Part shown: in pieces, positions 1-64,000 of the stretch
Layout: every line of letters starts with the position of its first letter
How positions within the stretch are numbered: the first letter of the stretch is position 1
Sequence record: PQ382034.1
DNA: 64,000 bases
Direction: 5' to 3' (one strand)
Source: Acinetobacter phage vB_AbaSI_3
Notes under the pieces: generated by a model
The model's database searches: none
What the model was told of the DNA's origin: nothing
The model's input: the letters and a program-made list of their open reading frames with translations, nothing else
Program-made: the position numbers and the translations under genes

Positions 1-695
1 GTGTTGTCAAATCCTGTTTAAAGAATAGATCTCGAGAACAATTTACTTCAGCATCGCCATCCATGTAAAATGTATACGCAGGGCGTTCAAGGAGTTTTAC
101 TGCTTCATGTATAGAATCATGATCATAGATGTAATCAAAATTTGATGTAAAGAATTCATCTTTACGGACATTAAGCATAGGGTGCCCATAATCATATGTC
201 TCTTTAGCACGTCGTTGTAACCATGCTGGATCATGAGGAATTGCACCAATTGCTGGGCTTCGCAAATTCCGAATTGTGTTCATAGTCTTCAAGAAATGTG
301 GTGAATTCTTGAGAAAGCGATGAGACAATTTAAGTGAGTACAACATATTTATTGTTGCAATAGTACATGGAATTGAGCCGACGTTAACACTATCACGAAT
401 AGTCCAAGAACTTTCTACCAGTTCATACGTGGTGCAATTTTTAGACATCGGATACGTGACTTCAAAGATTTGCCCGTTGATTCGATAGGCGCGAGTGTGA
501 GTATTGAACTTCTTCGATTTTGCATCAAATATTAATTCGGCCAACTCTGCATTGTGTTTAAGAGTTTCAATGACTTCATTTGCATGCTTTTCATCAATGC
601 AAATCATATCAATGTCTTTAGGTTTTAAGTTGTTAGGAATTTTCATGCGCTCTAAATGTTGAGCTAAAGCATACGAACCAATAATCAATGGTCTC
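1..695 (-). CDS. hypothetical protein, partial (N-terminus in window, runs off the 5' edge)
   Basis: Minus-strand ATG at 695 (MRPLIIGSYALAQ...) overlaps the upstream gene's stop as ATGA. The frame stays open to position 1. It was probably dropped from the ORF track because it is truncated. Confidence 0.5.
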
Positions 696-867
696 ATTTC
701 ATACCTCTACTATTTACAGCGTGTTTGATTTCTAATTGCATTTGATTAAAAATGAATGACAGCTGGATATCAGCTTTAGATGCATTAGGATCATCACGAA
801 CAGATTTGACAACCTGCTTGAGGGCTTTACGAGCCTTAATTATCAATTCAATATCTTTATCTTTCAT
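692..867 (-). CDS. small hypothetical protein (58 aa)
   Basis: ATG at 867 (MKDKDIELIIKARKALKQ...) with TGA at 692-694. An extended -10 box lies 30 nt upstream. It is below the ORF-track length cutoff. Confidence 0.35.
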
Positions 868-895
868 AACAATTTACTCTTTAAGGTAATAGAGC

Positions 896-905
896 TATTA
901 TATCA
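896..905 (-). promoter_or_regulatory. sigma70-type early promoter, extended -10 (TGATATAAT on the minus strand)
   Basis: The reverse complement of ctattatatca reads TGATATAATAG, about 30 nt upstream of the 867 start. The same motif recurs upstream of many minus-strand genes. Confidence 0.4.
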
Positions 906-928
906 AAACAAACAGCTCTATGTAAATA

Positions 929-1249
929 TCACGAATAATATTTTTTGCATGCAGTATAAATGCGATCAAGCCATTTCTCTTCAGTCATTTCGCCTTCATC
1001 GAACATCGTCGGATCATAGCCATAATTGAGATATCGAACCCAAGCCATCATTGGGATTTGATTATCGATTACTTCGTAGATATTACGACAATACTCGTCA
1101 AAATAGTAATACAACTGTTTCGCTTCAAGCTGAAATGCTATGCTTTTGAAGTTGCCATTGTACTTTCGATAAAGCATTGTAAACACAGTGTTAGCGAATT
1201 CTGCACGTGGATCTGTAGGTTTGTCATAAAAATCATAATACATCAACAA
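929..1249 (-). CDS. hypothetical protein (106 aa)
   Basis: ORF track entry; it is co-directional with the neighbouring genes and has no recognisable motif. Confidence 0.45.
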   Translation of the reverse strand: MLMYYDFYDKPTDPRAEFANTVFTMLYRKYNGNFKSIAFQLEAKQLYYYFDEYCRNIYEVIDNQIPMMAWVRYLNYGYDPTMFDEGEMTEEKWLDRIYTACKKYYS

Positions 1250-1482
1250 GACTCCGAGCTATTATACCATGTGATTTCAGTTGTGCCATGACTTTGAGTG
1301 ATGTCAAAATTCATGAAGTGTAACTCATGTTCTTCGATAATTTCGCCTACATGTTCAGCTAGTGTACGAACAGTGGCAAGAATTTCTTTTACACGAATTT
1401 CTGCAGTGAGCCGAGCTAAACGTTTAGCCTCTTTTTCATCTTCACGACGTTGCTTGACAACTAATGCGCCTTGTTTACTCAT
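1243..1482 (-). CDS. small hypothetical protein, member of a tandem paralog trio (conserved C-terminal HELxF...W-N/S-S-S-E-S/T-C motif)
   Basis: The C-terminus ...HELHFMNFDITQSHGTTEITWYNSSESC resembles the ends of the two ORFs immediately upstream. Confidence 0.5.
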   Translation of the reverse strand: MSKQGALVVKQRREDEKEAKRLARLTAEIRVKEILATVRTLAEHVGEIIEEHELHFMNFDITQSHGTTEITWYNSSESC

Positions 1483-1659
1483 TTAACTCTCCGAATTCGA
1501 CCAATTGCTGTTATGCCACACTTGTTCAATGACGCCATATCCATTGTTAGATGTAATAGAGAAATCTAAACGTTCTTCAATTGAAACTCGTTCGGCTTCA
1601 TCTAATAAGTCTTGAATGCTGTTGACAAGTTCTTGTAAATATTGCTTACTTTTGCTCAT
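1483..1659 (-). CDS. small hypothetical protein, paralog 2 of the trio (probable start MSKSKQYLQ)
   Basis: The track ORF 1483..1734 overlaps the next gene. The internal ATG at 1659 follows an aaaggtg SD. The C-terminus reads ...ERLDFSITSNNGYGVIEQVWHNSNWSNSES. Confidence 0.45.
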   Translation of the reverse strand: MSKSKQYLQELVNSIQDLLDEAERVSIEERLDFSITSNNGYGVIEQVWHNSNWSNSES

Positions 1660-1669
1660 AATGGCACCT

Positions 1670-1861
1670 TTAACATGTTTCCGATGATGGCGACCATGAA
1701 GAAGTCGAACCGTAATAGCGACCACCCATGCCATATGCGGGTTGAATATAAAAATTTAACTCATGCTTGTCAGCAAAAGCCTCGGCTTCATGAATAGCAG
1801 CATAGATTTTCTTACGCAATGCTTCCATATGTTCATCGATTTGGTCTTCAGACGTTCCCAT
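1670..1861 (-). CDS. small hypothetical protein, paralog 3 of the trio
   Basis: The C-terminus ...HELNFYIQPAYGMGGRYYGSTSSWSPSSETC carries the same motif. Confidence 0.45.
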   Translation of the reverse strand: MGTSEDQIDEHMEALRKKIYAAIHEAEAFADKHELNFYIQPAYGMGGRYYGSTSSWSPSSETC

Positions 1862-1923
1862 GTGTTTATCCTTAAAAGGTAATAGGACTATTATAACATA
1901 GTCCTATGATGCTGTAAACCACT

Positions 1924-3420
1924 TTAGAAATTTAATTGTGCTGCAAGATCTTCAAGTTCAGATCGTGATGCTGCAGAAATTCGATGTACTTTTTCTAGTT
2001 CTTCACGATTAGACAATTTGATTGACTCTTCTGTGATAGGAATATTCTCCTTTGCATCAACACATGCTTTAATAATGATGTCATCAGTCATCATTTCGCC
2101 AGGAATAACTGGTGCACTTGGACCATCCGCTTCATACCAACGCTGATTACCTTTCTTAACACATAACGTGAATTTGTTATTGATTGACTTGTCGCCATAA
2201 CGAGATTTAATTTGTTTCATTAGCTGAACACCTTGTGCTGCAAGCTCTTCAGTTTCAATTGCAGCTAAAATGAAGTCAGCAGTATGGCTCAAGCCTGCAG
2301 ATTCTGCAATATCGCTCATGGTAATATCGGAGTTATCCCAACCGCCACGAGTTGTTTGAGCAGCAGTCCAAATTGGGACTCCTTCTTCAACCGCTAATGC
2401 ACGTAGTTCTTCAGCGATTGCTTTAACGAGTGTATATGAATTTTCGCTAAACACCTTAATTCGAGATGATGCACAAATACCCAAGTAATCGACAACAATA
2501 ACATCTGGCTTAAATCCTTTCTTGAGTTTGAGTTCATTCAATAACGCTTTAAATGTTAATGCATGCGCACCACCAATAGGATATTGTTTGATGTACAATT
2601 GTCCTAAAACATTTGCTCGTCTCCAACGTTCCATACGAGCTTTATATTCAGGGTAACTAACATGTCCATCATCTAAGTCATCCATTGAGATATCTAGCAA
2701 ATTTGCATCAATACGTTTTGCAACAACTTCTTCTGCCATCTCCATTGAGATATAAAGAACATTTTTACCAGATTGCAAATAGTCGGCAGTTAATGAACAT
2801 AGCCCTAAAGATTTACCAACATTGACACCTGCTAAAATGATGTTAAGTGTTCCAATTTCTACACCGCCTTTAGTGATTTTTCCAAGTATAGAAAGTTTGA
2901 ATGGAATCTTACGTGCTTTGTTCTGATATGATAACCAACGAGATTCATAGTCATCCATCCAGTTATGCCCAATAGATGAATCAAAGCATACTGCTAATGC
3001 CTCTTTCATGATATCTGGGATTGCACCTACATCAGGCAATCGTTTATCTCGTTGGTTTATGGGTTTATCAGCATTGTTCTGAATTTGAACAATTTTTACA
3101 GTGGCATTATATATCGCACGTTTTTTGATAAACGCTTCTGTTTCTGGTACTAACCAATCAATAGATTCCTTTTCAGTTTTAAGATTGTTTAATAAAGTAG
3201 TTGTGCCGTTGAAGTCTACTTCGTTTAAACTTGAATTGTTGACAACCAAGTCTAATGCTACTTTTGATGGAACTCCATGGTATGCATCTACATGCTTCTT
3301 AATAGAGTTATAGAGAATTCTTGCTGGTCCTTTGTCAAAATATTCCTCTTTGAGATATGGCCATACTTTGCCAAAATACTCTTGATTCGAGATCAATTGT
3401 CCTAAAATAATATCAATCAT
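1924..3420 (-). CDS. 41: replicative DNA helicase (DnaB family, T4 gp41-like) with an extra ~100-aa C-terminal tail
   Basis: Walker A GVNVGKSLG and overall DnaB-like organisation. It sits in the replication gene block, and at 498 aa is longer than T4 gp41 (475 aa). Confidence 0.75.
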   Translation of the reverse strand: MIDIILGQLISNQEYFGKVWPYLKEEYFDKGPARILYNSIKKHVDAYHGVPSKVALDLVVNNSSLNEVDFNGTTTLLNNLKTEKESIDWLVPETEAFIKKRAIYNATVKIVQIQNNADKPINQRDKRLPDVGAIPDIMKEALAVCFDSSIGHNWMDDYESRWLSYQNKARKIPFKLSILGKITKGGVEIGTLNIILAGVNVGKSLGLCSLTADYLQSGKNVLYISMEMAEEVVAKRIDANLLDISMDDLDDGHVSYPEYKARMERWRRANVLGQLYIKQYPIGGAHALTFKALLNELKLKKGFKPDVIVVDYLGICASSRIKVFSENSYTLVKAIAEELRALAVEEGVPIWTAAQTTRGGWDNSDITMSDIAESAGLSHTADFILAAIETEELAAQGVQLMKQIKSRYGDKSINNKFTLCVKKGNQRWYEADGPSAPVIPGEMMTDDIIIKACVDAKENIPITEESIKLSNREELEKVHRISAASRSELEDLAAQLNF

Positions 3421-3445
3421 GTGAACACCTTAATTAACTAAATCA

Positions 3446-3455
3446 ATTATATCAT
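3446..3455 (-). promoter_or_regulatory. early promoter, extended -10 (TGATATAAT)
   Basis: The reverse complement of caattatatca reads TGATATAATTG, 26 nt upstream of the helicase start at 3420. Confidence 0.4.
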
Positions 3456-3471
3456 CATCTCATAGAAGCAA

Positions 3472-3487
3472 TAGGCCCGAAGGCCTA
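3472..3487. terminator. GC hairpin taggcccgaaggccta (GNRA-like gaag loop), intergenic
   Basis: A perfect 6-bp GC stem with a 4-nt loop, directly downstream of ORF 3489..3791. This is the T4-style intergenic hairpin class. Confidence 0.4.
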
Positions 3488-3488
3488 T

Positions 3489-3791
3489 TTAAAAACTGAA
3501 CGGTTTCTTACGTTTAGAGAAGTTCACAATCATTTCTTTTAGAATATATTCGATATGTGGAATCAACTCTGCCTTACGATCTTCACTTGGAGTACTGAAG
3601 CCATATGTTACTCCATTGCCAGAAATTTGGAATTCTGTAATGTAAACAATATGATCTGTACCATCTTCAAGCTTAATTAGGAGTTCATGTTTTACATCTT
3701 TCATTGCATCCTTAATAATACTTAAAGACTTTTCATATAAAGCGCCTGATGGGCCTTTATCATCTTCTTGAATTGCTTCAACTTGTTCCAT
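3489..3791 (-). CDS. hypothetical protein (100 aa)
   Basis: ORF track entry; no recognisable motif. Confidence 0.45.
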   Translation of the reverse strand: MEQVEAIQEDDKGPSGALYEKSLSIIKDAMKDVKHELLIKLEDGTDHIVYITEFQISGNGVTYGFSTPSEDRKAELIPHIEYILKEMIVNFSKRKKPFSF

Positions 3792-3794
3792 ATG

Positions 3795-4913
3795 TTACTC
3801 CAATAATGCCTTTTCCCACATCGCGTACACACGAGATGGATTGTATTGTTCATATAATGCATTAGCACGTGCAACACGTTGTTCATATGTGTCTTCGAAC
3901 TCATTTAATGCTTTAGAATATGCGGCAATAATATCATTAGTTGACATACCTTCTTCAATCCAAACAACTTTAGTTAATGGATCATGTTCAAGTGTTGCAT
4001 GGCTATAACCACGTTTGATGAGTTGAAGTACAGGCACACCTTTCTCAATAGCTTCCAATGAACCGTGTTCAATAGTGCCTGTGTCATGACAAGTGTTAAC
4101 AAGGACTAGCGCTTCGGCTAATGTTGCCTGGATAGTTGCACGCGGAACATCAATATGTACAAAAGGCTCTTTGAGATATTTCTTAGGTGGTGCCCATTGA
4201 CTTGGCAGGAATGCAGCAATTTTATGATGAGATTTACTCATTGCTTCTAAAGCTACATTTGTCTTTCTGAATTTCAAATCATAGCGCTGTGCTGAAACTA
4301 CAACACCATTAGAAGGCAGCACTTTAGGGCGATTTTCGATTAATGTAGCCGGGAAGAAATTATCTGAGATGATGTCATGCTCTTGCCAATAATCAAAATC
4401 AATTGCACCTTTAGCAACTTTGATATTCATTTTTGAATACACTTGTGCTGTAAGGTCTTTAAATGTTTGAGTTGGCACAAGATTCTTGCCGCCATTTTGG
4501 TGAATAAAAACAGCAGTACGCCAAATTGAAACAAGTGTTCGAATACTAGGATCGAGTGGCGTTGCTAAAAGGTTTCGAATTTTAGGTCCTAACCCGAGTT
4601 TGATCAAGCCATTGATAACACCTTTTGCACCTTCAACAGTAACAACTACATCATATTTTGAATGGTCCAATTGTGAAATTTTGTCAATGATTTTGTTACC
4701 GTGTTTGATAGTGTACTTGTCTACAATTGGGTAGTCAATAGATATTGCATTGACTTTATATGGGCCAAAGTTTTCATCACCGAACGCCATGTAATCGATT
4801 TCATGGTGCTTACTCATTGTTTTGATGAAATTCAATTGAACTGATTCTAAGCCACCAGAAATATAATCAGCATTAAAAGTAATAAATCGACATGGAATGT
4901 ATAAAATTTTCAT
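3795..4913 (-). CDS. GT-B fold glycosyltransferase (candidate hydroxymethyl-pyrimidine DNA glycosyltransferase), paralog 1
   Basis: The C-terminal GSLEAIEKGVPVLQ...E motif resembles the GT4 EX7E region. The N-terminus (MKILYIPCR...GGLESVQ) recalls T4 alpha-gt (ARGLEG). It is a paralog of the next gene and is adjacent to gene 42. Confidence 0.55.
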   Translation of the reverse strand: MKILYIPCRFITFNADYISGGLESVQLNFIKTMSKHHEIDYMAFGDENFGPYKVNAISIDYPIVDKYTIKHGNKIIDKISQLDHSKYDVVVTVEGAKGVINGLIKLGLGPKIRNLLATPLDPSIRTLVSIWRTAVFIHQNGGKNLVPTQTFKDLTAQVYSKMNIKVAKGAIDFDYWQEHDIISDNFFPATLIENRPKVLPSNGVVVSAQRYDLKFRKTNVALEAMSKSHHKIAAFLPSQWAPPKKYLKEPFVHIDVPRATIQATLAEALVLVNTCHDTGTIEHGSLEAIEKGVPVLQLIKRGYSHATLEHDPLTKVVWIEEGMSTNDIIAAYSKALNEFEDTYEQRVARANALYEQYNPSRVYAMWEKALLE

Positions 4914-4946
4914 GTTTCATCTCAAAGAAAGTGTAGTAGTATTTAT

Positions 4947-4962
4947 GGAGCCCGAAGGCTCC
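4947..4962. terminator. GC hairpin ggagcccgaaggctcc
   Basis: A perfect stem with a gaag loop lies between the two GT paralogs. Confidence 0.4.
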
Positions 4963-4972
4963 AGTTTCAAAG

Positions 4973-6094
4973 TTATTTTAAAACATTTTCCCAGAGTTTG
5001 AAATATGCTTCTTCGTTAAATTTGTTGTAAAGATATTCAGCCCGAGCAACACGTTGTTCATATGTATCTTCAAACTCATTTAATGCTTTAGCATACATCT
5101 CGATTAATTCTTGAGTACTTGTGCCTTCTTCAAATTCAACTCGAACAGTATTAGGGTCGTACTCAAATGTAGCATGGTTGTATCCTTTTTGAATGAGTTG
5201 AAGTACTGGCGTACCTTGAGAAATAGCTTCAAGCGATCCATTTTCTACTGTACCAGTGTTGTGGCACGTATTGACAAGAAGTTTGGCAGTTGAAATTTCT
5301 TTTTGTATGGTTTGGCGTTTGGCATCGATAATGACCCAGTGATCTTTCTCCAGCCATTTTTTGCCAGGTGCCCATTTCGATGGACAGAATGCGATCTTAG
5401 GCCCATCAAATAAATCCATTGCACCGAATGCAACATTAGATTTTCTGAATGCATTGTCAAACCGTTGGGCTTGTACAATATGCCCTTCAGAATGAAGGAC
5501 TTCAGGTTTATTTGCAATCAAAATCGGCGGATAAAATTCATCTGCAATAATATCATGCTTTTGCCAATAATCAAAATCAATGACTTCTGCAGCAATACGT
5601 TCATTCATTTTAGAATAAACCTTTGCAGCTAAATCTTTAAATGTTTGAGTAGGAACGATATTCTTTCCGCCAAGTTTATGGACCATTACTGCATTGTTCC
5701 AGCATTGTACGATACCACGAACTGATGGGTCAAGTGGAGTAGCAAGAATATTACGAACCTTTGAAATTTGTCCGAGCTCTGCTAATGTATTAAGAACCAT
5801 TTTACTGCCTTCAATGATCACAATAGCATCGTACTGGTCCCAGTCTGTGATTTCTTGAAGTTTGTACTTGATTTTATATGCATGTGCGGTAGTGAACTTT
5901 GCGCCAATAGGTTTATCAATTGATAATTCGTTAACTTTAACACTGCCGAAGTTTTCGTCGCCAAATGAAACGTAATCGATATCATGCACTTTTGACAAGT
6001 TGACAATAAAATTATACTGAACCGCTTCAAGACCGCCAGCAACACGATCAATATCAAATGGCACTGAACGGCAAGGTAAGTATAAAATTTTCAT
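4973..6094 (-). CDS. GT-B fold glycosyltransferase, paralog 2 (probable start MKILYLPCR)
   Basis: It aligns along its full length with the 3795..4913 product (shared ...NEFEDTYEQRVARA C-terminus). The second ATG at 6094 forms an ATGA overlap with the upstream gene's stop. Confidence 0.55.
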   Translation of the reverse strand: MKILYLPCRSVPFDIDRVAGGLEAVQYNFIVNLSKVHDIDYVSFGDENFGSVKVNELSIDKPIGAKFTTAHAYKIKYKLQEITDWDQYDAIVIIEGSKMVLNTLAELGQISKVRNILATPLDPSVRGIVQCWNNAVMVHKLGGKNIVPTQTFKDLAAKVYSKMNERIAAEVIDFDYWQKHDIIADEFYPPILIANKPEVLHSEGHIVQAQRFDNAFRKSNVAFGAMDLFDGPKIAFCPSKWAPGKKWLEKDHWVIIDAKRQTIQKEISTAKLLVNTCHNTGTVENGSLEAISQGTPVLQLIQKGYNHATFEYDPNTVRVEFEEGTSTQELIEMYAKALNEFEDTYEQRVARAEYLYNKFNEEAYFKLWENVLK

Positions 6095-6095
6095 A

Positions 6096-6638
6096 TTATG
6101 CTCCAATAAAATTTTCAAGGGTTAAATCATAAACAACATCAGTAAATGATTTAGCTTCATTAATATTGTTGTGTACATCATGATCGAGGATTTTATATGG
6201 AGTTATATTAAATTCATCATATACTTCATTAAACCGATCCACAATTGCATTGAATTGATCTTCACTTACTGTAATTAAATCATCAGTAAAGCTATCTACA
6301 AGTTTGTTTCGTGTTAGCCCAATAACCAAGACTTCATTGTTTTGAATGAAACGTCTGAAATCTTCTTTGAAGATTTCAACTGGCTTTCCACGAAGAACAC
6401 TTTCATATACAATGTTACTTAAACCGCCTCGATCCAAAACATAGGTTTTACTGTTATCGACATAATTTAACATTGTTTCAAAAATTGCGACTTCATTTCG
6501 AGTTAGACAAGTGAAACGTCCTTCACTTGTCCTTTTCGGAAATTCCATCAAGGTTACATCAAAATGACGAGTAAGATTGCTAATCAAAGTTGTCTTACCA
6601 GCATTATCAGGCCCTTCTACAAGAATTATTTTTGCCAT
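6096..6638 (-). CDS. P-loop kinase (thymidylate/shikimate-kinase-like fold), substrate unknown
   Basis: N-terminal Walker A ILVEGPDNAGKTTL at the extreme N-terminus, as in small (d)NMP or sugar kinases. It is distinct from the gp1 dNMP kinase at 45.6 kb. Confidence 0.5.
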   Translation of the reverse strand: MAKIILVEGPDNAGKTTLISNLTRHFDVTLMEFPKRTSEGRFTCLTRNEVAIFETMLNYVDNSKTYVLDRGGLSNIVYESVLRGKPVEIFKEDFRRFIQNNEVLVIGLTRNKLVDSFTDDLITVSEDQFNAIVDRFNEVYDEFNITPYKILDHDVHNNINEAKSFTDVVYDLTLENFIGA

Positions 6639-7570
6639 ACATCTTCACCAGGTTGAATAACTACTTCATCATATGAAGGCATTATATACTCACTAATGAT
6701 GTTAGCATCAAAATAAATCAATTCACCTAACCCGGGATGAAACACATTTTGTGGATTTTCGTTGTAGATAATTGTCGGACGCTGAGACAACGTAATGTAA
6801 TACGCGATCTTTGACATTTTAACATCCATGATGGTTACATCTGGATATAGCTCGGCAATCTGATCTTTAAAATCGACATATGTGTCATTTGGATCTGTGA
6901 TAATGAGCATATTACCAGTTTCTGCACAATCTTTTACAACATCCATGAATCTATAACATTTGTCAGAGAGTCTGAATGGAAAGAATACAATATTAGAACC
7001 CATGTGCTGAGTGTCATCGATATTTTTAATATATCGTGCAATGACATCAGGATTGACTACCTTTTGAGTCATCACAATTTTATCTGCATCGATTCCATGA
7101 GCAATAAATTCTGCTCGTTGAGATTCATTCAATACAAATACTTTAATAGATTGCCGTGCAGTTTCAAGATCAGATTCCCACCATTTATCAATGTATGGAC
7201 GATCTAATCCAGGAACTTTGGAAATATTTGCATTGAAAATAAATTCATGAACTCCATTATAACCAGTGACATCAGTTATTAATACGTCGATGTTGTTTAT
7301 TCGCATAATTTCATCAACATTAGATTCATTCCAATACCAGAACCATTGGCGAGTTTCTTCAGCATTAGTACCATAATGAAATTGTACAAAGTTGAAATCT
7401 GGAAATAAGAATTCTAATTCAGATTTGTCTGAAATGTTGAATGGTACAGCAATCAAATCACCTTTCTGTGCACGATGTAGATGCAACTGAAAGTTGCCGT
7501 CTTTGAGGACGGCATACTTTCTAGTTTCATATGATCGCATCGAAAAAATTGGTACAATCATTCTAGCCAT
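6626..7570 (-). CDS. hypothetical protein (314 aa) within the modification module
   Basis: No motif recognised. Its position between the kinase and the dCMP hydroxymethylase suggests a role in DNA modification (a third transferase is possible). Confidence 0.45.
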   Translation of the reverse strand: MARMIVPIFSMRSYETRKYAVLKDGNFQLHLHRAQKGDLIAVPFNISDKSELEFLFPDFNFVQFHYGTNAEETRQWFWYWNESNVDEIMRINNIDVLITDVTGYNGVHEFIFNANISKVPGLDRPYIDKWWESDLETARQSIKVFVLNESQRAEFIAHGIDADKIVMTQKVVNPDVIARYIKNIDDTQHMGSNIVFFPFRLSDKCYRFMDVVKDCAETGNMLIITDPNDTYVDFKDQIAELYPDVTIMDVKMSKIAYYITLSQRPTIIYNENPQNVFHPGLGELIYFDANIISEYIMPSYDEVVIQPGEDVWQK

Positions 7571-7575
7571 ATCAT

Positions 7576-8283
7576 TTATCCTAAAAAGTTCTTAACGTAA
7601 TCCAAATCACGTTCAAATACATGTGCAGATACAATTGAGTGTGCATAAGTGCCAAGTCCTACACCACATTCTTTAGCAACATGTTCCATGAATCGATGCA
7701 TAAGATAAAAATCTAATTGCATTACCACTGCACAGTTTTGACTACGCATATGAGTATGCATGTACAAACGTCCTTCACGAATATAAAAGGTAATAGAATC
7801 TGTACATGGATATTCTAAAGTTTCATCTGAATCTAAAAGAACTTGGTCTTGCTCCTGAAGAATTTGGAAAACTACTCGTCGTGAGTTTGGTTTTTCTTTA
7901 AGTTCTTTAATAAGAGCTGGCATTTGGGCGGCGATTCGTGGCCCGTAGAAGGTGTTGAAATTCGAAGGAAGAGTATCCGTCTTCGGCTTTGCAATGAACT
8001 TCGCGACATTTGGATACTCCTTAAACGCTTGTTCCGCATCTGTGCCACCTTGAATCATGAATTCCCAGAATTTTTCTGCATAACCATAATCAATACGATT
8101 GATACGTTTGTCTTTAAATGTTGCACCAACATCTGGAAGTGCTACCTCTAAAAGAATTGATCCGATTTCACGACATTTGCCGATACGAGAATCCGTGACA
8201 AATTCAGGTTCAGTAATCACTAGATAATTGAGGCGTTTGAATGCTTCTTCAAATGTGCTAGCTAAAATATACTTTGTCATCAA
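7576..8283 (-). CDS. 42: deoxycytidylate (pyrimidine) hydroxymethylase, thymidylate-synthase fold (T4 gp42-like)
   Basis: Conserved blocks match T4 gp42: NSRR (T4 NPDSRRGIM), PCTDSITFYIR (MCTNTVQYLIR) and MRSQNCAVVMQLDFY (MRSNDVVFGFRNDYAW), with a histidine near the C-terminus. Confidence 0.7.
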   Translation of the reverse strand: MMTKYILASTFEEAFKRLNYLVITEPEFVTDSRIGKCREIGSILLEVALPDVGATFKDKRINRIDYGYAEKFWEFMIQGGTDAEQAFKEYPNVAKFIAKPKTDTLPSNFNTFYGPRIAAQMPALIKELKEKPNSRRVVFQILQEQDQVLLDSDETLEYPCTDSITFYIREGRLYMHTHMRSQNCAVVMQLDFYLMHRFMEHVAKECGVGLGTYAHSIVSAHVFERDLDYVKNFLG

Positions 8284-8675
8284 TTCACCTCTGGGACATA
8301 TGGTTGTTTAGATAATAATTCATTGTTACGAAAAGCATCTTTGAATTCTTTAGGGTTCAACGCCTTATCATCAATGATCCAGTCATAAACCGGCTTATGA
8401 GTTATTAAGTGGTGATATTTCAATCCGATTTTCTTGAGATTTTTTATTAAAGGTGGCAAGATAATCGAATCAATTAATTCTGGGCCTACTGACTTCATGC
8501 CTCTGGCTGTGAACAGCGTGATTGTATGCCCTTGATCATATAACGAATTAATAGTATCAACCATCTGTTGGTCTGGAACGAAATTCTCATAATCTCGATT
8601 ATCATTCCAGACAGTAATGGTGTTATCGATATCTATGCAAAAATGTTTTGCACCAGTCATTAAAGTTTCTCCCAA
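8280..8675 (-). CDS. HAD-superfamily phosphatase (small, KdsC-like size)
   Basis: The DxDxT motif CIDIDNTIT is present near the N-terminus of a 131-aa protein. Confidence 0.55.
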   Translation of the reverse strand: MGETLMTGAKHFCIDIDNTITVWNDNRDYENFVPDQQMVDTINSLYDQGHTITLFTARGMKSVGPELIDSIILPPLIKNLKKIGLKYHHLITHKPVYDWIIDDKALNPKEFKDAFRNNELLSKQPYVPEVN

Positions 8676-10321
8676 TGCATACCATCAATGAATTTATTTG
8701 GACGATATTTTTCACCGGTTTCTAAATCAATTAAGAGCCATTTATCAGGATTTTTGGTTGTCAATGTAGCGCTGACTAATCCTGTGTCATACGCTACTGA
8801 ACCATCCTGAAGACGTCGTCCCATGTGACTAAGTGTTTTCGATAACAAATACATGCCATAGTAGTATGCACTTACAGCTTTAAGTGGATTGTTTTTGAAA
8901 TATCCCGCAAGCGCGATCCAAATAACAGCAACCCATAAATGATGATACTCATTAAATGGTTCTGCATCAACATTTGTCAAGCCTAATGGCTCAATATTCA
9001 CAATAGCTGAATCGCCATCAATCGATAATCCACCCCACATAGGATCCGCATTAAATTTATCATAACCAGTTAATGCATAAAATACTTTAGCTTCATCATA
9101 AATTCGTGGACCATAAATTTTTGTTTTGCCAAAGTATCCACGTGGATCAATCAAACGAACTTTGCCTTTATCATCTAACATCAAGTTACTAAAGTTCGGG
9201 TCGCCATGAATAATATAGTAATCTTTGTCAGAGGCTTCATACATTAAATGGGCGTATGCTTGTTCAAGCATAGTTTCTAAACGTCCAATTTTATGATGAT
9301 TCACATATTGAATATTGCCAAATGATTGTATTAGTCCTTTAATTTCATTACAACGAGCTAAAACTTTATCGACGACTTCATAACGATAGTCTTCAGCGAT
9401 TTGTTCACGCGATGTGAATTCATTCATTTTAGGGAACTTAAGTGTTTCAAGAATTTCTGTGAGCATTTCTGGTTTATATGCCTCAAACATTGGAACACCT
9501 TTAATTCGTTCCATTTTAAAAGACGTATATTCACCAAAATCACGTCGATCAATGATTTTTGGCACCGCATCACTTTCTACACTATCGTACCATGCAAGTT
9601 CTTCACGTTGAAGTTCTCGCCCCTTTTCATTCAATGCAGTTTTATACACAACATCATTTGCTATTGTAATTGAATTAAATTCTCGATTTAATTCACGGTG
9701 ACGATGTGCGTGTTGGAGTTTTGGTTTATCACCAAGATCAATAAGATTAATCAATTCTTCTTGATACATATTTTTTGCATCAAGCAATTCTACAAAATCA
9801 CGTCCTTTGAAGAATTCGTTCGCTTCATCTTTATCATCAAAGTTACTAATAAAGAAATCTTTAAATTGATAGATGCCGACAACATTACCACCTGTACCAC
9901 CAGTTTCAGTTAATGTTTTGCCATCAAAATTATATCGGCATTCATCACCAAATGTATAAACCGAATTGCTATTCCATGAGAATGCATCAAATTGTGGAAT
10001 GACATCACACCAATTGAATACTACATTATGCAGATTGATCAAATGAGAAATTCGAGAAATTGCATAAGCCGAGCCATAAGCTTCATCAACAGTTTCAACA
10101 ATTATGTCTAACTTGAAAACCTTTGCATACTCACGTACTTGTTCTGCAAATTTGCTATGTACAACCACAATAATTTCATCTGCACCTAATTTTTTGTAGA
10201 TGCCATGCAAATGATGTAGAATTGTATGCTGTTTGTAGTTCACCAAAACTTTAGGAATATGATGTGTGATAGGATACAAACGAGTAGCTAAGCCTGCACC
10301 TAAAATAACCGCTTTTTTCAT
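8660..10321 (-). CDS. bifunctional sugar-1-phosphate nucleotidyltransferase (N-terminal) / sugar kinase (C-terminal, APH/ChoK-like)
   Basis: The N-terminus MKKAVILGAGLATRLYPITHHIPKVL is the G-x-G-x-R-L NTP-transferase signature. The C-terminus HGDPNFSNLMLDDKGKVRLIDPRG is the HGD..N...D kinase catalytic loop of the APH/choline-kinase fold. Confidence 0.65.
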   Translation of the reverse strand: MKKAVILGAGLATRLYPITHHIPKVLVNYKQHTILHHLHGIYKKLGADEIIVVVHSKFAEQVREYAKVFKLDIIVETVDEAYGSAYAISRISHLINLHNVVFNWCDVIPQFDAFSWNSNSVYTFGDECRYNFDGKTLTETGGTGGNVVGIYQFKDFFISNFDDKDEANEFFKGRDFVELLDAKNMYQEELINLIDLGDKPKLQHAHRHRELNREFNSITIANDVVYKTALNEKGRELQREELAWYDSVESDAVPKIIDRRDFGEYTSFKMERIKGVPMFEAYKPEMLTEILETLKFPKMNEFTSREQIAEDYRYEVVDKVLARCNEIKGLIQSFGNIQYVNHHKIGRLETMLEQAYAHLMYEASDKDYYIIHGDPNFSNLMLDDKGKVRLIDPRGYFGKTKIYGPRIYDEAKVFYALTGYDKFNADPMWGGLSIDGDSAIVNIEPLGLTNVDAEPFNEYHHLWVAVIWIALAGYFKNNPLKAVSAYYYGMYLLSKTLSHMGRRLQDGSVAYDTGLVSATLTTKNPDKWLLIDLETGEKYRPNKFIDGMHWEKL

Positions 10322-10337
10322 AATTAAAAATCCTAAA

Positions 10338-10371
10338 AGAGTTGTGATACAACTTATAATATCACAACTCT
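10338..10371. terminator. 11-bp perfect inverted repeat hairpin (agagttgtgat...atcacaactct)
   Basis: Intergenic, between the SIS gene and the NTase/kinase gene. Confidence 0.35.
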
Positions 10372-10388
10372 CAATTAAAGTACAATGC

Positions 10389-11018
10389 TTATTTAGATTC
10401 TGCTCTGAGCATAGCTCCTAATGAGCCACCAGGATGGTAAGAATAAAAGTCTTCGCGGGTGAATTGTAAATAATCTGAAAGTGTTACGCCGATAGTGTCA
10501 AGTAGTGTTAATAGAACCGTGGTGCTGGTAGTTGGTGCCAATTGATTGACATCACACTCTACAATATTCGGTACACCGAATTCCATATCAAATGGTGCTT
10601 TTTGCTCTTCAGTTAATTGGCTATTGCAGTGCAACAAGATTTGAAGAACATTAGGACGAATAGTCTTCAAATGACGTGCCATATATTGCATTTCTTCTGT
10701 TTTACCAGAACGCGAAACATGGATAACTACGTCATCATGTCCGATAAATCCTGCATCGCCATGAGAATAATGACATGTATTTAAGTACATAGACGGGATG
10801 CCAAGGCTCGCAAATGATTCTGATGCTTTAGTGGCCAAGTTTGAGTTTTTGCCGACGCCAGTAATCATAATACGTTGTCGATAATTTGATGCTGCCACAG
10901 GCTTCAAAATTTCAAGTAACTTTTCATATTTCACTTGATTTTCTGCAATAAAATCGCCTAGTATTTTAAGCGCCTGTTGTTGAGCCGCTACTACATCTAA
11001 TGCTAATTTGATACTCAT
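10389..11018 (-). CDS. SIS-domain phosphosugar isomerase (KdsD/GutQ-like arabinose-5-phosphate isomerase)
   Basis: RIMITGVGKNSNLATKASESFASLGIPSMYLN...HGDAGFIGHDDVVIHVSRSGKTEEM closely parallels the KdsD SIS core (VVTGMGKSGHIGKK...GTP..F.HP.EAAHGDLG...DVVIAISNSGES.E). Confidence 0.65.
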   Translation of the reverse strand: MSIKLALDVVAAQQQALKILGDFIAENQVKYEKLLEILKPVAASNYRQRIMITGVGKNSNLATKASESFASLGIPSMYLNTCHYSHGDAGFIGHDDVVIHVSRSGKTEEMQYMARHLKTIRPNVLQILLHCNSQLTEEQKAPFDMEFGVPNIVECDVNQLAPTTSTTVLLTLLDTIGVTLSDYLQFTREDFYSYHPGGSLGAMLRAESK

Positions 11019-11044
11019 AATGTTTACCTCTAAATTATGGAACT

Positions 11045-11053
11045 ATTATATCA
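11045..11053 (-). promoter_or_regulatory. early promoter, extended -10 (TGATATAAT)
   Basis: The reverse complement of attatatca lies 27 nt upstream of the SIS gene start. Confidence 0.4.
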
Positions 11054-11377
11054 TCAATCTTTCAAAATTGATCTGCTTATAGAAAAGTGAATTTTGGCAG
11101 GTTCATAATGGCGCCCTTGTTCAAATTCTCTAGTGAAACGAATTGAGAGTTGTGTTTTATTCATTCGAACAAAATTTGTATCGATGTACTCAAACAACTC
11201 TTTTATTGCACTTGCACTTTTTTCGCCGTTGAAGTATACATGAGTCCACATCTCATTATCAGGCGAGCTGATAATTCGATCTTTAAGAATGTGCTCAGCT
11301 TCAGTTACAATAGCTTCAGCTTCTGCATGGTTGATGAAACGTGGAGTCTCGCTCAATAATTTTTTAAAGTTAATCAT
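11054..11377 (-). CDS. hypothetical protein (107 aa)
   Basis: ORF track entry. Confidence 0.45.
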   Translation of the reverse strand: MINFKKLLSETPRFINHAEAEAIVTEAEHILKDRIISSPDNEMWTHVYFNGEKSASAIKELFEYIDTNFVRMNKTQLSIRFTREFEQGRHYEPAKIHFSISRSILKD

Positions 11378-11829
11378 TAGTACAAGTTCTCCGAATAAAG
11401 AGTTCCGCCTTTAGATGTGTCACCACCTACACGACAAACAATTTGCTGTTGCTCTGCCGCAATTTTCCAAGCTTCTTGGCGATCAACAAATCGATGTTTA
11501 TTTGTTAAGAAGCCTTGTACTTCTGTTTCACGGTATAGGATTGTTTCACCGCTATTGTGTCCAACAAATGACGAATACATCACATCACATGCGTGGCGAA
11601 CACCTGCAATTACAACTTTGTTTCCATTGTGATCTGTGTACTGGTTTGCAGCACAAACAATACGTTCAGGTACAATATGTGTTCGGCCTTCAGGTAATTT
11701 GTTAATATCATATTTAGGCAAATCAGTCAATTCTTCACATTTCTGTTGCCATGCCATGTTTGCATGTGCCAAATGATTAACTTCAAATTCATGTACCTGT
11801 TTTAATTTTGAAACTTCTGCTTCAGACAT
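11377..11829 (-). CDS. hypothetical protein (150 aa)
   Basis: ORF track entry; ATGA overlap with the downstream gene. Confidence 0.5.
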   Translation of the reverse strand: MSEAEVSKLKQVHEFEVNHLAHANMAWQQKCEELTDLPKYDINKLPEGRTHIVPERIVCAANQYTDHNGNKVVIAGVRHACDVMYSSFVGHNSGETILYRETEVQGFLTNKHRFVDRQEAWKIAAEQQQIVCRVGGDTSKGGTLYSENLY

Positions 11830-11830
11830 T

Positions 11831-12184
11831 TTATTTGACTCCCATGCATGTATCTAATAATGTACGATAGTGTTTTGAATTAAGATAGCCAAACCGGAAA
11901 ACAGTCTCATCGATTGCCATTTGGCGACAAATCTGAACTGCGATAACTTCTGGTGAAATTTGTGGTTTGTTTCGTAGTTGTTCCATTACAGGACGCTCAC
12001 GTTCTACTGCATCATCAATATGTGTCTGAAGCATCTTGCGATGATTTTGCATATCTTCTTCTAAATCAATTCGACGTTGTTGATCAGCTAAACATCGTTT
12101 GTCCCATCCTTTGCACATTTGTATATCTTCAGCAAAAGATAAACTTGGAATAGCTAATGCTAGTGCAATCAATACAAATTTCAT
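11831..12184 (-). CDS. secreted hypothetical protein (signal peptide MKFVLIALALAIPSLSFA)
   Basis: Classic signal peptide with an AxA cleavage site. Confidence 0.5.
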   Translation of the reverse strand: MKFVLIALALAIPSLSFAEDIQMCKGWDKRCLADQQRRIDLEEDMQNHRKMLQTHIDDAVERERPVMEQLRNKPQISPEVIAVQICRQMAIDETVFRFGYLNSKHYRTLLDTCMGVK

Positions 12185-12477
12185 TACATTGCTCCTAATA
12201 AGCTTGCTATAATTGCAAGGTCACCGACACCTGCTATAGCAACAATTAGTAATAAGACTAATGCAAATGCGATAGATTTTAAAGTATTCATCACACCGAT
12301 CGATATTGCAGCTATGATAAATGCAATGAATGTTGTTACGCCCATTGTAACGAAGCCAAGTAAGTTTAGAATAACTACAAGGACTGTAATCGCAGTAGAA
12401 CTCTTATAGAATACTACCATTGCAATAGGAAATATTGACAAAAATAACGCTACGATACTTCCAACTAAGAGACTCAT
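12184..12477 (-). CDS. small integral membrane protein (Imm-like position near gene 43)
   Basis: Almost entirely hydrophobic, with 2-3 predicted TM helices. In T4 the imm gene lies between 42 and 43. Confidence 0.4.
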   Translation of the reverse strand: MSLLVGSIVALFLSIFPIAMVVFYKSSTAITVLVVILNLLGFVTMGVTTFIAFIIAAISIGVMNTLKSIAFALVLLLIVAIAGVGDLAIIASLLGAM

Positions 12478-12785
12478 GAGGCGTCTCCTTTAAGTAAAAT
12501 TAACTCGGTTGTAGTATAGTTAAGTTGATCAATAGCGATACAAGTATCTTCCCATTGTTTAACAACATCCTGAACTTCAGCAATGACTTCGTAGTCAGTT
12601 CCTGGATAGTTGTCCCAATCTTCTGCACGTCGGATCGGTTCATCACTAAATGCGGTAATAGTTCCATCTTTGTCGACTGCTACATGAGCAGCCCATTCTG
12701 GTAAGTATACTGTTACAGGACCAGTTTTTTCAGAACCTGAGATTAGTGTAACATTTAACGCATGTGGATAGTAAGTAATTTTCAT
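12474..12785 (-). CDS. hypothetical protein (103 aa)
   Basis: ORF track entry. Confidence 0.45.
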   Translation of the reverse strand: MKITYYPHALNVTLISGSEKTGPVTVYLPEWAAHVAVDKDGTITAFSDEPIRRAEDWDNYPGTDYEVIAEVQDVVKQWEDTCIAIDQLNYTTTELILLKGDAS

Positions 12786-12836
12786 GACGATTTCCTCATT
12801 AGGAATAATTATTTGATAGAGCTATTATAATACCAC

Positions 12837-12870
12837 AAAAGGCAAAAGTAAATAAAAACTTTTGCCTTTT
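12837..12870. terminator. hairpin aaaaggcaaaag...cttttgcctttt
   Basis: An 11-bp stem flanked by A/T runs on both strands, in an intergenic position. Confidence 0.35.
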
Positions 12871-12875
12871 GATAA

Positions 12876-13175
12876 TTAACCGAAACGCCTTGTAAGATGT
12901 TCAACCATATTGTCTGCAATAGATGCAGCTGATGAAGAAACTCCATCGCATCCACGAAGGACACCGCTATTTGGCAGATATGCCAATGCACAAGCCTTCC
13001 AGAATTCACGCTTCTCTAATTCTGTGATTGCGGGAATAGGTGTACTAAAAAGCTGGTATTCGCGAGCTTCATCTACCGATACAGTAGTTTTACATTTAGT
13101 ACAACGAACTTTAGGTGGACTACTTAGCAATACTGCGTCGAAATTAAATTCATGATTGCATAATAAACTGTTCAT
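12876..13175 (-). CDS. hypothetical protein (99 aa; CxxC...CxxC pairs)
   Basis: ORF track entry; cysteine pairs (CNHE...RCTKCKT) suggest a zinc ribbon. Confidence 0.45.
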   Translation of the reverse strand: MNSLLCNHEFNFDAVLLSSPPKVRCTKCKTTVSVDEAREYQLFSTPIPAITELEKREFWKACALAYLPNSGVLRGCDGVSSSAASIADNMVEHLTRRFG

Positions 13176-13208
13176 AACTTACCTCTAGAGGGCATAGAGC
13201 CCTCGGTT

Positions 13209-14381
13209 TTAAAAGTCAAATAAATCTTCTAATGAAGAACGTTTTTCTGCTTGCATACCTGCAGATTCACACATACCTTCCAAAGGTTTCTTATATGTTT
13301 TTGTAAACAATGACATAACGTCAACATGTTTTAAAACATCTTCACGAATTTCTTTAGGAAGTTCGTTGCCTGATGGCCATGCAATAACTTTGTCGCCAAA
13401 TGGATTTCCAGGTTTCAAAGGCAAGATCATAACTTTATCACCTTCACTAATATCCGGTAAGTTATCGAATGCCTTAATTGCACGTCGATACGTCAAAACA
13501 CCACGAATATGACTAGGACATTTCAATCCAGGGAAGCCATTATCATCATATTTTGCAATGTTATTTGCAGTTCTTACACCTGCAATAACTTTGTAATCAA
13601 GATTTCTAAATTCATTTTCAAATTTCTTGAAATAGTCTTGAAGTGGCTTTTCACCTTCTTGAAGCATGATTCGAATACTTTCTAATAATGCATCTTTAAC
13701 CGCTTTAGGTGTAGATGATTGTTGAGTTTCCATGCCCATGATTTTCAAGTATGGCTCTTTAAAACGAGTACCTTCCATGTCATACACATTTAATGCATAA
13801 CGTTTCTTAGCTCGCCAGAATCCGCCGATGCCGTTAGAACCAAGTGGTGGGCATGCAATAGCTTCACGATCCATGAACATTAATTGCTCATAGTTGTTAA
13901 GATATTCGCACAGTTCTTGGAAGCCTGCATTAATAACCGGTTCGATTTTCTTTGAACCTACTGCATCCAAGAAGTCAACTAATTTTTCAGTTGATGCAAA
14001 TTTTTCAATGCCAACTTTATCAATGAGTGGACTCAATTCAATATACAATGAATCTGTATCACCATAAATTACATACGGATGATTAGTTGTTCCACACATT
14101 TCATTAAGGTATGCATTAATTTTTCGTTCTGTCCATTGAAGGACCAATTGTCCGAAAATAGTAATCGCTTCTGCATTACGAAGATCGTAAAATCTAAAGT
14201 AGATATTGCCGAGTGCCCCATATAATGAGTTAATGAGCAACTTCCGATTAATTTGATTCGTATCACACAAAACAATATAATTTTCACATTCATGCTCAAG
14301 TTCAAGCAATTCTTCTTGTGAAAGTGTTTTGAGATATTCGATTTCGGATTCAGTTAAGTCACGACTAAAATCTAATTTCAT
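13209..14381 (-). CDS. 43B: DNA polymerase, C-terminal (palm/thumb) segment, gp43B
   Basis: It aligns with T4 gp43 residues ~520-898 (LINSLYGALGNIYFRFYDLRNAEAITIFGQ, YGDTDS, KKRYALNVYDMEG, IMGMETQQSSTPKA, GNPFGDKVIAWPSG). Confidence 0.9.
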   Translation of the reverse strand: MKLDFSRDLTESEIEYLKTLSQEELLELEHECENYIVLCDTNQINRKLLINSLYGALGNIYFRFYDLRNAEAITIFGQLVLQWTERKINAYLNEMCGTTNHPYVIYGDTDSLYIELSPLIDKVGIEKFASTEKLVDFLDAVGSKKIEPVINAGFQELCEYLNNYEQLMFMDREAIACPPLGSNGIGGFWRAKKRYALNVYDMEGTRFKEPYLKIMGMETQQSSTPKAVKDALLESIRIMLQEGEKPLQDYFKKFENEFRNLDYKVIAGVRTANNIAKYDDNGFPGLKCPSHIRGVLTYRRAIKAFDNLPDISEGDKVMILPLKPGNPFGDKVIAWPSGNELPKEIREDVLKHVDVMSLFTKTYKKPLEGMCESAGMQAEKRSSLEDLFDF

Positions 14382-14402
14382 ATAAACTCCAAATTGATGG
14401 GA

Positions 14403-14567
14403 TTATTCTATAACATCATAATCAACTGACACTATAGCTTTAATTGTTAGTTCCTTTGAACAGGATTCGCAATTGACTTTGAATTCTTCATCAGCATGTC
14501 TCCAATGCTCAAAGTAATCAGACGTGTCAAGTTCAGAATTGCAGTGTGGGCAGTATATTTCAAACAT
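14403..14567 (-). CDS. small zinc-ribbon protein (54 aa: CPHC...CESC)
   Basis: Hand-translated: MFEIYCPHCNSELDTSDYFEHWRHADEEFKVNCESCSKELTIKAIVSVDYDVIE. It lies immediately upstream of 43B and is below the ORF-track cutoff. Confidence 0.45.
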   Translation of the reverse strand: MFEIYCPHCNSELDTSDYFEHWRHADEEFKVNCESCSKELTIKAIVSVDYDVIE

Positions 14568-14677
14568 TTCTGTGCCTCAAAAGGGATATGACAATTATAT
14601 CATATCCCTTATCAAAAGCTTAACTATAATTCAGATTGTATAATGTAATACGAATCACTTTAGGCGTACGTTTATAT

Positions 14678-14896
14678 TCAAAACATCGCATTGATAACTT
14701 CGGTGCCGGCAATTACAGGATTTTTAAACATGATACAACCTGTAACAAATCCGGCTAAAAACAACACCGGAATACAGATTAATAGGGCTACAAAAACTCG
14801 ATACCACAAGCTAACGTATTCACCAATTGATTCACAATTTTCATTTGCTACTTTAATTTGTTCGAAGATATTCATAGGCCTAACTCCCACAGGCAT
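14678..14896 (-). CDS. small membrane protein (72 aa) in the gp43 intervening segment
   Basis: Hydrophobic stretch YRVFVALLICIPVLFLAGFVTGCIMF. Confidence 0.4.
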   Translation of the reverse strand: MPVGVRPMNIFEQIKVANENCESIGEYVSLWYRVFVALLICIPVLFLAGFVTGCIMFKNPVIAGTEVINAMF

Positions 14897-15189
14897 TGGT
14901 TTAATAACTGATTGATTGAACGTTCGTTATGTATAGATTCATTAAGAAGCTGAGCTATAACACGATAATCTGTTTCACTATTGCATCGAGCGTTAAGAAT
15001 TGTTTGTGCATTTGTGCGACACATATCAAACGTTTTGAAGAAACTGTCATAACGAGGCAAACGAATTGCATTTAACACATTAGGTTTCCAAACAACATTG
15101 AACTTGCCATTGACTTCATCAATAAAGAACAACATAGTTTCAATAGATTGAGTATATGTGTACTCTTCGGCCGATGTATAAACTCTCAT
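14872..15189 (-). CDS. hypothetical protein (105 aa) in the gp43 intervening segment
   Basis: ORF track entry; no nuclease motif seen. Confidence 0.45.
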   Translation of the reverse strand: MRVYTSAEEYTYTQSIETMLFFIDEVNGKFNVVWKPNVLNAIRLPRYDSFFKTFDMCRTNAQTILNARCNSETDYRVIAQLLNESIHNERSINQLLNQCLWELGL

Positions 15190-15530
15190 CGACTTACCTC
15201 CATATCAAAATCTACAAATTTAGCTCTACATTCCTGATAGACACTATGCATTAAATCTAACACTCCATAATTGAATTGAGAATTTTCTGATTTCCCAAGC
15301 AGAGCTCGGGAGCGTGCCGCTATTTCTGAATTTATAAATTCTAGAACTTCTTTACCTTGTGGATATCGTAGCATCTTAGGCACGAATTGTGCGTCAATAG
15401 TAATATTACATCTGCCTCTTAACACAGTAGCTATAAATGGATAATATTCTATCCAATGCTCGCCTGTCGAGCTTGATATTACTCTATTTTGTCCATACAT
15501 AATAACCTCGTAATATATCAAATTAATCAA
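15186..15530 (-). CDS. hypothetical protein (114 aa) in the gp43 intervening segment
   Basis: ORF track entry; overlaps the upstream gene at its stop/start. Confidence 0.45.
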   Translation of the reverse strand: MINLIYYEVIMYGQNRVISSSTGEHWIEYYPFIATVLRGRCNITIDAQFVPKMLRYPQGKEVLEFINSEIAARSRALLGKSENSQFNYGVLDLMHSVYQECRAKFVDFDMEVSR

Positions 15531-15557
15531 ATCATCTAATTTCGGCGCTGTGCGCCG

Positions 15558-15648
15558 GCTGCGCAGCAGCTATTCTGTACCGAACGGCAGATATAATTAG
15601 AGCGGTGAACCGGTAGAACCATTATACCATCAAAATTTTGTAAAGCAC
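15558..15648. repeat. copy A of a dispersed inverted-repeat element (GC hairpin gctgcgcagc + attctgta + 60-bp core)
   Basis: 15589-15648 matches the reverse complement of 46994-47054 at 59 of 60 positions. The gctgcgcag / attctgta motifs further left also match 47191-47226. It is followed by the palindrome aaagcactcgtgtgcttt. Confidence 0.7.
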
Positions 15649-15695
15649 TCGTGTGCTTTATGAATATAGATCATTTTATGAACACTCAAACCAAA

Positions 15696-15923
15696 TCATA
15701 ACAATTCTTGGATTCTTCTAGATTTATACTGCATAAGTTCGGTACGTGTCATTCCTGAAGTGTCCTGTTCACACTGCGTGTTAACTGTTTTAATCATAAT
15801 GAGGGTATTATGATTTATATTATCTATAGGAAGTTGTCGCCGGTGTGTGTCTGGCGTAACTATTCTGCATGGATATTGCTTTGCGATATCTCTAATACTT
15901 TCATAATATTGCTTAAGTGGCAT
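15696..15923 (-). CDS. hypothetical protein (75 aa) in the gp43 intervening segment
   Basis: ORF track entry; an extended -10 box lies 26 nt upstream. Confidence 0.45.
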   Translation of the reverse strand: MPLKQYYESIRDIAKQYPCRIVTPDTHRRQLPIDNINHNTLIMIKTVNTQCEQDTSGMTRTELMQYKSRRIQELL

Positions 15924-15948
15924 ATCAAATCTCCATAGATTTTAGAAT

Positions 15949-15958
15949 AATTATATCA
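15949..15958 (-). promoter_or_regulatory. early promoter, extended -10 (TGATATAAT)
   Basis: Reverse complement of aattatatca. Confidence 0.4.
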
Positions 15959-15995
15959 TAATCAAAAAGCAAAGTAAATATTTTAGACAAAAATA

Positions 15996-16017
15996 AAGGA
16001 CCCATTTGGGTCCTTTA
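15996..16017. terminator. hairpin aaaggaccc-attt-gggtccttt
   Basis: A perfect 9-bp stem, intergenic within the gp43 insert. Confidence 0.45.
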
Positions 16018-16029
16018 GATAAAATGAAA

Positions 16030-16320
16030 TTATACAACGCTATACATTGTAACCGCAATAGGTAGAATTTCATTTGTCAATGTATTAAGACTGCCTCCAG
16101 TGATAGGAGTACCTTGGAAACGATGAACGATACGTTCAATTTCAACAACTTTTCGTTTATTAGTTTCTCGATCACGTGGATCAATTACCAATTTGATATT
16201 ATCATCTTTAAATTCCAGTGCAAGGATCCCAAGAGTAATTTTTGCATCTAACGAACGTGTAGAACGAGTATCAATTACTGGAGCTGCTGTGTTAAATTGT
16301 AATTTAGATTGCTGGATCAT
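16030..16320 (-). CDS. hypothetical protein (97 aa; start MIQQSKLQ) in the gp43 intervening segment
   Basis: The track ORF 16030..16386 begins at a TTG that would span the promoter. The internal ATG at 16320 lies 35 nt downstream of a TGATATAAT box. Confidence 0.45.
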   Translation of the reverse strand: MIQQSKLQFNTAAPVIDTRSTRSLDAKITLGILALEFKDDNIKLVIDPRDRETNKRKVVEIERIVHRFQGTPITGGSLNTLTNEILPIAVTMYSVV

Positions 16321-16354
16321 AATATCTCTACGTACTTTGTAAGTTGATAGGATT

Positions 16355-16363
16355 ATTATATCA
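16355..16363 (-). promoter_or_regulatory. early promoter, extended -10 (TGATATAAT), immediately after the 43A stop
   Basis: Reverse complement of attatatca at 16355-16363. Confidence 0.4.
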
Positions 16364-16387
16364 ATAACCCTATCACATGTAAACAAA

Positions 16388-17896
16388 TTATTTCATTAAT
16401 TTTTTAATCACTTCGGCATTACGTTTTGCAGCCATCATTTTCTTCTTCCATTCTTTACGTTGGAAGAACACTTTAGTAATTTCTTGTGGAATGATACCTT
16501 GCTTTGTCTTCGAATACATCATACCACTTGGCGAGCATGAGAATTCATTTGAAGGGCTCGGCGCAATCTTATTAATGAAATCGCTAAGTTTAGGCGGCGC
16601 AAATTGTCCTGCAATTGTTTCTGGGCTAATGTTTACTTGGCGAATGATTGACGGATACAGAGATGTTACGTCAAACGACAAAACATATTTGTACGCACCA
16701 GGCACAGGGTTTTTAACATATGCGCCTTCATACGGTTGTCGAACATTTGGCTTAGCTTCCGGTAAAACTAAGTGCTCGGCTTTTAATGAGTTGAAGATAA
16801 TTGCATCCCAAGTTTTCACAGGACTCATTACTGTTGCAATATTCATTCGAGCGTAATAGCCCATTGAAATTGACAGGTTGATAAATCCACGTTTTGCGTC
16901 AATTGCTTGTACACAGTACACATCGACAATGTTATATGAAATATAACGCTGGTGGTTTGATTCACGTAATTTGTCGATTGGACCGTCATATTCTAATTTG
17001 TTGATGCCGGCTTCATATTCTGCAATATAATCGAGTTTATATGATGGCTGTGAAGTAAACGCAAACTTTTTATATAAATCCATGTAATCGAGAATCATGA
17101 TTCCAGAAATATTGAAAATTTCTTTATCTCCATACATGTTTTGAATGACTTTTGACGTTACTTTACCAAAAGGACTTAAACGTTTCATGTTCGAGACACC
17201 AAGAACGTTTTTGATACGATTTACAATATATGGAATATCAAATCCTTCAACGTTCCAACCGGTGAAGATGACAGGAGTTTTTTCTTCCCATAAACGAATG
17301 TATTCTAACAGCATTTCCTTTTCTGTTTCGAATGGCATATACACAACTTTATCTAAAATATGTTGTGGAACTTCATCGCCGCCTTCATCAATTGATTTGC
17401 CTGCAAGAACCGGATCCCACTTTGAAACACGTCCACGTTGAGAGTTCAACAAGTCAAACACGTAGTATTTGTCATCAATAGAATCATAGTGTGTAATTGC
17501 ATCAATTTCATATTTTGCAAAGGTCGGATTCGGGAACTCTCCTGCTGTTACCTCGATGTCACAGTTTGCAACACGAATTGCATTTCTGCTATATGTGATG
17601 TCCTTTTTTCCATACACATCAGAAATATATGCAAGTTTGAAGTCATCCATACCTAAAATTTCTACAATTCCACGTGTCTTTTGCATCCAGTCTTTAGCTT
17701 CACGAATGGAGCTAAAACGTTTAGGAATACATGGCTTGCCATAAATGTCTTTATATTTTGATTCAACGCCTTCTTTGGCATGAATGAACAGTGTAGGCTC
17801 ATATGGAATTTCACGAACTTTTTCGACGCCATTTTCCACATAACGCTCTTGAATAAGGTCGCCAGATTGTTCAACTACTAGATAGAAATTATCCAC
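16388..17896 (-). CDS. 43A: DNA polymerase, N-terminal and 3'-5' exonuclease segment, gp43A
   Basis: Near-identical blocks to T4 gp43 residues 1-505 (DFKLAYISD, RVANCDIEVT, YEIDAITHYDSIDD, FTGWN.EGFD.PYI.NR, HQRYISYNI.DV, VMSPIKTWDAIIFNSLK, DVTSLYPSIIRQVNISPETI, GIIP.EI.KVFFQRK.WKKKM). It ends where T4 continues with KGAGSCS... Confidence 0.9.
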   Translation of the reverse strand: MDNFYLVVEQSGDLIQERYVENGVEKVREIPYEPTLFIHAKEGVESKYKDIYGKPCIPKRFSSIREAKDWMQKTRGIVEILGMDDFKLAYISDVYGKKDITYSRNAIRVANCDIEVTAGEFPNPTFAKYEIDAITHYDSIDDKYYVFDLLNSQRGRVSKWDPVLAGKSIDEGGDEVPQHILDKVVYMPFETEKEMLLEYIRLWEEKTPVIFTGWNVEGFDIPYIVNRIKNVLGVSNMKRLSPFGKVTSKVIQNMYGDKEIFNISGIMILDYMDLYKKFAFTSQPSYKLDYIAEYEAGINKLEYDGPIDKLRESNHQRYISYNIVDVYCVQAIDAKRGFINLSISMGYYARMNIATVMSPVKTWDAIIFNSLKAEHLVLPEAKPNVRQPYEGAYVKNPVPGAYKYVLSFDVTSLYPSIIRQVNISPETIAGQFAPPKLSDFINKIAPSPSNEFSCSPSGMMYSKTKQGIIPQEITKVFFQRKEWKKKMMAAKRNAEVIKKLMK

Positions 17897-17925
17897 GTTA
17901 TCTCCTTGGTAGGGTATTTTGTATC

Positions 17926-17934
17926 ATTATAACA
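17926..17934 (-). promoter_or_regulatory. early promoter, extended -10 (TGTTATAAT) upstream of 43A
   Basis: The reverse complement of attataaca lies 30 nt upstream of the 17896 start. Confidence 0.4.
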
Positions 17935-17972
17935 CCACAAAAGAGGAAGCTAACTCCCTCTTTTATTTTAAA

Positions 17973-18206
17973 TTACTTAGATTCAACAACTGTAGTCTTT
18001 GTCATTTCTTCGCGAGGTATCCAAGTGTTCTTGCCAGTTTTGACATAACATCCGGTGATAAAACTATATTTGGTTTGACGACCTGTAATAGATTCATAAC
18101 TGTTACATTTAACATAACCACTTACCGTATTGTATGTTAAGCCTACTACAACAATAACACAGACGATAATAACAGAGAATACGAGTTCAGTTAAATTATT
18201 ACTCAT
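17973..18206 (-). CDS. small membrane protein (77 aa)
   Basis: TM segment LTELVFSVIIVCVIVVVGLTY; sits between regA and 43A. Confidence 0.4.
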   Translation of the reverse strand: MSNNLTELVFSVIIVCVIVVVGLTYNTVSGYVKCNSYESITGRQTKYSFITGCYVKTGKNTWIPREEMTKTTVVESK

Positions 18207-18589
18207 TATGCACCTACGACATATTTTGATTTAAGAGTCCACTCAGCTTTCTGTGCAGCTTTGATAACACGGAAATTGTTAGTAACTTCAATTTCAGGTG
18301 GGACATATTCAACCTCAATAAGTCCCCATGCTTCAAGTGTCTTAGCGATAGAAACGGTACGTTGAACATCTTCATCACTAATATTAACTACTTTACCATC
18401 GAGGCGCATCATATCTTTAAAATGAACGATGTACATTTGATCAGCGCCAGTTTGCGGAGACTGCTTCTTCAAAATATGGCAGGATTGATAAAGTACTTTA
18501 TCTCGTTGGTTAGCGATACCCATACGAGTCAAAGTTTCTTTAACTTTAAGAAAATTTTCTGGGTGTACCAATTTAATAGGGATCATCAT
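18206..18589 (-). CDS. regA: RegA translational repressor
   Basis: FLKVKETLTRMGIAN..DKVLYQSCHIL.K matches T4 RegA; correct size (127 aa) and position (62-regA-43). Confidence 0.85.
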   Translation of the reverse strand: MMIPIKLVHPENFLKVKETLTRMGIANQRDKVLYQSCHILKKQSPQTGADQMYIVHFKDMMRLDGKVVNISDEDVQRTVSIAKTLEAWGLIEVEYVPPEIEVTNNFRVIKAAQKAEWTLKSKYVVGA

Positions 18590-19155
18590 AGCTGCTTCAA
18601 CTCTTTAATTTCTTTAGGATTTTTAGTGATAGATTTAAGGAATTCATCTGTTGCTAACGCTTTAGCCTCTCTAAGAACTGTTTGCAATTTGCCTTTTCGT
18701 TCAAGCAATTGACGATAGTCGTAGGCAACCTGTGAATTCACTTTATAGTAAGCCATAAGAAGCTTGAGTATGTATTGATCTTTAATACTTTCATCTAACT
18801 TTAGCGATTTAGAAAATCGTCGTCCATACGGAATAAGGTTCATCAAATAATTATGATGCGCTTGATCTGGCAATGAACTTAACATTAAATTAGCATTGTA
18901 CACAGTAGTCAAGCAATCCATATGCTGGCTTAACATATTATCAATCATGAATTTTGAATAGCTTTCAAATTGACTGACATTCAATTCACCCTTTACAGAG
19001 TTGATGTTATTAAGAATCACAAAGAGTTCATTTTCAGGTTTCTCTTTATATTCTTCAATAAGTTTTTTAACCGTGTCCCAGTCTTTATTAGCCCAGGCTG
19101 CCTGATGTGGATTTAGAACTTCCTCATCATCGTCAAATAAACATATCATGCTCAT
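18586..19155 (-). CDS. 62: clamp-loader small subunit gp62
   Basis: Size (189 aa vs T4's 187) and conserved position between gp44 and regA. Confidence 0.7.
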   Translation of the reverse strand: MSMICLFDDDEEVLNPHQAAWANKDWDTVKKLIEEYKEKPENELFVILNNINSVKGELNVSQFESYSKFMIDNMLSQHMDCLTTVYNANLMLSSLPDQAHHNYLMNLIPYGRRFSKSLKLDESIKDQYILKLLMAYYKVNSQVAYDYRQLLERKGKLQTVLREAKALATDEFLKSITKNPKEIKELKQL

Positions 19156-19184
19156 TTTAATTTACTCACTTAAATTTTAAGGCT

Positions 19185-19193
19185 ATTATATCA
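19185..19193 (-). promoter_or_regulatory. early promoter, extended -10 (TGATATAAT)
   Basis: The reverse complement of attatatca lies within a ggctattat...ataatagcc palindrome upstream of gp62. Confidence 0.4.
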
Positions 19194-19216
19194 CATAATA
19201 GCCTAAATTGATAACC

Positions 19217-20197
19217 TTATTTTACCCATTTCATCTCTTTGAGGAGTTGAACAAATAAGTACATCAAATGAATTTCTGGATTTGCTGCAATCCCATGCAT
19301 TTGATTGTTTTCACCTACAAGTTCATATAAACGAAGAACCGAAACACGATCTACGCGGGTGTATAACTCATCAATAAGTTTCTCAATGAATACTGCATAA
19401 TCCGGTGCATATTTCTTTGCAAGCTTGCGAAGTTCTGCAAATTCACCTTTTTGTCCATTTGCTCCTAACGCAGTTATAACATCATCAATCGAACTTCGAG
19501 ATTCCATGACCATAGACAGAATGCCTTGATCAATAATACCATTTGTTGAATAGTGGTCTAAATCACTAATTGTTTTACGAAAATCTGGGAAGTTTTTCTT
19601 GACTAATGCTGCAATAACGGTCGGAGTTTCGACTTTAATATTTTCATTTTTGCAGATTTCAATGCAACGAACTACCATTTGACGCATCATATTTGTTACG
19701 TCTTCACCTATCGGTGCACCGAACTTAATGACCTTTGCACGAGATTTTATTGGGCGAGAAATGCCATCGAGATTGTTTGCGGTAATAATCACAGAACAAT
19801 TCTTTGCATAAGCTTCCATGAATGAACGCAAGTATCGTTGTGCTTCAGCTAATTGAGGTCTATCAAACTCATCAAGAATAATGACTTTTGGCTTACCTTC
19901 AATTGATTTTGATGTTGCAAACCGAGTTAATTCATTTTTGACAAAATCGATGCCAATACCTGAACCATTGACAAAAATATATTCTGCACCAATGTCATTA
20001 CACAATGCCATAGCTACGGTAGTTTTACCAGTCCCAGGAGAATTTGATTGAAGGACTAAATGTGGCAGTTTGCCTTTAGCCACTAATCCTTTGAAAATAT
20101 CTTTATCTGCTTGAGGTAAAATACATTCATCCAAAGTAGTTGGACGATATTTTAATTCAAACATGTGTTCACGTTCATTAACTGATAAAGCTGTCAT
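19217..20197 (-). CDS. 44: clamp-loader ATPase gp44 (RFC-like AAA+)
   Basis: Walker A SPGTGKTT, a DEFD box, and size (326 aa vs T4's 319). Confidence 0.85.
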   Translation of the reverse strand: MTALSVNEREHMFELKYRPTTLDECILPQADKDIFKGLVAKGKLPHLVLQSNSPGTGKTTVAMALCNDIGAEYIFVNGSGIGIDFVKNELTRFATSKSIEGKPKVIILDEFDRPQLAEAQRYLRSFMEAYAKNCSVIITANNLDGISRPIKSRAKVIKFGAPIGEDVTNMMRQMVVRCIEICKNENIKVETPTVIAALVKKNFPDFRKTISDLDHYSTNGIIDQGILSMVMESRSSIDDVITALGANGQKGEFAELRKLAKKYAPDYAVFIEKLIDELYTRVDRVSVLRLYELVGENNQMHGIAANPEIHLMYLFVQLLKEMKWVK

Positions 20198-20227
20198 AAT
20201 ATTTCTCTCTAATTCAATTCAAAGGAT

Positions 20228-20243
20228 TGGGCCCGAAGGCCCA
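20228..20243. terminator. GC hairpin tgggcccgaaggccca
   Basis: A perfect stem with a gaag loop between gp45 and gp44. Confidence 0.4.
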
Positions 20244-20248
20244 TACAA

Positions 20249-20938
20249 TTAAAAGTTATGTGTAGACCCATCTTCTACTGAAAGTACATAACTTGATTGA
20301 GTGCCAGCAAATTTAACTGCAAACTTTTCACCAACAGCCCATAGCTTAACTCTATAATCATCTGGCAATAATTTCATGTTTTGAATATGAAGAATGAATT
20401 TGAATTCTTTATCACCAGTATAATCTGCAACATCGAATGTTGATAATGGCTTTTCAAAATTAGGATCAATTTCTTTGTTGTATGTTTTGAATACAACTTT
20501 GCCATTTGCATTTTCGATTGTTAGAGTGGTTGCACCGAGTCCGTGAGAGATTTTCATCAATTGTTTGTAATCGTCACCGCTAAGATCAAATTCAACTGAT
20601 GCTTCTGGGAATTTAATCGCTTTCTTTGGATAAACAATTGCTGATGGATCTGCTGCTGGCCATGTAATAACTGAACGTTTGCCTTTAATAAGAATTTCAT
20701 CGCCGTTTGATGTGATTTCTGAATCTTCACCCGATAGAGATAAAATACCTAAGAATGCATTCAAATCATAAATTGCAACGTTAAATTCAATTTCTTCACC
20801 TGGAGGCAATGTAGTTTCACCATAAGTTGCACCGGATGCAGAACGGGTCATTACAAAATCGCCGGCTTGAAAGTAAATTCCTGAGTTAATTGTTGCAAAG
20901 TTTTTAAGGATTGACACAAACTGTTTAGAAAATTTCAT
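20249..20938 (-). CDS. 45: sliding clamp gp45
   Basis: Strong identity to T4 gp45 (LKNFATINSGI, VAIYDLN.FLGILSL, WPAADPS, ending STH.F); 229 aa. Confidence 0.9.
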   Translation of the reverse strand: MKFSKQFVSILKNFATINSGIYFQAGDFVMTRSASGATYGETTLPPGEEIEFNVAIYDLNAFLGILSLSGEDSEITSNGDEILIKGKRSVITWPAADPSAIVYPKKAIKFPEASVEFDLSGDDYKQLMKISHGLGATTLTIENANGKVVFKTYNKEIDPNFEKPLSTFDVADYTGDKEFKFILHIQNMKLLPDDYRVKLWAVGEKFAVKFAGTQSSYVLSVEDGSTHNF

Positions 20939-20962
20939 AATTACCTCTTAATTGTCTTTAAA

Positions 20963-20971
20963 ATTATATCA
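20963..20971 (-). promoter_or_regulatory. early promoter, extended -10 (TGATATAAT) upstream of gp45
   Basis: The reverse complement of attatatca lies 25 nt upstream of the gp45 ATG. Confidence 0.4.
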
Positions 20972-20976
20972 CATCA

Positions 20977-21351
20977 TTATGCTTTAGCTTGTGCTTCACG
21001 TTGTGCAAAACGTTCAATAAAGATTTGAGCAGCTTGGATAAGTAATTCATCTGGGTCTTGGCAATATGCATCTTCAAGGCGTTTCACACCATCGATTCGA
21101 ACTTCTTTAGCACCTTGTTCACCGGCACGTTTATTTGCATTGGCCATCATATTGACCCAGATTTCATTAACTTCTTTATCAAATGAAACATATAGCTGGC
21201 GTTTGACTTCGCCTGGGAAATGTGAGAACTTAGCTTTAACTTCGTCTGGCATTTGTAAAGACCATGCTTTACGAATACGATTATCAGCTGATTCACCACG
21301 AGAATGTTTAGGTTGCAAGTCATTAACCGTAATTTCTTTAAAATTTAACAT
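20977..21351 (-). CDS. hypothetical protein (124 aa) in the rpbA-equivalent position
   Basis: It lies between gp45 and gp46, where T4 has rpbA / 45.2. Identity was not verified. Confidence 0.4.
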   Translation of the reverse strand: MLNFKEITVNDLQPKHSRGESADNRIRKAWSLQMPDEVKAKFSHFPGEVKRQLYVSFDKEVNEIWVNMMANANKRAGEQGAKEVRIDGVKRLEDAYCQDPDELLIQAAQIFIERFAQREAQAKA

Positions 21352-21385
21352 AATGTATTACCTTGTATCATTTGATGAATGTATT

Positions 21386-21622
21386 TTAAATCAAATTATT
21401 GAAAGCACCAATAATTTGATTTTGGTTGTGTGGATCATATGTATTTTCAATAACAGTCCACGCCGGGCTCCGATTGGACATGATTTTCATACGCGTAGTT
21501 TCATCAGGAAATGCCTGAACTAGCTGTGCTTCTGTGACAACTAGTTCAGCGCCTGTGTATAGATTAATCAATGTCCATGTAGGAATTTCAGGATATGTTA
21601 TTATATCACTAAATGGTTCCAT
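21386..21622 (-). CDS. hypothetical protein (78 aa)
   Basis: ORF track entry. Confidence 0.4.
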   Translation of the reverse strand: MEPFSDIITYPEIPTWTLINLYTGAELVVTEAQLVQAFPDETTRMKIMSNRSPAWTVIENTYDPHNQNQIIGAFNNLI

Positions 21623-21631
21623 TGTACACCT

Positions 21632-21832
21632 TTAATTTACACAAATTACTCGTTGACCACATTCATCGAATGCTTCTTCTATAGGATCCCACTTGCAAAC
21701 TGATGGTCTGAAGTGGACTTCTTTAACTACATTGCCTTCGTCATCCGATGCCGAAACTATTTTGCAATTCAATAATTCGGGGTCATTTTTAACAAGTCTA
21801 TTTAGATGGTTCAAATATTGCTTAAGATTCAT
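21632..21832 (-). CDS. hypothetical protein (66 aa)
   Basis: ORF track entry. Confidence 0.35.
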   Translation of the reverse strand: MNLKQYLNHLNRLVKNDPELLNCKIVSASDDEGNVVKEVHFRPSVCKWDPIEEAFDECGQRVICVN

Positions 21833-22026
21833 ATGCCTTTAATCTCTTCATACGGATTTTTGTCTTGCGGATGACACTCAATAAAGAGTTCCCAGTGTTG
21901 TCTAACTTTATGCATCCACTTTTCATAATCACCTAGATTGCGATCGTTAAAATCATGTATGGCTCCATCTAGACAATATAGCATATCTTCTAGAACTTCT
22001 TGGCATTCAGGTGTTAACTTTTTCAT
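21829..22026 (-). CDS. hypothetical protein (65 aa)
   Basis: ORF track entry; overlaps its neighbours at stop/start. Confidence 0.35.
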   Translation of the reverse strand: MKKLTPECQEVLEDMLYCLDGAIHDFNDRNLGDYEKWMHKVRQHWELFIECHPQDKNPYEEIKGI

Positions 22027-23708
22027 GATACCTCCATTACAGTAAAACGTCCAACTTTCTTCATTTGAAGATGTTGCCCATAATCTTGCGGGTTATGATC
22101 TCGATGGCTGATAATAAACACATTTGAATCAGGCATATTATTCAAGATAGTAGTGACAGATTTTGTGGCGGATGCATCGAAGGCACCGTCAAAGATTTCA
22201 TCTAAAAAGAGGCATGAGATTTTGATGCCAGATATTTTTTCGGCAATATCTCGCCATGTAAACATCAATGCCAGATCAATTCGTCCTTTTTCACCTTGCG
22301 AGAATGATGCGTATGAAAAATCTTCTCGACCACGAGATTTAATAGTTTCAGAAAATTCTTCATTTAATGTGAACGAATAGTCTGCTTCCATCATCGCCAA
22401 ATACGAATTGATTTGTTTGTTGAAAATAGGGATGTATTTTTTGATGATGGACCCTTTAATGCCAGAATCTTTTAACATTTCAGTGATGACTGTTCGACGT
22501 TGCTTGTCAATGACAAGTGCACTTTTTCGTTGAATCACATCAGACAATTCATCTTTGAGGCGTTGAACTTCAGATGTGTTGTCTACAAAATCCTTTTTGG
22601 CTTCTTCAAGCGCGGCATTGACTTTTTTAATACGTTCTATTTGTTGAAGCGCTAATTGGCGATTAGTTGCAATTTTATTTTCTAAGCCACGTATAACTTC
22701 TTTGGCATTCAAATATGCAACCTTACGATCATGTATCTCTTTGTGGATTTCCTTGAGGCGCTCAAGTTCTGCACTGAGTGTGAGTTTAGAGTCTTCGATT
22801 TTTTCCACTAATGAGTTGTCTGAAAGCAATTGAAGGCATGTAGGACATGATCCGCCGCCTTCATACAATTTCAATACGCGTAAGGTCGAATTGAGTTCAC
22901 TTTCAGCTTGAACGATAGCTCGATGAGAATTATGAGACTCTTCACTCGGGTCATCGCCTAGTTCTATGGCTAAAATTTGCTCATTGTACGATTGATTTTG
23001 TGCTTTAATCTTGTCTACTTCGGCCACAGCTTCATCTTTCATAGCTTCCAAACGAGTGATGTTATCACCAGATAGTTTTTGCTGACGCTCATTCGCTGCA
23101 ATAAGAGTTTGAATTTGTGTTTGAAGATGCGTAATTGTCAATTCGGTTTTCGATAATTCAGCATTAATGTTACGAATTTCATCCTTATTGAGCTTGTCCA
23201 TGTCAGCAAGAATTGACACTTCTAATAGGTCTTCAACAAGTTTACGGCGAGCACCAGTAGATAGGCTCATAAATGGTGTGTAACCTGCAGTACCGAGAAC
23301 TACAACCTGCTTGTATGAGTTATAGTTCATCCCAATCATTTCTTCAAATTCGCTTTGGAAATCTTTAGCGCTTGCTGCAACATCGAGCGGCTTACCATCT
23401 TTATATACTTCGAAGATATTTGGCTTGATGCCACGTTTGATGTAATATTCATGATTGTTGTACTCTAATAACAATTTAACCAATAGGCCCTTTTTGTTAG
23501 TTGAGTTAAGTAATTGTCCCTTTTTGATGTCACGAAATGGTTTACCAAACAATGCAAATGTAATGGCCTCGAGAAGTGTAGACTTCCCTCCGCCATTTGG
23601 ACCTGTGATAAGAGTTTTATGAACCTTATCCAATTGAATGAATATTGAATTGTCACCGACCGACATAATATTACAATATTCAATTTCTTTAAGTTTAAAC
23701 GTTTTCAT
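22023..23708 (-). CDS. 46: recombination endonuclease subunit gp46 (SbcC/Rad50-like ATPase)
   Basis: Walker A GPNGGGKST, a long central coiled coil, a C-terminal signature/D-loop region, and size (561 aa vs T4's 560). Confidence 0.85.
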   Translation of the reverse strand: MKTFKLKEIEYCNIMSVGDNSIFIQLDKVHKTLITGPNGGGKSTLLEAITFALFGKPFRDIKKGQLLNSTNKKGLLVKLLLEYNNHEYYIKRGIKPNIFEVYKDGKPLDVAASAKDFQSEFEEMIGMNYNSYKQVVVLGTAGYTPFMSLSTGARRKLVEDLLEVSILADMDKLNKDEIRNINAELSKTELTITHLQTQIQTLIAANERQQKLSGDNITRLEAMKDEAVAEVDKIKAQNQSYNEQILAIELGDDPSEESHNSHRAIVQAESELNSTLRVLKLYEGGGSCPTCLQLLSDNSLVEKIEDSKLTLSAELERLKEIHKEIHDRKVAYLNAKEVIRGLENKIATNRQLALQQIERIKKVNAALEEAKKDFVDNTSEVQRLKDELSDVIQRKSALVIDKQRRTVITEMLKDSGIKGSIIKKYIPIFNKQINSYLAMMEADYSFTLNEEFSETIKSRGREDFSYASFSQGEKGRIDLALMFTWRDIAEKISGIKISCLFLDEIFDGAFDASATKSVTTILNNMPDSNVFIISHRDHNPQDYGQHLQMKKVGRFTVMEVS

Positions 23709-24322
23709 TTAAGACCCTTTGGTATAGCGTATGCACCTGAATGAATGTCTAAGTATATAGAACGTGTAGCGCTCTGTATTTCAGGTGACACTGAGCCTGA
23801 AATAGAGTCATAAATTGATGCATAGTAATGTTTTCTTGCTTTAATTATATCACGAATCTGATAAAGCGAGATAGGTTTATAGTCGGTGTTTTCTAACGAT
23901 GTATTGACATAACGACAATCATCTAAAGTGGCAAAATGAACATGACCATGGATATTAATCTTTCCACGTAGTTCTGTCGGATGTAGTGGTGCATGAGACA
24001 ACCAAAACTCTTTGTACTTACGCAATGCTGCTACTTCATCAAATGTTTCACAAAGTTGTTGCATTGTCAAATTATCGGTGTCATGATTTCCACAAATAAG
24101 AATCTTTTTGCCTGGCCATTTAGCGATTTGACGTGCACGTTCCAATGAAAATACTGCATCGCCTGTAAAGTAACAGACATCTCGTTTTGTTACTGCGTTA
24201 TAGTATTCACGCTCAACATGTTCGAAATGGTCTTGTTCGTCACGAAATTGAGTGCGATATTTTGCGATAGCTTTATGTCCTGCATGCAAGTCGCCATAAA
24301 ATAATACGTTAGCCATTACCAT
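23705..24322 (-). CDS. calcineurin-like metallophosphoesterase (205 aa) inserted between gp47 and gp46
   Basis: Motifs GDLHAGH, GDAV, GNHD and HGHVH are present. This is not the Mre11-like gp47, which follows at 24570. Confidence 0.6.
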   Translation of the reverse strand: MVMANVLFYGDLHAGHKAIAKYRTQFRDEQDHFEHVEREYYNAVTKRDVCYFTGDAVFSLERARQIAKWPGKKILICGNHDTDNLTMQQLCETFDEVAALRKYKEFWLSHAPLHPTELRGKINIHGHVHFATLDDCRYVNTSLENTDYKPISLYQIRDIIKARKHYYASIYDSISGSVSPEIQSATRSIYLDIHSGAYAIPKGLK

Positions 24323-24573
24323 TCTCCAGGTGGAAGTTCTTCACCGATATTTGCATCTATAACTGAATCGACTGCTGCCTCTACTTGATGAGGATATAAA
24401 CGCATTGAACGCCCAGTCTCTTCGCATGTAATTGTAAGTTGTCCGACTTTGCCTCCTTTACGAGTAACAAGATATTCAATCTTGAATCGAGCAGGATATT
24501 CAGATGCTAGATTAAACATAATGTGTTTTGTCTTTGGTTTCTCGTTGACCAATAGAACATTTTTCAATTTCAT
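24316..24573 (-). CDS. hypothetical protein (85 aa)
   Basis: ORF track entry. Confidence 0.4.
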   Translation of the reverse strand: MKLKNVLLVNEKPKTKHIMFNLASEYPARFKIEYLVTRKGGKVGQLTITCEETGRSMRLYPHQVEAAVDSVIDANIGEELPPGEW

Positions 24574-25580
24574 TTTGAAGCCTCCAGATATAACAATTTT
24601 GACATATCTTTGATTGCAGCTGCATCTTCGGATGTTAAGTCTTCAATCGATTCAACATATTCATCGATAAGTTCAGATAATGACTTTACTTCAGTTGTGT
24701 CTTCCTCTTCAATAACTGCACTTGTATCTACTCGGTTGACCACTTTAAGTTCATGAACTACATTTTCTAATGCAGTTTCAAATGCAGCTAATTGTTTATC
24801 TACTTTAGTGACATACAATCTAACTGATAGATTTTTATAGATTTCAGGATTTATTTGGGTAGGATAATCGATACGTCTGTGCCACATAGTATTGTTCTGA
24901 ATGAATTTTGATTCTTCAGTATCTGAATCAAATTCCCAGAATCCACGTGGATCATTTTCATCACCTGCTGTCAGTGACCATGGTGTCCCGATATATGTTA
25001 CATTTTTATTTTCAGAAATTGTATGGAAATGCCCAGACCAAACACGCTTATATGACTTCAAGAAATCAGGTTCTTCACCATGAGATTCCATACCTTTGTA
25101 GAAATAGAACCCATTGAGTTCAAAATGCCCCATGCAATATTTCGATTTAGATGCCTTAATAAATTTTAAAATTTCTTCTCGATTCTCTTCACAGATCCAA
25201 GGCACCATATCAATCTCTACGCCTAAATCTATAGTTGTAGGAGAACTAATGACTGTGAAATTTTCAAATTGTGTCAATAATTCGTCACATGCATTAGGGA
25301 AGATAGTATTTTTAAATGTTGCATCATGGTTACCGACAATAACATAAACTTTAATGCCAGCATTAAGAATCTCTTGGCAAATTTTTCTGTTGAAATTCAT
25401 TGTCTTATGTGTGATTGCCTTACGAACATCAAACCAATCGCCAGCCTGCAACCAAGTTGTTATTCCTCTAGATTTAGAGTAATCAATGGCCTGTCTAATT
25501 CCTTGCAATTGGATATTCTGGATCCATGGATCATCTTGACGAACACCAATATGCAAGTCTCCTAATTTCAAAAATTTCAT
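24570..25580 (-). CDS. 47: recombination nuclease subunit gp47 (SbcD/Mre11-like)
   Basis: LGDLHIG phosphoesterase motif I, GNHD, and size (336 aa vs T4's 339). Confidence 0.85.
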   Translation of the reverse strand: MKFLKLGDLHIGVRQDDPWIQNIQLQGIRQAIDYSKSRGITTWLQAGDWFDVRKAITHKTMNFNRKICQEILNAGIKVYVIVGNHDATFKNTIFPNACDELLTQFENFTVISSPTTIDLGVEIDMVPWICEENREEILKFIKASKSKYCMGHFELNGFYFYKGMESHGEEPDFLKSYKRVWSGHFHTISENKNVTYIGTPWSLTAGDENDPRGFWEFDSDTEESKFIQNNTMWHRRIDYPTQINPEIYKNLSVRLYVTKVDKQLAAFETALENVVHELKVVNRVDTSAVIEEEDTTEVKSLSELIDEYVESIEDLTSEDAAAIKDMSKLLYLEASK

Positions 25581-25642
25581 ATGAATACCTTATCTAATCT
25601 ATGGATCTATTATATATCATATAGCATGCATAGTAAACAACA

Positions 25643-25660
25643 AAGGGACCGAAGTCCCTT
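25643..25660. terminator. GC hairpin aagggaccgaagtccctt
   Basis: A perfect stem with a gaag loop. Confidence 0.4.
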
Positions 25661-25663
25661 AAA

Positions 25664-26026
25664 TTATTTTTGTTCTAGTTTAGCGGCTTTGTGAGCTATA
25701 TCCAACATCGCTTCGCGAGAAGAGTTCCACATTGCAAGAATTAATTCATCATTATATGGCTGACGATAGAACTTACGAAGTTTTTTAATTGCATAAGAAT
25801 ACCCAGTGAAATTATTTGTAATTAGACATTCACCTGCATGTTTTTTGAGGCGTTCTAATTCCTTTTTGTTACGTTTAATTAATTTCTGCGCACGTTTTTG
25901 TGCTTGAGCTTCAATGCGTCTCTGAATTTTCTCTGCATCATATTCATCTATAACTGAGCCTAAGAATTCGTCATCATGTTCAACAGTTTCAGATTCGATA
26001 AATAGCTGTTCGATATTAGCTTCCAT
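25664..26026 (-). CDS. hypothetical basic coiled-coil protein (120 aa)
   Basis: ORF track entry. Confidence 0.45.
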   Translation of the reverse strand: MEANIEQLFIESETVEHDDEFLGSVIDEYDAEKIQRRIEAQAQKRAQKLIKRNKKELERLKKHAGECLITNNFTGYSYAIKKLRKFYRQPYNDELILAMWNSSREAMLDIAHKAAKLEQK

Positions 26027-26163
26027 AGCTTTATCCTTGATTGAGTGTTAAGTAAAGACCGGAATCTTGTACATCAAATAAGTATTCAGATTCCGGGTCA
26101 ATTTCAAATAATTCAGATTCAGAGCTGAAAAAATCTTTCTCTTCATTCAATAAGTGCGTTAAA

Positions 26164-26706
26164 TCAAGTATTCTCTCCATACAAAAAGTCCAGTGCATCA
26201 GTGTCTTCGACCTTTGGTCTTTCTTTTGGCTGTGCCTTTGTCGAAGCTTCATATTGTGTCATCTTATCGTAAATGTCCTGAATAAAGCCTTCATCTGCAA
26301 TAGATGCCATTTCAGGATCACGAGAATCATACACGTTGTTAATAAAGTAGCTGTATTTTACCGCAGTTTGTTTGCGTTCTTTTTTGATACGCTGAATAAA
26401 TGCATTAAAACAAGCCATAGTGATATATGCATGAGGATTATCGTATTTTGTCTCATCAAAATTGATGAGTCCTTTAATTGCAGCCTCTACACCATCACCA
26501 ATCATTTCTTCTTTCCAGGCTGGCGTATAGCCAGAAAAGTTAAAACGTTTTGATAGACCTCTTGAAATAAGAAGTATTGCTCTTCCAATAGTATCATTTT
26601 GTTTGACAATTGTACCAGCGGCTCTACACTCTTCCTTCCAAGAACATATAGCTTCATACAATTCTTTGTTATTCACATAGTTGTGCTTAACTTGTGTATT
26701 ACTCAT
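26164..26706 (-). CDS. 55: late sigma factor gp55
   Basis: Very high identity to T4 gp55 ([87 protein letters not shown]). Confidence 0.9.
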
Positions 26707-26760
26707 TAAAATCTCTCCTAAGTAAGCTCAAATATTTGATGAAGCATACTTTAATATTTA

Positions 26761-27132
26761 TCAACTCGGTAAAGTGTCTAATGGCGAAAATTCCACAACG
26801 CGAAATAACAAGTCTTCAAAATATTTGACAATGCGGTCATGGTCTTTGCCAGATGCATGTATTAATTCATTTGAATCATTATCAAACACATATACATCTA
26901 AAATTTCGTTTTTGTCATACAAAATAGAACCGATTTTTTCGCCATTGGCATCAAATATTAGTGCTCGAACATAACTGTTTGACAAGTCTAAGTCAATGTA
27001 TCCTAACGGATATGTTTCTACTTTTACACGTCTGAAAATCCAAAAACCTCGCTCTACTAAACGAGTTCCATTGACAGTATACATCCCGCTTATTTTTGGA
27101 AATAAGTGAAAAACGTTTTTAAGAACTTTCAT
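26761..27132 (-). CDS. hypothetical protein (123 aa)
   Basis: ORF track entry. Confidence 0.45.
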   Translation of the reverse strand: MKVLKNVFHLFPKISGMYTVNGTRLVERGFWIFRRVKVETYPLGYIDLDLSNSYVRALIFDANGEKIGSILYDKNEILDVYVFDNDSNELIHASGKDHDRIVKYFEDLLFRVVEFSPLDTLPS

Positions 27133-27187
27133 ACCTATGCCTATAAAATTTCATTTAGAATTATTATACTACACTCAGTGATATAGC

Positions 27188-27210
27188 AAAGGGACCTTGC
27201 GGTCCCTTAA
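27188..27210. terminator. GC hairpin aaagggacc-ttgc-ggtcccttaa
   Basis: A perfect 8-bp stem. Confidence 0.35.
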
Positions 27211-27491
27211 AATGTATCATAACCTAATTGCAGAAGATAGTTCTTAAGCTCTTTGATCTTAACACGTGTCCCATCTATGAAAATATATGGCATGAATAAT
27301 TTTGACACTGTGATCTTTGTCTTTAACTCCGCATACAATTCATCATCGATCTTTGGAATACCATCTACAATTTTTACAATACGCTTGAATGTATAAGGCA
27401 AACCTGCCTCATTAAAGGTTTTCTTTGCACTTTCACAGCCTGCACATCGAAACGTTTCTTCTTCAATACCGTAAATTTCAATATTCATCAC
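27207..27491 (-). CDS. glutaredoxin/NrdH-like redoxin (CxxC)
   Basis: N-terminal RCAGCESAKK CxxC motif, characteristic of the thioredoxin-fold family. Confidence 0.5.
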   Translation of the reverse strand: MMNIEIYGIEEETFRCAGCESAKKTFNEAGLPYTFKRIVKIVDGIPKIDDELYAELKTKITVSKLFMPYIFIDGTRVKIKELKNYLLQLGYDTF

Positions 27492-27732
27492 GATTAAATC
27501 CGCTATAATAAATGAAGTTGTAGATTTCTACTAAATCAAATCCGCTTATATTGAGCTCACATAACGCTACTTCAATATCTCTCATTGATATATCACGATC
27601 TGTTGGCATATCGACGCAATGTTTATAACCATTGCTCCATGTTTCAAAGTGTACTAAATCTTCTTGCGCAATAATATACAATCTATCGCCTGTATCGCCT
27701 TCATAATTGATTGAGACTGATGTAACTTTCAT
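27478..27732 (-). CDS. hypothetical protein (84 aa)
   Basis: ORF track entry. Confidence 0.4.
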   Translation of the reverse strand: MKVTSVSINYEGDTGDRLYIIAQEDLVHFETWSNGYKHCVDMPTDRDISMRDIEVALCELNISGFDLVEIYNFIYYSGFNRDEY

Positions 27733-28211
27733 TGCTTATCCTTTAAGAATAGTCTGAGAGCCTTTTTAAACAAGGGTACTCGTTTTGCCTTAGTGCATTT
27801 TGCCGGGAATTCTAAACCTATTGATGCTGCAAGATTATCCATGCCATCAAGATCAAGTTTAGAAAAGTACTTGGTTAAATCATTGATATAAGCAGGGTGA
27901 GTGTTGTGCTCGGATAAATCTTTTTTGTAATATTCAGACAACGTCATAAAATATTCAGAGATGTCAACACCTTTGGATTTCAATCCTGAAGTATCAAATT
28001 TATGTTTGAGTTGTCCTTCTAATGCATTACAATAATTGCATAAGAGAGCACGTACTTTGCCTGCATTTGGACCATGTAATGTATGGTCATGGTCTAGATG
28101 ATTAGATTTTATATCTGGAGAAAGAGCTCTTCGGCATAATGGGCATATTCCATTTTGTGCATGATACAATCTAATCTTTTCTTCTTCAAATTTTTTGCCG
28201 ATTAATAACAT
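27729..28211 (-). CDS. 49: endonuclease VII (Holliday-junction resolvase, gp49)
   Basis: Strong identity to T4 EndoVII (AQNG.C..C.R.L.PD...NHLDHDH.L.GP.AGKVR.LLCN.CNA.EGQ.KHKF). Confidence 0.85.
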   Translation of the reverse strand: MLLIGKKFEEEKIRLYHAQNGICPLCRRALSPDIKSNHLDHDHTLHGPNAGKVRALLCNYCNALEGQLKHKFDTSGLKSKGVDISEYFMTLSEYYKKDLSEHNTHPAYINDLTKYFSKLDLDGMDNLAASIGLEFPAKCTKAKRVPLFKKALRLFLKDKQ

Positions 28212-28243
28212 ACTATCACCTCAGTAGATGATAGTATTTATTG

Positions 28244-28519
28244 TCAGCCAATCACGCGATATGAATCATCAGCGTCTAAGATACACCAATAATCCTTTAG
28301 TTCTTCAACAGTCGAAATGTCAATAATTTCACCCGTTTCAGTATTTTTTAGCTTATCGATTCCCCAGATGTCATCGATTAAAATTGTGACACTTTCAACT
28401 GTATAGGGAATTCCAGGCTTTAATTCTGGGAAATATTGTGCAATAAAAACATTATCTTCGAAATATTTTTTGTTGATAATGACAGTATTGCCTATACTAG
28501 GCTTCACTCGAATCGGCAT
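28244..28519 (-). CDS. hypothetical protein (91 aa)
   Basis: ORF track entry. Confidence 0.4.
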   Translation of the reverse strand: MPIRVKPSIGNTVIINKKYFEDNVFIAQYFPELKPGIPYTVESVTILIDDIWGIDKLKNTETGEIIDISTVEELKDYWCILDADDSYRVIG

Positions 28520-28796
28520 TTAGCACCTCATATTCTTGCGGATTGGATGTAGTAATGAATGCCCACCATTTTGCCTTTGGCTGCTCATTTTCTGGAAGTC
28601 GATGAACTTCGTGGACATTAAACTTTTCTGATGTTTCGACACAAATCATCTCAATAACGCCAGATATTTCTCCAAGATTTCTGATGCAAGTAGCTCTATA
28701 TGATTTACCCAGAGATAGCTCTGGGTAATGTATTAAGAAATCATCAGATGTATTGAAGAAATGGTCTGTCAATTTAAAAACCATTCCAGTTTGCAT
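28497..28796 (-). CDS. hypothetical protein (99 aa)
   Basis: ORF track entry. Confidence 0.4.
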   Translation of the reverse strand: MQTGMVFKLTDHFFNTSDDFLIHYPELSLGKSYRATCIRNLGEISGVIEMICVETSEKFNVHEVHRLPENEQPKAKWWAFITTSNPQEYEVLNADSSEA

Positions 28797-28797
28797 A

Positions 28798-29124
28798 TTA
28801 CACCTTTACAAAGAAATGTGAAGTGAAGTTAGTGAAGAATGCCCAGAAGTCTTCATCCAATGGATTAATTTCAAATACTACACCAGTAGATAAAGCTTTG
28901 AGTGCAACACATCCTTTAGTCATATCTAAAAGTTCAGTGAATTCATCTTCTGCAGGAGTTTCACGAACTTTTTCAATAACAAAAATACTATGTTTACTCA
29001 ATTCTGGAGTTTTCTTAATTAAAGGCTTGATGTGGCGAAGACCTTCAGGAGTGAATGAAATTTTATCGCCTTCAGCAAAATCAACAGGGTTCAAATATGT
29101 AGTATTCATTTCAATTTCCTTCAA
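28798..29124 (-). CDS. hypothetical protein (108 aa)
   Basis: ORF track entry. Confidence 0.4.
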   Translation of the reverse strand: MKEIEMNTTYLNPVDFAEGDKISFTPEGLRHIKPLIKKTPELSKHSIFVIEKVRETPAEDEFTELLDMTKGCVALKALSTGVVFEINPLDEDFWAFFTNFTSHFFVKV

Positions 29125-29151
29125 TTAATAACAACTTAGGTATTTTAAACC

Positions 29152-29430
29152 TTATTTCGATAAAGCAATGTCTTGGCGAAGCTCATGGAACCCACCAATA
29201 AGTGTTTCACCTTTAAAAATAACAGGTAATGAGATTCCAGCAGGAGAGGTTTTACCGAGTTTTGCTAACAAGCTATGAAATTCTGGAGTCCATATCGGTC
29301 CATTTTCATTTATACCAGATGCAATACTAATAAATTTGAACTCTTTGCCTTTTGCCGTACATAAACGTTTTGCACTATCGCAATTGATACATTTTTGAAC
29401 TTCAGGCAAATAACCATAAATCGTGTACAT
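29152..29430 (-). CDS. nrdC: thioredoxin/glutaredoxin NrdC
   Basis: YGY....KC..CD.AKRL motif and GGF..LR C-terminus match T4 NrdC; 92 aa. Confidence 0.75.
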   Translation of the reverse strand: MYTIYGYLPEVQKCINCDSAKRLCTAKGKEFKFISIASGINENGPIWTPEFHSLLAKLGKTSPAGISLPVIFKGETLIGGFHELRQDIALSK

Positions 29431-29519
29431 TTTGTTTCCTCTGTTAAATACGATAATTAATCTATCGTATTTATTTTATGAGGCTATTATATACAATAAC
29501 CTCATGTTTGTAAATACTT

Positions 29520-30104
29520 TTAAATTAAATTTACAGCCTTTGCAATTGCATATGAAATTCGTGGCATAGCAATACCTGTTCCAAAATATACAACCTTGCC
29601 TTCATGTGTTCGCTTGCCATAGGACCCAAGTTCGACACCTTTATATTCAATATCTAAACCCTGCGGCGTATCAACAACTATTGCGTCTTTGAGTCCTTCT
29701 TGTCTAAAAAATGCTAAAGCATCGGTCACGACTGTTCGTTCAAATGACACTAACTCGAGTTTAAGAAAGATTTCTAAGTGTGAATCATCAATTACTCTTT
29801 CATTTCGTTGACAAGGCGTAAGCATCATAAACTTGCCTTCAGATGGGACAGGTACACCGGCTTGAGCATATTTAGTCATCATATCATAAAATGACTGTTC
29901 TGCACTTCCAACGTAAAAATTGTCCTCATCATGCGCCATAGGTACAGCACCTTCAGGGATAGTTTTGTTAATTGCTTGTATGCTGACACACTGTGCAGCT
30001 GAAATAGGCTTATAGCCTAGCTTTTTATAAAACTCTATAGCGCGTAATAACTGTGGTAGATTAATTTCAAATCTTGGGTCAATTGTTAGATGTCGTTCAA
30101 ACAT
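29520..30104 (-). CDS. hypothetical protein (194 aa)
   Basis: ORF track entry; weak resemblance to ligase/synthetase-like motifs only. Confidence 0.4.
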   Translation of the reverse strand: MFERHLTIDPRFEINLPQLLRAIEFYKKLGYKPISAAQCVSIQAINKTIPEGAVPMAHDEDNFYVGSAEQSFYDMMTKYAQAGVPVPSEGKFMMLTPCQRNERVIDDSHLEIFLKLELVSFERTVVTDALAFFRQEGLKDAIVVDTPQGLDIEYKGVELGSYGKRTHEGKVVYFGTGIAMPRISYAIAKAVNLI

Positions 30105-30709
30105 TCAAGTGCCTCTGCAATTTTGTCAGTATTTCCTAATTTGGTAAGACGTTCAGTTCGGGTGAATTTCACAAGTGTGCCCTTTGTTGCCACCCAATGA
30201 TATGAATCATTACGATGAAATAACTGACCTGGCTTCTTGTGCATTTTCGTTTGTGGTACATAGATTTCACCGCGAATGACTTCGCCTACTGTAGTGAATC
30301 CTTTAATATCACTTTCGGATACCACAGGCAAGCTAGTAGAGTTTTCAGTGAAAATAATATAGTAAGTGTTGTAGTCGACCCAAATCTTTACTTGGTCGAT
30401 GCCATCAACAAAACTTGTTGCATTTTCGAGTAAATATTTCTTCCATCCAGCGGTTGAACCAAATGATGGTCTGCCATTAGCTTCAAATGCGCCTTTAGTA
30501 GTTTCAGACATTATGTCTAAATCTTTTAATGAGACACCTAACTGGTTTGCCTGATATTTTAATGCACCATACAAATCTGATAACTCAACTTGTGCCATTA
30601 TGCGGTTGTCTGAGGCAAGAGCGTCAATAAACTCTTGAGCTTCTTCAATGAGTTTGTATGCACTTGAGTGCATACTTTTCTTTATGTCAGCAACATGGTA
30701 CCCAGCCAT
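30086..30709 (-). CDS. hypothetical protein with a MazG-like N-terminal region
   Basis: LIEEAQEFIDAL...ELSDLYGAL resembles the EExxE...E..D helix pair of MazG/HisE-type NTP pyrophosphohydrolases. Confidence 0.35.
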   Translation of the reverse strand: MAGYHVADIKKSMHSSAYKLIEEAQEFIDALASDNRIMAQVELSDLYGALKYQANQLGVSLKDLDIMSETTKGAFEANGRPSFGSTAGWKKYLLENATSFVDGIDQVKIWVDYNTYYIIFTENSTSLPVVSESDIKGFTTVGEVIRGEIYVPQTKMHKKPGQLFHRNDSYHWVATKGTLVKFTRTERLTKLGNTDKIAEALECLNDI

Positions 30710-31407
30710 TATTTGAACTCCTTCACAATTTTTCCACCATATTGTGCAAATTGACTACGATATTCATACCCATTGTCTTCCCATTTGTGTTTTTCAGGAT
30801 TCCACATTTTGAATGGCTTTTGCGTAGTATCATATACTGCAACCTGATCTTTAGATGAATCTTCTTCATCCATAAAATGTACGGCTACCGTTGCACGTTC
30901 AAGCTGTTTTTTAATTTTTTGATTTTCCCAATAGCCTGGATTGCTATAGAGTGTTTCTTCTGAAGATATTGGGCGCATTGTAATGCTATCAATAGTGTGG
31001 ATGCCAAATTCACCGAATGGCAGATTGTCATCAAGTGCCTCTTTAACCCGAAGAATAGCTTCATATGCCTTTTCATCGCCGTGTTTTTCAATAAACTCGT
31101 GGCCATTAGGATCGATGCCAAACAATGTAATGAAGACCCATGTAGATGTTTCTATGGCCGCACTAACATCATCAAATTCACTTCGCGTCCATGTGTGAGT
31201 AGTTTTTCGTGGCAAATGTAATGAACTTGCTAACGCGTTGATCAATTCCATAAAATTGACTGCACGACTACCTTTGAATACTTCATTAGGTTCAAAGATC
31301 CGATTTGGGAATTCAGGATTAATTCGATGCTCAATATTAATCATATCAGCGTCGTTTTCATCGCCTTCAATTTTAAGAATATGTGTAGGTGCTGCAATAT
31401 TTGCCAT
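30709..31407 (-). CDS. hypothetical protein (232 aa)
   Basis: ORF track entry. Confidence 0.45.
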   Translation of the reverse strand: MANIAAPTHILKIEGDENDADMINIEHRINPEFPNRIFEPNEVFKGSRAVNFMELINALASSLHLPRKTTHTWTRSEFDDVSAAIETSTWVFITLFGIDPNGHEFIEKHGDEKAYEAILRVKEALDDNLPFGEFGIHTIDSITMRPISSEETLYSNPGYWENQKIKKQLERATVAVHFMDEEDSSKDQVAVYDTTQKPFKMWNPEKHKWEDNGYEYRSQFAQYGGKIVKEFK

Positions 31408-31436
31408 GACGATTCTCCAAAGGAATATGTGTTTAA

Positions 31437-31754
31437 TTATACTATATTATCAGGTGTTTGTAAACTAAAATGTTTAATAAAACCTCGAATTGTATCTCGC
31501 ATTGCATTTTCACGTTCGCGATTTGAGGCACAAACTTTCAAGTACTCATGGTTCATACTAATAACTTGTGCAGCATCTTCTACCGTGTCATATACACCTA
31601 ACACTGCAGACTTCCAATATTTTGATTGGCGAGATCCGATTTGAACGTCAATTGAATCATCGGCTTCATCTACCACTTTGTATGCCTTGTCTAGCATAAA
31701 ATTAGGACTAGAATTATAGGCGATTATAACATATTTTCCGACTAAGCTAGACAT
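31437..31754 (-). CDS. hypothetical protein (105 aa)
   Basis: ORF track entry. Confidence 0.4.
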   Translation of the reverse strand: MSSLVGKYVIIAYNSSPNFMLDKAYKVVDEADDSIDVQIGSRQSKYWKSAVLGVYDTVEDAAQVISMNHEYLKVCASNRERENAMRDTIRGFIKHFSLQTPDNIV

Positions 31755-32041
31755 TTTGATTTCTCCGTACGATATTTTGCAATTTCTTCTGCAACAGCTA
31801 AGGCTACATCAGAACGCATCGGTCTAACCTCTAGATACGTTGAATATGAGCCTATAACTATTTCATATTCAAGAAGAACTTCGCCGTTTAAAATATAACG
31901 AGTTATATTTGGCTTGTTAATTTGTTGCTGAGAATGTACTTCAACATTACAAGGGTATCCTTCAGTGTTCAAAATGAATTTAATTATTGCATTAGACACA
32001 CAAAGCTCTTGTTCACATATACGCTCAAAGATGCTTAGCAT
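31742..32041 (-). CDS. hypothetical protein (99 aa)
   Basis: ORF track entry. Confidence 0.4.
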   Translation of the reverse strand: MLSIFERICEQELCVSNAIIKFILNTEGYPCNVEVHSQQQINKPNITRYILNGEVLLEYEIVIGSYSTYLEVRPMRSDVALAVAEEIAKYRTEKSKCLA

Positions 32042-32834
32042 TATACACCTCTTTGTTCCAAATTACACCATCACGAAGTACATGATTTGGCAGCATATAG
32101 TCAGAGAACCACCAGTCATTATCATACATCGCTTCAATATAGTTATCAATACACTCCTTGTACATCCAGGATTTCTTATACTCTTTTATCGTCAACAGTT
32201 TGCGACGAATTTTAGAGATTTCGCAATGGTGTTTTGCCATTTTGTTGATAATTCGTACAACATGATTTCTTGCTACATGGTATCCATGATTGTGTGCAAA
32301 GGTATGAATAGGGTCGTACCAATACACCTTATTTCTTACGTCAGGGTGAGCGATTTTAGGATCATACCACTTGTATTGGTTACTCTCTTTATTAAATTTT
32401 TCGAGTTTATGCTGGTTAACGTGCTTTAAATCTATGTAGTGTGAACATCCCATCTCATAATCGAAATGGTAATCAAATTCGACAGGCTCAAGTTCAAAGA
32501 ACGTGTCGTCGTTGAAAAATACATCAGATGTGCAGGCATCATAATTAGACTCATCCCATGATGCATTAAAAACCGAATAGTCAATAATACCTGGTGCAGA
32601 GACTTCTTCAAAATGAAACCATGAGCCATGATCGGATACTGCCTTAATCATAGACTTATCAAGCTTTAAATTATTCTGTTTTGCAAAACCCATGATTTCA
32701 TCATAGTCTAGCCCGAATGCAGATTCACAACGCAAATTTAACGTATCACATAATGTTTGTGCTTCGAAATCAGATTTAACAATTGTTACTAAGTCTTTGT
32801 GTTGTTCATAATCTTTTAAAAATACAACAAACAT
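32025..32834 (-). CDS. hypothetical protein (269 aa)
   Basis: ORF track entry; a TGTATAAT box lies 26 nt upstream. Confidence 0.45.
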   Translation of the reverse strand: MFVVFLKDYEQHKDLVTIVKSDFEAQTLCDTLNLRCESAFGLDYDEIMGFAKQNNLKLDKSMIKAVSDHGSWFHFEEVSAPGIIDYSVFNASWDESNYDACTSDVFFNDDTFFELEPVEFDYHFDYEMGCSHYIDLKHVNQHKLEKFNKESNQYKWYDPKIAHPDVRNKVYWYDPIHTFAHNHGYHVARNHVVRIINKMAKHHCEISKIRRKLLTIKEYKKSWMYKECIDNYIEAMYDNDWWFSDYMLPNHVLRDGVIWNKEVYNAKHL

Positions 32835-32859
32835 CTTAAACCTCCATGGTATAGAGCCT

Positions 32860-32867
32860 ATTATACA
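32860..32867 (-). promoter_or_regulatory. early promoter, extended -10 (TGTATAAT)
   Basis: Reverse complement of attataca. Confidence 0.4.
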
Positions 32868-33286
32868 AAATGATAGTATGCTTGTAAACAGTTATGTATG
32901 TCAATTTGTCCAGAAGTCAATTTCATGACATGACGCACCCATTCATTTTGTGTGTAACGCCCAGGGTAGTCATTCCATTGTGTACAATATTCGATTATCT
33001 GATCTGCATGAATTCCACACGTCTGATATCCTATATCGCTTTCAATTGTTGCAATTGCAGTTTCTAATGGCAAATGTTTAACTTTATTATATGTTGGAAA
33101 TGAAATCATTCCCCATTTATACATTTCTGATACTGATTTTGGTGTTGTGCGAATTCTGCTATCTACGCCTTTCATATTTTTACTCACTAGATTAGGCTCG
33201 TTAGAGCCTAAGTTAAACATTAAGGAATTAACGAAGTTGTGTAACTTCAGCAATTTCTTTCCAGTTTTGTTCATCAGTTTTAACAA
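32861..33286 (-). CDS. hypothetical protein (141 aa)
   Basis: ORF track entry. Confidence 0.4.
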   Translation of the reverse strand: MLKLMNKTGKKLLKLHNFVNSLMFNLGSNEPNLVSKNMKGVDSRIRTTPKSVSEMYKWGMISFPTYNKVKHLPLETAIATIESDIGYQTCGIHADQIIEYCTQWNDYPGRYTQNEWVRHVMKLTSGQIDIHNCLQAYYHFV

Positions 33287-34235
33287 AACTTGCTAAATAT
33301 AATGCTGTACGTAATGATACATTACGAAGTCTTGAAATGTTATCCTTCATCCATTCTAAAATTTGTTTAGTTTCAGATTCAAGTAATCCCGCTTTAAACA
33401 TCATATCTGTGTTTAAAATTACGTCTTCAACACGAACCATAATTTCTTCGTTGGTGTGAACTCCAAGATCTAAGTAAACCGAGCGAGATACTAGAGCATC
33501 AAGATGTGGTGCTAATTTTGATCCACGATCAATTTCACGATCAATATCGGTGTTGGTAATGAAAACGATTGTACCTTCAAATTCAAATTCTTGTGGAATT
33601 TCTTTTTCTTCAAGATAAGATGATGCAGTCGTCCAACAAACTTTACGAGTTTCGGAAGTATCTAATGCAGCTTTCAAAAGGTTAAGAGAATCTTCAGATG
33701 AGAAAACATCTACATCGTCTAAAACTAATACACTGTTTGGGCCTGAGCATTCATACAGTTTACAGAACATACCAATTGGAGACATTTTACCATTTACGAT
33801 TGTATACTCGATTTTACCTTCAGCATCGGCTTTTTCTAAGTCACGATTTAACGTGTATGTCTTGCCAATGCCTGGTGCACCTGAGATAATGAGTGAACGA
33901 ATAGATTTGTTAATTAACCCTTTAGTCATAATATCCATAACTGAAAAGCGTTTATTAATTCGTGCTTTCATTTCTTCAACTGATTCAGCAACATATTGAG
34001 CAGCAAGTGGAGATTCAACTTTCATTGTTTTTGGAAGTTGTCCTTCGATTGAGTAATCACCATGATAAACCCAAATTCCGCGTTGTTTACCATTAAAATT
34101 AATAATGACTTTACCATCACCAAATTGACTGTCATAATCATTTAGTTCTGCAGGGAACCAAGTATTGATTAATTCGAACGTACCATGAAATTCATTTCCA
34201 CGATAAATTCCTTTGTTGATAGTAACTGTAGCCAT
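33228..34235 (-). CDS. P-loop AAA-type ATPase (335 aa), function unknown
   Basis: Walker A ISGAPGIGKTYTL, Walker B-like VLVLDDVD and an arginine-containing region downstream. Confidence 0.55.
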   Translation of the reverse strand: MATVTINKGIYRGNEFHGTFELINTWFPAELNDYDSQFGDGKVIINFNGKQRGIWVYHGDYSIEGQLPKTMKVESPLAAQYVAESVEEMKARINKRFSVMDIMTKGLINKSIRSLIISGAPGIGKTYTLNRDLEKADAEGKIEYTIVNGKMSPIGMFCKLYECSGPNSVLVLDDVDVFSSEDSLNLLKAALDTSETRKVCWTTASSYLEEKEIPQEFEFEGTIVFITNTDIDREIDRGSKLAPHLDALVSRSVYLDLGVHTNEEIMVRVEDVILNTDMMFKAGLLESETKQILEWMKDNISRLRNVSLRTALYLASFVKTDEQNWKEIAEVTQLR

Positions 34236-34274
34236 AATATTTTACTCAATGTAGTATTTGATTTGATATGTCTA

Positions 34275-34283
34275 TTATACCAT
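34275..34283 (-). promoter_or_regulatory. early promoter, extended -10 (TGGTATAAT)
   Basis: The reverse complement of attatacca lies 40 nt upstream of the ATPase start. Confidence 0.4.
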
Positions 34284-34335
34284 AAAGTGTAATAGGCGTA
34301 AACATTTATTGAAAAATATTTACGCCTATTTGTTG

Positions 34336-34617
34336 TTATTTTGCGAATAGCGCGATGAGAGCTAGGCCTAGAACTATCCACCCGAGCAACTCGATGATTG
34401 AACTAAGGCGATAGACTGACACATTTTGAGTATCTTCTCTAGGCCAAGCTGCTTGCAATGCAAAGTTATTTTCACCGCGCAATGTACTCAAAGAGAATTC
34501 ATAGTCTCCGCTTTTGAGCCATAGTGTATCAACTGAACGAACTTTACGAATAGCGACAATTTTTGCAAATCGCATTAATGGCACTATTAAAACAGTTTCA
34601 CCAACTTTATATTTCAT
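34336..34617 (-). CDS. hypothetical protein (93 aa) with a C-terminal TM segment
   Basis: ORF track entry. Confidence 0.4.
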   Translation of the reverse strand: MKYKVGETVLIVPLMRFAKIVAIRKVRSVDTLWLKSGDYEFSLSTLRGENNFALQAAWPREDTQNVSVYRLSSIIELLGWIVLGLALIALFAK

Positions 34618-34618
34618 A

Positions 34619-34828
34619 TTATTGCTCCAATGGATATAATTTCAATAAGAAGTCACGAAGTAAAATTTGTTCACGAACAGTCAAAACTATGCCTTCACAT
34701 TCGTCTACACAATCAATGTACAAATCCTTGTCAGGAAGAACTTCTACAATTGTGTCACAAAATTCACCTGTTTCTTTTTCTTCAGGCGTTTGTTCAATGA
34801 TCCAACGGTTCTCAGCGATTTGTTTCAT
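34619..34828 (-). CDS. hypothetical protein (69 aa)
   Basis: ORF track entry. Confidence 0.35.
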   Translation of the reverse strand: MKQIAENRWIIEQTPEEKETGEFCDTIVEVLPDKDLYIDCVDECEGIVLTVREQILLRDFLLKLYPLEQ

Positions 34829-35865
34829 AGTTTCAATCCCATTTTAACTTGATCTTTGTATACATCAAAAATAAATTTATCCCAAAACTCTTTGTCGACA
34901 CTAGATCGCATACCATTCTTGGCAGCTTCGGCTGATAATTTATCAACATCACTGATAAGGTCTTCAAGAATTGTGGAAACCTCTTTAAACTCGAGTTTGC
35001 CTAATTTAATATCCATTAGCAATTCACGATCTTTTAATGGATATTTAAGGTCACCAGTCTTATAGATCTCTTGTAATTGTAATCCACCTCGAATCGCATG
35101 ATGCATTGCTTTCCAGTCGATGCCGTTATTTAATTCAGCCTGACGTGCACGTTCACCATACTTATCCCACTCGGTAGCAATTTTCCGCTTGAGTTCTGAC
35201 ATTTTAATAGTGAGTTGGTGCTTTACACCCATGACATTGTAGAATGTTGATCCAGTTTTAGGATTTGTTTCAATTTTGCAATATTCATTGATAGGTAATG
35301 CATCCACAAAATCTGCAACACGATAATCTCTAGTTCTAGAAATATATCGATCTGGATAGAACGTCACATCAGCAATATCAATGTTATGCTGAGTAGGCAA
35401 GTCCTTAATAGCATCATGAACTTGGCGAAGTGCCGCCATTCGAGTACCTTTGATGCCGTATTTTGCCGCTTGTTTTTTGACATAGCCTAAATATGCTTTC
35501 ATGTCAGTAGTATAGAACATTGAACGATTCGCAACAATAAAGTCCCATGGCTCCATGAAATCGTAATCGACAATAAACTCTGGCGGTGTATGGAGCATGT
35601 CTAATGCAATAGTTTCACCTTTAATTGCAAGTTCAATGAAATATTTCAATGAGTACATTTCCACATCAACATCATCTGCTGTGTTTTTGGTGTGGCTGTT
35701 GTTTGTGTTCTTATTATAGTGAGTCAATGCGTTGCCCATAATGATACTTTTTGCATCAGGGATAAAGATGCCTTTGATGTCTAAATCGCTTGATGGCGTA
35801 GATGTACCATACAACTTAGATCCAAACACACATTGCATAACTAAACGTTCTTTCATAATATTCAT
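34825..35865 (-). CDS. polymerase-beta-superfamily nucleotidyltransferase-fold protein (346 aa)
   Basis: FGSKLYGTSTPSSDLDIKG (GS...DxD) followed by a third acidic cluster ADDVDVEMY about 50 residues later; ~250-aa C-terminal domain of unknown function. Confidence 0.5.
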   Translation of the reverse strand: MNIMKERLVMQCVFGSKLYGTSTPSSDLDIKGIFIPDAKSIIMGNALTHYNKNTNNSHTKNTADDVDVEMYSLKYFIELAIKGETIALDMLHTPPEFIVDYDFMEPWDFIVANRSMFYTTDMKAYLGYVKKQAAKYGIKGTRMAALRQVHDAIKDLPTQHNIDIADVTFYPDRYISRTRDYRVADFVDALPINEYCKIETNPKTGSTFYNVMGVKHQLTIKMSELKRKIATEWDKYGERARQAELNNGIDWKAMHHAIRGGLQLQEIYKTGDLKYPLKDRELLMDIKLGKLEFKEVSTILEDLISDVDKLSAEAAKNGMRSSVDKEFWDKFIFDVYKDQVKMGLKL

Positions 35866-35928
35866 CTCATTGATCAGATAGTGGTATTATAATATCATAA
35901 TTCATTAAAGTAAACAATTAAATGCACA

Positions 35929-35952
35929 AAAGGAGAACAATGTTCTCCTTTT
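35929..35952. terminator. hairpin aaaaggagaacaatgttctcctttt followed by ATTTT
   Basis: A 10-bp stem flanked by A/T runs on both strands. Confidence 0.4.
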
Positions 35953-35955
35953 ATT

Positions 35956-36207
35956 TTAGATTGATTCACGTAAATCGGCCATCCAGGCTCCACCGTCATA
36001 TTCAAGTTCGAATGGCAATGGTGCACTAAAATCCAATTCATTTGTGAAAGTTTTGACAGAAACTTCAACCGTAGTGCCATCAGGCCAAATGAATTTTGCA
36101 ACAGGTACTTTGAAAAGTGACTGTGTTTTTATTTCAGCTTTAAACTGAACTCGTTCACCATTTACCCAATAGTACTTTGTGTGTTTAAGAAGGTTTAAGA
36201 TTGACAT
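35956..36207 (-). CDS. hypothetical protein (84 aa; probable start MSILNLLKHTKYYW)
   Basis: The track ORF 35956..36360 overlaps the upstream membrane-protein gene by 150 nt; the internal ATG at 36207 removes the overlap. Confidence 0.4.
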   Translation of the reverse strand: MSILNLLKHTKYYWVNGERVQFKAEIKTQSLFKVPVAKFIWPDGTTVEVSVKTFTNELDFSAPLPFELEYDGGAWMADLRESI

Positions 36208-36208
36208 G

Positions 36209-36670
36209 TTAGTCCTTAAAGTCAAGTTGTTGACATATTTTTGAATGTTTCGCTTTGAGGTAATTGAATAGCAATGAAGACGATTTATATTCACCAGAAG
36301 AACGCTTACGAAGCATGTTATTGATATATGATGCGCCTTCAGCCACGACAAAGACTCCACCGAGCGCTATAGCAAATATACCAGCAATAGTCATTGCACC
36401 TAAAGGAATTGCTACAATATTTACCCAAATGTTATTTGTGTACCACTCAGGACCTGCAATAACACCTAAATGAGTTAATGGCTCAGACAAAATGAATACT
36501 GATAGGCCAACCAGTCCGCATACAGCAACTATAAACAATGACACTATGCTGAATAATGATAGTTTTATCAAAAGCGTTCTAACATATCCGCAAAGATTGT
36601 CTGGAACACGCCCATTTGAACTAGACCAGCGCAAGAATCGATAATGCCATGATGATTTGTTAATTTCCAT
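36209..36670 (-). CDS. integral membrane protein (153 aa, ~4 TM helices)
   Basis: Hydrophobic segments IKLSLFSIVSLFIVAVCGLVGLSVFIL and VNIVAIPLGAMTIAGIFAIALGGVFVV. Confidence 0.5.
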   Translation of the reverse strand: MEINKSSWHYRFLRWSSSNGRVPDNLCGYVRTLLIKLSLFSIVSLFIVAVCGLVGLSVFILSEPLTHLGVIAGPEWYTNNIWVNIVAIPLGAMTIAGIFAIALGGVFVVAEGASYINNMLRKRSSGEYKSSSLLFNYLKAKHSKICQQLDFKD

Positions 36671-36675
36671 AATAA

Positions 36676-36942
36676 TTACCTCAATTGTGAATCTTTATTA
36701 CCACGACGATTGTAGTAAGATTGATGATTTGTGTCATGTGATGATTGACATGTTACACAAAATTGTACACCTTTAACAAACAAACGGCGCTTTTCTGGAA
36801 TCTCGTCTCCGCAATCGTCGCAAAACTTGTTTGATTCTCGTTTTGCTTGAAGTTCAAGTTCCAATCTAGCCCAGTCAACTGCATCGTCAATTGTTGCTTT
36901 ATTAGTTTCAAAAACCGGATCGTTAGGACCCCAGCCGTTCAT
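36676..36942 (-). CDS. DksA/TraR-family C4 zinc-finger protein
   Basis: C-terminal CDDCGDEIPEKRRLFVKGVQFCVTCQ (CxxC-17-CxxC) preceded by an acidic helical region, which is the DksA/TraR architecture. Confidence 0.6.
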   Translation of the reverse strand: MNGWGPNDPVFETNKATIDDAVDWARLELELQAKRESNKFCDDCGDEIPEKRRLFVKGVQFCVTCQSSHDTNHQSYYNRRGNKDSQLR

Positions 36943-37003
36943 TTTAATTTACTCATATTGGTTGATACAGTGCAATTATATACACTGTATCATGTGATGT
37001 AAA

Positions 37004-37282
37004 CTACTTTTTAGCTTTAATTTCAATATTTTTCTCCTTTGCGTATTGTCGCCCGATTACATAGCCAACATGTGTGCAATCTCTTGAGCATTCAGTCTTA
37101 TTCCACCTGTCTTGTATAAACGTGTAAAAACGTTCGGACTCTTGCTTAGAAGGCGTTTTGAATTGAGAGTAAACTATCAATGCTCCTTCAACAAATTTAT
37201 CAAAATCTTTATCTTCTTCAGCGGCAAGACACTGTTGGATGCAGCATCCAACTAGCATAGCAAAGAGTAAAACTGCCTTCAT
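37004..37282 (-). CDS. secreted hypothetical protein (92 aa)
   Basis: Signal peptide MKAVLLFAMLVGCCIQQCLA. Confidence 0.45.
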   Translation of the reverse strand: MKAVLLFAMLVGCCIQQCLAAEEDKDFDKFVEGALIVYSQFKTPSKQESERFYTFIQDRWNKTECSRDCTHVGYVIGRQYAKEKNIEIKAKK

Positions 37283-37578
37283 TGATACTCTCCTCTATGA
37301 GGATTTAGCTGTAGACATGTTTCCATGAATCTACTATCAAAATTATCATTGATCCAGCCTAGTTTTGTTACATTATTGTTATTCACGGTTGACACATAAT
37401 CATCTCTAATTTCTTTAAGGATTGCACGATTTGGACAAACTGACGATTTGTATACACGATACGAAAACGCTAATGAGTCCACTTCATGCTCATACGTTTT
37501 AATTTTTATTGCAGGAATGTAATAAATTCCTGTCCCTAATAAAATTAGAGATGATGTTATTAACACCATCTTTTTCAT
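37279..37578 (-). CDS. secreted or membrane-anchored hypothetical protein (99 aa)
   Basis: N-terminal MKKMVLITSSLILLGTGIYY. Confidence 0.45.
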   Translation of the reverse strand: MKKMVLITSSLILLGTGIYYIPAIKIKTYEHEVDSLAFSYRVYKSSVCPNRAILKEIRDDYVSTVNNNNVTKLGWINDNFDSRFMETCLQLNPHRGEYQ

Positions 37579-38003
37579 TATTCTGTCTCTGGTAAGGCGC
37601 CGCCATTTTCAAATTTGTATGTAACATAATCATTAGATGTGTTCCAAACTCTGAAAAATATAGGGCGTTTGCAATCTAAAAATATATTATCTAGTTGGTC
37701 TTTAGAAGAAATATCAACTAGAGCGGGACCTGCAATTGCACCAAGTGTATTAATTCCACAAGTTCTCATATTGAACATACCATATGGGATAGTAGTTCTA
37801 ATTCCATTTGATCCTATGAATGAGATACCAAATGAATCGGTTTCTTTATCATAGCTAATCTCGGCGAAAGGAGGCAAAAGCGGAGTTCTGGACTGGTCAA
37901 TCCGTGTACCGTATATTGTAAAGATTGATGGTGTCAATTGTTCCCAAGCTGCTGCAAAGGGACTTACTAAAAGTAGGCTTAACAACGCAGCTTTTAGTTT
38001 CAT
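37578..38003 (-). CDS. secreted hypothetical protein (141 aa)
   Basis: Signal peptide MKLKAALLSLLLVSPFAAA. Confidence 0.45.
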   Translation of the reverse strand: MKLKAALLSLLLVSPFAAAWEQLTPSIFTIYGTRIDQSRTPLLPPFAEISYDKETDSFGISFIGSNGIRTTIPYGMFNMRTCGINTLGAIAGPALVDISSKDQLDNIFLDCKRPIFFRVWNTSNDYVTYKFENGGALPETE

Positions 38004-38329
38004 CTATCTAATAGTCCTATTATATATTTTAGCATTAATTGATTTTTGTAATTTTCGCACATGACTTTATCTTCAGCATGTTCACATAATGAATCAAGAG
38101 ATCTAGATTTTCTATTAATTAGTGTACCAATAGATGCTCGACGATCCCGTTCATTTAATCCCATAAAATACATGCCATCGAGTTGCATTGAAACTATGTC
38201 AATACATTCTGCATTAGATGAACATACTAAGCTTGCTGCCTTTGAAGTGCGTCTGTCTTCTACTGAAGCGTTTGTCAAAATAGGTGCAACTAGTGCACCT
38301 GTAATAACAATGAGTTTTAATAACTTCAT
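38000..38329 (-). CDS. secreted hypothetical protein (109 aa)
   Basis: Signal peptide MKLLKLIVITGALVAPILTNA. Confidence 0.45.
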   Translation of the reverse strand: MKLLKLIVITGALVAPILTNASVEDRRTSKAASLVCSSNAECIDIVSMQLDGMYFMGLNERDRRASIGTLINRKSRSLDSLCEHAEDKVMCENYKNQLMLKYIIGLLDR

Positions 38330-38850
38330 TATTCAACCTTTAGAACATTGTTATCCTTAAGATAATTTGCTTTCTTAAGTACATTTCGAGAATATAATGC
38401 TCCTCTTTGATGTTTCCAACCTGCATTATATGATGCTAATGCTCGACTGATATCCCCGTTATGCACTTTTAGCCAAGATTGCATCTCGACTCTAGCCCAG
38501 TGGGCTGAAACATTAGGATTTTGAAGCTCCTTTGTAATTTGAGCTCGACTTTTTTGTATGCCATTTTGGGCCATACGTGATTTTACAGTCGTGACCAAAT
38601 TTTGATATTGGCCAGCTGCATGTTTGCCTGTTCCGCAGTTGATTCCTGCACTAGTCTCTTGCCAAATGATGGCAGCCATAATGTATCCAAAATCAACTCG
38701 TGAACCGTTAAACTTTAGTGGTTGAGAGCGGCCGTATTTATAGGCCTTTTGCATGTTTTTGATTTGATCTTCGCTAAAGTTGTATTTGGCGAAGATCGTG
38801 GGCGATACCATTAACGTGATTGAAAGTAATAATAACTTTAAGTATTTCAT
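38329..38850 (-). CDS. secreted lytic transglycosylase (SLT domain)
   Basis: Signal peptide MKYLKLLLLSITLMVSPTIFA plus the SLT catalytic signature AIIWQETSAG and a YNAG-containing downstream block. Confidence 0.65.
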   Translation of the reverse strand: MKYLKLLLLSITLMVSPTIFAKYNFSEDQIKNMQKAYKYGRSQPLKFNGSRVDFGYIMAAIIWQETSAGINCGTGKHAAGQYQNLVTTVKSRMAQNGIQKSRAQITKELQNPNVSAHWARVEMQSWLKVHNGDISRALASYNAGWKHQRGALYSRNVLKKANYLKDNNVLKVE

Positions 38851-38947
38851 AGGGGTCTCCTGCTGATTTCAGCTTCGTTTCATTTACGCTACGCGCATCC
38901 TTCTAATTAGTTGATAAAAATATTTATACCATGATCAACTTTTGACT

Positions 38948-38956
38948 ATTATAACA
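38948..38956 (-). promoter_or_regulatory. possible early promoter, extended -10 (TGTTATAAT)
   Basis: Reverse complement of attataaca; about 98 nt upstream of the SLT gene. Confidence 0.3.
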
Positions 38957-38967
38957 TACAATACACA

Positions 38968-38990
38968 AAAAGGACATCAAAAATGTCCTT
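38968..38990. terminator. hairpin aaaggacatcaaaaatgtccttt + TATTTTTT (downstream of the GIY-YIG gene)
   Basis: An 8-bp stem followed by a T-run on the plus strand and an A/T run on the minus strand. Confidence 0.45.
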
Positions 38991-39414
38991 TATTTTTTGC
39001 CCTTTTCTTGCCTTCCATCATCCTAGAATACCAAAACTTATAGAACTCCGGGTCCTTGAGTTTCTCTTGAAAGACTTTAGATGCTTTGCGATTTCGTTCT
39101 AAAATAAACTCTTTGGTGTTAGTAGCATTGACATAATCAAATCCGCCATGGCCTCCGAGTTTAATATTGTATGACTTTTTGTTTAATACCAAATCGGCAT
39201 TGACTAACTCCTTTTCATGCTCATACATTTCTTCTTGTGAATCGTGAAATTTAAGAATTTGTTTTTCAAATTTATCTGCACCGTACTTCTTTATGGCATG
39301 TTTAAGAGCCGTACCAGAGCCCATATAGCCATCATTTAAATTAGATGTCTTGTGGGCTCCGATATAAAAATGACCATTAACTTTGTTAGTGATCTTGTAT
39401 GTGTAATAATACAT
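38977..39414 (-). CDS. GIY-YIG homing-endonuclease-like protein (Seg-like, 145 aa)
   Basis: N-terminal YYYTYKITNKVNGHFYIGAH matches the GIY-(10)-YIG motif; a basic C-terminus (KKRAKNKGHF) suggests DNA binding. Confidence 0.65.
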   Translation of the reverse strand: MYYYTYKITNKVNGHFYIGAHKTSNLNDGYMGSGTALKHAIKKYGADKFEKQILKFHDSQEEMYEHEKELVNADLVLNKKSYNIKLGGHGGFDYVNATNTKEFILERNRKASKVFQEKLKDPEFYKFWYSRMMEGKKRAKNKGHF

Positions 39415-39468
39415 CTTTCCACTTTACAAAATACCACGATAGTAATATTTAATAAAGTAGGAATATTG

Positions 39469-39729
39469 TTAGTCACCGTATGTGCCATATTTCAAATACG
39501 CTTCATGATTTGCATCGCCTTGATCTCGAATTGCTATAGACAAGTGTTCAGCAATGTAATCTTCATCTGCCTCGTTTTCTGCTTGACAAGTGATCCAATA
39601 ATCACTAACACATCCGAGCTCGGTGCCAAGTTCTTTAAGCACTTCAATGACTTCATTTGGATCATTGTACTCAATCAAATAATTATAATGATCTGTAGAT
39701 TCAGTTATTAAATGGACGGATACAAACAT
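39469..39729 (-). CDS. hypothetical acidic protein (86 aa)
   Basis: ORF track entry. Confidence 0.4.
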   Translation of the reverse strand: MFVSVHLITESTDHYNYLIEYNDPNEVIEVLKELGTELGCVSDYWITCQAENEADEDYIAEHLSIAIRDQGDANHEAYLKYGTYGD

Positions 39730-39732
39730 ACT

Positions 39733-40206
39733 TTACTCCAATGTGATAGATTTAACAGATAGAACGCGATAATGGCAAATGTCAAAGAAGAACATACCTT
39801 GAAACGAACTAACATTTTTATGTAGGTTCAGGATACCATACTGAACTTTCATGTCACGTGTATTCAGAACTTTTGCGAGATATTGACCATCAGGCAGGTT
39901 TAACGCCTTTCTAGACATAAGAGTCTCACATTCAAACACTTTGTCAATTTGTGGTTCAGGAATTTCCAAATCGATATCAAATGTCATTTTTACAGACTTC
40001 ATGTTCCATCGATAAATGGCTTCATCTGTGTCCGCATTAACAAATGCTGGATCAAACAAATTTTTATCAATAATTTTGATTGGCACTTCTGAATCATCTT
40101 CTAGTATTGCGGTGAATTCAATAAGGCTCTTACCTGATTGTTTGTTATACAATTCAGATATTGTGTATGAATCAGAAGGAGCGAACTCTTGTGTTATTTT
40201 AGCCAT
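39733..40206 (-). CDS. hypothetical protein (probable start MAKITQEF)
   Basis: Track ORF 39733..40263; the internal ATG at 40206 is preferred. Confidence 0.4.
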   Translation of the reverse strand: MAKITQEFAPSDSYTISELYNKQSGKSLIEFTAILEDDSEVPIKIIDKNLFDPAFVNADTDEAIYRWNMKSVKMTFDIDLEIPEPQIDKVFECETLMSRKALNLPDGQYLAKVLNTRDMKVQYGILNLHKNVSSFQGMFFFDICHYRVLSVKSITLE

Positions 40207-40362
40207 AACAATATGCTCCCGAATAAAAATAATAGCGTGCCAAGAATCAATTGTTGCTTGCACAAGTTCAAATCTTTTCCGCGAGTAACAAATACACCGT
40301 GGACAATAAGGATTATTCCAATGTACATACCCAAAATATATGTGAAAGCATCCATTGACATA

Positions 40363-40995
40363 TTACATACCTTTGAGTGCACAGAACTCTACAGCTTCTA
40401 CAAATTCTTTGTCATCTTTAATTGACATATTATTTGCAGCGCATACTGGCAATAATTCTTTGAATCGTGGATCATTACGATACTCAGTACCTTCATAGTT
40501 TTCTACTATTTTAGGGTAAACTGTGTTAAATCGATCTTCCGAATTAAAGTTTGCCTCTTCTTCTGGTGATAACTCTAGGCCTTGTCCGGGTTCGTCAGCG
40601 CGTGGAATTTTATGACGCTGTGCTTCTGGTATAACTGAATAGTTTCTTAAAGAATTAGTTGCACATTCTCTGACATTTGCCTGGTATTCGGATAGAACAG
40701 TCGAGCCATAGTCAGTTGATGTGTCAATATTTGACAGCATACTGTCATAATTCTTACCGCAATAGTAGATAGCTTTAAATCCATTTGTGCCATAACGTTC
40801 AGCTAAGTCGTATTCCCAGTCGAATTCTAAATCGAATCCTTGGATATTGCCATCGACTTTAGACAAGTCAACGTATGCTTTATTTGTTTGAGATGTAGGA
40901 AGTGGCACTGTACCAACATCTGATTCTTTAGATAAACTAGGCTCTGAACATCCTACTAATCCGATAATTGATGCTACAATGAATAACTTTTTCAT
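40363..40995 (-). CDS. lipoprotein (lipobox LVGC)
   Basis: MKKLFIVASIIGLVGCSEPS gives signal peptidase II cleavage before the Cys. Confidence 0.55.
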   Translation of the reverse strand: MKKLFIVASIIGLVGCSEPSLSKESDVGTVPLPTSQTNKAYVDLSKVDGNIQGFDLEFDWEYDLAERYGTNGFKAIYYCGKNYDSMLSNIDTSTDYGSTVLSEYQANVRECATNSLRNYSVIPEAQRHKIPRADEPGQGLELSPEEEANFNSEDRFNTVYPKIVENYEGTEYRNDPRFKELLPVCAANNMSIKDDKEFVEAVEFCALKGM

Positions 40996-41035
40996 GGTTA
41001 TCTCTTTTGTGTATTTGATAGTTTAATTATACCAA

Positions 41036-41044
41036 ACTTGATCT
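41036..41044 (-). promoter_or_regulatory. early promoter, extended -10 (TGGTATAAT)
   Basis: The reverse complement of attatacca lies 41 nt upstream of the lipoprotein start. Confidence 0.4.
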
Positions 41045-41066
41045 ATGGTGTAAATAGTTTTGACAA

Positions 41067-41094
41067 AAAAATAGGACTCAATTGAGTCCTATTT
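41067..41094. terminator. hairpin aaaataggactcaattgagtcctatttt
   Basis: A 10-bp stem flanked by A-run and T-run, i.e. a bidirectional rho-independent terminator shape. Confidence 0.45.
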
Positions 41095-41099
41095 TGCCT

Positions 41100-41340
41100 G
41101 ATGGTAAGTTCATCAGGTCTTACAAGCCCTTAAAGGAACTTAATCTGGCAGGCACTGAACGAATCGAACGCTCGTTAATGGGGTTGGAGCCCACTGTAAT
41201 AACCACTATACGAAATGCCTGTGGCGGAAAGCAGTGTAATCGAAACACAACCGAATTAACAGTCCACTCGCTTAGCAGGCGGTGCCAATCACCCTATTGG
41301 ATTACTTTCCTTAGAATAAACATAATGATGTGACAAGCCA
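41100..41340 (-). ncRNA. candidate structured non-coding RNA region (GC-enriched, multiple local hairpins) adjacent to the tRNA array
   Basis: The region contains hairpin cctgatggtaagttcatcagg and other local stems, has higher GC than its surroundings, and has no convincing ORF (the + ORF 41082..41333 has no SD and odd composition). T4 carries stable RNAs C/D near its tRNA genes. Confidence 0.3.
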
Positions 41341-41688
41341 TTGATTTTGGCGTTGTATATTATTGGTGAGGCGGCGAGAACGTTCTTCATCTTCTTTGCG
41401 ACGTTTTTCTCGCTCAGCCTCTTGTCTTGCAATTCTTTTACGTGTCTCTTCCTCAATTGATCGTTCACTATGGCCACTATATCGTGGAAATCCAGTGCTA
41501 TACGAAGGTGAATCAAACCCCGTTCCATTACGCATTGTCATTTCATTCATGCGTCTTGAGAAATCAACATATTGAGAAACGCTCATATTTCCTCCAAGGA
41601 ATATGGTGGAGTGTGATGGAATTGCACCATCCTAATCCTGCTCTTCAGGCAAGCGCTAATCTATCTCAGCTAACACTCCAAAAGTAAA

Positions 41689-41765
41689 TGGTCTCCGTAA
41701 AATGATTTGAACATTTGACCCTATCGTCCCAAACGATATGCTCTACCAGACTGAGCTATACGGAG
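41689..41765 (-). tRNA. tRNA-Pro (anticodon TGG), CCA encoded
   Basis: Hand-folded: acceptor CTCCGTA/TACGGAG, D arm GCTCAGTCTGGTAGAGC, anticodon loop TTTGGGA, T arm AAATGTTCAAATCATTT, ACCA 3' end. Confidence 0.75.
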
Positions 41766-41766
41766 A

Positions 41767-41861
41767 TGGCGGAAGGTGAGGGGAACGATCCCTCAAGGCG
41801 TGTCACCACGCTCGACTGATTTCAAGTCAGCTGCCGTCGCCAGCCATCGGCTTGACCTTCC
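41767..41861 (-). tRNA. candidate type-II tRNA-Ser (anticodon TGA) with an atypical T-loop
   Basis: Acceptor GGAAGGT/ACCTTCC + G + CCA, anticodon arm GCTGA-CTTGAAA-TCAGT, long variable arm GCGTG-GTGA-CACGC. The T-loop ATCGTTC is non-canonical. Confidence 0.45.
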
Positions 41862-42086
41862 AATATTTTTCAATTCTCACTTAAGGCGGAGGAACACCTA
41901 AATTGTCTTGTGTAGAATGTCCTTTTATACTTTCGAGCATTCTACCACTCAATAAGTAAATCTTGAAGTTTAGTACATTTAACGAGTTGATACTTCAACA
42001 AGCTCATAAACAAGACAATAAAAACATGACGACCTAGGAATTTACGCCATTAGGACACCTAGGTCCATTTACGTCATTTTTGAATT

Positions 42087-42163
42087 TGGCTCCCCGCGGT
42101 GGGTTCGAACCACCGACCTCCAGATTAACAGTCTGTCGCTACTACCAACTGAGCTAGCGGGGA
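42087..42163 (-). tRNA. tRNA-Asn (anticodon GTT), CCA encoded
   Basis: Acceptor TCCCCGC/GCGGGGA + G + CCA, anticodon loop CTGTTAA, T arm GGTGGTTCGAACCCACC. Confidence 0.7.
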
Positions 42164-42170
42164 ATAATGT

Positions 42171-42250
42171 TGGAATCACCCGGAGGAATCGAACCTCTCA
42201 CTTCCTTCCCACTTTTTAAGTATCTGCTTAGAAGGCAGATGTGGGGGCGA
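42171..42250 (-). tRNA. tRNA-like element: Arg-type anticodon hairpin (TCT) plus canonical T arm, but no recognisable D arm (possible pseudo-tRNA)
   Basis: TCTGC-CTTCTAA-GCAGA hairpin and GAGGTTCGATTCCTC T arm with a CGGGTGA 3' acceptor strand. The 5' half does not form a cloverleaf by eye. Confidence 0.3.
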
Positions 42251-42269
42251 GCGACATAAATTCTTAAAG

Positions 42270-42340
42270 TTCTGGCACGAGGAATCGAACCTCGGTGACT
42301 GGAGTACAAAACCAGCATAATACCATTATATGACGCCAGA
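42270..42340 (-). tRNA. tRNA-Thr (anticodon TGT), CCA not encoded; acceptor stem extended by a 10-bp leader/trailer duplex
   Basis: Acceptor TCTGGCG/TGCCAGA, anticodon loop TTTGTAC, T arm CGAGGTTCGATTCCTCG. The flanking gttcttaaagt / actttaagaa extend the acceptor stem to 17 bp. Confidence 0.65.
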
Positions 42341-42656
42341 ACTTTAAGAACTTTTGATAATATTATTTATACAACCATAAAGGCACCGTCATGACCACTC
42401 ATCAAGAACACAGTGAGTTAAAACTTTTTGTGATGAGATTAATAAGGCCTAATCGAAAACATTTGAACTTTGCTAAATAAAAACTTTGATCTTTAAGATT
42501 TTAGCTTTGAACTTTAGCATTGGGATAATGTACAGGATTCGCGCTTGGGAAACCTATATCATCATCAAAGTTCTATAACCTTAGAAGTTAGCCGGATTTA
42601 GGAATACCGGCTCGAACCCTCTACAGTTTTTGATCATGACGATTAAAATTTACCTA

Positions 42657-43223
42657 TCAGTCGATAACGATTGTAGGATTTGTTTCAGTTAAAATTGCAT
42701 CGAATTCAAGATCGAAGAAATCAATTGTAGATTTGAGCTCATCAATTTGTTCTTGAATTTCCATAATTGTAGGTTTTTCTCGTTTTTCCATTAATTGCTT
42801 GAGCTCATCATCGTGTGCAGCTTTAGACAATTTAACTTCGTAATCACGTTCGATGTTAGCAAATGTAGCACGAGCACTAGCTAGCTCTTTCACTAAACGT
42901 GTATACAAAGCTTTAAGTCGAGGTAAAATATGTGTACGATACGTTAATGCATCGTTGATAGACATTTGTTCTTTGCCTACGGTTACCATCGTTTCAAAAT
43001 TTGCTTTATTGACCTTTTTGCGAAGATCAAATTCTGCATCAAGTTTGTCTTTAATTGATTGTATGTTTTTACGAGATTTGTCAACAAATTCAGCAGTTTT
43101 GATTCCAGTGCTAATCTCTACACCATTACGGAATACACCGCAGAATGTCATTTCACGAAGATTTTCGTCGAAAGACACTTTGTTGCGTTTAAGTGTTACT
43201 AATGCACGAGCGATGGTAGTCAT
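42657..43223 (-). CDS. hypothetical protein (188 aa)
   Basis: ORF track entry. Confidence 0.45.
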   Translation of the reverse strand: MTTIARALVTLKRNKVSFDENLREMTFCGVFRNGVEISTGIKTAEFVDKSRKNIQSIKDKLDAEFDLRKKVNKANFETMVTVGKEQMSINDALTYRTHILPRLKALYTRLVKELASARATFANIERDYEVKLSKAAHDDELKQLMEKREKPTIMEIQEQIDELKSTIDFFDLEFDAILTETNPTIVID

Positions 43224-43299
43224 TCAAATTTCCTCTAATCAAAATAATCTTTAATTTATGTAGTTAATTATATAACATAAATCATTAAAAGCCTTTGCT

Positions 43300-43536
43300 T
43301 TACGAATAAGTTTGTGTTGGTTCATAAAATAAACGTTCTTTCAACATTCTGTCGAGCTTTGCAATTGCGGCAGATCGGTTAAGGTACTGTGAACGTTTAT
43401 TTGCACTTTCGGCAATTAAACCAGTTGGTAAATGAGTAACACGTACTGCATTAAAAGGCCGATTGACCCATCGGCGTGCACCACTTGTTCTATACTCATC
43501 AATTCTCAATTCACTAGGTTTGAATGAGTAATCCAT
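43300..43536 (-). CDS. ArfB/RF-H-like peptidyl-tRNA hydrolase-domain protein with the GGQ motif replaced (SGARRW)
   Basis: RTSGARRWVNRPFNAVRVTHLPTGLIAESANKRSQYLNRSAAIAKL parallels E. coli ArfB [20 protein letters not shown]...YRSQELNREAALARL. The DNA was re-read to confirm GGQ is replaced by ARR. Confidence 0.6.
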   Translation of the reverse strand: MDYSFKPSELRIDEYRTSGARRWVNRPFNAVRVTHLPTGLIAESANKRSQYLNRSAAIAKLDRMLKERLFYEPTQTYS

Positions 43537-43549
43537 ATCAATATTCTCA

Positions 43550-43792
43550 TTACTTCAATTTAATTTTGGCTTCAAATACGTAGCGATAATTGTTATCACA
43601 TAATATTTCAGCTCGTTCATATGTTGTGGCCATTCGCAATACTGCTCCAGTATATGAAACGATTGCAAAAACACAATCAGTTGAATCCGGTGATGCGATA
43701 TCACCAACTTTAAAACGAAGTTTTCTATAAGTATATTTATCATCATACTTACATAAGAATTTGGCTAAACTTAACGAGAATGTGAATCTCAT
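43550..43792 (-). CDS. hypothetical protein (80 aa)
   Basis: ORF track entry. Confidence 0.4.
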   Translation of the reverse strand: MRFTFSLSLAKFLCKYDDKYTYRKLRFKVGDIASPDSTDCVFAIVSYTGAVLRMATTYERAEILCDNNYRYVFEAKIKLK

Positions 43793-43898
43793 AACTTTAC
43801 CGTCTTCGTTAAAAATTCCATAGATGCTTCGTTGAGAAGTTTTATCTATGCAGTTTCGACAGATCTAATGTTTCATATTTTTTCCTCATTAAATTAAA

Positions 43899-43976
43899 TG
43901 GTACATGACCTCGGACTCGAACCGAGAGGCTCTTGTTTCTAAGACAAGAAGGTATACCAATTCCCGTCAGTCATGC
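43899..43976 (-). tRNA. tRNA with anticodon TAG (Leu-type reading, CUA/CUG), short variable arm, enlarged D region
   Basis: Acceptor GCATGAC/GTCATGT + A + CCA, anticodon arm TCTTGT-CTTAGAA-ACAAGA, T arm CTCGGTTCGAGTCCGAG. Confidence 0.5.
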
Positions 43977-43977
43977 A

Positions 43978-44053
43978 TGGTGGATACTGGGAGTGCTTGC
44001 ACCTCCAATCAACTACGTTGTCCGCTGCTTTACTATTTAAGCTAACAGTACCC
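43978..44053 (-). tRNA. tRNA-like element, 76 nt, correct acceptor and ACCA end but non-canonical T-loop and no clear anticodon arm (possible degenerate tRNA)
   Basis: Acceptor GGGTACT/AGTATCC + ACCA. It is packed at 1-2 nt spacing between the flanking tRNAs. The T region GGAG-GTGCAAGCA-CTCC lacks the TTC motif. Confidence 0.3.
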
Positions 44054-44055
44054 AA

Positions 44056-44131
44056 TGGAGACGTCGACTGGACTTGAACCAGCATCGTCACGGATTTGCA
44101 ATCCGTCGTATAACCATTCTACCACAACGTC
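44056..44131 (-). tRNA. tRNA-Cys (anticodon GCA), CCA encoded
   Basis: Acceptor GACGTTG/CGACGTC + T + CCA, anticodon arm ACGGA-TTGCAAA-TCCGT, T arm GCTGGTTCAAGTCCAGT. Confidence 0.65.
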
Positions 44132-44138
44132 TTAAACT

Positions 44139-44213
44139 TGGTGGGCCCAGGGAATTTCGAAATCCCAACCTTCAGATTATGAGTCTGCTGCTCTGCCTTT
44201 GAGCTATAGGCCC
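44139..44213 (-). tRNA. tRNA with CAT anticodon (Met, or Ile if lysidine-modified), CCA encoded
   Basis: Acceptor GGGCCTA/TGGGCCC + A + CCA, D arm GCTCAAAGGCAGAGC, anticodon loop CTCATAA. Confidence 0.7.
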
Positions 44214-44222
44214 ATTTAAATT

Positions 44223-44297
44223 TGGTACTCGTGACCAGAGTCGAACTGGTAACCTAAGACTTTAGAGGTCTCTGCTCTACCATTGAGCTACACGAGT
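44223..44297 (-). tRNA. tRNA with predicted CTA anticodon (amber-reading suppressor-type), canonical cloverleaf
   Basis: Acceptor ACTCGTG/CACGAGT + A + CCA, D arm GCTCAATGGTAGAGC, anticodon arm GAGAC-CTCTAAA-GTCTT (U33 and A37 in place), T arm ACCAGTTCGACTCTGGT. Confidence 0.5.
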
Positions 44298-44345
44298 ATA
44301 AAAGTAACTTTTTAATATCAACTTCTCTTAATTGATATTAAAAAG
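44287..44345. promoter_or_regulatory. 18-bp perfect inverted repeat hairpin (gtaactttttaatatcaa...ttgatattaaaaagttac) at the upstream edge of the tRNA array
   Basis: A perfect 18-bp stem with a 10-nt loop, directly 5' (in the minus-strand sense) of the first tRNA; possibly a processing or attenuation structure. Confidence 0.35.
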
Positions 44346-44381
44346 TTACCTCAATTAAGAGGTAACCCGAGGTAATTCAAA

Positions 44382-44657
44382 TTATTGAACCAAACCTAAT
44401 TGAGCAGCTTCTTCATAATCCGATTGTTCGATAGCATCTAAGATCGTATCAAATGATTCATCAACAATAGTTTGAATGACTTGTCCATTTCGAGCTTCAA
44501 ATGTTACAGCTACTAAGCCGTTTTCATATTGTAAGAGGCCAATGATTTTAGCAGCATCAAGAACAAAACGGCTAACATTTGTGTTTTGTTCAACAGCGCG
44601 AGATACAGTAAGAGCAATGCGAGTAGCCATGATGTTTTCCTTTAAGGTTGAGTACAA
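44382..44657 (-). CDS. hypothetical protein (91 aa)
   Basis: ORF track entry. Confidence 0.4.
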   Translation of the reverse strand: MYSTLKENIMATRIALTVSRAVEQNTNVSRFVLDAAKIIGLLQYENGLVAVTFEARNGQVIQTIVDESFDTILDAIEQSDYEEAAQLGLVQ

Positions 44658-44663
44658 AAATAT

Positions 44664-44879
44664 TTATTCAGCAGTTTTTGAACGTTTTTCAATAATTGCT
44701 GAGATTAATGCAAAAATCATTGAGATTGAAATAAATTTTAAAGATGTTAATCCTAAAGCTTTAATTTCAGCATTAGTCATGAATATACCGAATACCGCAG
44801 TAGTCAATGCAATTACCATGCCAACGAAAAAGATCCAATAGGCAGAAGTTTCAAAAAATTCAATAACTTTAGCATTCAT
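44664..44879 (-). CDS. small membrane protein (71 aa, 2 TM)
   Basis: Hydrophobic segments WIFFVGMVIALTTAVFGIFM and ISMIFALISAII. Confidence 0.4.
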   Translation of the reverse strand: MNAKVIEFFETSAYWIFFVGMVIALTTAVFGIFMTNAEIKALGLTSLKFISISMIFALISAIIEKRSKTAE

Positions 44880-44965
44880 GATAATTTACTCAATGATTTA
44901 TTTGATAAAACTATAATAACACAATTAATTTGCGATGTAAACTGCTTTATGAAATAATTTTCAAA

Positions 44966-45421
44966 TTATGCAGTCCACTCTAAATCAAGATCTTGTACGT
45001 ATTCACTTGCAGCAATAATCGGGTTGCTAATGAAACCTACCTTTGGCAACTCACGTTGTCCAATATCATATGATAGTGTAACATGTGGTTGATAGTCAGG
45101 AAAATCATAAGTTGCACCTAATGCCATTGCATATTTAAAGCGCTCATGAAGATAATCTGAATCAATGAGTATAACAAGAGCTCGTTCACCTGTTTTAGTG
45201 TCAAAAACCTTTAACTCACCGGTAACACCAATTTGTTCGCCTATCAACTGTGGCTGATAAGGAATTTTCACCCGAGAATATGCAATTGTGCAATGCAATT
45301 TGTCTCGCGGGACAGGCTTGTAGAGATCCAATGATTTTTGGATCTCTTGTAACAAGTCTAATGTTTCATCAGCGAAATTGATTGCGGCATAAGTACCTTT
45401 GCCAACTTCACTTAGTTTCAT
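44966..45421 (-). CDS. 2H-phosphoesterase superfamily protein (LigT/CPDase-like), in the gene 57B position
   Basis: Two H-x-T/S-x motifs are present (HCTIAY and HVTLSY) in a 151-aa protein. Confidence 0.5.
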   Translation of the reverse strand: MKLSEVGKGTYAAINFADETLDLLQEIQKSLDLYKPVPRDKLHCTIAYSRVKIPYQPQLIGEQIGVTGELKVFDTKTGERALVILIDSDYLHERFKYAMALGATYDFPDYQPHVTLSYDIGQRELPKVGFISNPIIAASEYVQDLDLEWTA

Positions 45422-45660
45422 TATTCAGCCTCTGGTTCAGCTTTGGCTTCTTCATCACCAACAGCAAGACCAGCTACAGCTTGAACGATTGTATCTAATT
45501 CAAGGTTGCCGGTTTCATCCGGTTGCAAACCTAAAATTTGTGCAATAGATTGAAGTGTTTGAGATAATTGTTGATTGTGCTGATGAAGCGCCTGATTAGC
45601 TTCGATAGCATCTAACAATTTTGCTTTAGTTTCAAGTAATGTTTGGTTAACGTCTGTCAT
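45421..45660 (-). CDS. 57A: tail-fiber assembly chaperone gp57A-like (79 aa coiled coil)
   Basis: Size, low-complexity Q/L/A-rich coiled coil (QALHQHNQQLSQTLQSIAQILG) and position immediately upstream of gene 1. Confidence 0.55.
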   Translation of the reverse strand: MTDVNQTLLETKAKLLDAIEANQALHQHNQQLSQTLQSIAQILGLQPDETGNLELDTIVQAVAGLAVGDEEAKAEPEAE

Positions 45661-46384
45661 TTTGTAATACCTCTGTGTGAAATAAATTCGAAATTTTCTG
45701 TTTAAATTCCTCTAATGTTCCATCATTATGGATGACTGGATCACCTGGTTGCCGCTGAAGTCCTGCTTCAGTAATGTGATTGTCTGTATTAGTGTTAGTA
45801 TTTATACTATCACGCTCTACAAAAATTAATCGTGCGTTGATGAAACGCATAAAATCAATTTCATGTTGTTGACGAATGTCTGTGACAATAAAAATCTTTG
45901 CGCCATTTGCAAATTCGGTGATGTACTGATTCATCATTAAACGAAGCCAGAAATGTTTGTCGTAGTGTTCACAAACAAGATCTGTGCCTAAAATTTGCAT
46001 AAGTCTGCGAACTGTCCACGGCTCTATATTTCTATTGATGCTATTAAAAACACTCAAATAACTTTCGAAACCAGAGGTCAAGTTTTCACGAAGACCGTAT
46101 TGCTCAATGAGAATTTTAATACATTTTCGAAGCCAATCATTTACATCAGAATTTGACAAAATCAACGGAGATTCTCTATCGTATGGAGAGTCGCCATTAA
46201 AATCAGCAAATGATAAGCTTAACCCAGACTTTGTTGAAAGATTCAATTCAGAATAGGTTTCAAATAATACCTTTTTGATGGGCAGAGCAAGTGCATATTT
46301 GACCGCACCTAGCTCTTCTACCATGTAATCAGCCATAGTGTCTTTGCCACTACGTTTCTTACCTACAATAGAAACAATTGTCAT
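45647..46384 (-). CDS. 1: deoxynucleoside monophosphate kinase gp1
   Basis: N-terminal GKKRSGKDTMADY...AVKY.LA.PIK matches T4 gp1 (GVKRSGKDTTADF...AVKYQLAGPIK); 245 aa. Confidence 0.8.
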   Translation of the reverse strand: MTIVSIVGKKRSGKDTMADYMVEELGAVKYALALPIKKVLFETYSELNLSTKSGLSLSFADFNGDSPYDRESPLILSNSDVNDWLRKCIKILIEQYGLRENLTSGFESYLSVFNSINRNIEPWTVRRLMQILGTDLVCEHYDKHFWLRLMMNQYITEFANGAKIFIVTDIRQQHEIDFMRFINARLIFVERDSINTNTNTDNHITEAGLQRQPGDPVIHNDGTLEEFKQKISNLFHTEVLQNDRR

Positions 46385-46950
46385 AAGATTTCTCGTTTGC
46401 CGTTCATTAACATATCCGAAATACTTTTCCGTGTTTCTATTATAACACCATTTTTTTCTACAGTGAAGTAGCTATATTGAAAGGTTACGTTAGCAAAAAT
46501 AGCCGGGTCCGATTCTTCTGTGTAATTGAATTCAAGGTCACCAATAACTTGTGGCCACGCGTCATGATAGTGAATTGACATAAGTGGTGTCGTTTTATCA
46601 TTAGATAATATGTGCAGTGTTATAAATTCTGGCAAGACACCAGGATTAGCACCATTATTGTCATGAGTTAGATAGTTATTGATTGATAGCATCCATGTAT
46701 AAATGTCTGTCCATGCATCTAGATTTTCATCGATTAGCACGCGGCATACCAATGGCTCAAATTCAAATGTTGAACCTGGGCGGTTAGCACGCCCGAGGCC
46801 TTTATTGCCTAGTGCCATATTGACTGTTGGTATACTGATACCCGGGATTAATGCAGATTGGACATTGAGTTTGAAAGCATCGGTGATTTTAGCATCAGGG
46901 ATGTCCAATACAAAGTTAGTTATGTTAGTTTGGTTAAATTGTAGTGTCAT
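46381..46950 (-). CDS. 3: tail tube terminator / sheath stabiliser gp3
   Basis: Position between gene 1 and gene 2, and size (189 aa vs T4's 176). Confidence 0.6.
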   Translation of the reverse strand: MTLQFNQTNITNFVLDIPDAKITDAFKLNVQSALIPGISIPTVNMALGNKGLGRANRPGSTFEFEPLVCRVLIDENLDAWTDIYTWMLSINNYLTHDNNGANPGVLPEFITLHILSNDKTTPLMSIHYHDAWPQVIGDLEFNYTEESDPAIFANVTFQYSYFTVEKNGVIIETRKSISDMLMNGKREIL

Positions 46951-46993
46951 AATGTGCCTTGTTTAAAATTTGATCACTTAGCTTGTTAAGCCC

Positions 46994-47226
46994 TGTGCTT
47001 TACAAAATTTTGATGTTATAATGGTTCTACCGGTTCACCGCTCTAATTATATCTATTCGGTCGGAGAAGATAGAGTTTCAGATGATATAGATGTATCAGA
47101 TGATATAGATGTATCAGATGATATAGATGTATCAGATGATATAGATGTATCAGATGATATAGATGTATCTGATATATCTGCACTGAAAAATACAGAATAT
47201 TGTGCTGCGCACAATGATGCGCAGCA
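46994..47226. repeat. copy B (inverted) of the dispersed element, carrying an internal 18-bp x5 tandem array and a 9-bp-stem GC hairpin (tgctgcgca-caatga-tgcgcagca)
   Basis: 46994-47054 is the reverse complement of 15589-15648 (59/60). The attctgta and gctgcgcag motifs are shared with copy A. The tandem array interrupts the element relative to copy A. Confidence 0.7.
47081..47170. repeat. tandem repeat, 18-bp unit gatgatatagatgtatca x5 (last copy ends ...tct)
   Basis: Five perfect head-to-tail copies read directly from the sequence. Confidence 0.9.
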
Positions 47227-47232
47227 TCTAAT

Positions 47233-48072
47233 TTATTTCTTCCATACTTTTGAGGCTGCAAAACGTTTACCTTGTGATACAAATTGTTGAAGTGGCATCA
47301 GGACTACATTACCCCAATCAGCAGGTTTAATTTCAACGAATCTGCCTTTTACATGAGCAGGCAAATATGCTTTAATCATTACATCAGCGCCATTGAAGCC
47401 TTTAACTTTTGACCAATCAATTTTAAGTACAGTATTATTTGTGATAGTTTTTGTAGATGAATAACTTTTTAATAACTCTTCTAAAAATTGTTGTCGTGCT
47501 TTAGGTGGAATATAATGCAAGTTAAGGCCATGAAATAAAGTTGTGCCAGCAACTTTGGAACGGGACGTTCCTAAAAATATGATAAGTGGATATTTATCCC
47601 AAAATGGTAACTTGTCTTTATGTTTAGCATCATATATGAAAGCATAAAGTTTACCCGGCTGTGGCTTGACCACAGAGTGTCCTCGGACACCTTTAGCAAG
47701 AGTTTCTTTAAACCATTTCTCAGATTTATTGTTTACTGCAGCACCTTCATTACGAATTTTTTCTCGCATCGATTGTCTAAAGCTATTAATCAAAATTGCT
47801 TCACGTTCTTTAGGTGTCAACTTATTTTTAGGTTTGTTCTTAGCCAATTCAGCTGCATAAGCGAGCTTGATTTTATCTCTATAGCGTGTCATGCTTCTAG
47901 TAAAAGTCGCATATGGGATTCCACGTTCTTCGGCAAATGCTTTACCTTGTACGCCTTTAGCTTTGGCCTTGTACCAATCAACACCAATATTAACCCATGC
48001 TAGTTCTTGGCGTGTGATTTTAGGCTGAAGATTTTTTGGCACTTCGGCTTCATCTAATTGAAAAATACTCAT
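47233..48072 (-). CDS. 2: DNA end-protector protein gp2
   Basis: Position (3-2-4 order as in T4), size (279 aa vs T4's 274), basic composition. Confidence 0.65.
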
Positions 48073-48080
48073 AATAACTC

Positions 48081-48536
48081 CTAAATTTTCATCCCAAGTT
48101 TCCTGAGTCCTTCTTCCGTCAGTACTCTGAATTTTACATTTCGTTTTTCAGCTAGCGCTTGTGCTGCTTTCCACTTGTCTAAGTTCACTTGCCACGTGTA
48201 GCATTCATTTTCATATCTACGTTTTGCACCGGCGGTCAATTTTGCAGGAGGCTTTGGAGGCATAGTTTCTTTCTTTGGCTTAATTTCAATGAAGAATTCT
48301 TGCCCTTCATGTGTTTTGAACCAAATGTCCATAAAGTAACGACGTTTACGTCCATCTGCATGAGAAAAATATTGGATGACCACCTCTTCACTTGACCAGT
48401 ACTTTACACGAGGATCAGTATCTAACCAGTTGAAGTACCACTTCTCCCATGACGACCTATATGTTACTTTGTCAACATGCCCTTTGTACTTTGACTTATT
48501 TTTGACGATGTACTTACCGCTGTATGCCACATTCAT
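48081..48536 (-). CDS. 4: head completion protein gp4
   Basis: Position adjacent to the divergent gene 53 as in T4; size (151 aa vs T4's 150). Confidence 0.65.
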
Positions 48537-48545
48537 ACCTCCATT

Positions 48546-48553
48546 TATAAATA
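48546..48553. promoter_or_regulatory. late promoter TATAAATA (plus strand, for gene 53); a TATAAATG variant lies on the minus strand for gene 4
   Basis: catTTATAAATActt occurs 25 nt upstream of the gp53 ATG. The reverse complement reads TATTTATAAATGGAGGTATGAATG, with SD + ATG of gp4. Confidence 0.5.
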
Positions 48554-48577
48554 CTTTTATTAAAATTTTATTTATAA

Positions 48578-49183
48578 ATGGAGATCGTTGTGATTAATTC
48601 TTACTTTGATCCAGTTCCTTATGCTGCAAAAACAGTTAACATCAATGCTCCAGAAAGATTGATGACTAACATATTCAAAAATTATACTGCGTTTTTTAAA
48701 AATGTTGCATCAAAATACAATCTTATAACATATTATATCCAAGGTGCACCAAGACCTGAAGCATTGTCATATGAGCTCTATAACAACACACAATTTTATT
48801 GGGCTCTAACAATGGCAAATGATTGCTATGATCCTTATCATGATTGGATCAAATCACAAGAAGCATGCTATGAATCAGTTGCACAAATATACGATCGACC
48901 TGAAGAAGTAATAGTTTACCATATTGATGCCAGAGGCGAACGATATTACAATCTTATTCAATACGATGACGAGCCTGGTGTTTGGTACGACAAGGGCGAT
49001 AAAAACAGAAAATATCCGCAATTTAAAGGTGCTTTAGCAGCGGTCAATGCATATGAAGATGCATTAATGGAAAATGAAAAGAAGCGTGAAATTAAAATTA
49101 TTTCACCTACTGATATTGACAACTTTGTTGCAGATTTGATTAAAGAAATGGAGAAGAGCTTAAATGAGACTACAATCAGATGA
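48578..49183 (+). CDS. 53: baseplate wedge protein gp53
   Basis: Position (start of the plus-strand late block, upstream of gene 5) and size (201 aa vs T4's 196). Confidence 0.7.
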   Translation: MEIVVINSYFDPVPYAAKTVNINAPERLMTNIFKNYTAFFKNVASKYNLITYYIQGAPRPEALSYELYNNTQFYWALTMANDCYDPYHDWIKSQEACYESVAQIYDRPEEVIVYHIDARGERYYNLIQYDDEPGVWYDKGDKNRKYPQFKGALAAVNAYEDALMENEKKREIKIISPTDIDNFVADLIKEMEKSLNETTIR

Positions 49184-50948
49184 TGTTAAATGGTGGGTAG
49201 GAGTCGTTGAAGATCGTCTTGACCCATTGCAACAAGGACGTGTCAGAGTACGTGTTGTAGGCGTTCATCCATTTTCAAGGATTCAAGGCGAGTTTTCAGG
49301 GTTGCCAGTCGAAGATTTACCTTGGATGAGTGTACTTTTGCCTGTAACTACTCCAGCAGTAGCAGGTGTATCTGGTGCGGTCACTGGACTCTTGCCTGGT
49401 TCTGGAGTATTTGGTATTTGGCTTGACAAATATAAAACAAATGGGCTTGTTCTAGGTTCATATTCAGGTAATCAAGTTAATATTCCAAATTCTGAAGAGG
49501 GATTCAGTGATCCATCAGGTCAATATCCCGATTATGCTGGGCCTGATAGTTCTGCGCTTAATGCCGGTGGTGCCTATGGGGATGCTGCAGGCGCCAATGC
49601 TAGTCAAAATGCCAACTCATCTACAGGTTTATGGCCTGGAGGAGCAGATATTTCTGGTCCAGACGATTCGCCAAATTTTACTATCGAGAAAATGCTTAGA
49701 GGCGATGAAGGTGTTAAGAACACCGTGTATTGGGATCATTTAGGCTACCCTACTGTAGGAATTGGCCACTTGATTTTATATCGTAAAACACGTGATATGG
49801 GGCTTATCCTTAAAAAGTTATCTAGTGACCTTGGACACTCGGTTGGTGCCACTATTTCACAAGCCGATATCTCTAAATTGTTTGTTTCTGATTTAGGCAA
49901 GACACAAGCTGAAATCAAAAAGAATCGTATTACAGGTCCAGTCTATGCTAAATGCAACCGTTCTAGACAAATGGCACTAGAAAATATGGCCTTTCAAATG
50001 GGAACTGGTGGTCTGGCCAAGTTTAAAAAGTCTTTAGCATTAATGGCAGAAGAAAAATGGGATGAGGCTGCAAAACAGCTTAAAAATTCTTTATGGGCTA
50101 GACAAACTCCAGGCAGAGCTAATCGTGTTTGTATGGTGATTAAGAACGGTAATCTAGGAGCTTATGGTGTTATACCTAGAAAACCACAACCGAATAGTAA
50201 ATCTTTATCTGCTGCTCAGCCACTAAGCATGGGTTTTATGGATAACAATTTTGACCCATATGACAAGTCAGATACAGAAATTTATCCTAATTATGACACT
50301 ACTGAGACTAAGGATGGCATTGATGAAGATCTTAGTGTCCCGTATGTTAGAGAACCGTCAGCCACATTATTTGTAGAGCCAAATAGTTCATATCAAGGAA
50401 ATTATCCTTATGTGCAGGCTCTAACTACTGAAGGCGGTCATTCACAAGAATTTGACAACACTCCTGGGCAAGAGCGTTATCGTATTCGTCATCCATCAGG
50501 CTCATATGTCGAGGTGGCTCCAGATGGAAGAAAGACTGACAAATGCACTGGTGATTTGTACCATTTAACTGAGGGAGACAGAAATGAATTAACTTCTGGC
50601 GAACGCAGAGTTAATGTCGGTGGCAACGAGACATATATCAATTTTGCTGATGTGGTACGCCAAATTGAAGGATCAAACAGCACTAAAATTGCAGCTGATA
50701 ATACTATCGAAGTAGCAGGCAATGAGACGAGAAAAATAACTGGCGATGGCACTATAGAAGTTTCTGGCAATTTAAAAATCATAGTTGCAGCAGATGCTTC
50801 TATTGAAGTTGGTGGCAATGCAAATCTTAAAGTGTCAGGGAATCTAACTTCTAATATTAGTGGAAATTATAATATGACTGTAGGTGGCACATATACTATC
50901 AATTCAGGTACAGTTAATTGGAATGCACCACGTTACAATATGGTATAA
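49164..50948 (+). CDS. 5: baseplate hub / cell-puncturing protein gp5 with lysozyme domain
   Basis: The N-terminus WWVGVVEDRLDPLQQGRVRVRVVG matches T4 gp5 (WFVGVVEDVMDPLKLGRVRVRIVG). The lysozyme motif YWDHLGYPTVGIGHLI is present, as are C-terminal beta-helix VxGNxxxxV repeats. Confidence 0.9.
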   Translation: MRLQSDDVKWWVGVVEDRLDPLQQGRVRVRVVGVHPFSRIQGEFSGLPVEDLPWMSVLLPVTTPAVAGVSGAVTGLLPGSGVFGIWLDKYKTNGLVLGSYSGNQVNIPNSEEGFSDPSGQYPDYAGPDSSALNAGGAYGDAAGANASQNANSSTGLWPGGADISGPDDSPNFTIEKMLRGDEGVKNTVYWDHLGYPTVGIGHLILYRKTRDMGLILKKLSSDLGHSVGATISQADISKLFVSDLGKTQAEIKKNRITGPVYAKCNRSRQMALENMAFQMGTGGLAKFKKSLALMAEEKWDEAAKQLKNSLWARQTPGRANRVCMVIKNGNLGAYGVIPRKPQPNSKSLSAAQPLSMGFMDNNFDPYDKSDTEIYPNYDTTETKDGIDEDLSVPYVREPSATLFVEPNSSYQGNYPYVQALTTEGGHSQEFDNTPGQERYRIRHPSGSYVEVAPDGRKTDKCTGDLYHLTEGDRNELTSGERRVNVGGNETYINFADVVRQIEGSNSTKIAADNTIEVAGNETRKITGDGTIEVSGNLKIIVAADASIEVGGNANLKVSGNLTSNISGNYNMTVGGTYTINSGTVNWNAPRYNMV

Positions 50949-50951
50949 CTT

Positions 50952-51410
50952 ATGGCAAAGATAGTTCCAGCAAGTACTAAATTATCTACAATTATGGAAG
51001 GTGATAACGTTAGTTTCACCTTCTCAGCCGAATTGGCTGCAACAGAAAAATTGGTTAGTTTAAAAATTATACAACACGACTTCCCGTCTTATATTTCTAT
51101 TAATGGCGCAACATTTTCAGGAAAATTTACAAATTTATTCAAACTTCCGCTGAATTCATTAAAATATCGTAAAGGCCTAGAATATGGACAGGCAACAACT
51201 TTCGCTGAGTTACCGCCTAAAGGAACTGCTGACATATATTCGTTTACCACTCCTAATGTTATGTTGAAAGATTTTAATTTAACAGTTCAATTAACGTACA
51301 CCGAAGAAGCAAACCCTACAACCGAATTAAATATAACTATTAGTTATATTCAGCCCGTACAAGGAAATTGGGACACATTTAAACATCAATTTTTAGACTA
51401 TGTGAGATAA
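50952..51410 (+). CDS. hypothetical baseplate-associated protein (gp5.1 position)
   Basis: It sits between gene 5 and the PAAR protein. Confidence 0.45.
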   Translation: MAKIVPASTKLSTIMEGDNVSFTFSAELAATEKLVSLKIIQHDFPSYISINGATFSGKFTNLFKLPLNSLKYRKGLEYGQATTFAELPPKGTADIYSFTTPNVMLKDFNLTVQLTYTEEANPTTELNITISYIQPVQGNWDTFKHQFLDYVR

Positions 51411-51411
51411 T

Positions 51412-51687
51412 ATGGCATCTTTATCATTTGACAAGGCCATGACTACTGGTCACGGGCCATATCCACCTACACAAATAAATTCATCACAATCTAAATTCTT
51501 TGTAGAAAATAAAGCTGCATTAGTAACAGGCGATCTTGCCAATAATCATGGGCATAGTCCTGTTGGTGCATGTATAGCATCTTCAACAAAATTTTTCATT
51601 GGTGGTAAGGCTGCAGTTCAGATAGGTGATCCACTTACAGATGGGGATACCGTTGCACAAGGCAGTTCAAAATTTTTCATAAATTAA
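51412..51687 (+). CDS. 5.4: PAAR-repeat spike-tip protein gp5.4
   Basis: Repeated SKFFVENKAALV / TKFFIGGKAAVQ / SKFFIN PAAR-type repeats with His/Cys ligands; 91 aa. Confidence 0.75.
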   Translation: MASLSFDKAMTTGHGPYPPTQINSSQSKFFVENKAALVTGDLANNHGHSPVGACIASSTKFFIGGKAAVQIGDPLTDGDTVAQGSSKFFIN

Positions 51688-51696
51688 GAGGCATCT

Positions 51697-53646
51697 ATGG
51701 CAGATTTACCAAATTATACTCATGGGCAACTTCAACGAACAGTTAATGCTATTCCAGATGTTTTTGTTGGTGCCACATTCCAAGAAATAAAAAATTCTTT
51801 AATTAACTGGCTCGCTGGTCAAAAAGAATTCAAAGATTATGATTTTAGCGGGTCACGCATTAATGTATTATTAGATTTATTAGCATACAATACGTTATAT
51901 ATTCAACAATTCTCTAATACTGCAATATATGAATCATTTTTAAGAACCGCTAATTTAAGAAGTTCTATTGTTCAAGCCGCTCAAGATAATTCGTACTTAC
52001 CTAGTGGCATGACCGCTGCTGAAAATACCATTCAGCTACGTGTTTCTAACCCGACTAAACCAAATAAAATTACAATTCCACGCGGAACAAAATTTCTTGC
52101 TTATGCACGTGAAACTTCAGCTGATCCATATCCATTTGTTGTTACAGAAGATGTAGTAGCAGTTAAGGATTATCAAAATGAGTATTGGCCTATTGTTCGA
52201 TTAGCACAAGGGCGAATTGTTAGAACTGAATTATTATTTAACAGAAATGAACCGATTATCATACGAGACGAATTCATTGATCGCAATCATATCCAAGTCT
52301 TTGTAGATGGAGCAAGATGGACTAACTGGACTCATAAATCTATGGTCAATGCCGGTTCAACATCTACGATTTATTATGTTCGTGAGACAATCGATGGCTT
52401 CACTGAAATTTATTTTGGTGAAGGTGAATTATCAGTTTCAACAACCAATGGTGCTTTAGAAGCAAATTATATCGGTGGGCTTAAGCCTACACAAAATGCA
52501 TCAATTGCCATTGAATACATTCGTACTGATGGTGCAAAAGCAAATGGTGCAAAAGACTTCACATATGCCGATACTTTGCAATATATCACAATTGATGAAG
52601 TGATTGAAAACTTCAATAACGACCCGGATTATGTAGGTGCTGATGGCGGCGGTGATCCCGAAGATAAAGAGCGTATTCGTGAGATGGCCGCGGTTAAGCG
52701 TGAAGCTCAAATGCGGTGTGTTACCGCATCGGATTATGACTCATTTGTGTCTGAAAGATTTGGTTCTATTGTTCAAGCTGTTCAAACATTTACCGATTCA
52801 GATAAACCTGGCTATGCCTTTATTGCAATTAAACCAAAATCTGGATTGTACTTGACGGCTGTCCAACGCGAAGATATCCAAACTTATTTGAAAGAATATA
52901 ATTTAGCGCCTATTACGCCTTCAGTCATTTCACCTAACTACTTGTTTATAAAGCACAATATTCGTGTTACATATGCCATTAACAAGTTGCAAGAATCTGA
53001 GCAATGGCTTGAATCACAAATTCTTGATCAAATCGATAGATACTATATCGAAGATGTCGAATTGTTTAACAAATCCTTTGCTAAATCTAAAATGTTGACC
53101 TTTATTGATAATGCCGATCATTCTATTGTGGGTTCATCAGCTTCAATTCAACTGGTTCGTGAAATTCAAAACTTTTATGTTACACCAGAATCTGGGATTA
53201 AATACTATAACACTGTTAAACCTAGATCAATTGAATCTAATGAATTCCCATTTCTCCCTGGAAATGATTCAGACGCATATAATGTTAAAATTGTTTCTAC
53301 TGATGCAGATGCAAATAATAAAGGCAGTATTTTAATAGGACCGTTTGTGCCTGGTGATATTCCTTCTCATATTGCACCGTATACTAATGATGATTTTACA
53401 CGTGAAGTTATCGGAGCACAACGAGTTTATTACAAAATAGGTGAAGCCAATTACACAACAGATTATGTGTATTGGAATATGGGAGCGTTAGATGTAACAT
53501 CTGATAAGTTTGAGGTACAACAAATTGAACTTTATTCAGATCCAACTACGGATAATATTTTCACACGTGATGGATCATTGATTGTATTTGAAAATGACTT
53601 ACGCCCACAATACACAAAAATTACATTAGAGGCAATCACACAATGA
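51697..53646 (+). CDS. 6: baseplate wedge protein gp6
   Basis: Size (649 aa vs T4's 660) and conserved order 5-6-7-8. Confidence 0.75.
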   Translation: MADLPNYTHGQLQRTVNAIPDVFVGATFQEIKNSLINWLAGQKEFKDYDFSGSRINVLLDLLAYNTLYIQQFSNTAIYESFLRTANLRSSIVQAAQDNSYLPSGMTAAENTIQLRVSNPTKPNKITIPRGTKFLAYARETSADPYPFVVTEDVVAVKDYQNEYWPIVRLAQGRIVRTELLFNRNEPIIIRDEFIDRNHIQVFVDGARWTNWTHKSMVNAGSTSTIYYVRETIDGFTEIYFGEGELSVSTTNGALEANYIGGLKPTQNASIAIEYIRTDGAKANGAKDFTYADTLQYITIDEVIENFNNDPDYVGADGGGDPEDKERIREMAAVKREAQMRCVTASDYDSFVSERFGSIVQAVQTFTDSDKPGYAFIAIKPKSGLYLTAVQREDIQTYLKEYNLAPITPSVISPNYLFIKHNIRVTYAINKLQESEQWLESQILDQIDRYYIEDVELFNKSFAKSKMLTFIDNADHSIVGSSASIQLVREIQNFYVTPESGIKYYNTVKPRSIESNEFPFLPGNDSDAYNVKIVSTDADANNKGSILIGPFVPGDIPSHIAPYTNDDFTREVIGAQRVYYKIGEANYTTDYVYWNMGALDVTSDKFEVQQIELYSDPTTDNIFTRDGSLIVFENDLRPQYTKITLEAITQ

Positions 53647-56600
53647 CAGTAAAAGCGCCTATTATTACAAGTTTAACCATAGCTAAGCTTTCTGCTAATG
53701 CTGTACAATTGACTTGGGATGATGTAGGTGAGAACTTTTATTACTTAGTAGAGCTAACTGAAATTAGAGAGGACGATCAACCACGTTGGACTCCTCTCGG
53801 CTACACTGCAGACAATAGATGGTTCTCATCAGAATTAACAGCTTCATCATTTTATAAAATTCGTGTTGCAGTAGCATCAGAAGGCTTCGAGCAATCTGAT
53901 TGGGTAGAAACTGAACAATTCCAGACATTTGAGCAAAACGCGTATACGTTTGAATTGATGAATGAGTTAACACTCAACAAAAAATTCATTGATGAAAAAT
54001 TCATCAAAGGCAACAACTCATATGTTAATTTTAGCACAGACGTTATTCATGCTGCGTTGACTAATGAAACATTTACATATTCTGATGCATACACTGACAT
54101 CTCACAGATTCGCCCTTTCATTATAAAGGAAAATGAATACCATGAGATTCAAGGCGACATAACTTCAATTTGTCGTGACTTGGATCGTATGTACTTGATG
54201 GAAGATGAAGGTGTATTATACTTATTCGAACGGTGGCAAAATCTTGTTAAGGTTTCAAATGATAAAGGGCAAAACTGGCAAGCCGTAGGCTTGATGAATG
54301 ATCGTGTAGGTTGGCCTTTGTCTAAAACCGTTTTCTATCAAAATTCAACAACTAACTTTGTGTTAGGATGGGATTACCTATTCTACGGCAGAAAATCTAC
54401 TGATACACGTTGGTCATCAGACACGGTTAGATTTTCCAATGATGACATCACCTTTGCTAAAATTGGTGACACACTTAACTTAGGATTTGATGTCAATATT
54501 TTTGGTAATTATGCAATGCTTCCTGGGGATGTGGCTAAAATTGGCGAAGCTATTACATGCAATGAAGATTATATCTACATTGTTGCTCGCGATAAAGTTA
54601 GATTCATTAAAGCAAAAAATCCACCAGTTGATAATACTCCTGGGTCTCCTACTGAAGGCCAAAAAATATTTGAAACCGCGTTCCATAACATTACTGGCAA
54701 TAACAAAGCAGTTACATGGAAAATGGACTCAGTTGGAGGACAAGTATTTGCTTTAGTCATTGGAGAAGTGGCTAATTATGGCGATGACCCACGCAAGGTG
54801 CCTATTCTCGATTCAGAGTCTAAAGGAGTCTGGATGCTTAAAGACCATGATGCTGGTACATGGGTGCGTGTATTTGGTAACACAGAAGAAGAGCGTCGCC
54901 GCATTGAAGTTGGCTATACAAATATGTCATGTGATGAAAAGGAAATATTCATTTCATCTAGCAACTATAAAGTCATTGAATCCGACATTGTGGATGACCC
55001 GGACACAGTTGCTAAATATCCAGATCAAGTTAATGCTGCCGTAAAAAATCTTTATGAACCACAATGGATTCATGATAAACATTTAATGATGATGTCATTT
55101 AGGGCTAATGGTGAAGATGGCTGGGACAAATGGGCACCTGGACGCATGCGTTATTATGCTGAGCCATATTTTAGCAAATGCACTAATTCTGGCACAAGAT
55201 GTTGGGTAAACAACTCTAACAAAGTTGTGATGGTTTATTCTGATGTACAGCATGAGTACGCTATTGATCCATATCCTGTTACATCTCCTAGTAGATATAT
55301 GGAAGAAGTTTGGAATACTGGTGATTGTACAGTGATTTTCCCTAATATTGAATTTAACAACTTCACTCAGTACTCTAATGGGATAATTTTCTTCAAACAG
55401 TCAGGCGAGTTGATTGGATACTTTGAATTTAACTATCGTGTTAAAGATAACGTTCGTGTAGTGTGGAAGCCATCAAATACCTTCCTTAAAGCATTTATGC
55501 AGAACCAGACCAGAGAAGATCCATGGACTCCTGATGATGCAGGCGGCTATAATAACCCTGACTTAAGACCATTCTTAACTAGAATGATTCCAGATAGCTA
55601 TTTGTTAGAGAATTCAACATTTGAAAAGTTCTGCGAATATTACATTCAATATATTTCAGATGGTTATGGAACACCTTATAATAATTTGGTTAACCTAATT
55701 CGCGACAAATATCCTAAAGAGAAACATTCGTGGGAGTACATGTGGTCAGAAATTTATAAACGTAACATTTATTTGAATAAAGATAAGCGTGATCTTGTAG
55801 CTAGATTCTTTGAGACACGCAAAAATGATTTCTACTCTACTAAAGGTATCGAGGCGTCATATAAGTTCTTATTCAAAGTGCTCTATAATGAGGATGTTGA
55901 GATCGATATTGAATCACTCAATGGGCTTGAGTATGACATCATTGTGGAATCAGACAACATCACTGAAGATTTAGCCGGTAGAACAGTTTACACTGCAACC
56001 GGTCGTTCAAATGTTACATATATTGAGCGCCATTACACTAAAGGTAAGCTTCAATGGAAATTGACAATCCATAATTTGCTTGGGAGATTTATTGCCGGCC
56101 AAGAGATTAAATCGGAACGAACTAATTTTGAAGGCATGATTGTACAAGGTGTACGTGGCAAAGATATGACATCTAACACTATTGAATACATCAATAGAGG
56201 AAGAGCATACTATGTTATGAAAATTAAATCTGCATTGCCATCGTCTCGATATCGTGATGACGTGTTACGATTTGTACATCCGGTGGGTTTTGGCTTCATT
56301 GGTATCACATTGATCACAATGTTTATTAATTCTGGATTGAGTATGAAGCATACTGAAACAGTAATAAATAAATTAAAAGTGTATAGATGGGATTCTGGTA
56401 TTCCAACAATGTGGCCGGATAGAATTGCTAAATTAGGACCTAATGGCAAGATTGATAGAGACCCTGTTACAGGTGAACCTATCTATTTAGATCACCATAA
56501 TAAAGGCAAAGAATATGAATTGTCCGATGCAGAAAAAACACAATATCTTAAAGATAATCCAGGTACATTCTATGGATTTAATGCATTAGAATTGCGTCGT

Positions 56601-56735
56601 CCTATGAGTCCACTATTTGATCAATCTGCAGTAACATTCGCTAGATTCAGGAATCTTGTAGATGAGCGCCTTAAAGACGATATTGGAAATCCTCGAGATC
56701 CATCGAACCCAACACAGGTACAAATAAATGAATGA
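53643..56735 (+). CDS. 7: baseplate wedge protein gp7
   Basis: Size (1030 aa vs T4's 1032) and conserved order. Confidence 0.8.
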   Translation: MTVKAPIITSLTIAKLSANAVQLTWDDVGENFYYLVELTEIREDDQPRWTPLGYTADNRWFSSELTASSFYKIRVAVASEGFEQSDWVETEQFQTFEQNAYTFELMNELTLNKKFIDEKFIKGNNSYVNFSTDVIHAALTNETFTYSDAYTDISQIRPFIIKENEYHEIQGDITSICRDLDRMYLMEDEGVLYLFERWQNLVKVSNDKGQNWQAVGLMNDRVGWPLSKTVFYQNSTTNFVLGWDYLFYGRKSTDTRWSSDTVRFSNDDITFAKIGDTLNLGFDVNIFGNYAMLPGDVAKIGEAITCNEDYIYIVARDKVRFIKAKNPPVDNTPGSPTEGQKIFETAFHNITGNNKAVTWKMDSVGGQVFALVIGEVANYGDDPRKVPILDSESKGVWMLKDHDAGTWVRVFGNTEEERRRIEVGYTNMSCDEKEIFISSSNYKVIESDIVDDPDTVAKYPDQVNAAVKNLYEPQWIHDKHLMMMSFRANGEDGWDKWAPGRMRYYAEPYFSKCTNSGTRCWVNNSNKVVMVYSDVQHEYAIDPYPVTSPSRYMEEVWNTGDCTVIFPNIEFNNFTQYSNGIIFFKQSGELIGYFEFNYRVKDNVRVVWKPSNTFLKAFMQNQTREDPWTPDDAGGYNNPDLRPFLTRMIPDSYLLENSTFEKFCEYYIQYISDGYGTPYNNLVNLIRDKYPKEKHSWEYMWSEIYKRNIYLNKDKRDLVARFFETRKNDFYSTKGIEASYKFLFKVLYNEDVEIDIESLNGLEYDIIVESDNITEDLAGRTVYTATGRSNVTYIERHYTKGKLQWKLTIHNLLGRFIAGQEIKSERTNFEGMIVQGVRGKDMTSNTIEYINRGRAYYVMKIKSALPSSRYRDDVLRFVHPVGFGFIGITLITMFINSGLSMKHTETVINKLKVYRWDSGIPTMWPDRIAKLGPNGKIDRDPVTGEPIYLDHHNKGKEYELSDAEKTQYLKDNPGTFYGFNALELRRPMSPLFDQSAVTFARFRNLVDERLKDDIGNPRDPSNPTQVQINE

Positions 56736-57732
56736 TAGTTCAATGGTATATCGTGCGATAATCACATCAAAATTTCGCACTGAAAAAATGCTAAATTTTT
56801 ATAAGTCTATTGGAGACGGCCCAAATGATAACACTATCTATTTGACATTCGGGCGAGATACACCATGGTCGCCATCAGAAAATGAACCCGGCTTCGCGCC
56901 ACCGTATCCTGTAGATAATCCTGCAGGCGTTACTGATGTATGGACAAATATTCTCGGTGCGGTAAAGGTACAACAATCATATCTTGATGCAGTTGTACCA
57001 CGTAAAGATTGGGGTGACAGACGTTACCCTAACCCTTTAACATTTCACATTGGCGATATTGTTGTAACAAATACTATGCCAAACAACAGAGCACCATCTG
57101 CCGAAGGTTGGATGGTCTACAAAGTAGTCGATGTGCCTGAAGATGGTACATGTTCTATTAGCTCAATAACTGAAAAAATGGAATGTTTAAAACTTGGTGG
57201 CAAATGGACGTCTGGTGTTGAAAGTTTCTTCCCGCCTACAGGCCGTGGAGATACTGAAGGCATGGTAGATACTGGCGATGGATACAAATGGGAATATTTG
57301 TACGAAATCCCACCTGATGTGTCTATCAATAGATGTACGAATGAATATATTGTTGTGCCATGGCCAGATGAAATTGCAGCAGACCCTAAACGCTGGGGAT
57401 ACCAAAATAATTTGACTTGGCAACAAGATGATTACGGGCTGCTTTTTAGAATTAAAGCTGTTATTATGAGATTTAAAGCATATCTTGATTCGGTCTACTT
57501 CCCTGAAGCATCCGTTCTTGGTAACAAAGGGTTCAGACAAATCTCAATGATTATGAATCCATTAGAAGCTAAATCTGATCCAACACAACCTAACAAGAAA
57601 GCCATTGCAAATTATTATGGCAAAAATGGATTAAATAGGCACTCTGGTGAAATGGTCTATATCGAAAATCGACAGCCGATTATTAGAGCACTCGATCAGA
57701 CGGAGGAAGTTTCCATATTTTTCGAATTCTAA
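56728..57732 (+). CDS. 8: baseplate wedge protein gp8
   Basis: Size (334 aa, identical to T4) and conserved order. Confidence 0.8.
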   Translation: MNDSSMVYRAIITSKFRTEKMLNFYKSIGDGPNDNTIYLTFGRDTPWSPSENEPGFAPPYPVDNPAGVTDVWTNILGAVKVQQSYLDAVVPRKDWGDRRYPNPLTFHIGDIVVTNTMPNNRAPSAEGWMVYKVVDVPEDGTCSISSITEKMECLKLGGKWTSGVESFFPPTGRGDTEGMVDTGDGYKWEYLYEIPPDVSINRCTNEYIVVPWPDEIAADPKRWGYQNNLTWQQDDYGLLFRIKAVIMRFKAYLDSVYFPEASVLGNKGFRQISMIMNPLEAKSDPTQPNKKAIANYYGKNGLNRHSGEMVYIENRQPIIRALDQTEEVSIFFEF

Positions 57733-57737
57733 CAACA

Positions 57738-57753
57738 GGGACCTTTAGGTCCC
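57738..57753 (+). terminator. GC hairpin gggacctttaggtccc after gene 8
   Basis: A perfect 6-bp stem with a ttta loop, 6 nt after the gp8 stop. Confidence 0.45.
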
Positions 57754-57760
57754 AATGTTG

Positions 57761-57768
57761 TATAAATA
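57761..57768 (+). promoter_or_regulatory. late promoter TATAAATA for gene 9
   Basis: gttgTATAAATAtt occurs 24 nt upstream of the gp9 ATG, preceded by the hairpin. Confidence 0.55.
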
Positions 57769-57791
57769 TTAAAATTATAAGAGGATTACGT

Positions 57792-58658
57792 ATGTTCATA
57801 CAACAACCAAAGATGGAAATCGATGTCGGCGAAATTGGCAATGCATCTACTGGTGATATTCTTTTTGATGGTGGTGAGAAGATCAATAGCAATTTCACTG
57901 CAATTTATAATCAGTTTGGTGATCAACGGATGTATAATGCTAATACTCAAGTAGGCAACCAAACGATACATGCTACTGGCTATTATCAAAAAGTTTCAGG
58001 CATAGACCTCCGTTCAGCAGTAACTCTAGGTTCCATGTGGGATATTGATACTAATCCTACAGGTGGAGCTAATCCAATTTTGCCTAAAGGCAAACCTGGC
58101 GAATGCGTAAAATTCATCAACTCGAATGGTAGTTGCTCAGTCAATCAGCCTATTGATATTCAAGTTATTGATGGTTCGTTTGTAGGCATTCAAGGTGGAT
58201 TGAAAATTACTCAGCCGTATTGCATGGTCGATTGTTGGTGTATAGCAGTTAATAACAATATTGCTATTTGGAACTATTCTATTAAATCAATGTTTGGTTC
58301 ATTTGAGACTCCAGTAGAGGTCACAAAATCTGTACCTGCAAACACGCCTACGGAGATTCCTATTGCGCACTTTAGTGAATATAACTCATTAAAACTACTT
58401 ATTACCGCTCAAACTCAAAATGGTGAGATTTCTCGCCAATCAGAAGTAAATATCTTAATTGACAGATATTTAAAAAATGTCCATCATACAGAGTTTGGTG
58501 TTATCCGAATCGGTAACAAATCTGAAGAAGATGAGATTGTAGATATTAAATACAATATATCTAGTGCTGGTGTACTGACATGCACAGTATCTACAAAGAT
58601 TAATAATATGAGAGTTGCAATCAAAAGTATAGCTACACAAAGACTTGGATCAGCATAA
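57792..58658 (+). CDS. 9: baseplate protein gp9 (long-tail-fiber socket)
   Basis: Size (288 aa, identical to T4) and conserved order. Confidence 0.8.
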   Translation: MFIQQPKMEIDVGEIGNASTGDILFDGGEKINSNFTAIYNQFGDQRMYNANTQVGNQTIHATGYYQKVSGIDLRSAVTLGSMWDIDTNPTGGANPILPKGKPGECVKFINSNGSCSVNQPIDIQVIDGSFVGIQGGLKITQPYCMVDCWCIAVNNNIAIWNYSIKSMFGSFETPVEVTKSVPANTPTEIPIAHFSEYNSLKLLITAQTQNGEISRQSEVNILIDRYLKNVHHTEFGVIRIGNKSEEDEIVDIKYNISSAGVLTCTVSTKINNMRVAIKSIATQRLGSA

Positions 58659-60475
58659 TGAAAGAATTAGTAAACATTGGACAAATGGTTGATGATGGCA
58701 CAGGAGATTATCTTCGTGAAGGTGGCATCAAGATCAATAACAACTTTACCGAAACCTATGATGAATTAGGCGATGGAAAGAATTTGCATCCTGCTGGTGC
58801 TTGGCAGACTATTGAAGCACATAAACTCACAAATGGCACACTGAATGCTGTATTCGGGAAGTCATATGCAGTTGATACGGGAACATCTAAAGCAACAATA
58901 AAATTACCTAAAGGCACTCCAGCCGATTACAATAAAGTTATTAGAATTCGAGATACATTTTCTACCTGGCAGGCCAATGCAGTTACAATTGAGCCTGCTA
59001 GTGGAGACACATTAAAAGGTGGTGGAACACGTGTCTTTAGTACAAACCTTACTGACTTAGAATTAGTTTATTGTCGTCCTAATCGCTGGGAATATCTACC
59101 AAACAAATTACTTAATAAAATTTCAAATGGCGATATTGCTACAGTAATGAAAAAGGAATATTTGTGTACTGAAGGGCAAACAGATTTTCTTAATATTTTT
59201 GACAATAACGACTATAACTTAGTCAACACACATGTCTATTTACGTGGCAACTTGCTTTATTACGGCAAAGATTTTTCTGATGATTCCGATTATGGTAGCC
59301 CTGGAGCAACGGCTGGCGCACTAGTTCCATTAGATGGCAAAAGTATCAGATTACGTACACCTGCTCAAAAGGGCGATTCATTAATGGTAGTAACTTACCT
59401 AGATGGCATCGCACAATTCAGATCAACGTATAACCGTTTGGATTGTACTATTCTTGATGCTAAATTAACCAATGAAGTTACCGCACCAGGTGCACGTTTA
59501 GTTGCAGATCTTGAAACATTGGATTCAATAACTGTTGAACAGCTCGGATACGTCTTCAATAGCAATAGCGGTTTAATTAATACCAATACACTGGAAGTGT
59601 ATGTCAATGGTGTTATTTTGAATATGGCAGGGCGTGCAGGCTTACCGATGATGTATTGTGAAGGCGCTGATGCCAATAATTTGACTGATTGTCAATTAAT
59701 GGGTGGTAATTGGGTTACTTCACACAATGACTACACAATTACTACAAATGATAACGGAGCGGTAACAAGCATAGAATTTGGACGAAAATTTGAACATGGT
59801 GACATCGTAACTATTAAATGGTTCAACAATGACATTGGCACAACAATGGAAATTGATGAAATCACAGATGTAACAGATGACATGTATATCCAACGTGGTC
59901 CTGAATACAATATTTCAGGTGCAGTTCGTGTAACAGATTATACAAACCCAGTTTTGCCGAATGTAGAACCAGAAGCTCAGAAATTTGTACGTGTACAAGT
60001 GCCGGGCGACATGTTTGATTTGCTATATCCTGTTGGCACCATCTATGAAAATGCTATCAACAAATCTAATCCTGTAACATATATGGGCTTTGGTGTTTGG
60101 ACAAGATGGGGCGAAAAACGAGTACTTGTTGGCTGGACTGAAGACAACCAAGATACGCAGTTTGGTTTAAATAATAATGACCTTGACATTAATGGGCAGC
60201 CAACACATACTGCAGGTGGTACAGGCGGAAATCGAACAATTACTATTACAAATGATAATATGCCGTCAACCGTTACTGATAAAGAGGTTCTTGTTGCTGA
60301 TGTAGATGGGCCTGTTGTAATCGGCGGATGTCAATTTGATCCTGATGATTCCGGACCGGCGTATTATAAATATCGCCAAGAAAAAGTTACAACTAATGTT
60401 ACTCATATTCCACCTAAACCTATTGAAACACTAGATCCATACATCACAGTGTATCGTTGGATGAGGATTGCATAA
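58658..60475 (+). CDS. 10: baseplate wedge protein gp10
   Basis: Size (605 aa vs T4's 602) and conserved order. Confidence 0.8.
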   Translation: MKELVNIGQMVDDGTGDYLREGGIKINNNFTETYDELGDGKNLHPAGAWQTIEAHKLTNGTLNAVFGKSYAVDTGTSKATIKLPKGTPADYNKVIRIRDTFSTWQANAVTIEPASGDTLKGGGTRVFSTNLTDLELVYCRPNRWEYLPNKLLNKISNGDIATVMKKEYLCTEGQTDFLNIFDNNDYNLVNTHVYLRGNLLYYGKDFSDDSDYGSPGATAGALVPLDGKSIRLRTPAQKGDSLMVVTYLDGIAQFRSTYNRLDCTILDAKLTNEVTAPGARLVADLETLDSITVEQLGYVFNSNSGLINTNTLEVYVNGVILNMAGRAGLPMMYCEGADANNLTDCQLMGGNWVTSHNDYTITTNDNGAVTSIEFGRKFEHGDIVTIKWFNNDIGTTMEIDEITDVTDDMYIQRGPEYNISGAVRVTDYTNPVLPNVEPEAQKFVRVQVPGDMFDLLYPVGTIYENAINKSNPVTYMGFGVWTRWGEKRVLVGWTEDNQDTQFGLNNNDLDINGQPTHTAGGTGGNRTITITNDNMPSTVTDKEVLVADVDGPVVIGGCQFDPDDSGPAYYKYRQEKVTTNVTHIPPKPIETLDPYITVYRWMRIA

Positions 60476-61134
60476 TGGTAAGTAAAAATTTATCTCTAAC
60501 ACATAACACATCTAGAGATGCTACTCAGCATGAATTTGATGTTCAGAAAGGTAGTATTATTGTTGGTAACACTCAGCCTTATGGGTCTCCGACAATTAGA
60601 AGCACCGCCAAAGGCGTAAAATATCCAAATGTACAAGCGGCCATTGATGACATGGCTGCATTGTATGAGTTGCCGCTTAACACAGTTATCGTCAATGATG
60701 ACGGTATAGAACCAGGCGGCAAACCACAACAAGATGAATTCAAATTTTCTGGTATTGTAGCGTATCCTGGAAAAACAAAGGACCAACCAGTCCAGTTTAA
60801 TTTCTTAGGCTTTGTTGTTACAGCATTAGTTGGAGAGACAGGTGAAATGGTTGCAGCTAAAGTTTTACGAGAGTTGCAAATTGCAATGAATAACAATTTT
60901 GTAATTAATCGTGTCAACTTTGGTGCATCAAATGATATTTTACAAATAGTATATAATGACTGTCAATCACACAACATCGGTGAATTTGTAGAATGTGGTA
61001 TTAGAATATCGCAAACTATTACCTCTCCAGCACGTCCAGGATATGGAGTCTGGAGTCGTTTAGGTACGCAAACTATTGCTTTAGATGGTGCTGGCGGTAA
61101 CACAGTTCTTTATTATTTTAAGAGAGTAAGCTAA
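60457..61134 (+). CDS. 11: baseplate wedge protein gp11 (short-tail-fiber attachment)
   Basis: Size (225 aa vs T4's 219) and conserved order. Confidence 0.75.
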   Translation: MDEDCIMVSKNLSLTHNTSRDATQHEFDVQKGSIIVGNTQPYGSPTIRSTAKGVKYPNVQAAIDDMAALYELPLNTVIVNDDGIEPGGKPQQDEFKFSGIVAYPGKTKDQPVQFNFLGFVVTALVGETGEMVAAKVLRELQIAMNNNFVINRVNFGASNDILQIVYNDCQSHNIGEFVECGIRISQTITSPARPGYGVWSRLGTQTIALDGAGGNTVLYYFKRVS

Positions 61135-62660
61135 TGGCGACACCACTTAATAATACATACAAACACATTGCAGATGCAGCACAATATATCTCATTCAATC
61201 CGACAGGTACAAGTTTTCCTGCAACTGTAGTAGATGTTCAAGCTGCATTGGCCCTTACTTCTCCTACTACATACGCCACTGCCACTACCGCAGGTGTTGT
61301 CAAAATTGCTACCAAAGATGAAGTTTTAGCAGGGGTTGATAACACAAAAATGGTGACACCATTCACTCTAAATGAGAGAATGAAATATCCCGATGCCACT
61401 ACAACAGTTAAAGGGCTTGTAACTTTAGCTACTAATGCGGAGGCTCAAGCCGGAGCCATAACTACAAATAAGGCTATCAATCCGGCAAGTTTGAAATACA
61501 CACTTGATTGGTGGTGGAACAATAAATTAGCATCTGAATCTGCACAAGGTGTTATTAAATTATCTACACAACAAGCCGCACAAGCCGGAGTAGATGATTC
61601 TACCGCAATGACACCATTAAAGGTCAAACAAGCCATTGCAGCTGCCACAGCACAAATTCCACAACCTGTACAAGCTACTGAGGCTGCACCTGGTATAGTT
61701 CAACTTGCAACAATTGGGCAAGCACAACAAGGTACTTTAAGAGATGGATATGCAATCTCGCCATATACTCTTCAACGTATTACAGGAAGTCTTACAACAC
61801 GTGGATTAGTCCAAGCTGCAACTTTAGCACAAGCTAACACAGGGACAGATGACACCTTATACATTTCTGCTAAAGGATTCAAAACATATAATGCTACCAC
61901 TACAAATTATGGTACAGTTAAATTAACTGATACACTTGGAACCACCGGTGCTGGTGTCGTGTTAAGTTCTAATGCTAAAGTATTAAGCACTGTATCTACC
62001 GGTACACAAACTGTCACAGGCATTGTTAATTTTACTGGAACACTTCAACTTCAAGGACAACCAGTAGCCAATCAAAAATATGTTAAAGATTCTATTCCGG
62101 TTGGCGTCATGATGGAATGGTTCGGCGATTCAGCGCCTCCTGGAGGTATGTGGGCATTATGCGACGGCGGAGCCGAATCAAAGGCTGCACGACCAGAGCT
62201 TTTTGCGGTTATTGGCTATAAATTCGGCGGTTCTGGTGATACATTCTATCGCCCAGATATGAGAGGTCTTTATGCTCGTGGTGCTGGTCGTGGTAAAGAC
62301 ATCATTGCAAACACTGGGTATGATGAGTTCAATAAACCTCTATTAGGTAATGGTGTAGATGGCGGTGTTGTTGGACAAGTTCAAAAGCAACAAATTCGTG
62401 AACATAAACACATTATTTCTTGGGGCGAAAATCGTTGGGAGACACCTAACTTCCCATTTGGTGGCACACAGTTAAGTAAATATTGGGGGACTGCTGGTCG
62501 GGAAGATCATGATAATGGTTGGATGTTCTCTAACGATGGAACAGAATTTGAACCTGCATCAGTGCGGACCGAATATTCTACTGTCAACTCTAAAGAGTTA
62601 ATTGGATCAGAGACACGCCCATGGAGCATGTCAGTAAACTATATTATTAAGGTGGCTTAA
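61134..62660 (+). CDS. 12: short tail fiber gp12
   Basis: Size (508 aa vs T4's 527); Ala/Thr/Gly-rich repeats; C-terminal receptor-binding domain with HKH. Confidence 0.8.
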   Translation: MATPLNNTYKHIADAAQYISFNPTGTSFPATVVDVQAALALTSPTTYATATTAGVVKIATKDEVLAGVDNTKMVTPFTLNERMKYPDATTTVKGLVTLATNAEAQAGAITTNKAINPASLKYTLDWWWNNKLASESAQGVIKLSTQQAAQAGVDDSTAMTPLKVKQAIAAATAQIPQPVQATEAAPGIVQLATIGQAQQGTLRDGYAISPYTLQRITGSLTTRGLVQAATLAQANTGTDDTLYISAKGFKTYNATTTNYGTVKLTDTLGTTGAGVVLSSNAKVLSTVSTGTQTVTGIVNFTGTLQLQGQPVANQKYVKDSIPVGVMMEWFGDSAPPGGMWALCDGGAESKAARPELFAVIGYKFGGSGDTFYRPDMRGLYARGAGRGKDIIANTGYDEFNKPLLGNGVDGGVVGQVQKQQIREHKHIISWGENRWETPNFPFGGTQLSKYWGTAGREDHDNGWMFSNDGTEFEPASVRTEYSTVNSKELIGSETRPWSMSVNYIIKVA

Positions 62661-64000
62661 TGACTACAAAACTTAAACTTCCATATGTTGTTGGAATTCC
62701 AGAAGACGGGCAACGCCGTCTTTCTTGGATCAGAGATGGCGAACTCCTTGAAGGTGCCAAAAGTAGATACGGGAGTGAAGGCAACCTGAATCTTATGCAA
62801 AAACAACTCCAAGAAAATATTGTTGTTATTGCAAATGAAATTGATAGCGCTAATGCATCTAATGCTATTATTGAAGATGAATTAGAAAAAATCAAAGAAA
62901 TTTTAGCAGATGTAGGCAATACTTCGCTCATCGAACAGGTTAACGAAAATAAAAATAACATTGATGGTTTAAAGGATTCTTTAGATACTTTAGACGAGCA
63001 TTCTAAAGGTGTAGAACAATCTGTTACTGATCTCAAATCTTTAGTGGGATCACCTATTCAATTTGTAGATGGAAATCTAACGGCATTTGAAAACTTGCAC
63101 TTTATCAAATCAGTAATAGGTAATGAAAAAGATTTTGATGTTAATGGTGATTCAGCGCCAAATAATCCTGAAAGTGGCCTAATAGCTAAAATAAATAGCG
63201 CTATTACTCAAACTATTGAAAATAAAGGTAAAATTGACAATATTGAAGCTGAATTAGCTGAAGCAAACCTTTCAGGATTAGAGTCTAAAGTATCAAATAT
63301 TCGTTCAGAACTGGGTGAGACACCTAATGGCAAAACAATATATTCTAGGCTTAACGCTATAGAAGATAACGAAGTCGAAGTAGATTCACGAATTGATAAA
63401 ATTAACGAATCTATTGGCACAGAAAGTGTTACTAAACGAATAGATTCAGTAAACGTTGAAATTTCTGATATCAAAGCTGAAATTAATGGTACTAATGGCA
63501 TCAAAGCCTCGATATCTAAATTGGATGATACGGTATTCACAGAAGACACAGGACTTGTATCACGTGTGTCTTCTGTTGAAAATACTTCTAACGCGTTGAA
63601 TTCAACCGTAAATGATCCGGAATCCGGATTGGTCAAGGCGATAGAAAATATATCATCAACAATAGGTTTGAGTGATTCTTCACCTAATACAATTTTAGGG
63701 CGAATCAATACACTTGAGCTCAACACTGGCAATACTGCCGCAACTGTTCAAGATATGCAAGTAACACTAGGCGACGGTTCGTCTGGATTAGTAGCTGATG
63801 TTAATGCATCATCAAAATCACTTTATGGTAATGCCGAAGCTGAAGACCCGGTAGATAAAGCAGGCGTAGTGGCTGCAACAAAAACAGTTTACAACGGTTT
63901 GAACACCACTAATGCTGCTGTTAAAGGGCTTTATGATAGATTGAAATATTCTGGATTGACGTTCTCTAGTTTATCTGATGCAACATATACTGATAATGCC
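62660..64000 (+). CDS. wac: fibritin (whisker antigen control, wac), N-terminal part; continues beyond the window
   Basis: The N-terminus GIPEDGQRRLSWIRDGELLEGAKSRYGSEGNLN matches T4 wac (GPPAEGQSRISWIKNGEEILGADTQYGSEGSMN), followed by coiled-coil heptads. Confidence 0.8.
   Translation, partial: MTTKLKLPYVVGIPEDGQRRLSWIRDGELLEGAKSRYGSEGNLNLMQKQLQENIVVIANEIDSANASNAIIEDELEKIKEILADVGNTSLIEQVNENKNNIDGLKDSLDTLDEHSKGVEQSVTDLKSLVGSPIQFVDGNLTAFENLHFIKSVIGNEKDFDVNGDSAPNNPESGLIAKINSAITQTIENKGKIDNIEAELAEANLSGLESKVSNIRSELGETPNGKTIYSRLNAIEDNEVEVDSRIDKINESIGTESVTKRIDSVNVEISDIKAEINGTNGIKASISKLDDTVFTEDTGLVSRVSSVENTSNALNSTVNDPESGLVKAIENISSTIGLSDSSPNTILGRINTLELNTGNTAATVQDMQVTLGDGSSGLVADVNASSKSLYGNAEAEDPVDKAGVVAATKTVYNGLNTTNAAVKGLYDRLKYSGLTFSSLSDATYTDNA

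Follow-up and report, generated by a model that had tools for sequence, protein, structure and literature searches.

The gene studied here lies in a 64,000-nucleotide stretch of DNA from Acinetobacter phage vB_AbaSI_3 (record PQ382034.1; GC content 36.6%), all of which was analysed and which is called the window below. Its minus strand carries an array of tRNA genes, headed by a 75-nt type I tRNA gene that has the anticodon CUA and an encoded CCA end. The features of this locus that are used in what follows are these:

44223..44297, minus strand: tRNA gene with anticodon CUA
44261..44267, minus strand: anticodon loop CUCUAAA (C32, U33, C34-U35-A36, A37, A38; from the sequence)
44263-44265, minus strand: anticodon CUA (TAG on the plus strand; from the sequence)
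44223..44226, minus strand: discriminator A73 (44226) and 3' CCA (44223-44225; from the sequence)
41146..44213, minus strand: rest of the array, downstream of the CUA tRNA (ARAGORN and Rfam), with tRNAs CAU (44139-44213), Cys, Leu(UAG), Thr, Asn, Ser, Pro, Phe (41604-41679) and Trp, and small ORFs between them
43300..43536, minus strand: isolated release-factor domain 3 without GGQ, 78 aa (Pfam RF-1, E 6.9e-12)
44304-44349, minus strand: A/T-rich inverted repeat with 18 perfectly paired bp, which stops 6 nt short of the CUA tRNA (repeat search)
44343-44368, minus strand: terminator-like stem-loop directly 5' of the CUA tRNA (promoter/terminator scan)
44941-44913, minus strand: sigma-70-like promoter TTTACA-17-TATTAT that precedes the two small ORFs upstream (promoter scan)

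[quoted passage not shown] The Rfam tRNA model RF00005 gives a full-model match at 44226-44297(-) with a score of 71.0 bits (E 1.2e-14; gathering score 29), flags no non-canonical pairs, and scores this gene highest of the ten array tRNAs between 40.5 and 45 kb. The minimum free energy fold of the 75-mer is likewise the cloverleaf, with stems of 7, 4, 5 and 5 bp and a 7-nt anticodon loop, and the RNA divides into its parts as ACUCGUG-UA-GCUC-AAUGGUA-GAGC-A-GAGAC-CUCUAAA-GUCUU-AGGUU-ACCAG-UUCGACU-CUGGU-CACGAGU-A-CCA. It has U8, A14, G18G19, U33, C34-U35-A36, A37, A38 and discriminator A73, a variable loop of 5 nt (AGGUU), the T-loop UUCGA and T54-psi55-C56, and by its sequence possesses the full set of canonical tertiary-interaction nucleotides. 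The single-sequence folding z-score is weak (-1.77), and the covariance-model score and the covariation among phages (below) show that the tRNA is far beyond chance. The preliminary description of this DNA, made by hand folding, had presented the gene as a member of the phage's tRNA array, canonical and of type I, whose anticodon is CUA; ARAGORN, the 71-bit Rfam match and the folded cloverleaf all agree with it, and the CUA register is upheld, since neither another anticodon register nor an 8-nt loop is possible in this sequence.

The run A36-A37-A38 is the recognition motif of MiaA (i6A37) and is typical of efficient readers of codons that start with U, so an i6A-type modification of A37 is probable here. 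Two familiar kinds of CUA tRNA were considered and rejected. ARAGORN uses the name tRNA-Pyl for any CUA anticodon. The hallmarks of tRNA-Pyl itself are a 6-bp anticodon stem, a 3-nt variable loop, a short D-loop without G18G19 and no T-psi-C, and pylS and pylBCD genes are expected alongside it. The gene in the window has a 5-bp anticodon stem, a 5-nt variable loop, G18G19 and UUCGA, and no pyl genes are annotated in the complete genome of the close relative Berthold; this canonical body and the lack of pyl genes together exclude pylT. A tRNA-Tyr of the su3/supF type matches in the anticodon loop only, and tyrosine is unlikely because the 5-nt variable loop leaves no long type II arm.

In all five phage lineages compared below, the array has the CUA tRNA at its upstream end, the one nearer gp57B, and gp57B and two small ORFs precede it. 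No other tRNA of the array stands before it in the window, Berthold, PhT2 and ZZ1; it is preceded by a tRNA-Trp in AB1I1M-1 and by a degenerate 93-nt "Tyr" element in Acj9. The promoter/terminator scan found no promoter adjoining the CUA tRNA. The two-hairpin layout 5' of the tRNA is also found in phage fHyAci03, and we infer that the hairpins at 44304..44368 act in termination of the upstream small ORFs or in processing. Acb1, a counter-defence gene, lies about 700 bp upstream of the tRNA.

The 600 bp around the CUA tRNA are 99.2% identical to vB_AbaM_Berthold (Straboviridae, Twarogvirinae, Lazarusvirus), and about 37 further T4-like phages of A. baumannii match them at 91–99% identity. In GenBank the same tRNA is labelled "tRNA-Pyl", "tRNA-TERM" or "Sup" in dozens of records and is unannotated in some; Berthold, Lazarus, Kimel and PhT2 are among the labelled carriers, and within Lazarusvirus records the tRNA is 98.7–100% identical. 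The ZZ1 record carries the annotation "possible suppressor tRNA; anti code:CTA", and a table in Jin et al. 2014 lists ZZ1t008 as "Sup (CTA)" and its homologue Acj9t18 as "Pyl (CTA)" without comment, with a homologue in one of four other Acinetobacter T4-like phages (Acj9) and none for 133, Acj61 and Ac42 (PMC4177764). Liu et al. 2022 give one sentence to an "amber" tRNA of phage Maestro (PMC9247103). Both papers mention the tRNA without analysing its conservation, recoding, identity or function, and our literature search returned such passing mentions only and no functional study. Annotated in many public records and mentioned in two papers, the CUA tRNA is thus already known at the level of annotation, though unstudied, and the gene in the window does not differ in kind from those of ZZ1, Acj9, Maestro and Berthold, with which it shares its position at the head of the array, the anticodon, A37, A38 and A73. 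What the present analysis adds is evidence for selection across five lineages, a natural deletion, the absence of recoding or programmed read-through, the deduction of Lys or Gln as the amino acid, and the decoupling of the tRNA from the release-factor-like gene.

Homologues are present in about 45 Lazarusvirus, Hadassahvirus and AB1I1M-type records, in three ZZ1-type phages and in Acj9; outside this family BLAST gives matches at only about 80% to tRNA-Met/Ile(CAU), Trp and Asn genes of unrelated phages. No clear parent tRNA emerged from comparison with the arrays of the window, PhT2, AB1I1M-1 and Acj9 and with E. coli tRNAs (pairwise identities 0.46–0.69). A search for a cellular source, using the exact pattern of D-stem and anticodon arm with any anticodon, had zero matches in 185,579 bacterial and archaeal genomes, and a scan of IMG/VR with the anticodon arm returned phage Kimel as the sole tRNA match, the four other matches not being tRNAs.

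The five lineages are represented by the window and Berthold (Lazarusvirus), AB1I1M-1, PhT2 (Hadassahvirus), ZZ1 (Zedzedvirus) and Acj9 (Acajnonavirus), and were compared in an alignment of six sequences after a bulged U had been taken out of two rows. Standard pairs occupy 99.2% of the pair cells of this alignment, and 16 of the 21 stem pairs have undergone compensatory double changes; column shuffles never reached the observed covariation (0/500), and slid registers fall to 24–40% pairing. The acceptor stems are wholly different between lineages. The whole anticodon arm is identical in the window, AB1I1M-1 and PhT2, with covariation in the acceptor, D and T stems, and in ZZ1 and Acj9 the anticodon stem varies with compensation around a fixed CUA, A37 and A38. 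CUA, C32, A37, A38 and A73 are invariant in all five lineages, and their retention, together with the compensatory changes, indicates what is probably a functional gene under selection. At closer range, phages Abraxas and Stupor have a tRNA that is 100% identical within 600 bp of surrounding DNA that is just 91% identical.

There are some departures from the canonical form among these homologues. The anticodon loop of ZZ1 is CCCUAAA, which has C33 in place of the near-universal U33 that is kept in the window, Berthold, AB1I1M-1, PhT2 and Acj9; PhT2 and AB1I1M-1 have in common a bulged U in the 3' strand of the acceptor stem; and Acj9 encodes CCC, not CCA. The C33 of ZZ1 and the acceptor bulge of PhT2 and AB1I1M-1 could reduce activity. 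Between the subgroup of the window, AB1I1M-1 and PhT2 and that of ZZ1 and Acj9 the identity is 62–66%, no more than to unrelated tRNAs, so that synteny is what speaks for their common descent. An independent origin of each subgroup would argue even more strongly that selection acts on amber reading.

The gene has been lost in phage fHyAci03, which infects A. pittii. There the CUA tRNA continues after its 26th nucleotide into the 3' portion of tRNA(CAU), and the resulting chimera has no tRNA fold and receives no ARAGORN call. Because the CUA tRNA and tRNA(CAU) genes have the stretch UAGCUCAA.GG.AGAGCAG in common, this loss looks like the product of homologous recombination between the two neighbours. 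Phage Ac42 has six tRNAs, none of them with CUA. The CUA tRNA is dispensable at least in fHyAci03.

Stop-codon usage was examined in carriers, in the non-carrier Ac42 and in a sample of the host chromosome. Genes were called by a codon-usage score, and an in-frame TAG was sought as a TAG between two coding-like pieces in the same frame. The host sample is a contig filed as "Acinetobacter phage MD-2021a" that is truly bacterial chromosome, with prfA, ribosomal protein genes and the cyo operon; on a host contig the caller gave 45 genes against 46 annotated, with TAA 34 against 35 and identical numbers of TGA and TAG. The counts are as follows:

Berthold, complete genome: TAA 150, TGA 79, TAG 9; TAG share 3.8%
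PhT2, complete genome: TAA 160, TGA 60, TAG 14; TAG share 6.0%
Window, 64 kb: TAA 61, TGA 30, TAG 5; TAG share 5.2%
Host chromosome sample, 94 genes in 100 kb: TAA 70, TGA 17, TAG 7; TAG share 7.4%
Ac42 (non-carrier), syntenic 50 kb: TAG 5/68; TAG share 7.4%

The TAG shares of the carriers (3.8–6.0%) do not differ significantly from that of the host (7/94) in what is an underpowered comparison (p = 0.31), and by eye they look no lower than the 5/68 of Ac42. TAG stops have neither closer back-up stops than TAA stops nor a distinctive +4 base, again in an underpowered comparison. These tests argue against very strong suppression that shapes the genome, and argue equally against a need for the tRNA. 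In the carriers TAG makes up just 4–6% of the stops.

The window, the complete genomes of Berthold and PhT2 and 50 kb of ZZ1 yielded not one convincing in-frame TAG, which bears out the earlier expectation that genome-wide recoding is unlikely. Nearly all hits of the scan are antisense to real genes, and the non-carrier Ac42 gives hits of the same kind. The two same-strand hits in PhT2 are the stops of called genes followed by chance in-frame sequence; one of the two is simply in frame with the next gene, in a layout that the Berthold orthologue repeats with a TAA stop. No phage ORF in these sequences needs the CUA tRNA. Of the machinery that would go with a code change, namely a suppressor tRNA plus a full release factor 2 and/or a synthetase, the suppressor tRNA is present, and the release-factor homologue is only domain 3 without GGQ. 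A phage synthetase for the CUA tRNA was considered and is not supported: the candidate at 29520-30104, annotated as "histidyl/seryl tRNA synthetase", finds no backing in Pfam, PDB or NCBIfam, and the protein occurs in 274 phage records from many hosts, lying beside MazG in unrelated phages.

The enzyme that charges this tRNA must chiefly read A73 and the anticodon region, since these elements are fixed and the acceptor stems vary freely. In E. coli, lysine identity resides in A73 and the anticodon bases, among them U35; Lys is the residue inserted by several amber suppressors with U35, and a change of A73 to G73 shifts insertion toward Gln (PMC9976931). The 31-39 pair also matters in E. coli, where C31-G39 lowers Lys acceptance about 100-fold and raises Gln acceptance, and A31-U39 is the pair that LysRS prefers (PMC1483225). 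This pair is C31-G39 in genes of the window type, A31-U39 in Acj9 and U31-A39 in ZZ1. Judged by these positions, the tRNA probably inserts Lys or Gln. It had been stated earlier that the body is not tyrosine-like and that its identity cannot be read off directly; both points stand, and A73, U35 and the 31-39 pair narrow the choice to these two amino acids.

Taken together, we think it probable that the gene encodes a genuine, functional amber-suppressor tRNA that is accessory in this Acinetobacter T4-like phage of the Lazarusvirus type and that goes with no change in the genetic code, and suppression of UAG by the host-charged tRNA is likely. The tRNA would be transcribed with the rest of the phage array; RNase P and 3' processing in the host would then mature it, its CCA being already encoded. 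For charging it would depend on a host synthetase whose main recognition sites are the anticodon and the discriminator, most likely LysRS (through U35 and A73) or GlnRS (through U35, with C31-G39 favouring Gln over Lys), and the charged tRNA would compete with host RF1 at UAG and cause partial read-through. Proteins from genes with a UAG stop, 4–6% of those of the phage and about 7% of those of the host, would thereby gain short C-terminal tails. Expression, charging, the inserted amino acid and suppression are all points that we infer from the sequence. As to its benefit, our leading guess is a low-cost, weakly beneficial function in a TAG-poor genome, such as the buffering of amber mutations or an effect directed at the host or its defences.

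Buffering, which has been raised as an idea for phage suppressors (PMC8386662), would mean that the tRNA partly rescues progeny with amber mutations in essential genes, a weak second-order benefit in very large populations. It suits a gene that no phage gene needs and that is conserved with covariation all the same; its cost would be low, since TAG stops are rare and the tails beyond them mostly short; and CAG-to-TAG and AAG-to-TAG mutants would be expected to regain their original residue, or one close to it, from a Gln or Lys suppressor. A rough estimate puts the selection coefficient very low, however, phages Ac42 and fHyAci03 are viable without the gene, and no specific pointer to such a role is present in the sequence, so as the whole explanation we consider buffering unlikely.

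The effect on the host or its defences might involve the release-factor-like neighbour, to which the preliminary description had attached special weight. That gene is real: besides its Pfam match, its 78 aa align to residues 226-291 of E. coli RF2 with SGAGGQ replaced by SGA-RRW, and it belongs to PHROG 20323. All Acinetobacter versions have variants at the GGQ site (SGARRW, KGASNW, KPT--C or GKHSNW), and ORF037 of Pseudomonas phage 73, another member, also has no GGQ (PGASAW). The family is found in 66 Acinetobacter records and is present in every CUA-tRNA carrier examined, but Ac42 and fHyAci03 also have it, both without the CUA tRNA; the special significance of the neighbour is therefore not sustained, and an obligate pairing of the two genes is rejected on this distribution. 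Since the family occurs without the tRNA, shared ancestry suffices to account for their co-occurrence.

Interference with termination in the host, in which the tRNA, possibly with the GGQ-less domain, would change the fate of UAG codons in the ribosomal A site and might compete with RF1 or with toxins that cleave mRNA there, to the benefit of the phage, would nonetheless fit the presence of the tRNA and the dead release-factor domain within 700 bp on one strand in a translation-related island, the constancy of the release-factor-like gene among carriers, the nearness of Acb1, and the roughly 7% of host genes that end in TAG. It is weakened by the release-factor-like genes that occur without the tRNA in Ac42 and fHyAci03, by the occurrence of the family in Pseudomonas phage 73, and by the fact that an isolated domain 3 has no codon-reading part. 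We know of no defence system that is countered by such interference at UAG, and we think this explanation rather unlikely. That the tRNA and the GGQ-less domain work as a pair to alter what occurs at UAG in the infected cell (for example by weaker RF1 termination or by protection of A-site UAG from host toxins), or that this lineage is a cultured, genetically tractable T4-like phage at the first step of TAG recoding, is in our opinion quite unlikely.

Regulated read-through of specific phage genes had also been suggested, in which the tRNA would serve to lengthen the C-terminus of a single UAG-ending phage protein or of a small number of them, and this suggestion did not survive comparison of the tails. 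Among 200 Berthold–PhT2 orthologue pairs the TAG stop is common to only three, those of gp61.1, a 169-aa hypothetical protein and DenB, and TAG and TAA are swapped in eight, so these stops appear to interchange freely. The tails beyond TAG are 0–21 codons long in Berthold, mostly short in PhT2, and different between lineages. TAG-ending genes of the window include those at 28497-28796, 31742-32041, 37004-37282 and 48081-48536. The common TAG stops and the conserved tail of gp61.1 would be candidates for such lengthening, but the gp61.1 tail is identical at the nucleotide level and includes a TATATAAT box and a hairpin, its TAG sits in TAGTATATAAT with a hairpin, and the whole has the look of a regulatory signal and not of coding sequence. 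The second, the 169-aa hypothetical protein, also has a tail conserved at the nucleotide level, and the TAG stops of denB and rI lie within TAGTTTACA, a -35-like motif; that of gp4 lies within TAGGAG, and that of uvsW is in a terminator stem. Conserved TAGs embedded in nucleotide-level signals leave protein-coding read-through tails unsupported, and programmed read-through is very unlikely to be the function of the tRNA.

Phage tRNAs interact with defences that target tRNAs, and the RNA might work outside translation, as a decoy or partner for some protein (an anticodon nuclease, say, or one that binds or modifies tRNAs) or as a signal for processing, with UAG decoding incidental; the 100% invariant anticodon arm of the window, AB1I1M-1 and PhT2, in which the other arms vary, might suggest this, but in ZZ1 and Acj9 it is CUA, A37 and A38 that stay fixed within a compensating stem, and A73, CCA, the T-loop and G18G19 are kept although a decoy would have no need of them, so that we regard such a role as highly improbable. 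Equally improbable is a decaying or neutral relic, a sense tRNA that mutated to CUA and persists without function, since the retention of both structure and CUA anticodon (the top Rfam score in the array, 99.2% pairing with 16 of 21 pairs compensated, and an invariant CUA in lineages about 35% divergent) disfavours it, in spite of the loss in fHyAci03, the absence from Ac42, the C33 of ZZ1, the bulged acceptors of PhT2 and AB1I1M-1 and the lack of any footprint on stop-codon usage.

An accessory amber-suppressor tRNA in a standard-code phage can be set beside three known systems. With recoded phages such as the crAss-like, Lak and Agate ones (bioRxiv 10.1101/2021.08.26.457843) this phage shares a CUA tRNA, low GC, TAG as the rarest stop and a tRNA that is presumably charged by a host synthetase. 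Unlike them, it has no in-frame TAG that we could find, in structural, lysis or other genes, and no phage RF2 beyond a catalytically dead fragment, and it is a cultured T4-like phage of a proteobacterial host. The laboratory amber suppressors of T4 arose as psu+ mutants of its tRNA genes (McClain 1970, as cited by PMC8386662), and they resemble the present case as CUA tRNAs in a T4-type tRNA cluster that depend on processing and charging by the host; a homologue of T4 cef is annotated in Berthold. The psu+ tRNAs are selected mutants of sense tRNAs, however, whereas here wild-type phages of several genera carry the CUA anticodon as a conserved feature. Finally, Lys or Gln is inserted by certain amber suppressors of E. 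coli (the supE type, and those with engineered A73/U35), which share with this tRNA CUA, U35, A73 and a type I body, the combination through which LysRS or GlnRS becomes the charging enzyme (PMC9976931, PMC1483225), but unlike them it has no recognisable origin from tRNA-Lys or tRNA-Gln, its identity to all tRNAs compared being 0.5–0.7.

Borges et al. describe a path in which low GC, rare TAG and then a suppressor tRNA precede TAG recoding, and consider a standard-code phage with a TGA suppressor tRNA as a possible precursor state (bioRxiv 10.1101/2021.08.26.457843). The present state of these Acinetobacter phages, as far as comparative analysis goes, appears to match that pre-recoding stage. 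In practical terms, databases mislabel this gene when they call it "tRNA-Pyl", annotation pipelines do not need an alternative genetic code for these genomes, and phage-therapy dossiers should flag that UAG read-through may occur in infected cells. Phage suppressor tRNAs are usually discussed for phages with a changed code, whereas here one is kept by selection in several genera of standard-code, cultured A. baumannii phages that are used therapeutically; the purpose that a suppressor tRNA serves before recoding thereby becomes testable in a tractable system, with the natural deletion in fHyAci03 as a guide.

In one relative, fHyAci03, the suppressor has been naturally deleted through recombination in D-arm sequence common to the amber-reading tRNA (CUA tRNA) and the neighboring tRNA(CAU): its chimeric gene takes its first 26 nt (the 5′ part) from the CUA tRNA and then continues as the 3′ part of tRNA(CAU), and the NC_049438.1 annotation calls it a truncated tRNA-Met. 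The features of the relatives considered here are as follows.

Features in related phages
fHyAci03 (L003), 1501-1576 (NC_049438.1, about 77147-77222): chimeric tRNA gene
PhT2 (L002), 1496-1572: CUA tRNA with a bulged U
AB1I1M-1 (L001), 1494-1569: CUA tRNA with a bulged U
ZZ1 (L019), 26196-26269, minus strand: CUA tRNA, loop CCCUAAA
PhT2 (L002), about 1300-1405: degenerate tRNA-like element with long insertion
Acj9 (L020), 4817-4909: degenerate tRNA-like element with long insertion

In the CUA tRNAs of PhT2 and AB1I1M-1 alike, the acceptor stem, where GCACCUR pairs with YAGGU-U-GC, has one bulged U on its 3′ side; the bulge is retained although pair 7-66 shows a compensatory change. U33 is near-universal in tRNAs; position 33 of the ZZ1 CUA tRNA is C33. 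The degenerate elements lie directly upstream of the CUA tRNA; both score under the Rfam threshold, and ARAGORN labels the 93 nt Acj9 element ‘tRNA-Tyr’.

Features in the window and in Berthold (complete genome of a 99% identical relative)
29520-30104, minus strand: 194-aa protein of PHROG 4806; records of relatives call it ‘histidyl’ or ‘seryl tRNA synthetase’
41604-41679, minus strand: tRNA-Phe (GAA), Rfam 49.1 bits
43300-43536, minus strand: release-factor-like gene, 78 aa, release-factor domain 3 only
43899-43976, minus strand: tRNA with anticodon UAG (Leu), 78 nt, Rfam only 33.9 bits
44966-45421, minus strand: gp57B homologue, Pfam PF23474, E 3.6e-48
47070-47177: tandem repeat, 18-nt unit × 6.1, 95% matches
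28497-28796, 37004-37282 and 48081-48536, minus strand; Berthold 27629, 69788, 115699 and 163853: TAG stops overlapping other signals

Two other members of the window's tRNA array were also noted. The tRNA-Phe, whose D-arm is unusual (GCUGAGAUAGAUUAGC), is seen by Rfam but drew no ARAGORN call in the window, and its counterpart is labelled tRNA-Phe in the Berthold record. The tRNA with anticodon UAG has no long variable arm, and the fHyAci03 record marks it as a ‘possible pseudogene’; its leucine identity is questionable.

The gp57B homologue, which precedes the CUA tRNA by about 700 bp on the upstream side, is clearly an Acb1 anti-CBASS phosphodiesterase. The synthetase label of the 194-aa protein looks unreliable: Pfam, NCBIfam and PDB sequence searches gave it no support. 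In 274 phage records, spread over many hosts, the gene next to it is MazG-like. The 18-nt repeat occupies the gap separating the gp3 and gp2 genes, and the repeat-peptide ORFs on both of its strands are probably not genes.

In the release-factor-like protein the catalytic GGQ is replaced (the motif reads SGA-RRW), and GGQ is missing from every Acinetobacter T4-like homologue examined and from ORF037 of Pseudomonas phage 73. Judged by these sequences, its family, PHROG 20323, is a conserved release-factor-domain family predicted to be catalytically dead.

Host stop-codon usage was sampled from positions 100001-200000 (L022 and L023) of CAKLQH020000004.1, a 232 kb contig that the phage collection lists under ‘Acinetobacter phage MD-2021a’ but that is in fact bacterial chromosome (it carries prfA, hemK, rpsF-rplI and the cyo and pga operons). 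The window and Berthold have few TAG stops, and many of these fall within overlapping signals, namely a -35-like motif (TAGTTTACA), TAGTATATAAT, a Shine-Dalgarno sequence (TAGGAG) or a terminator stem; these stops may persist because they are embedded in such signals.
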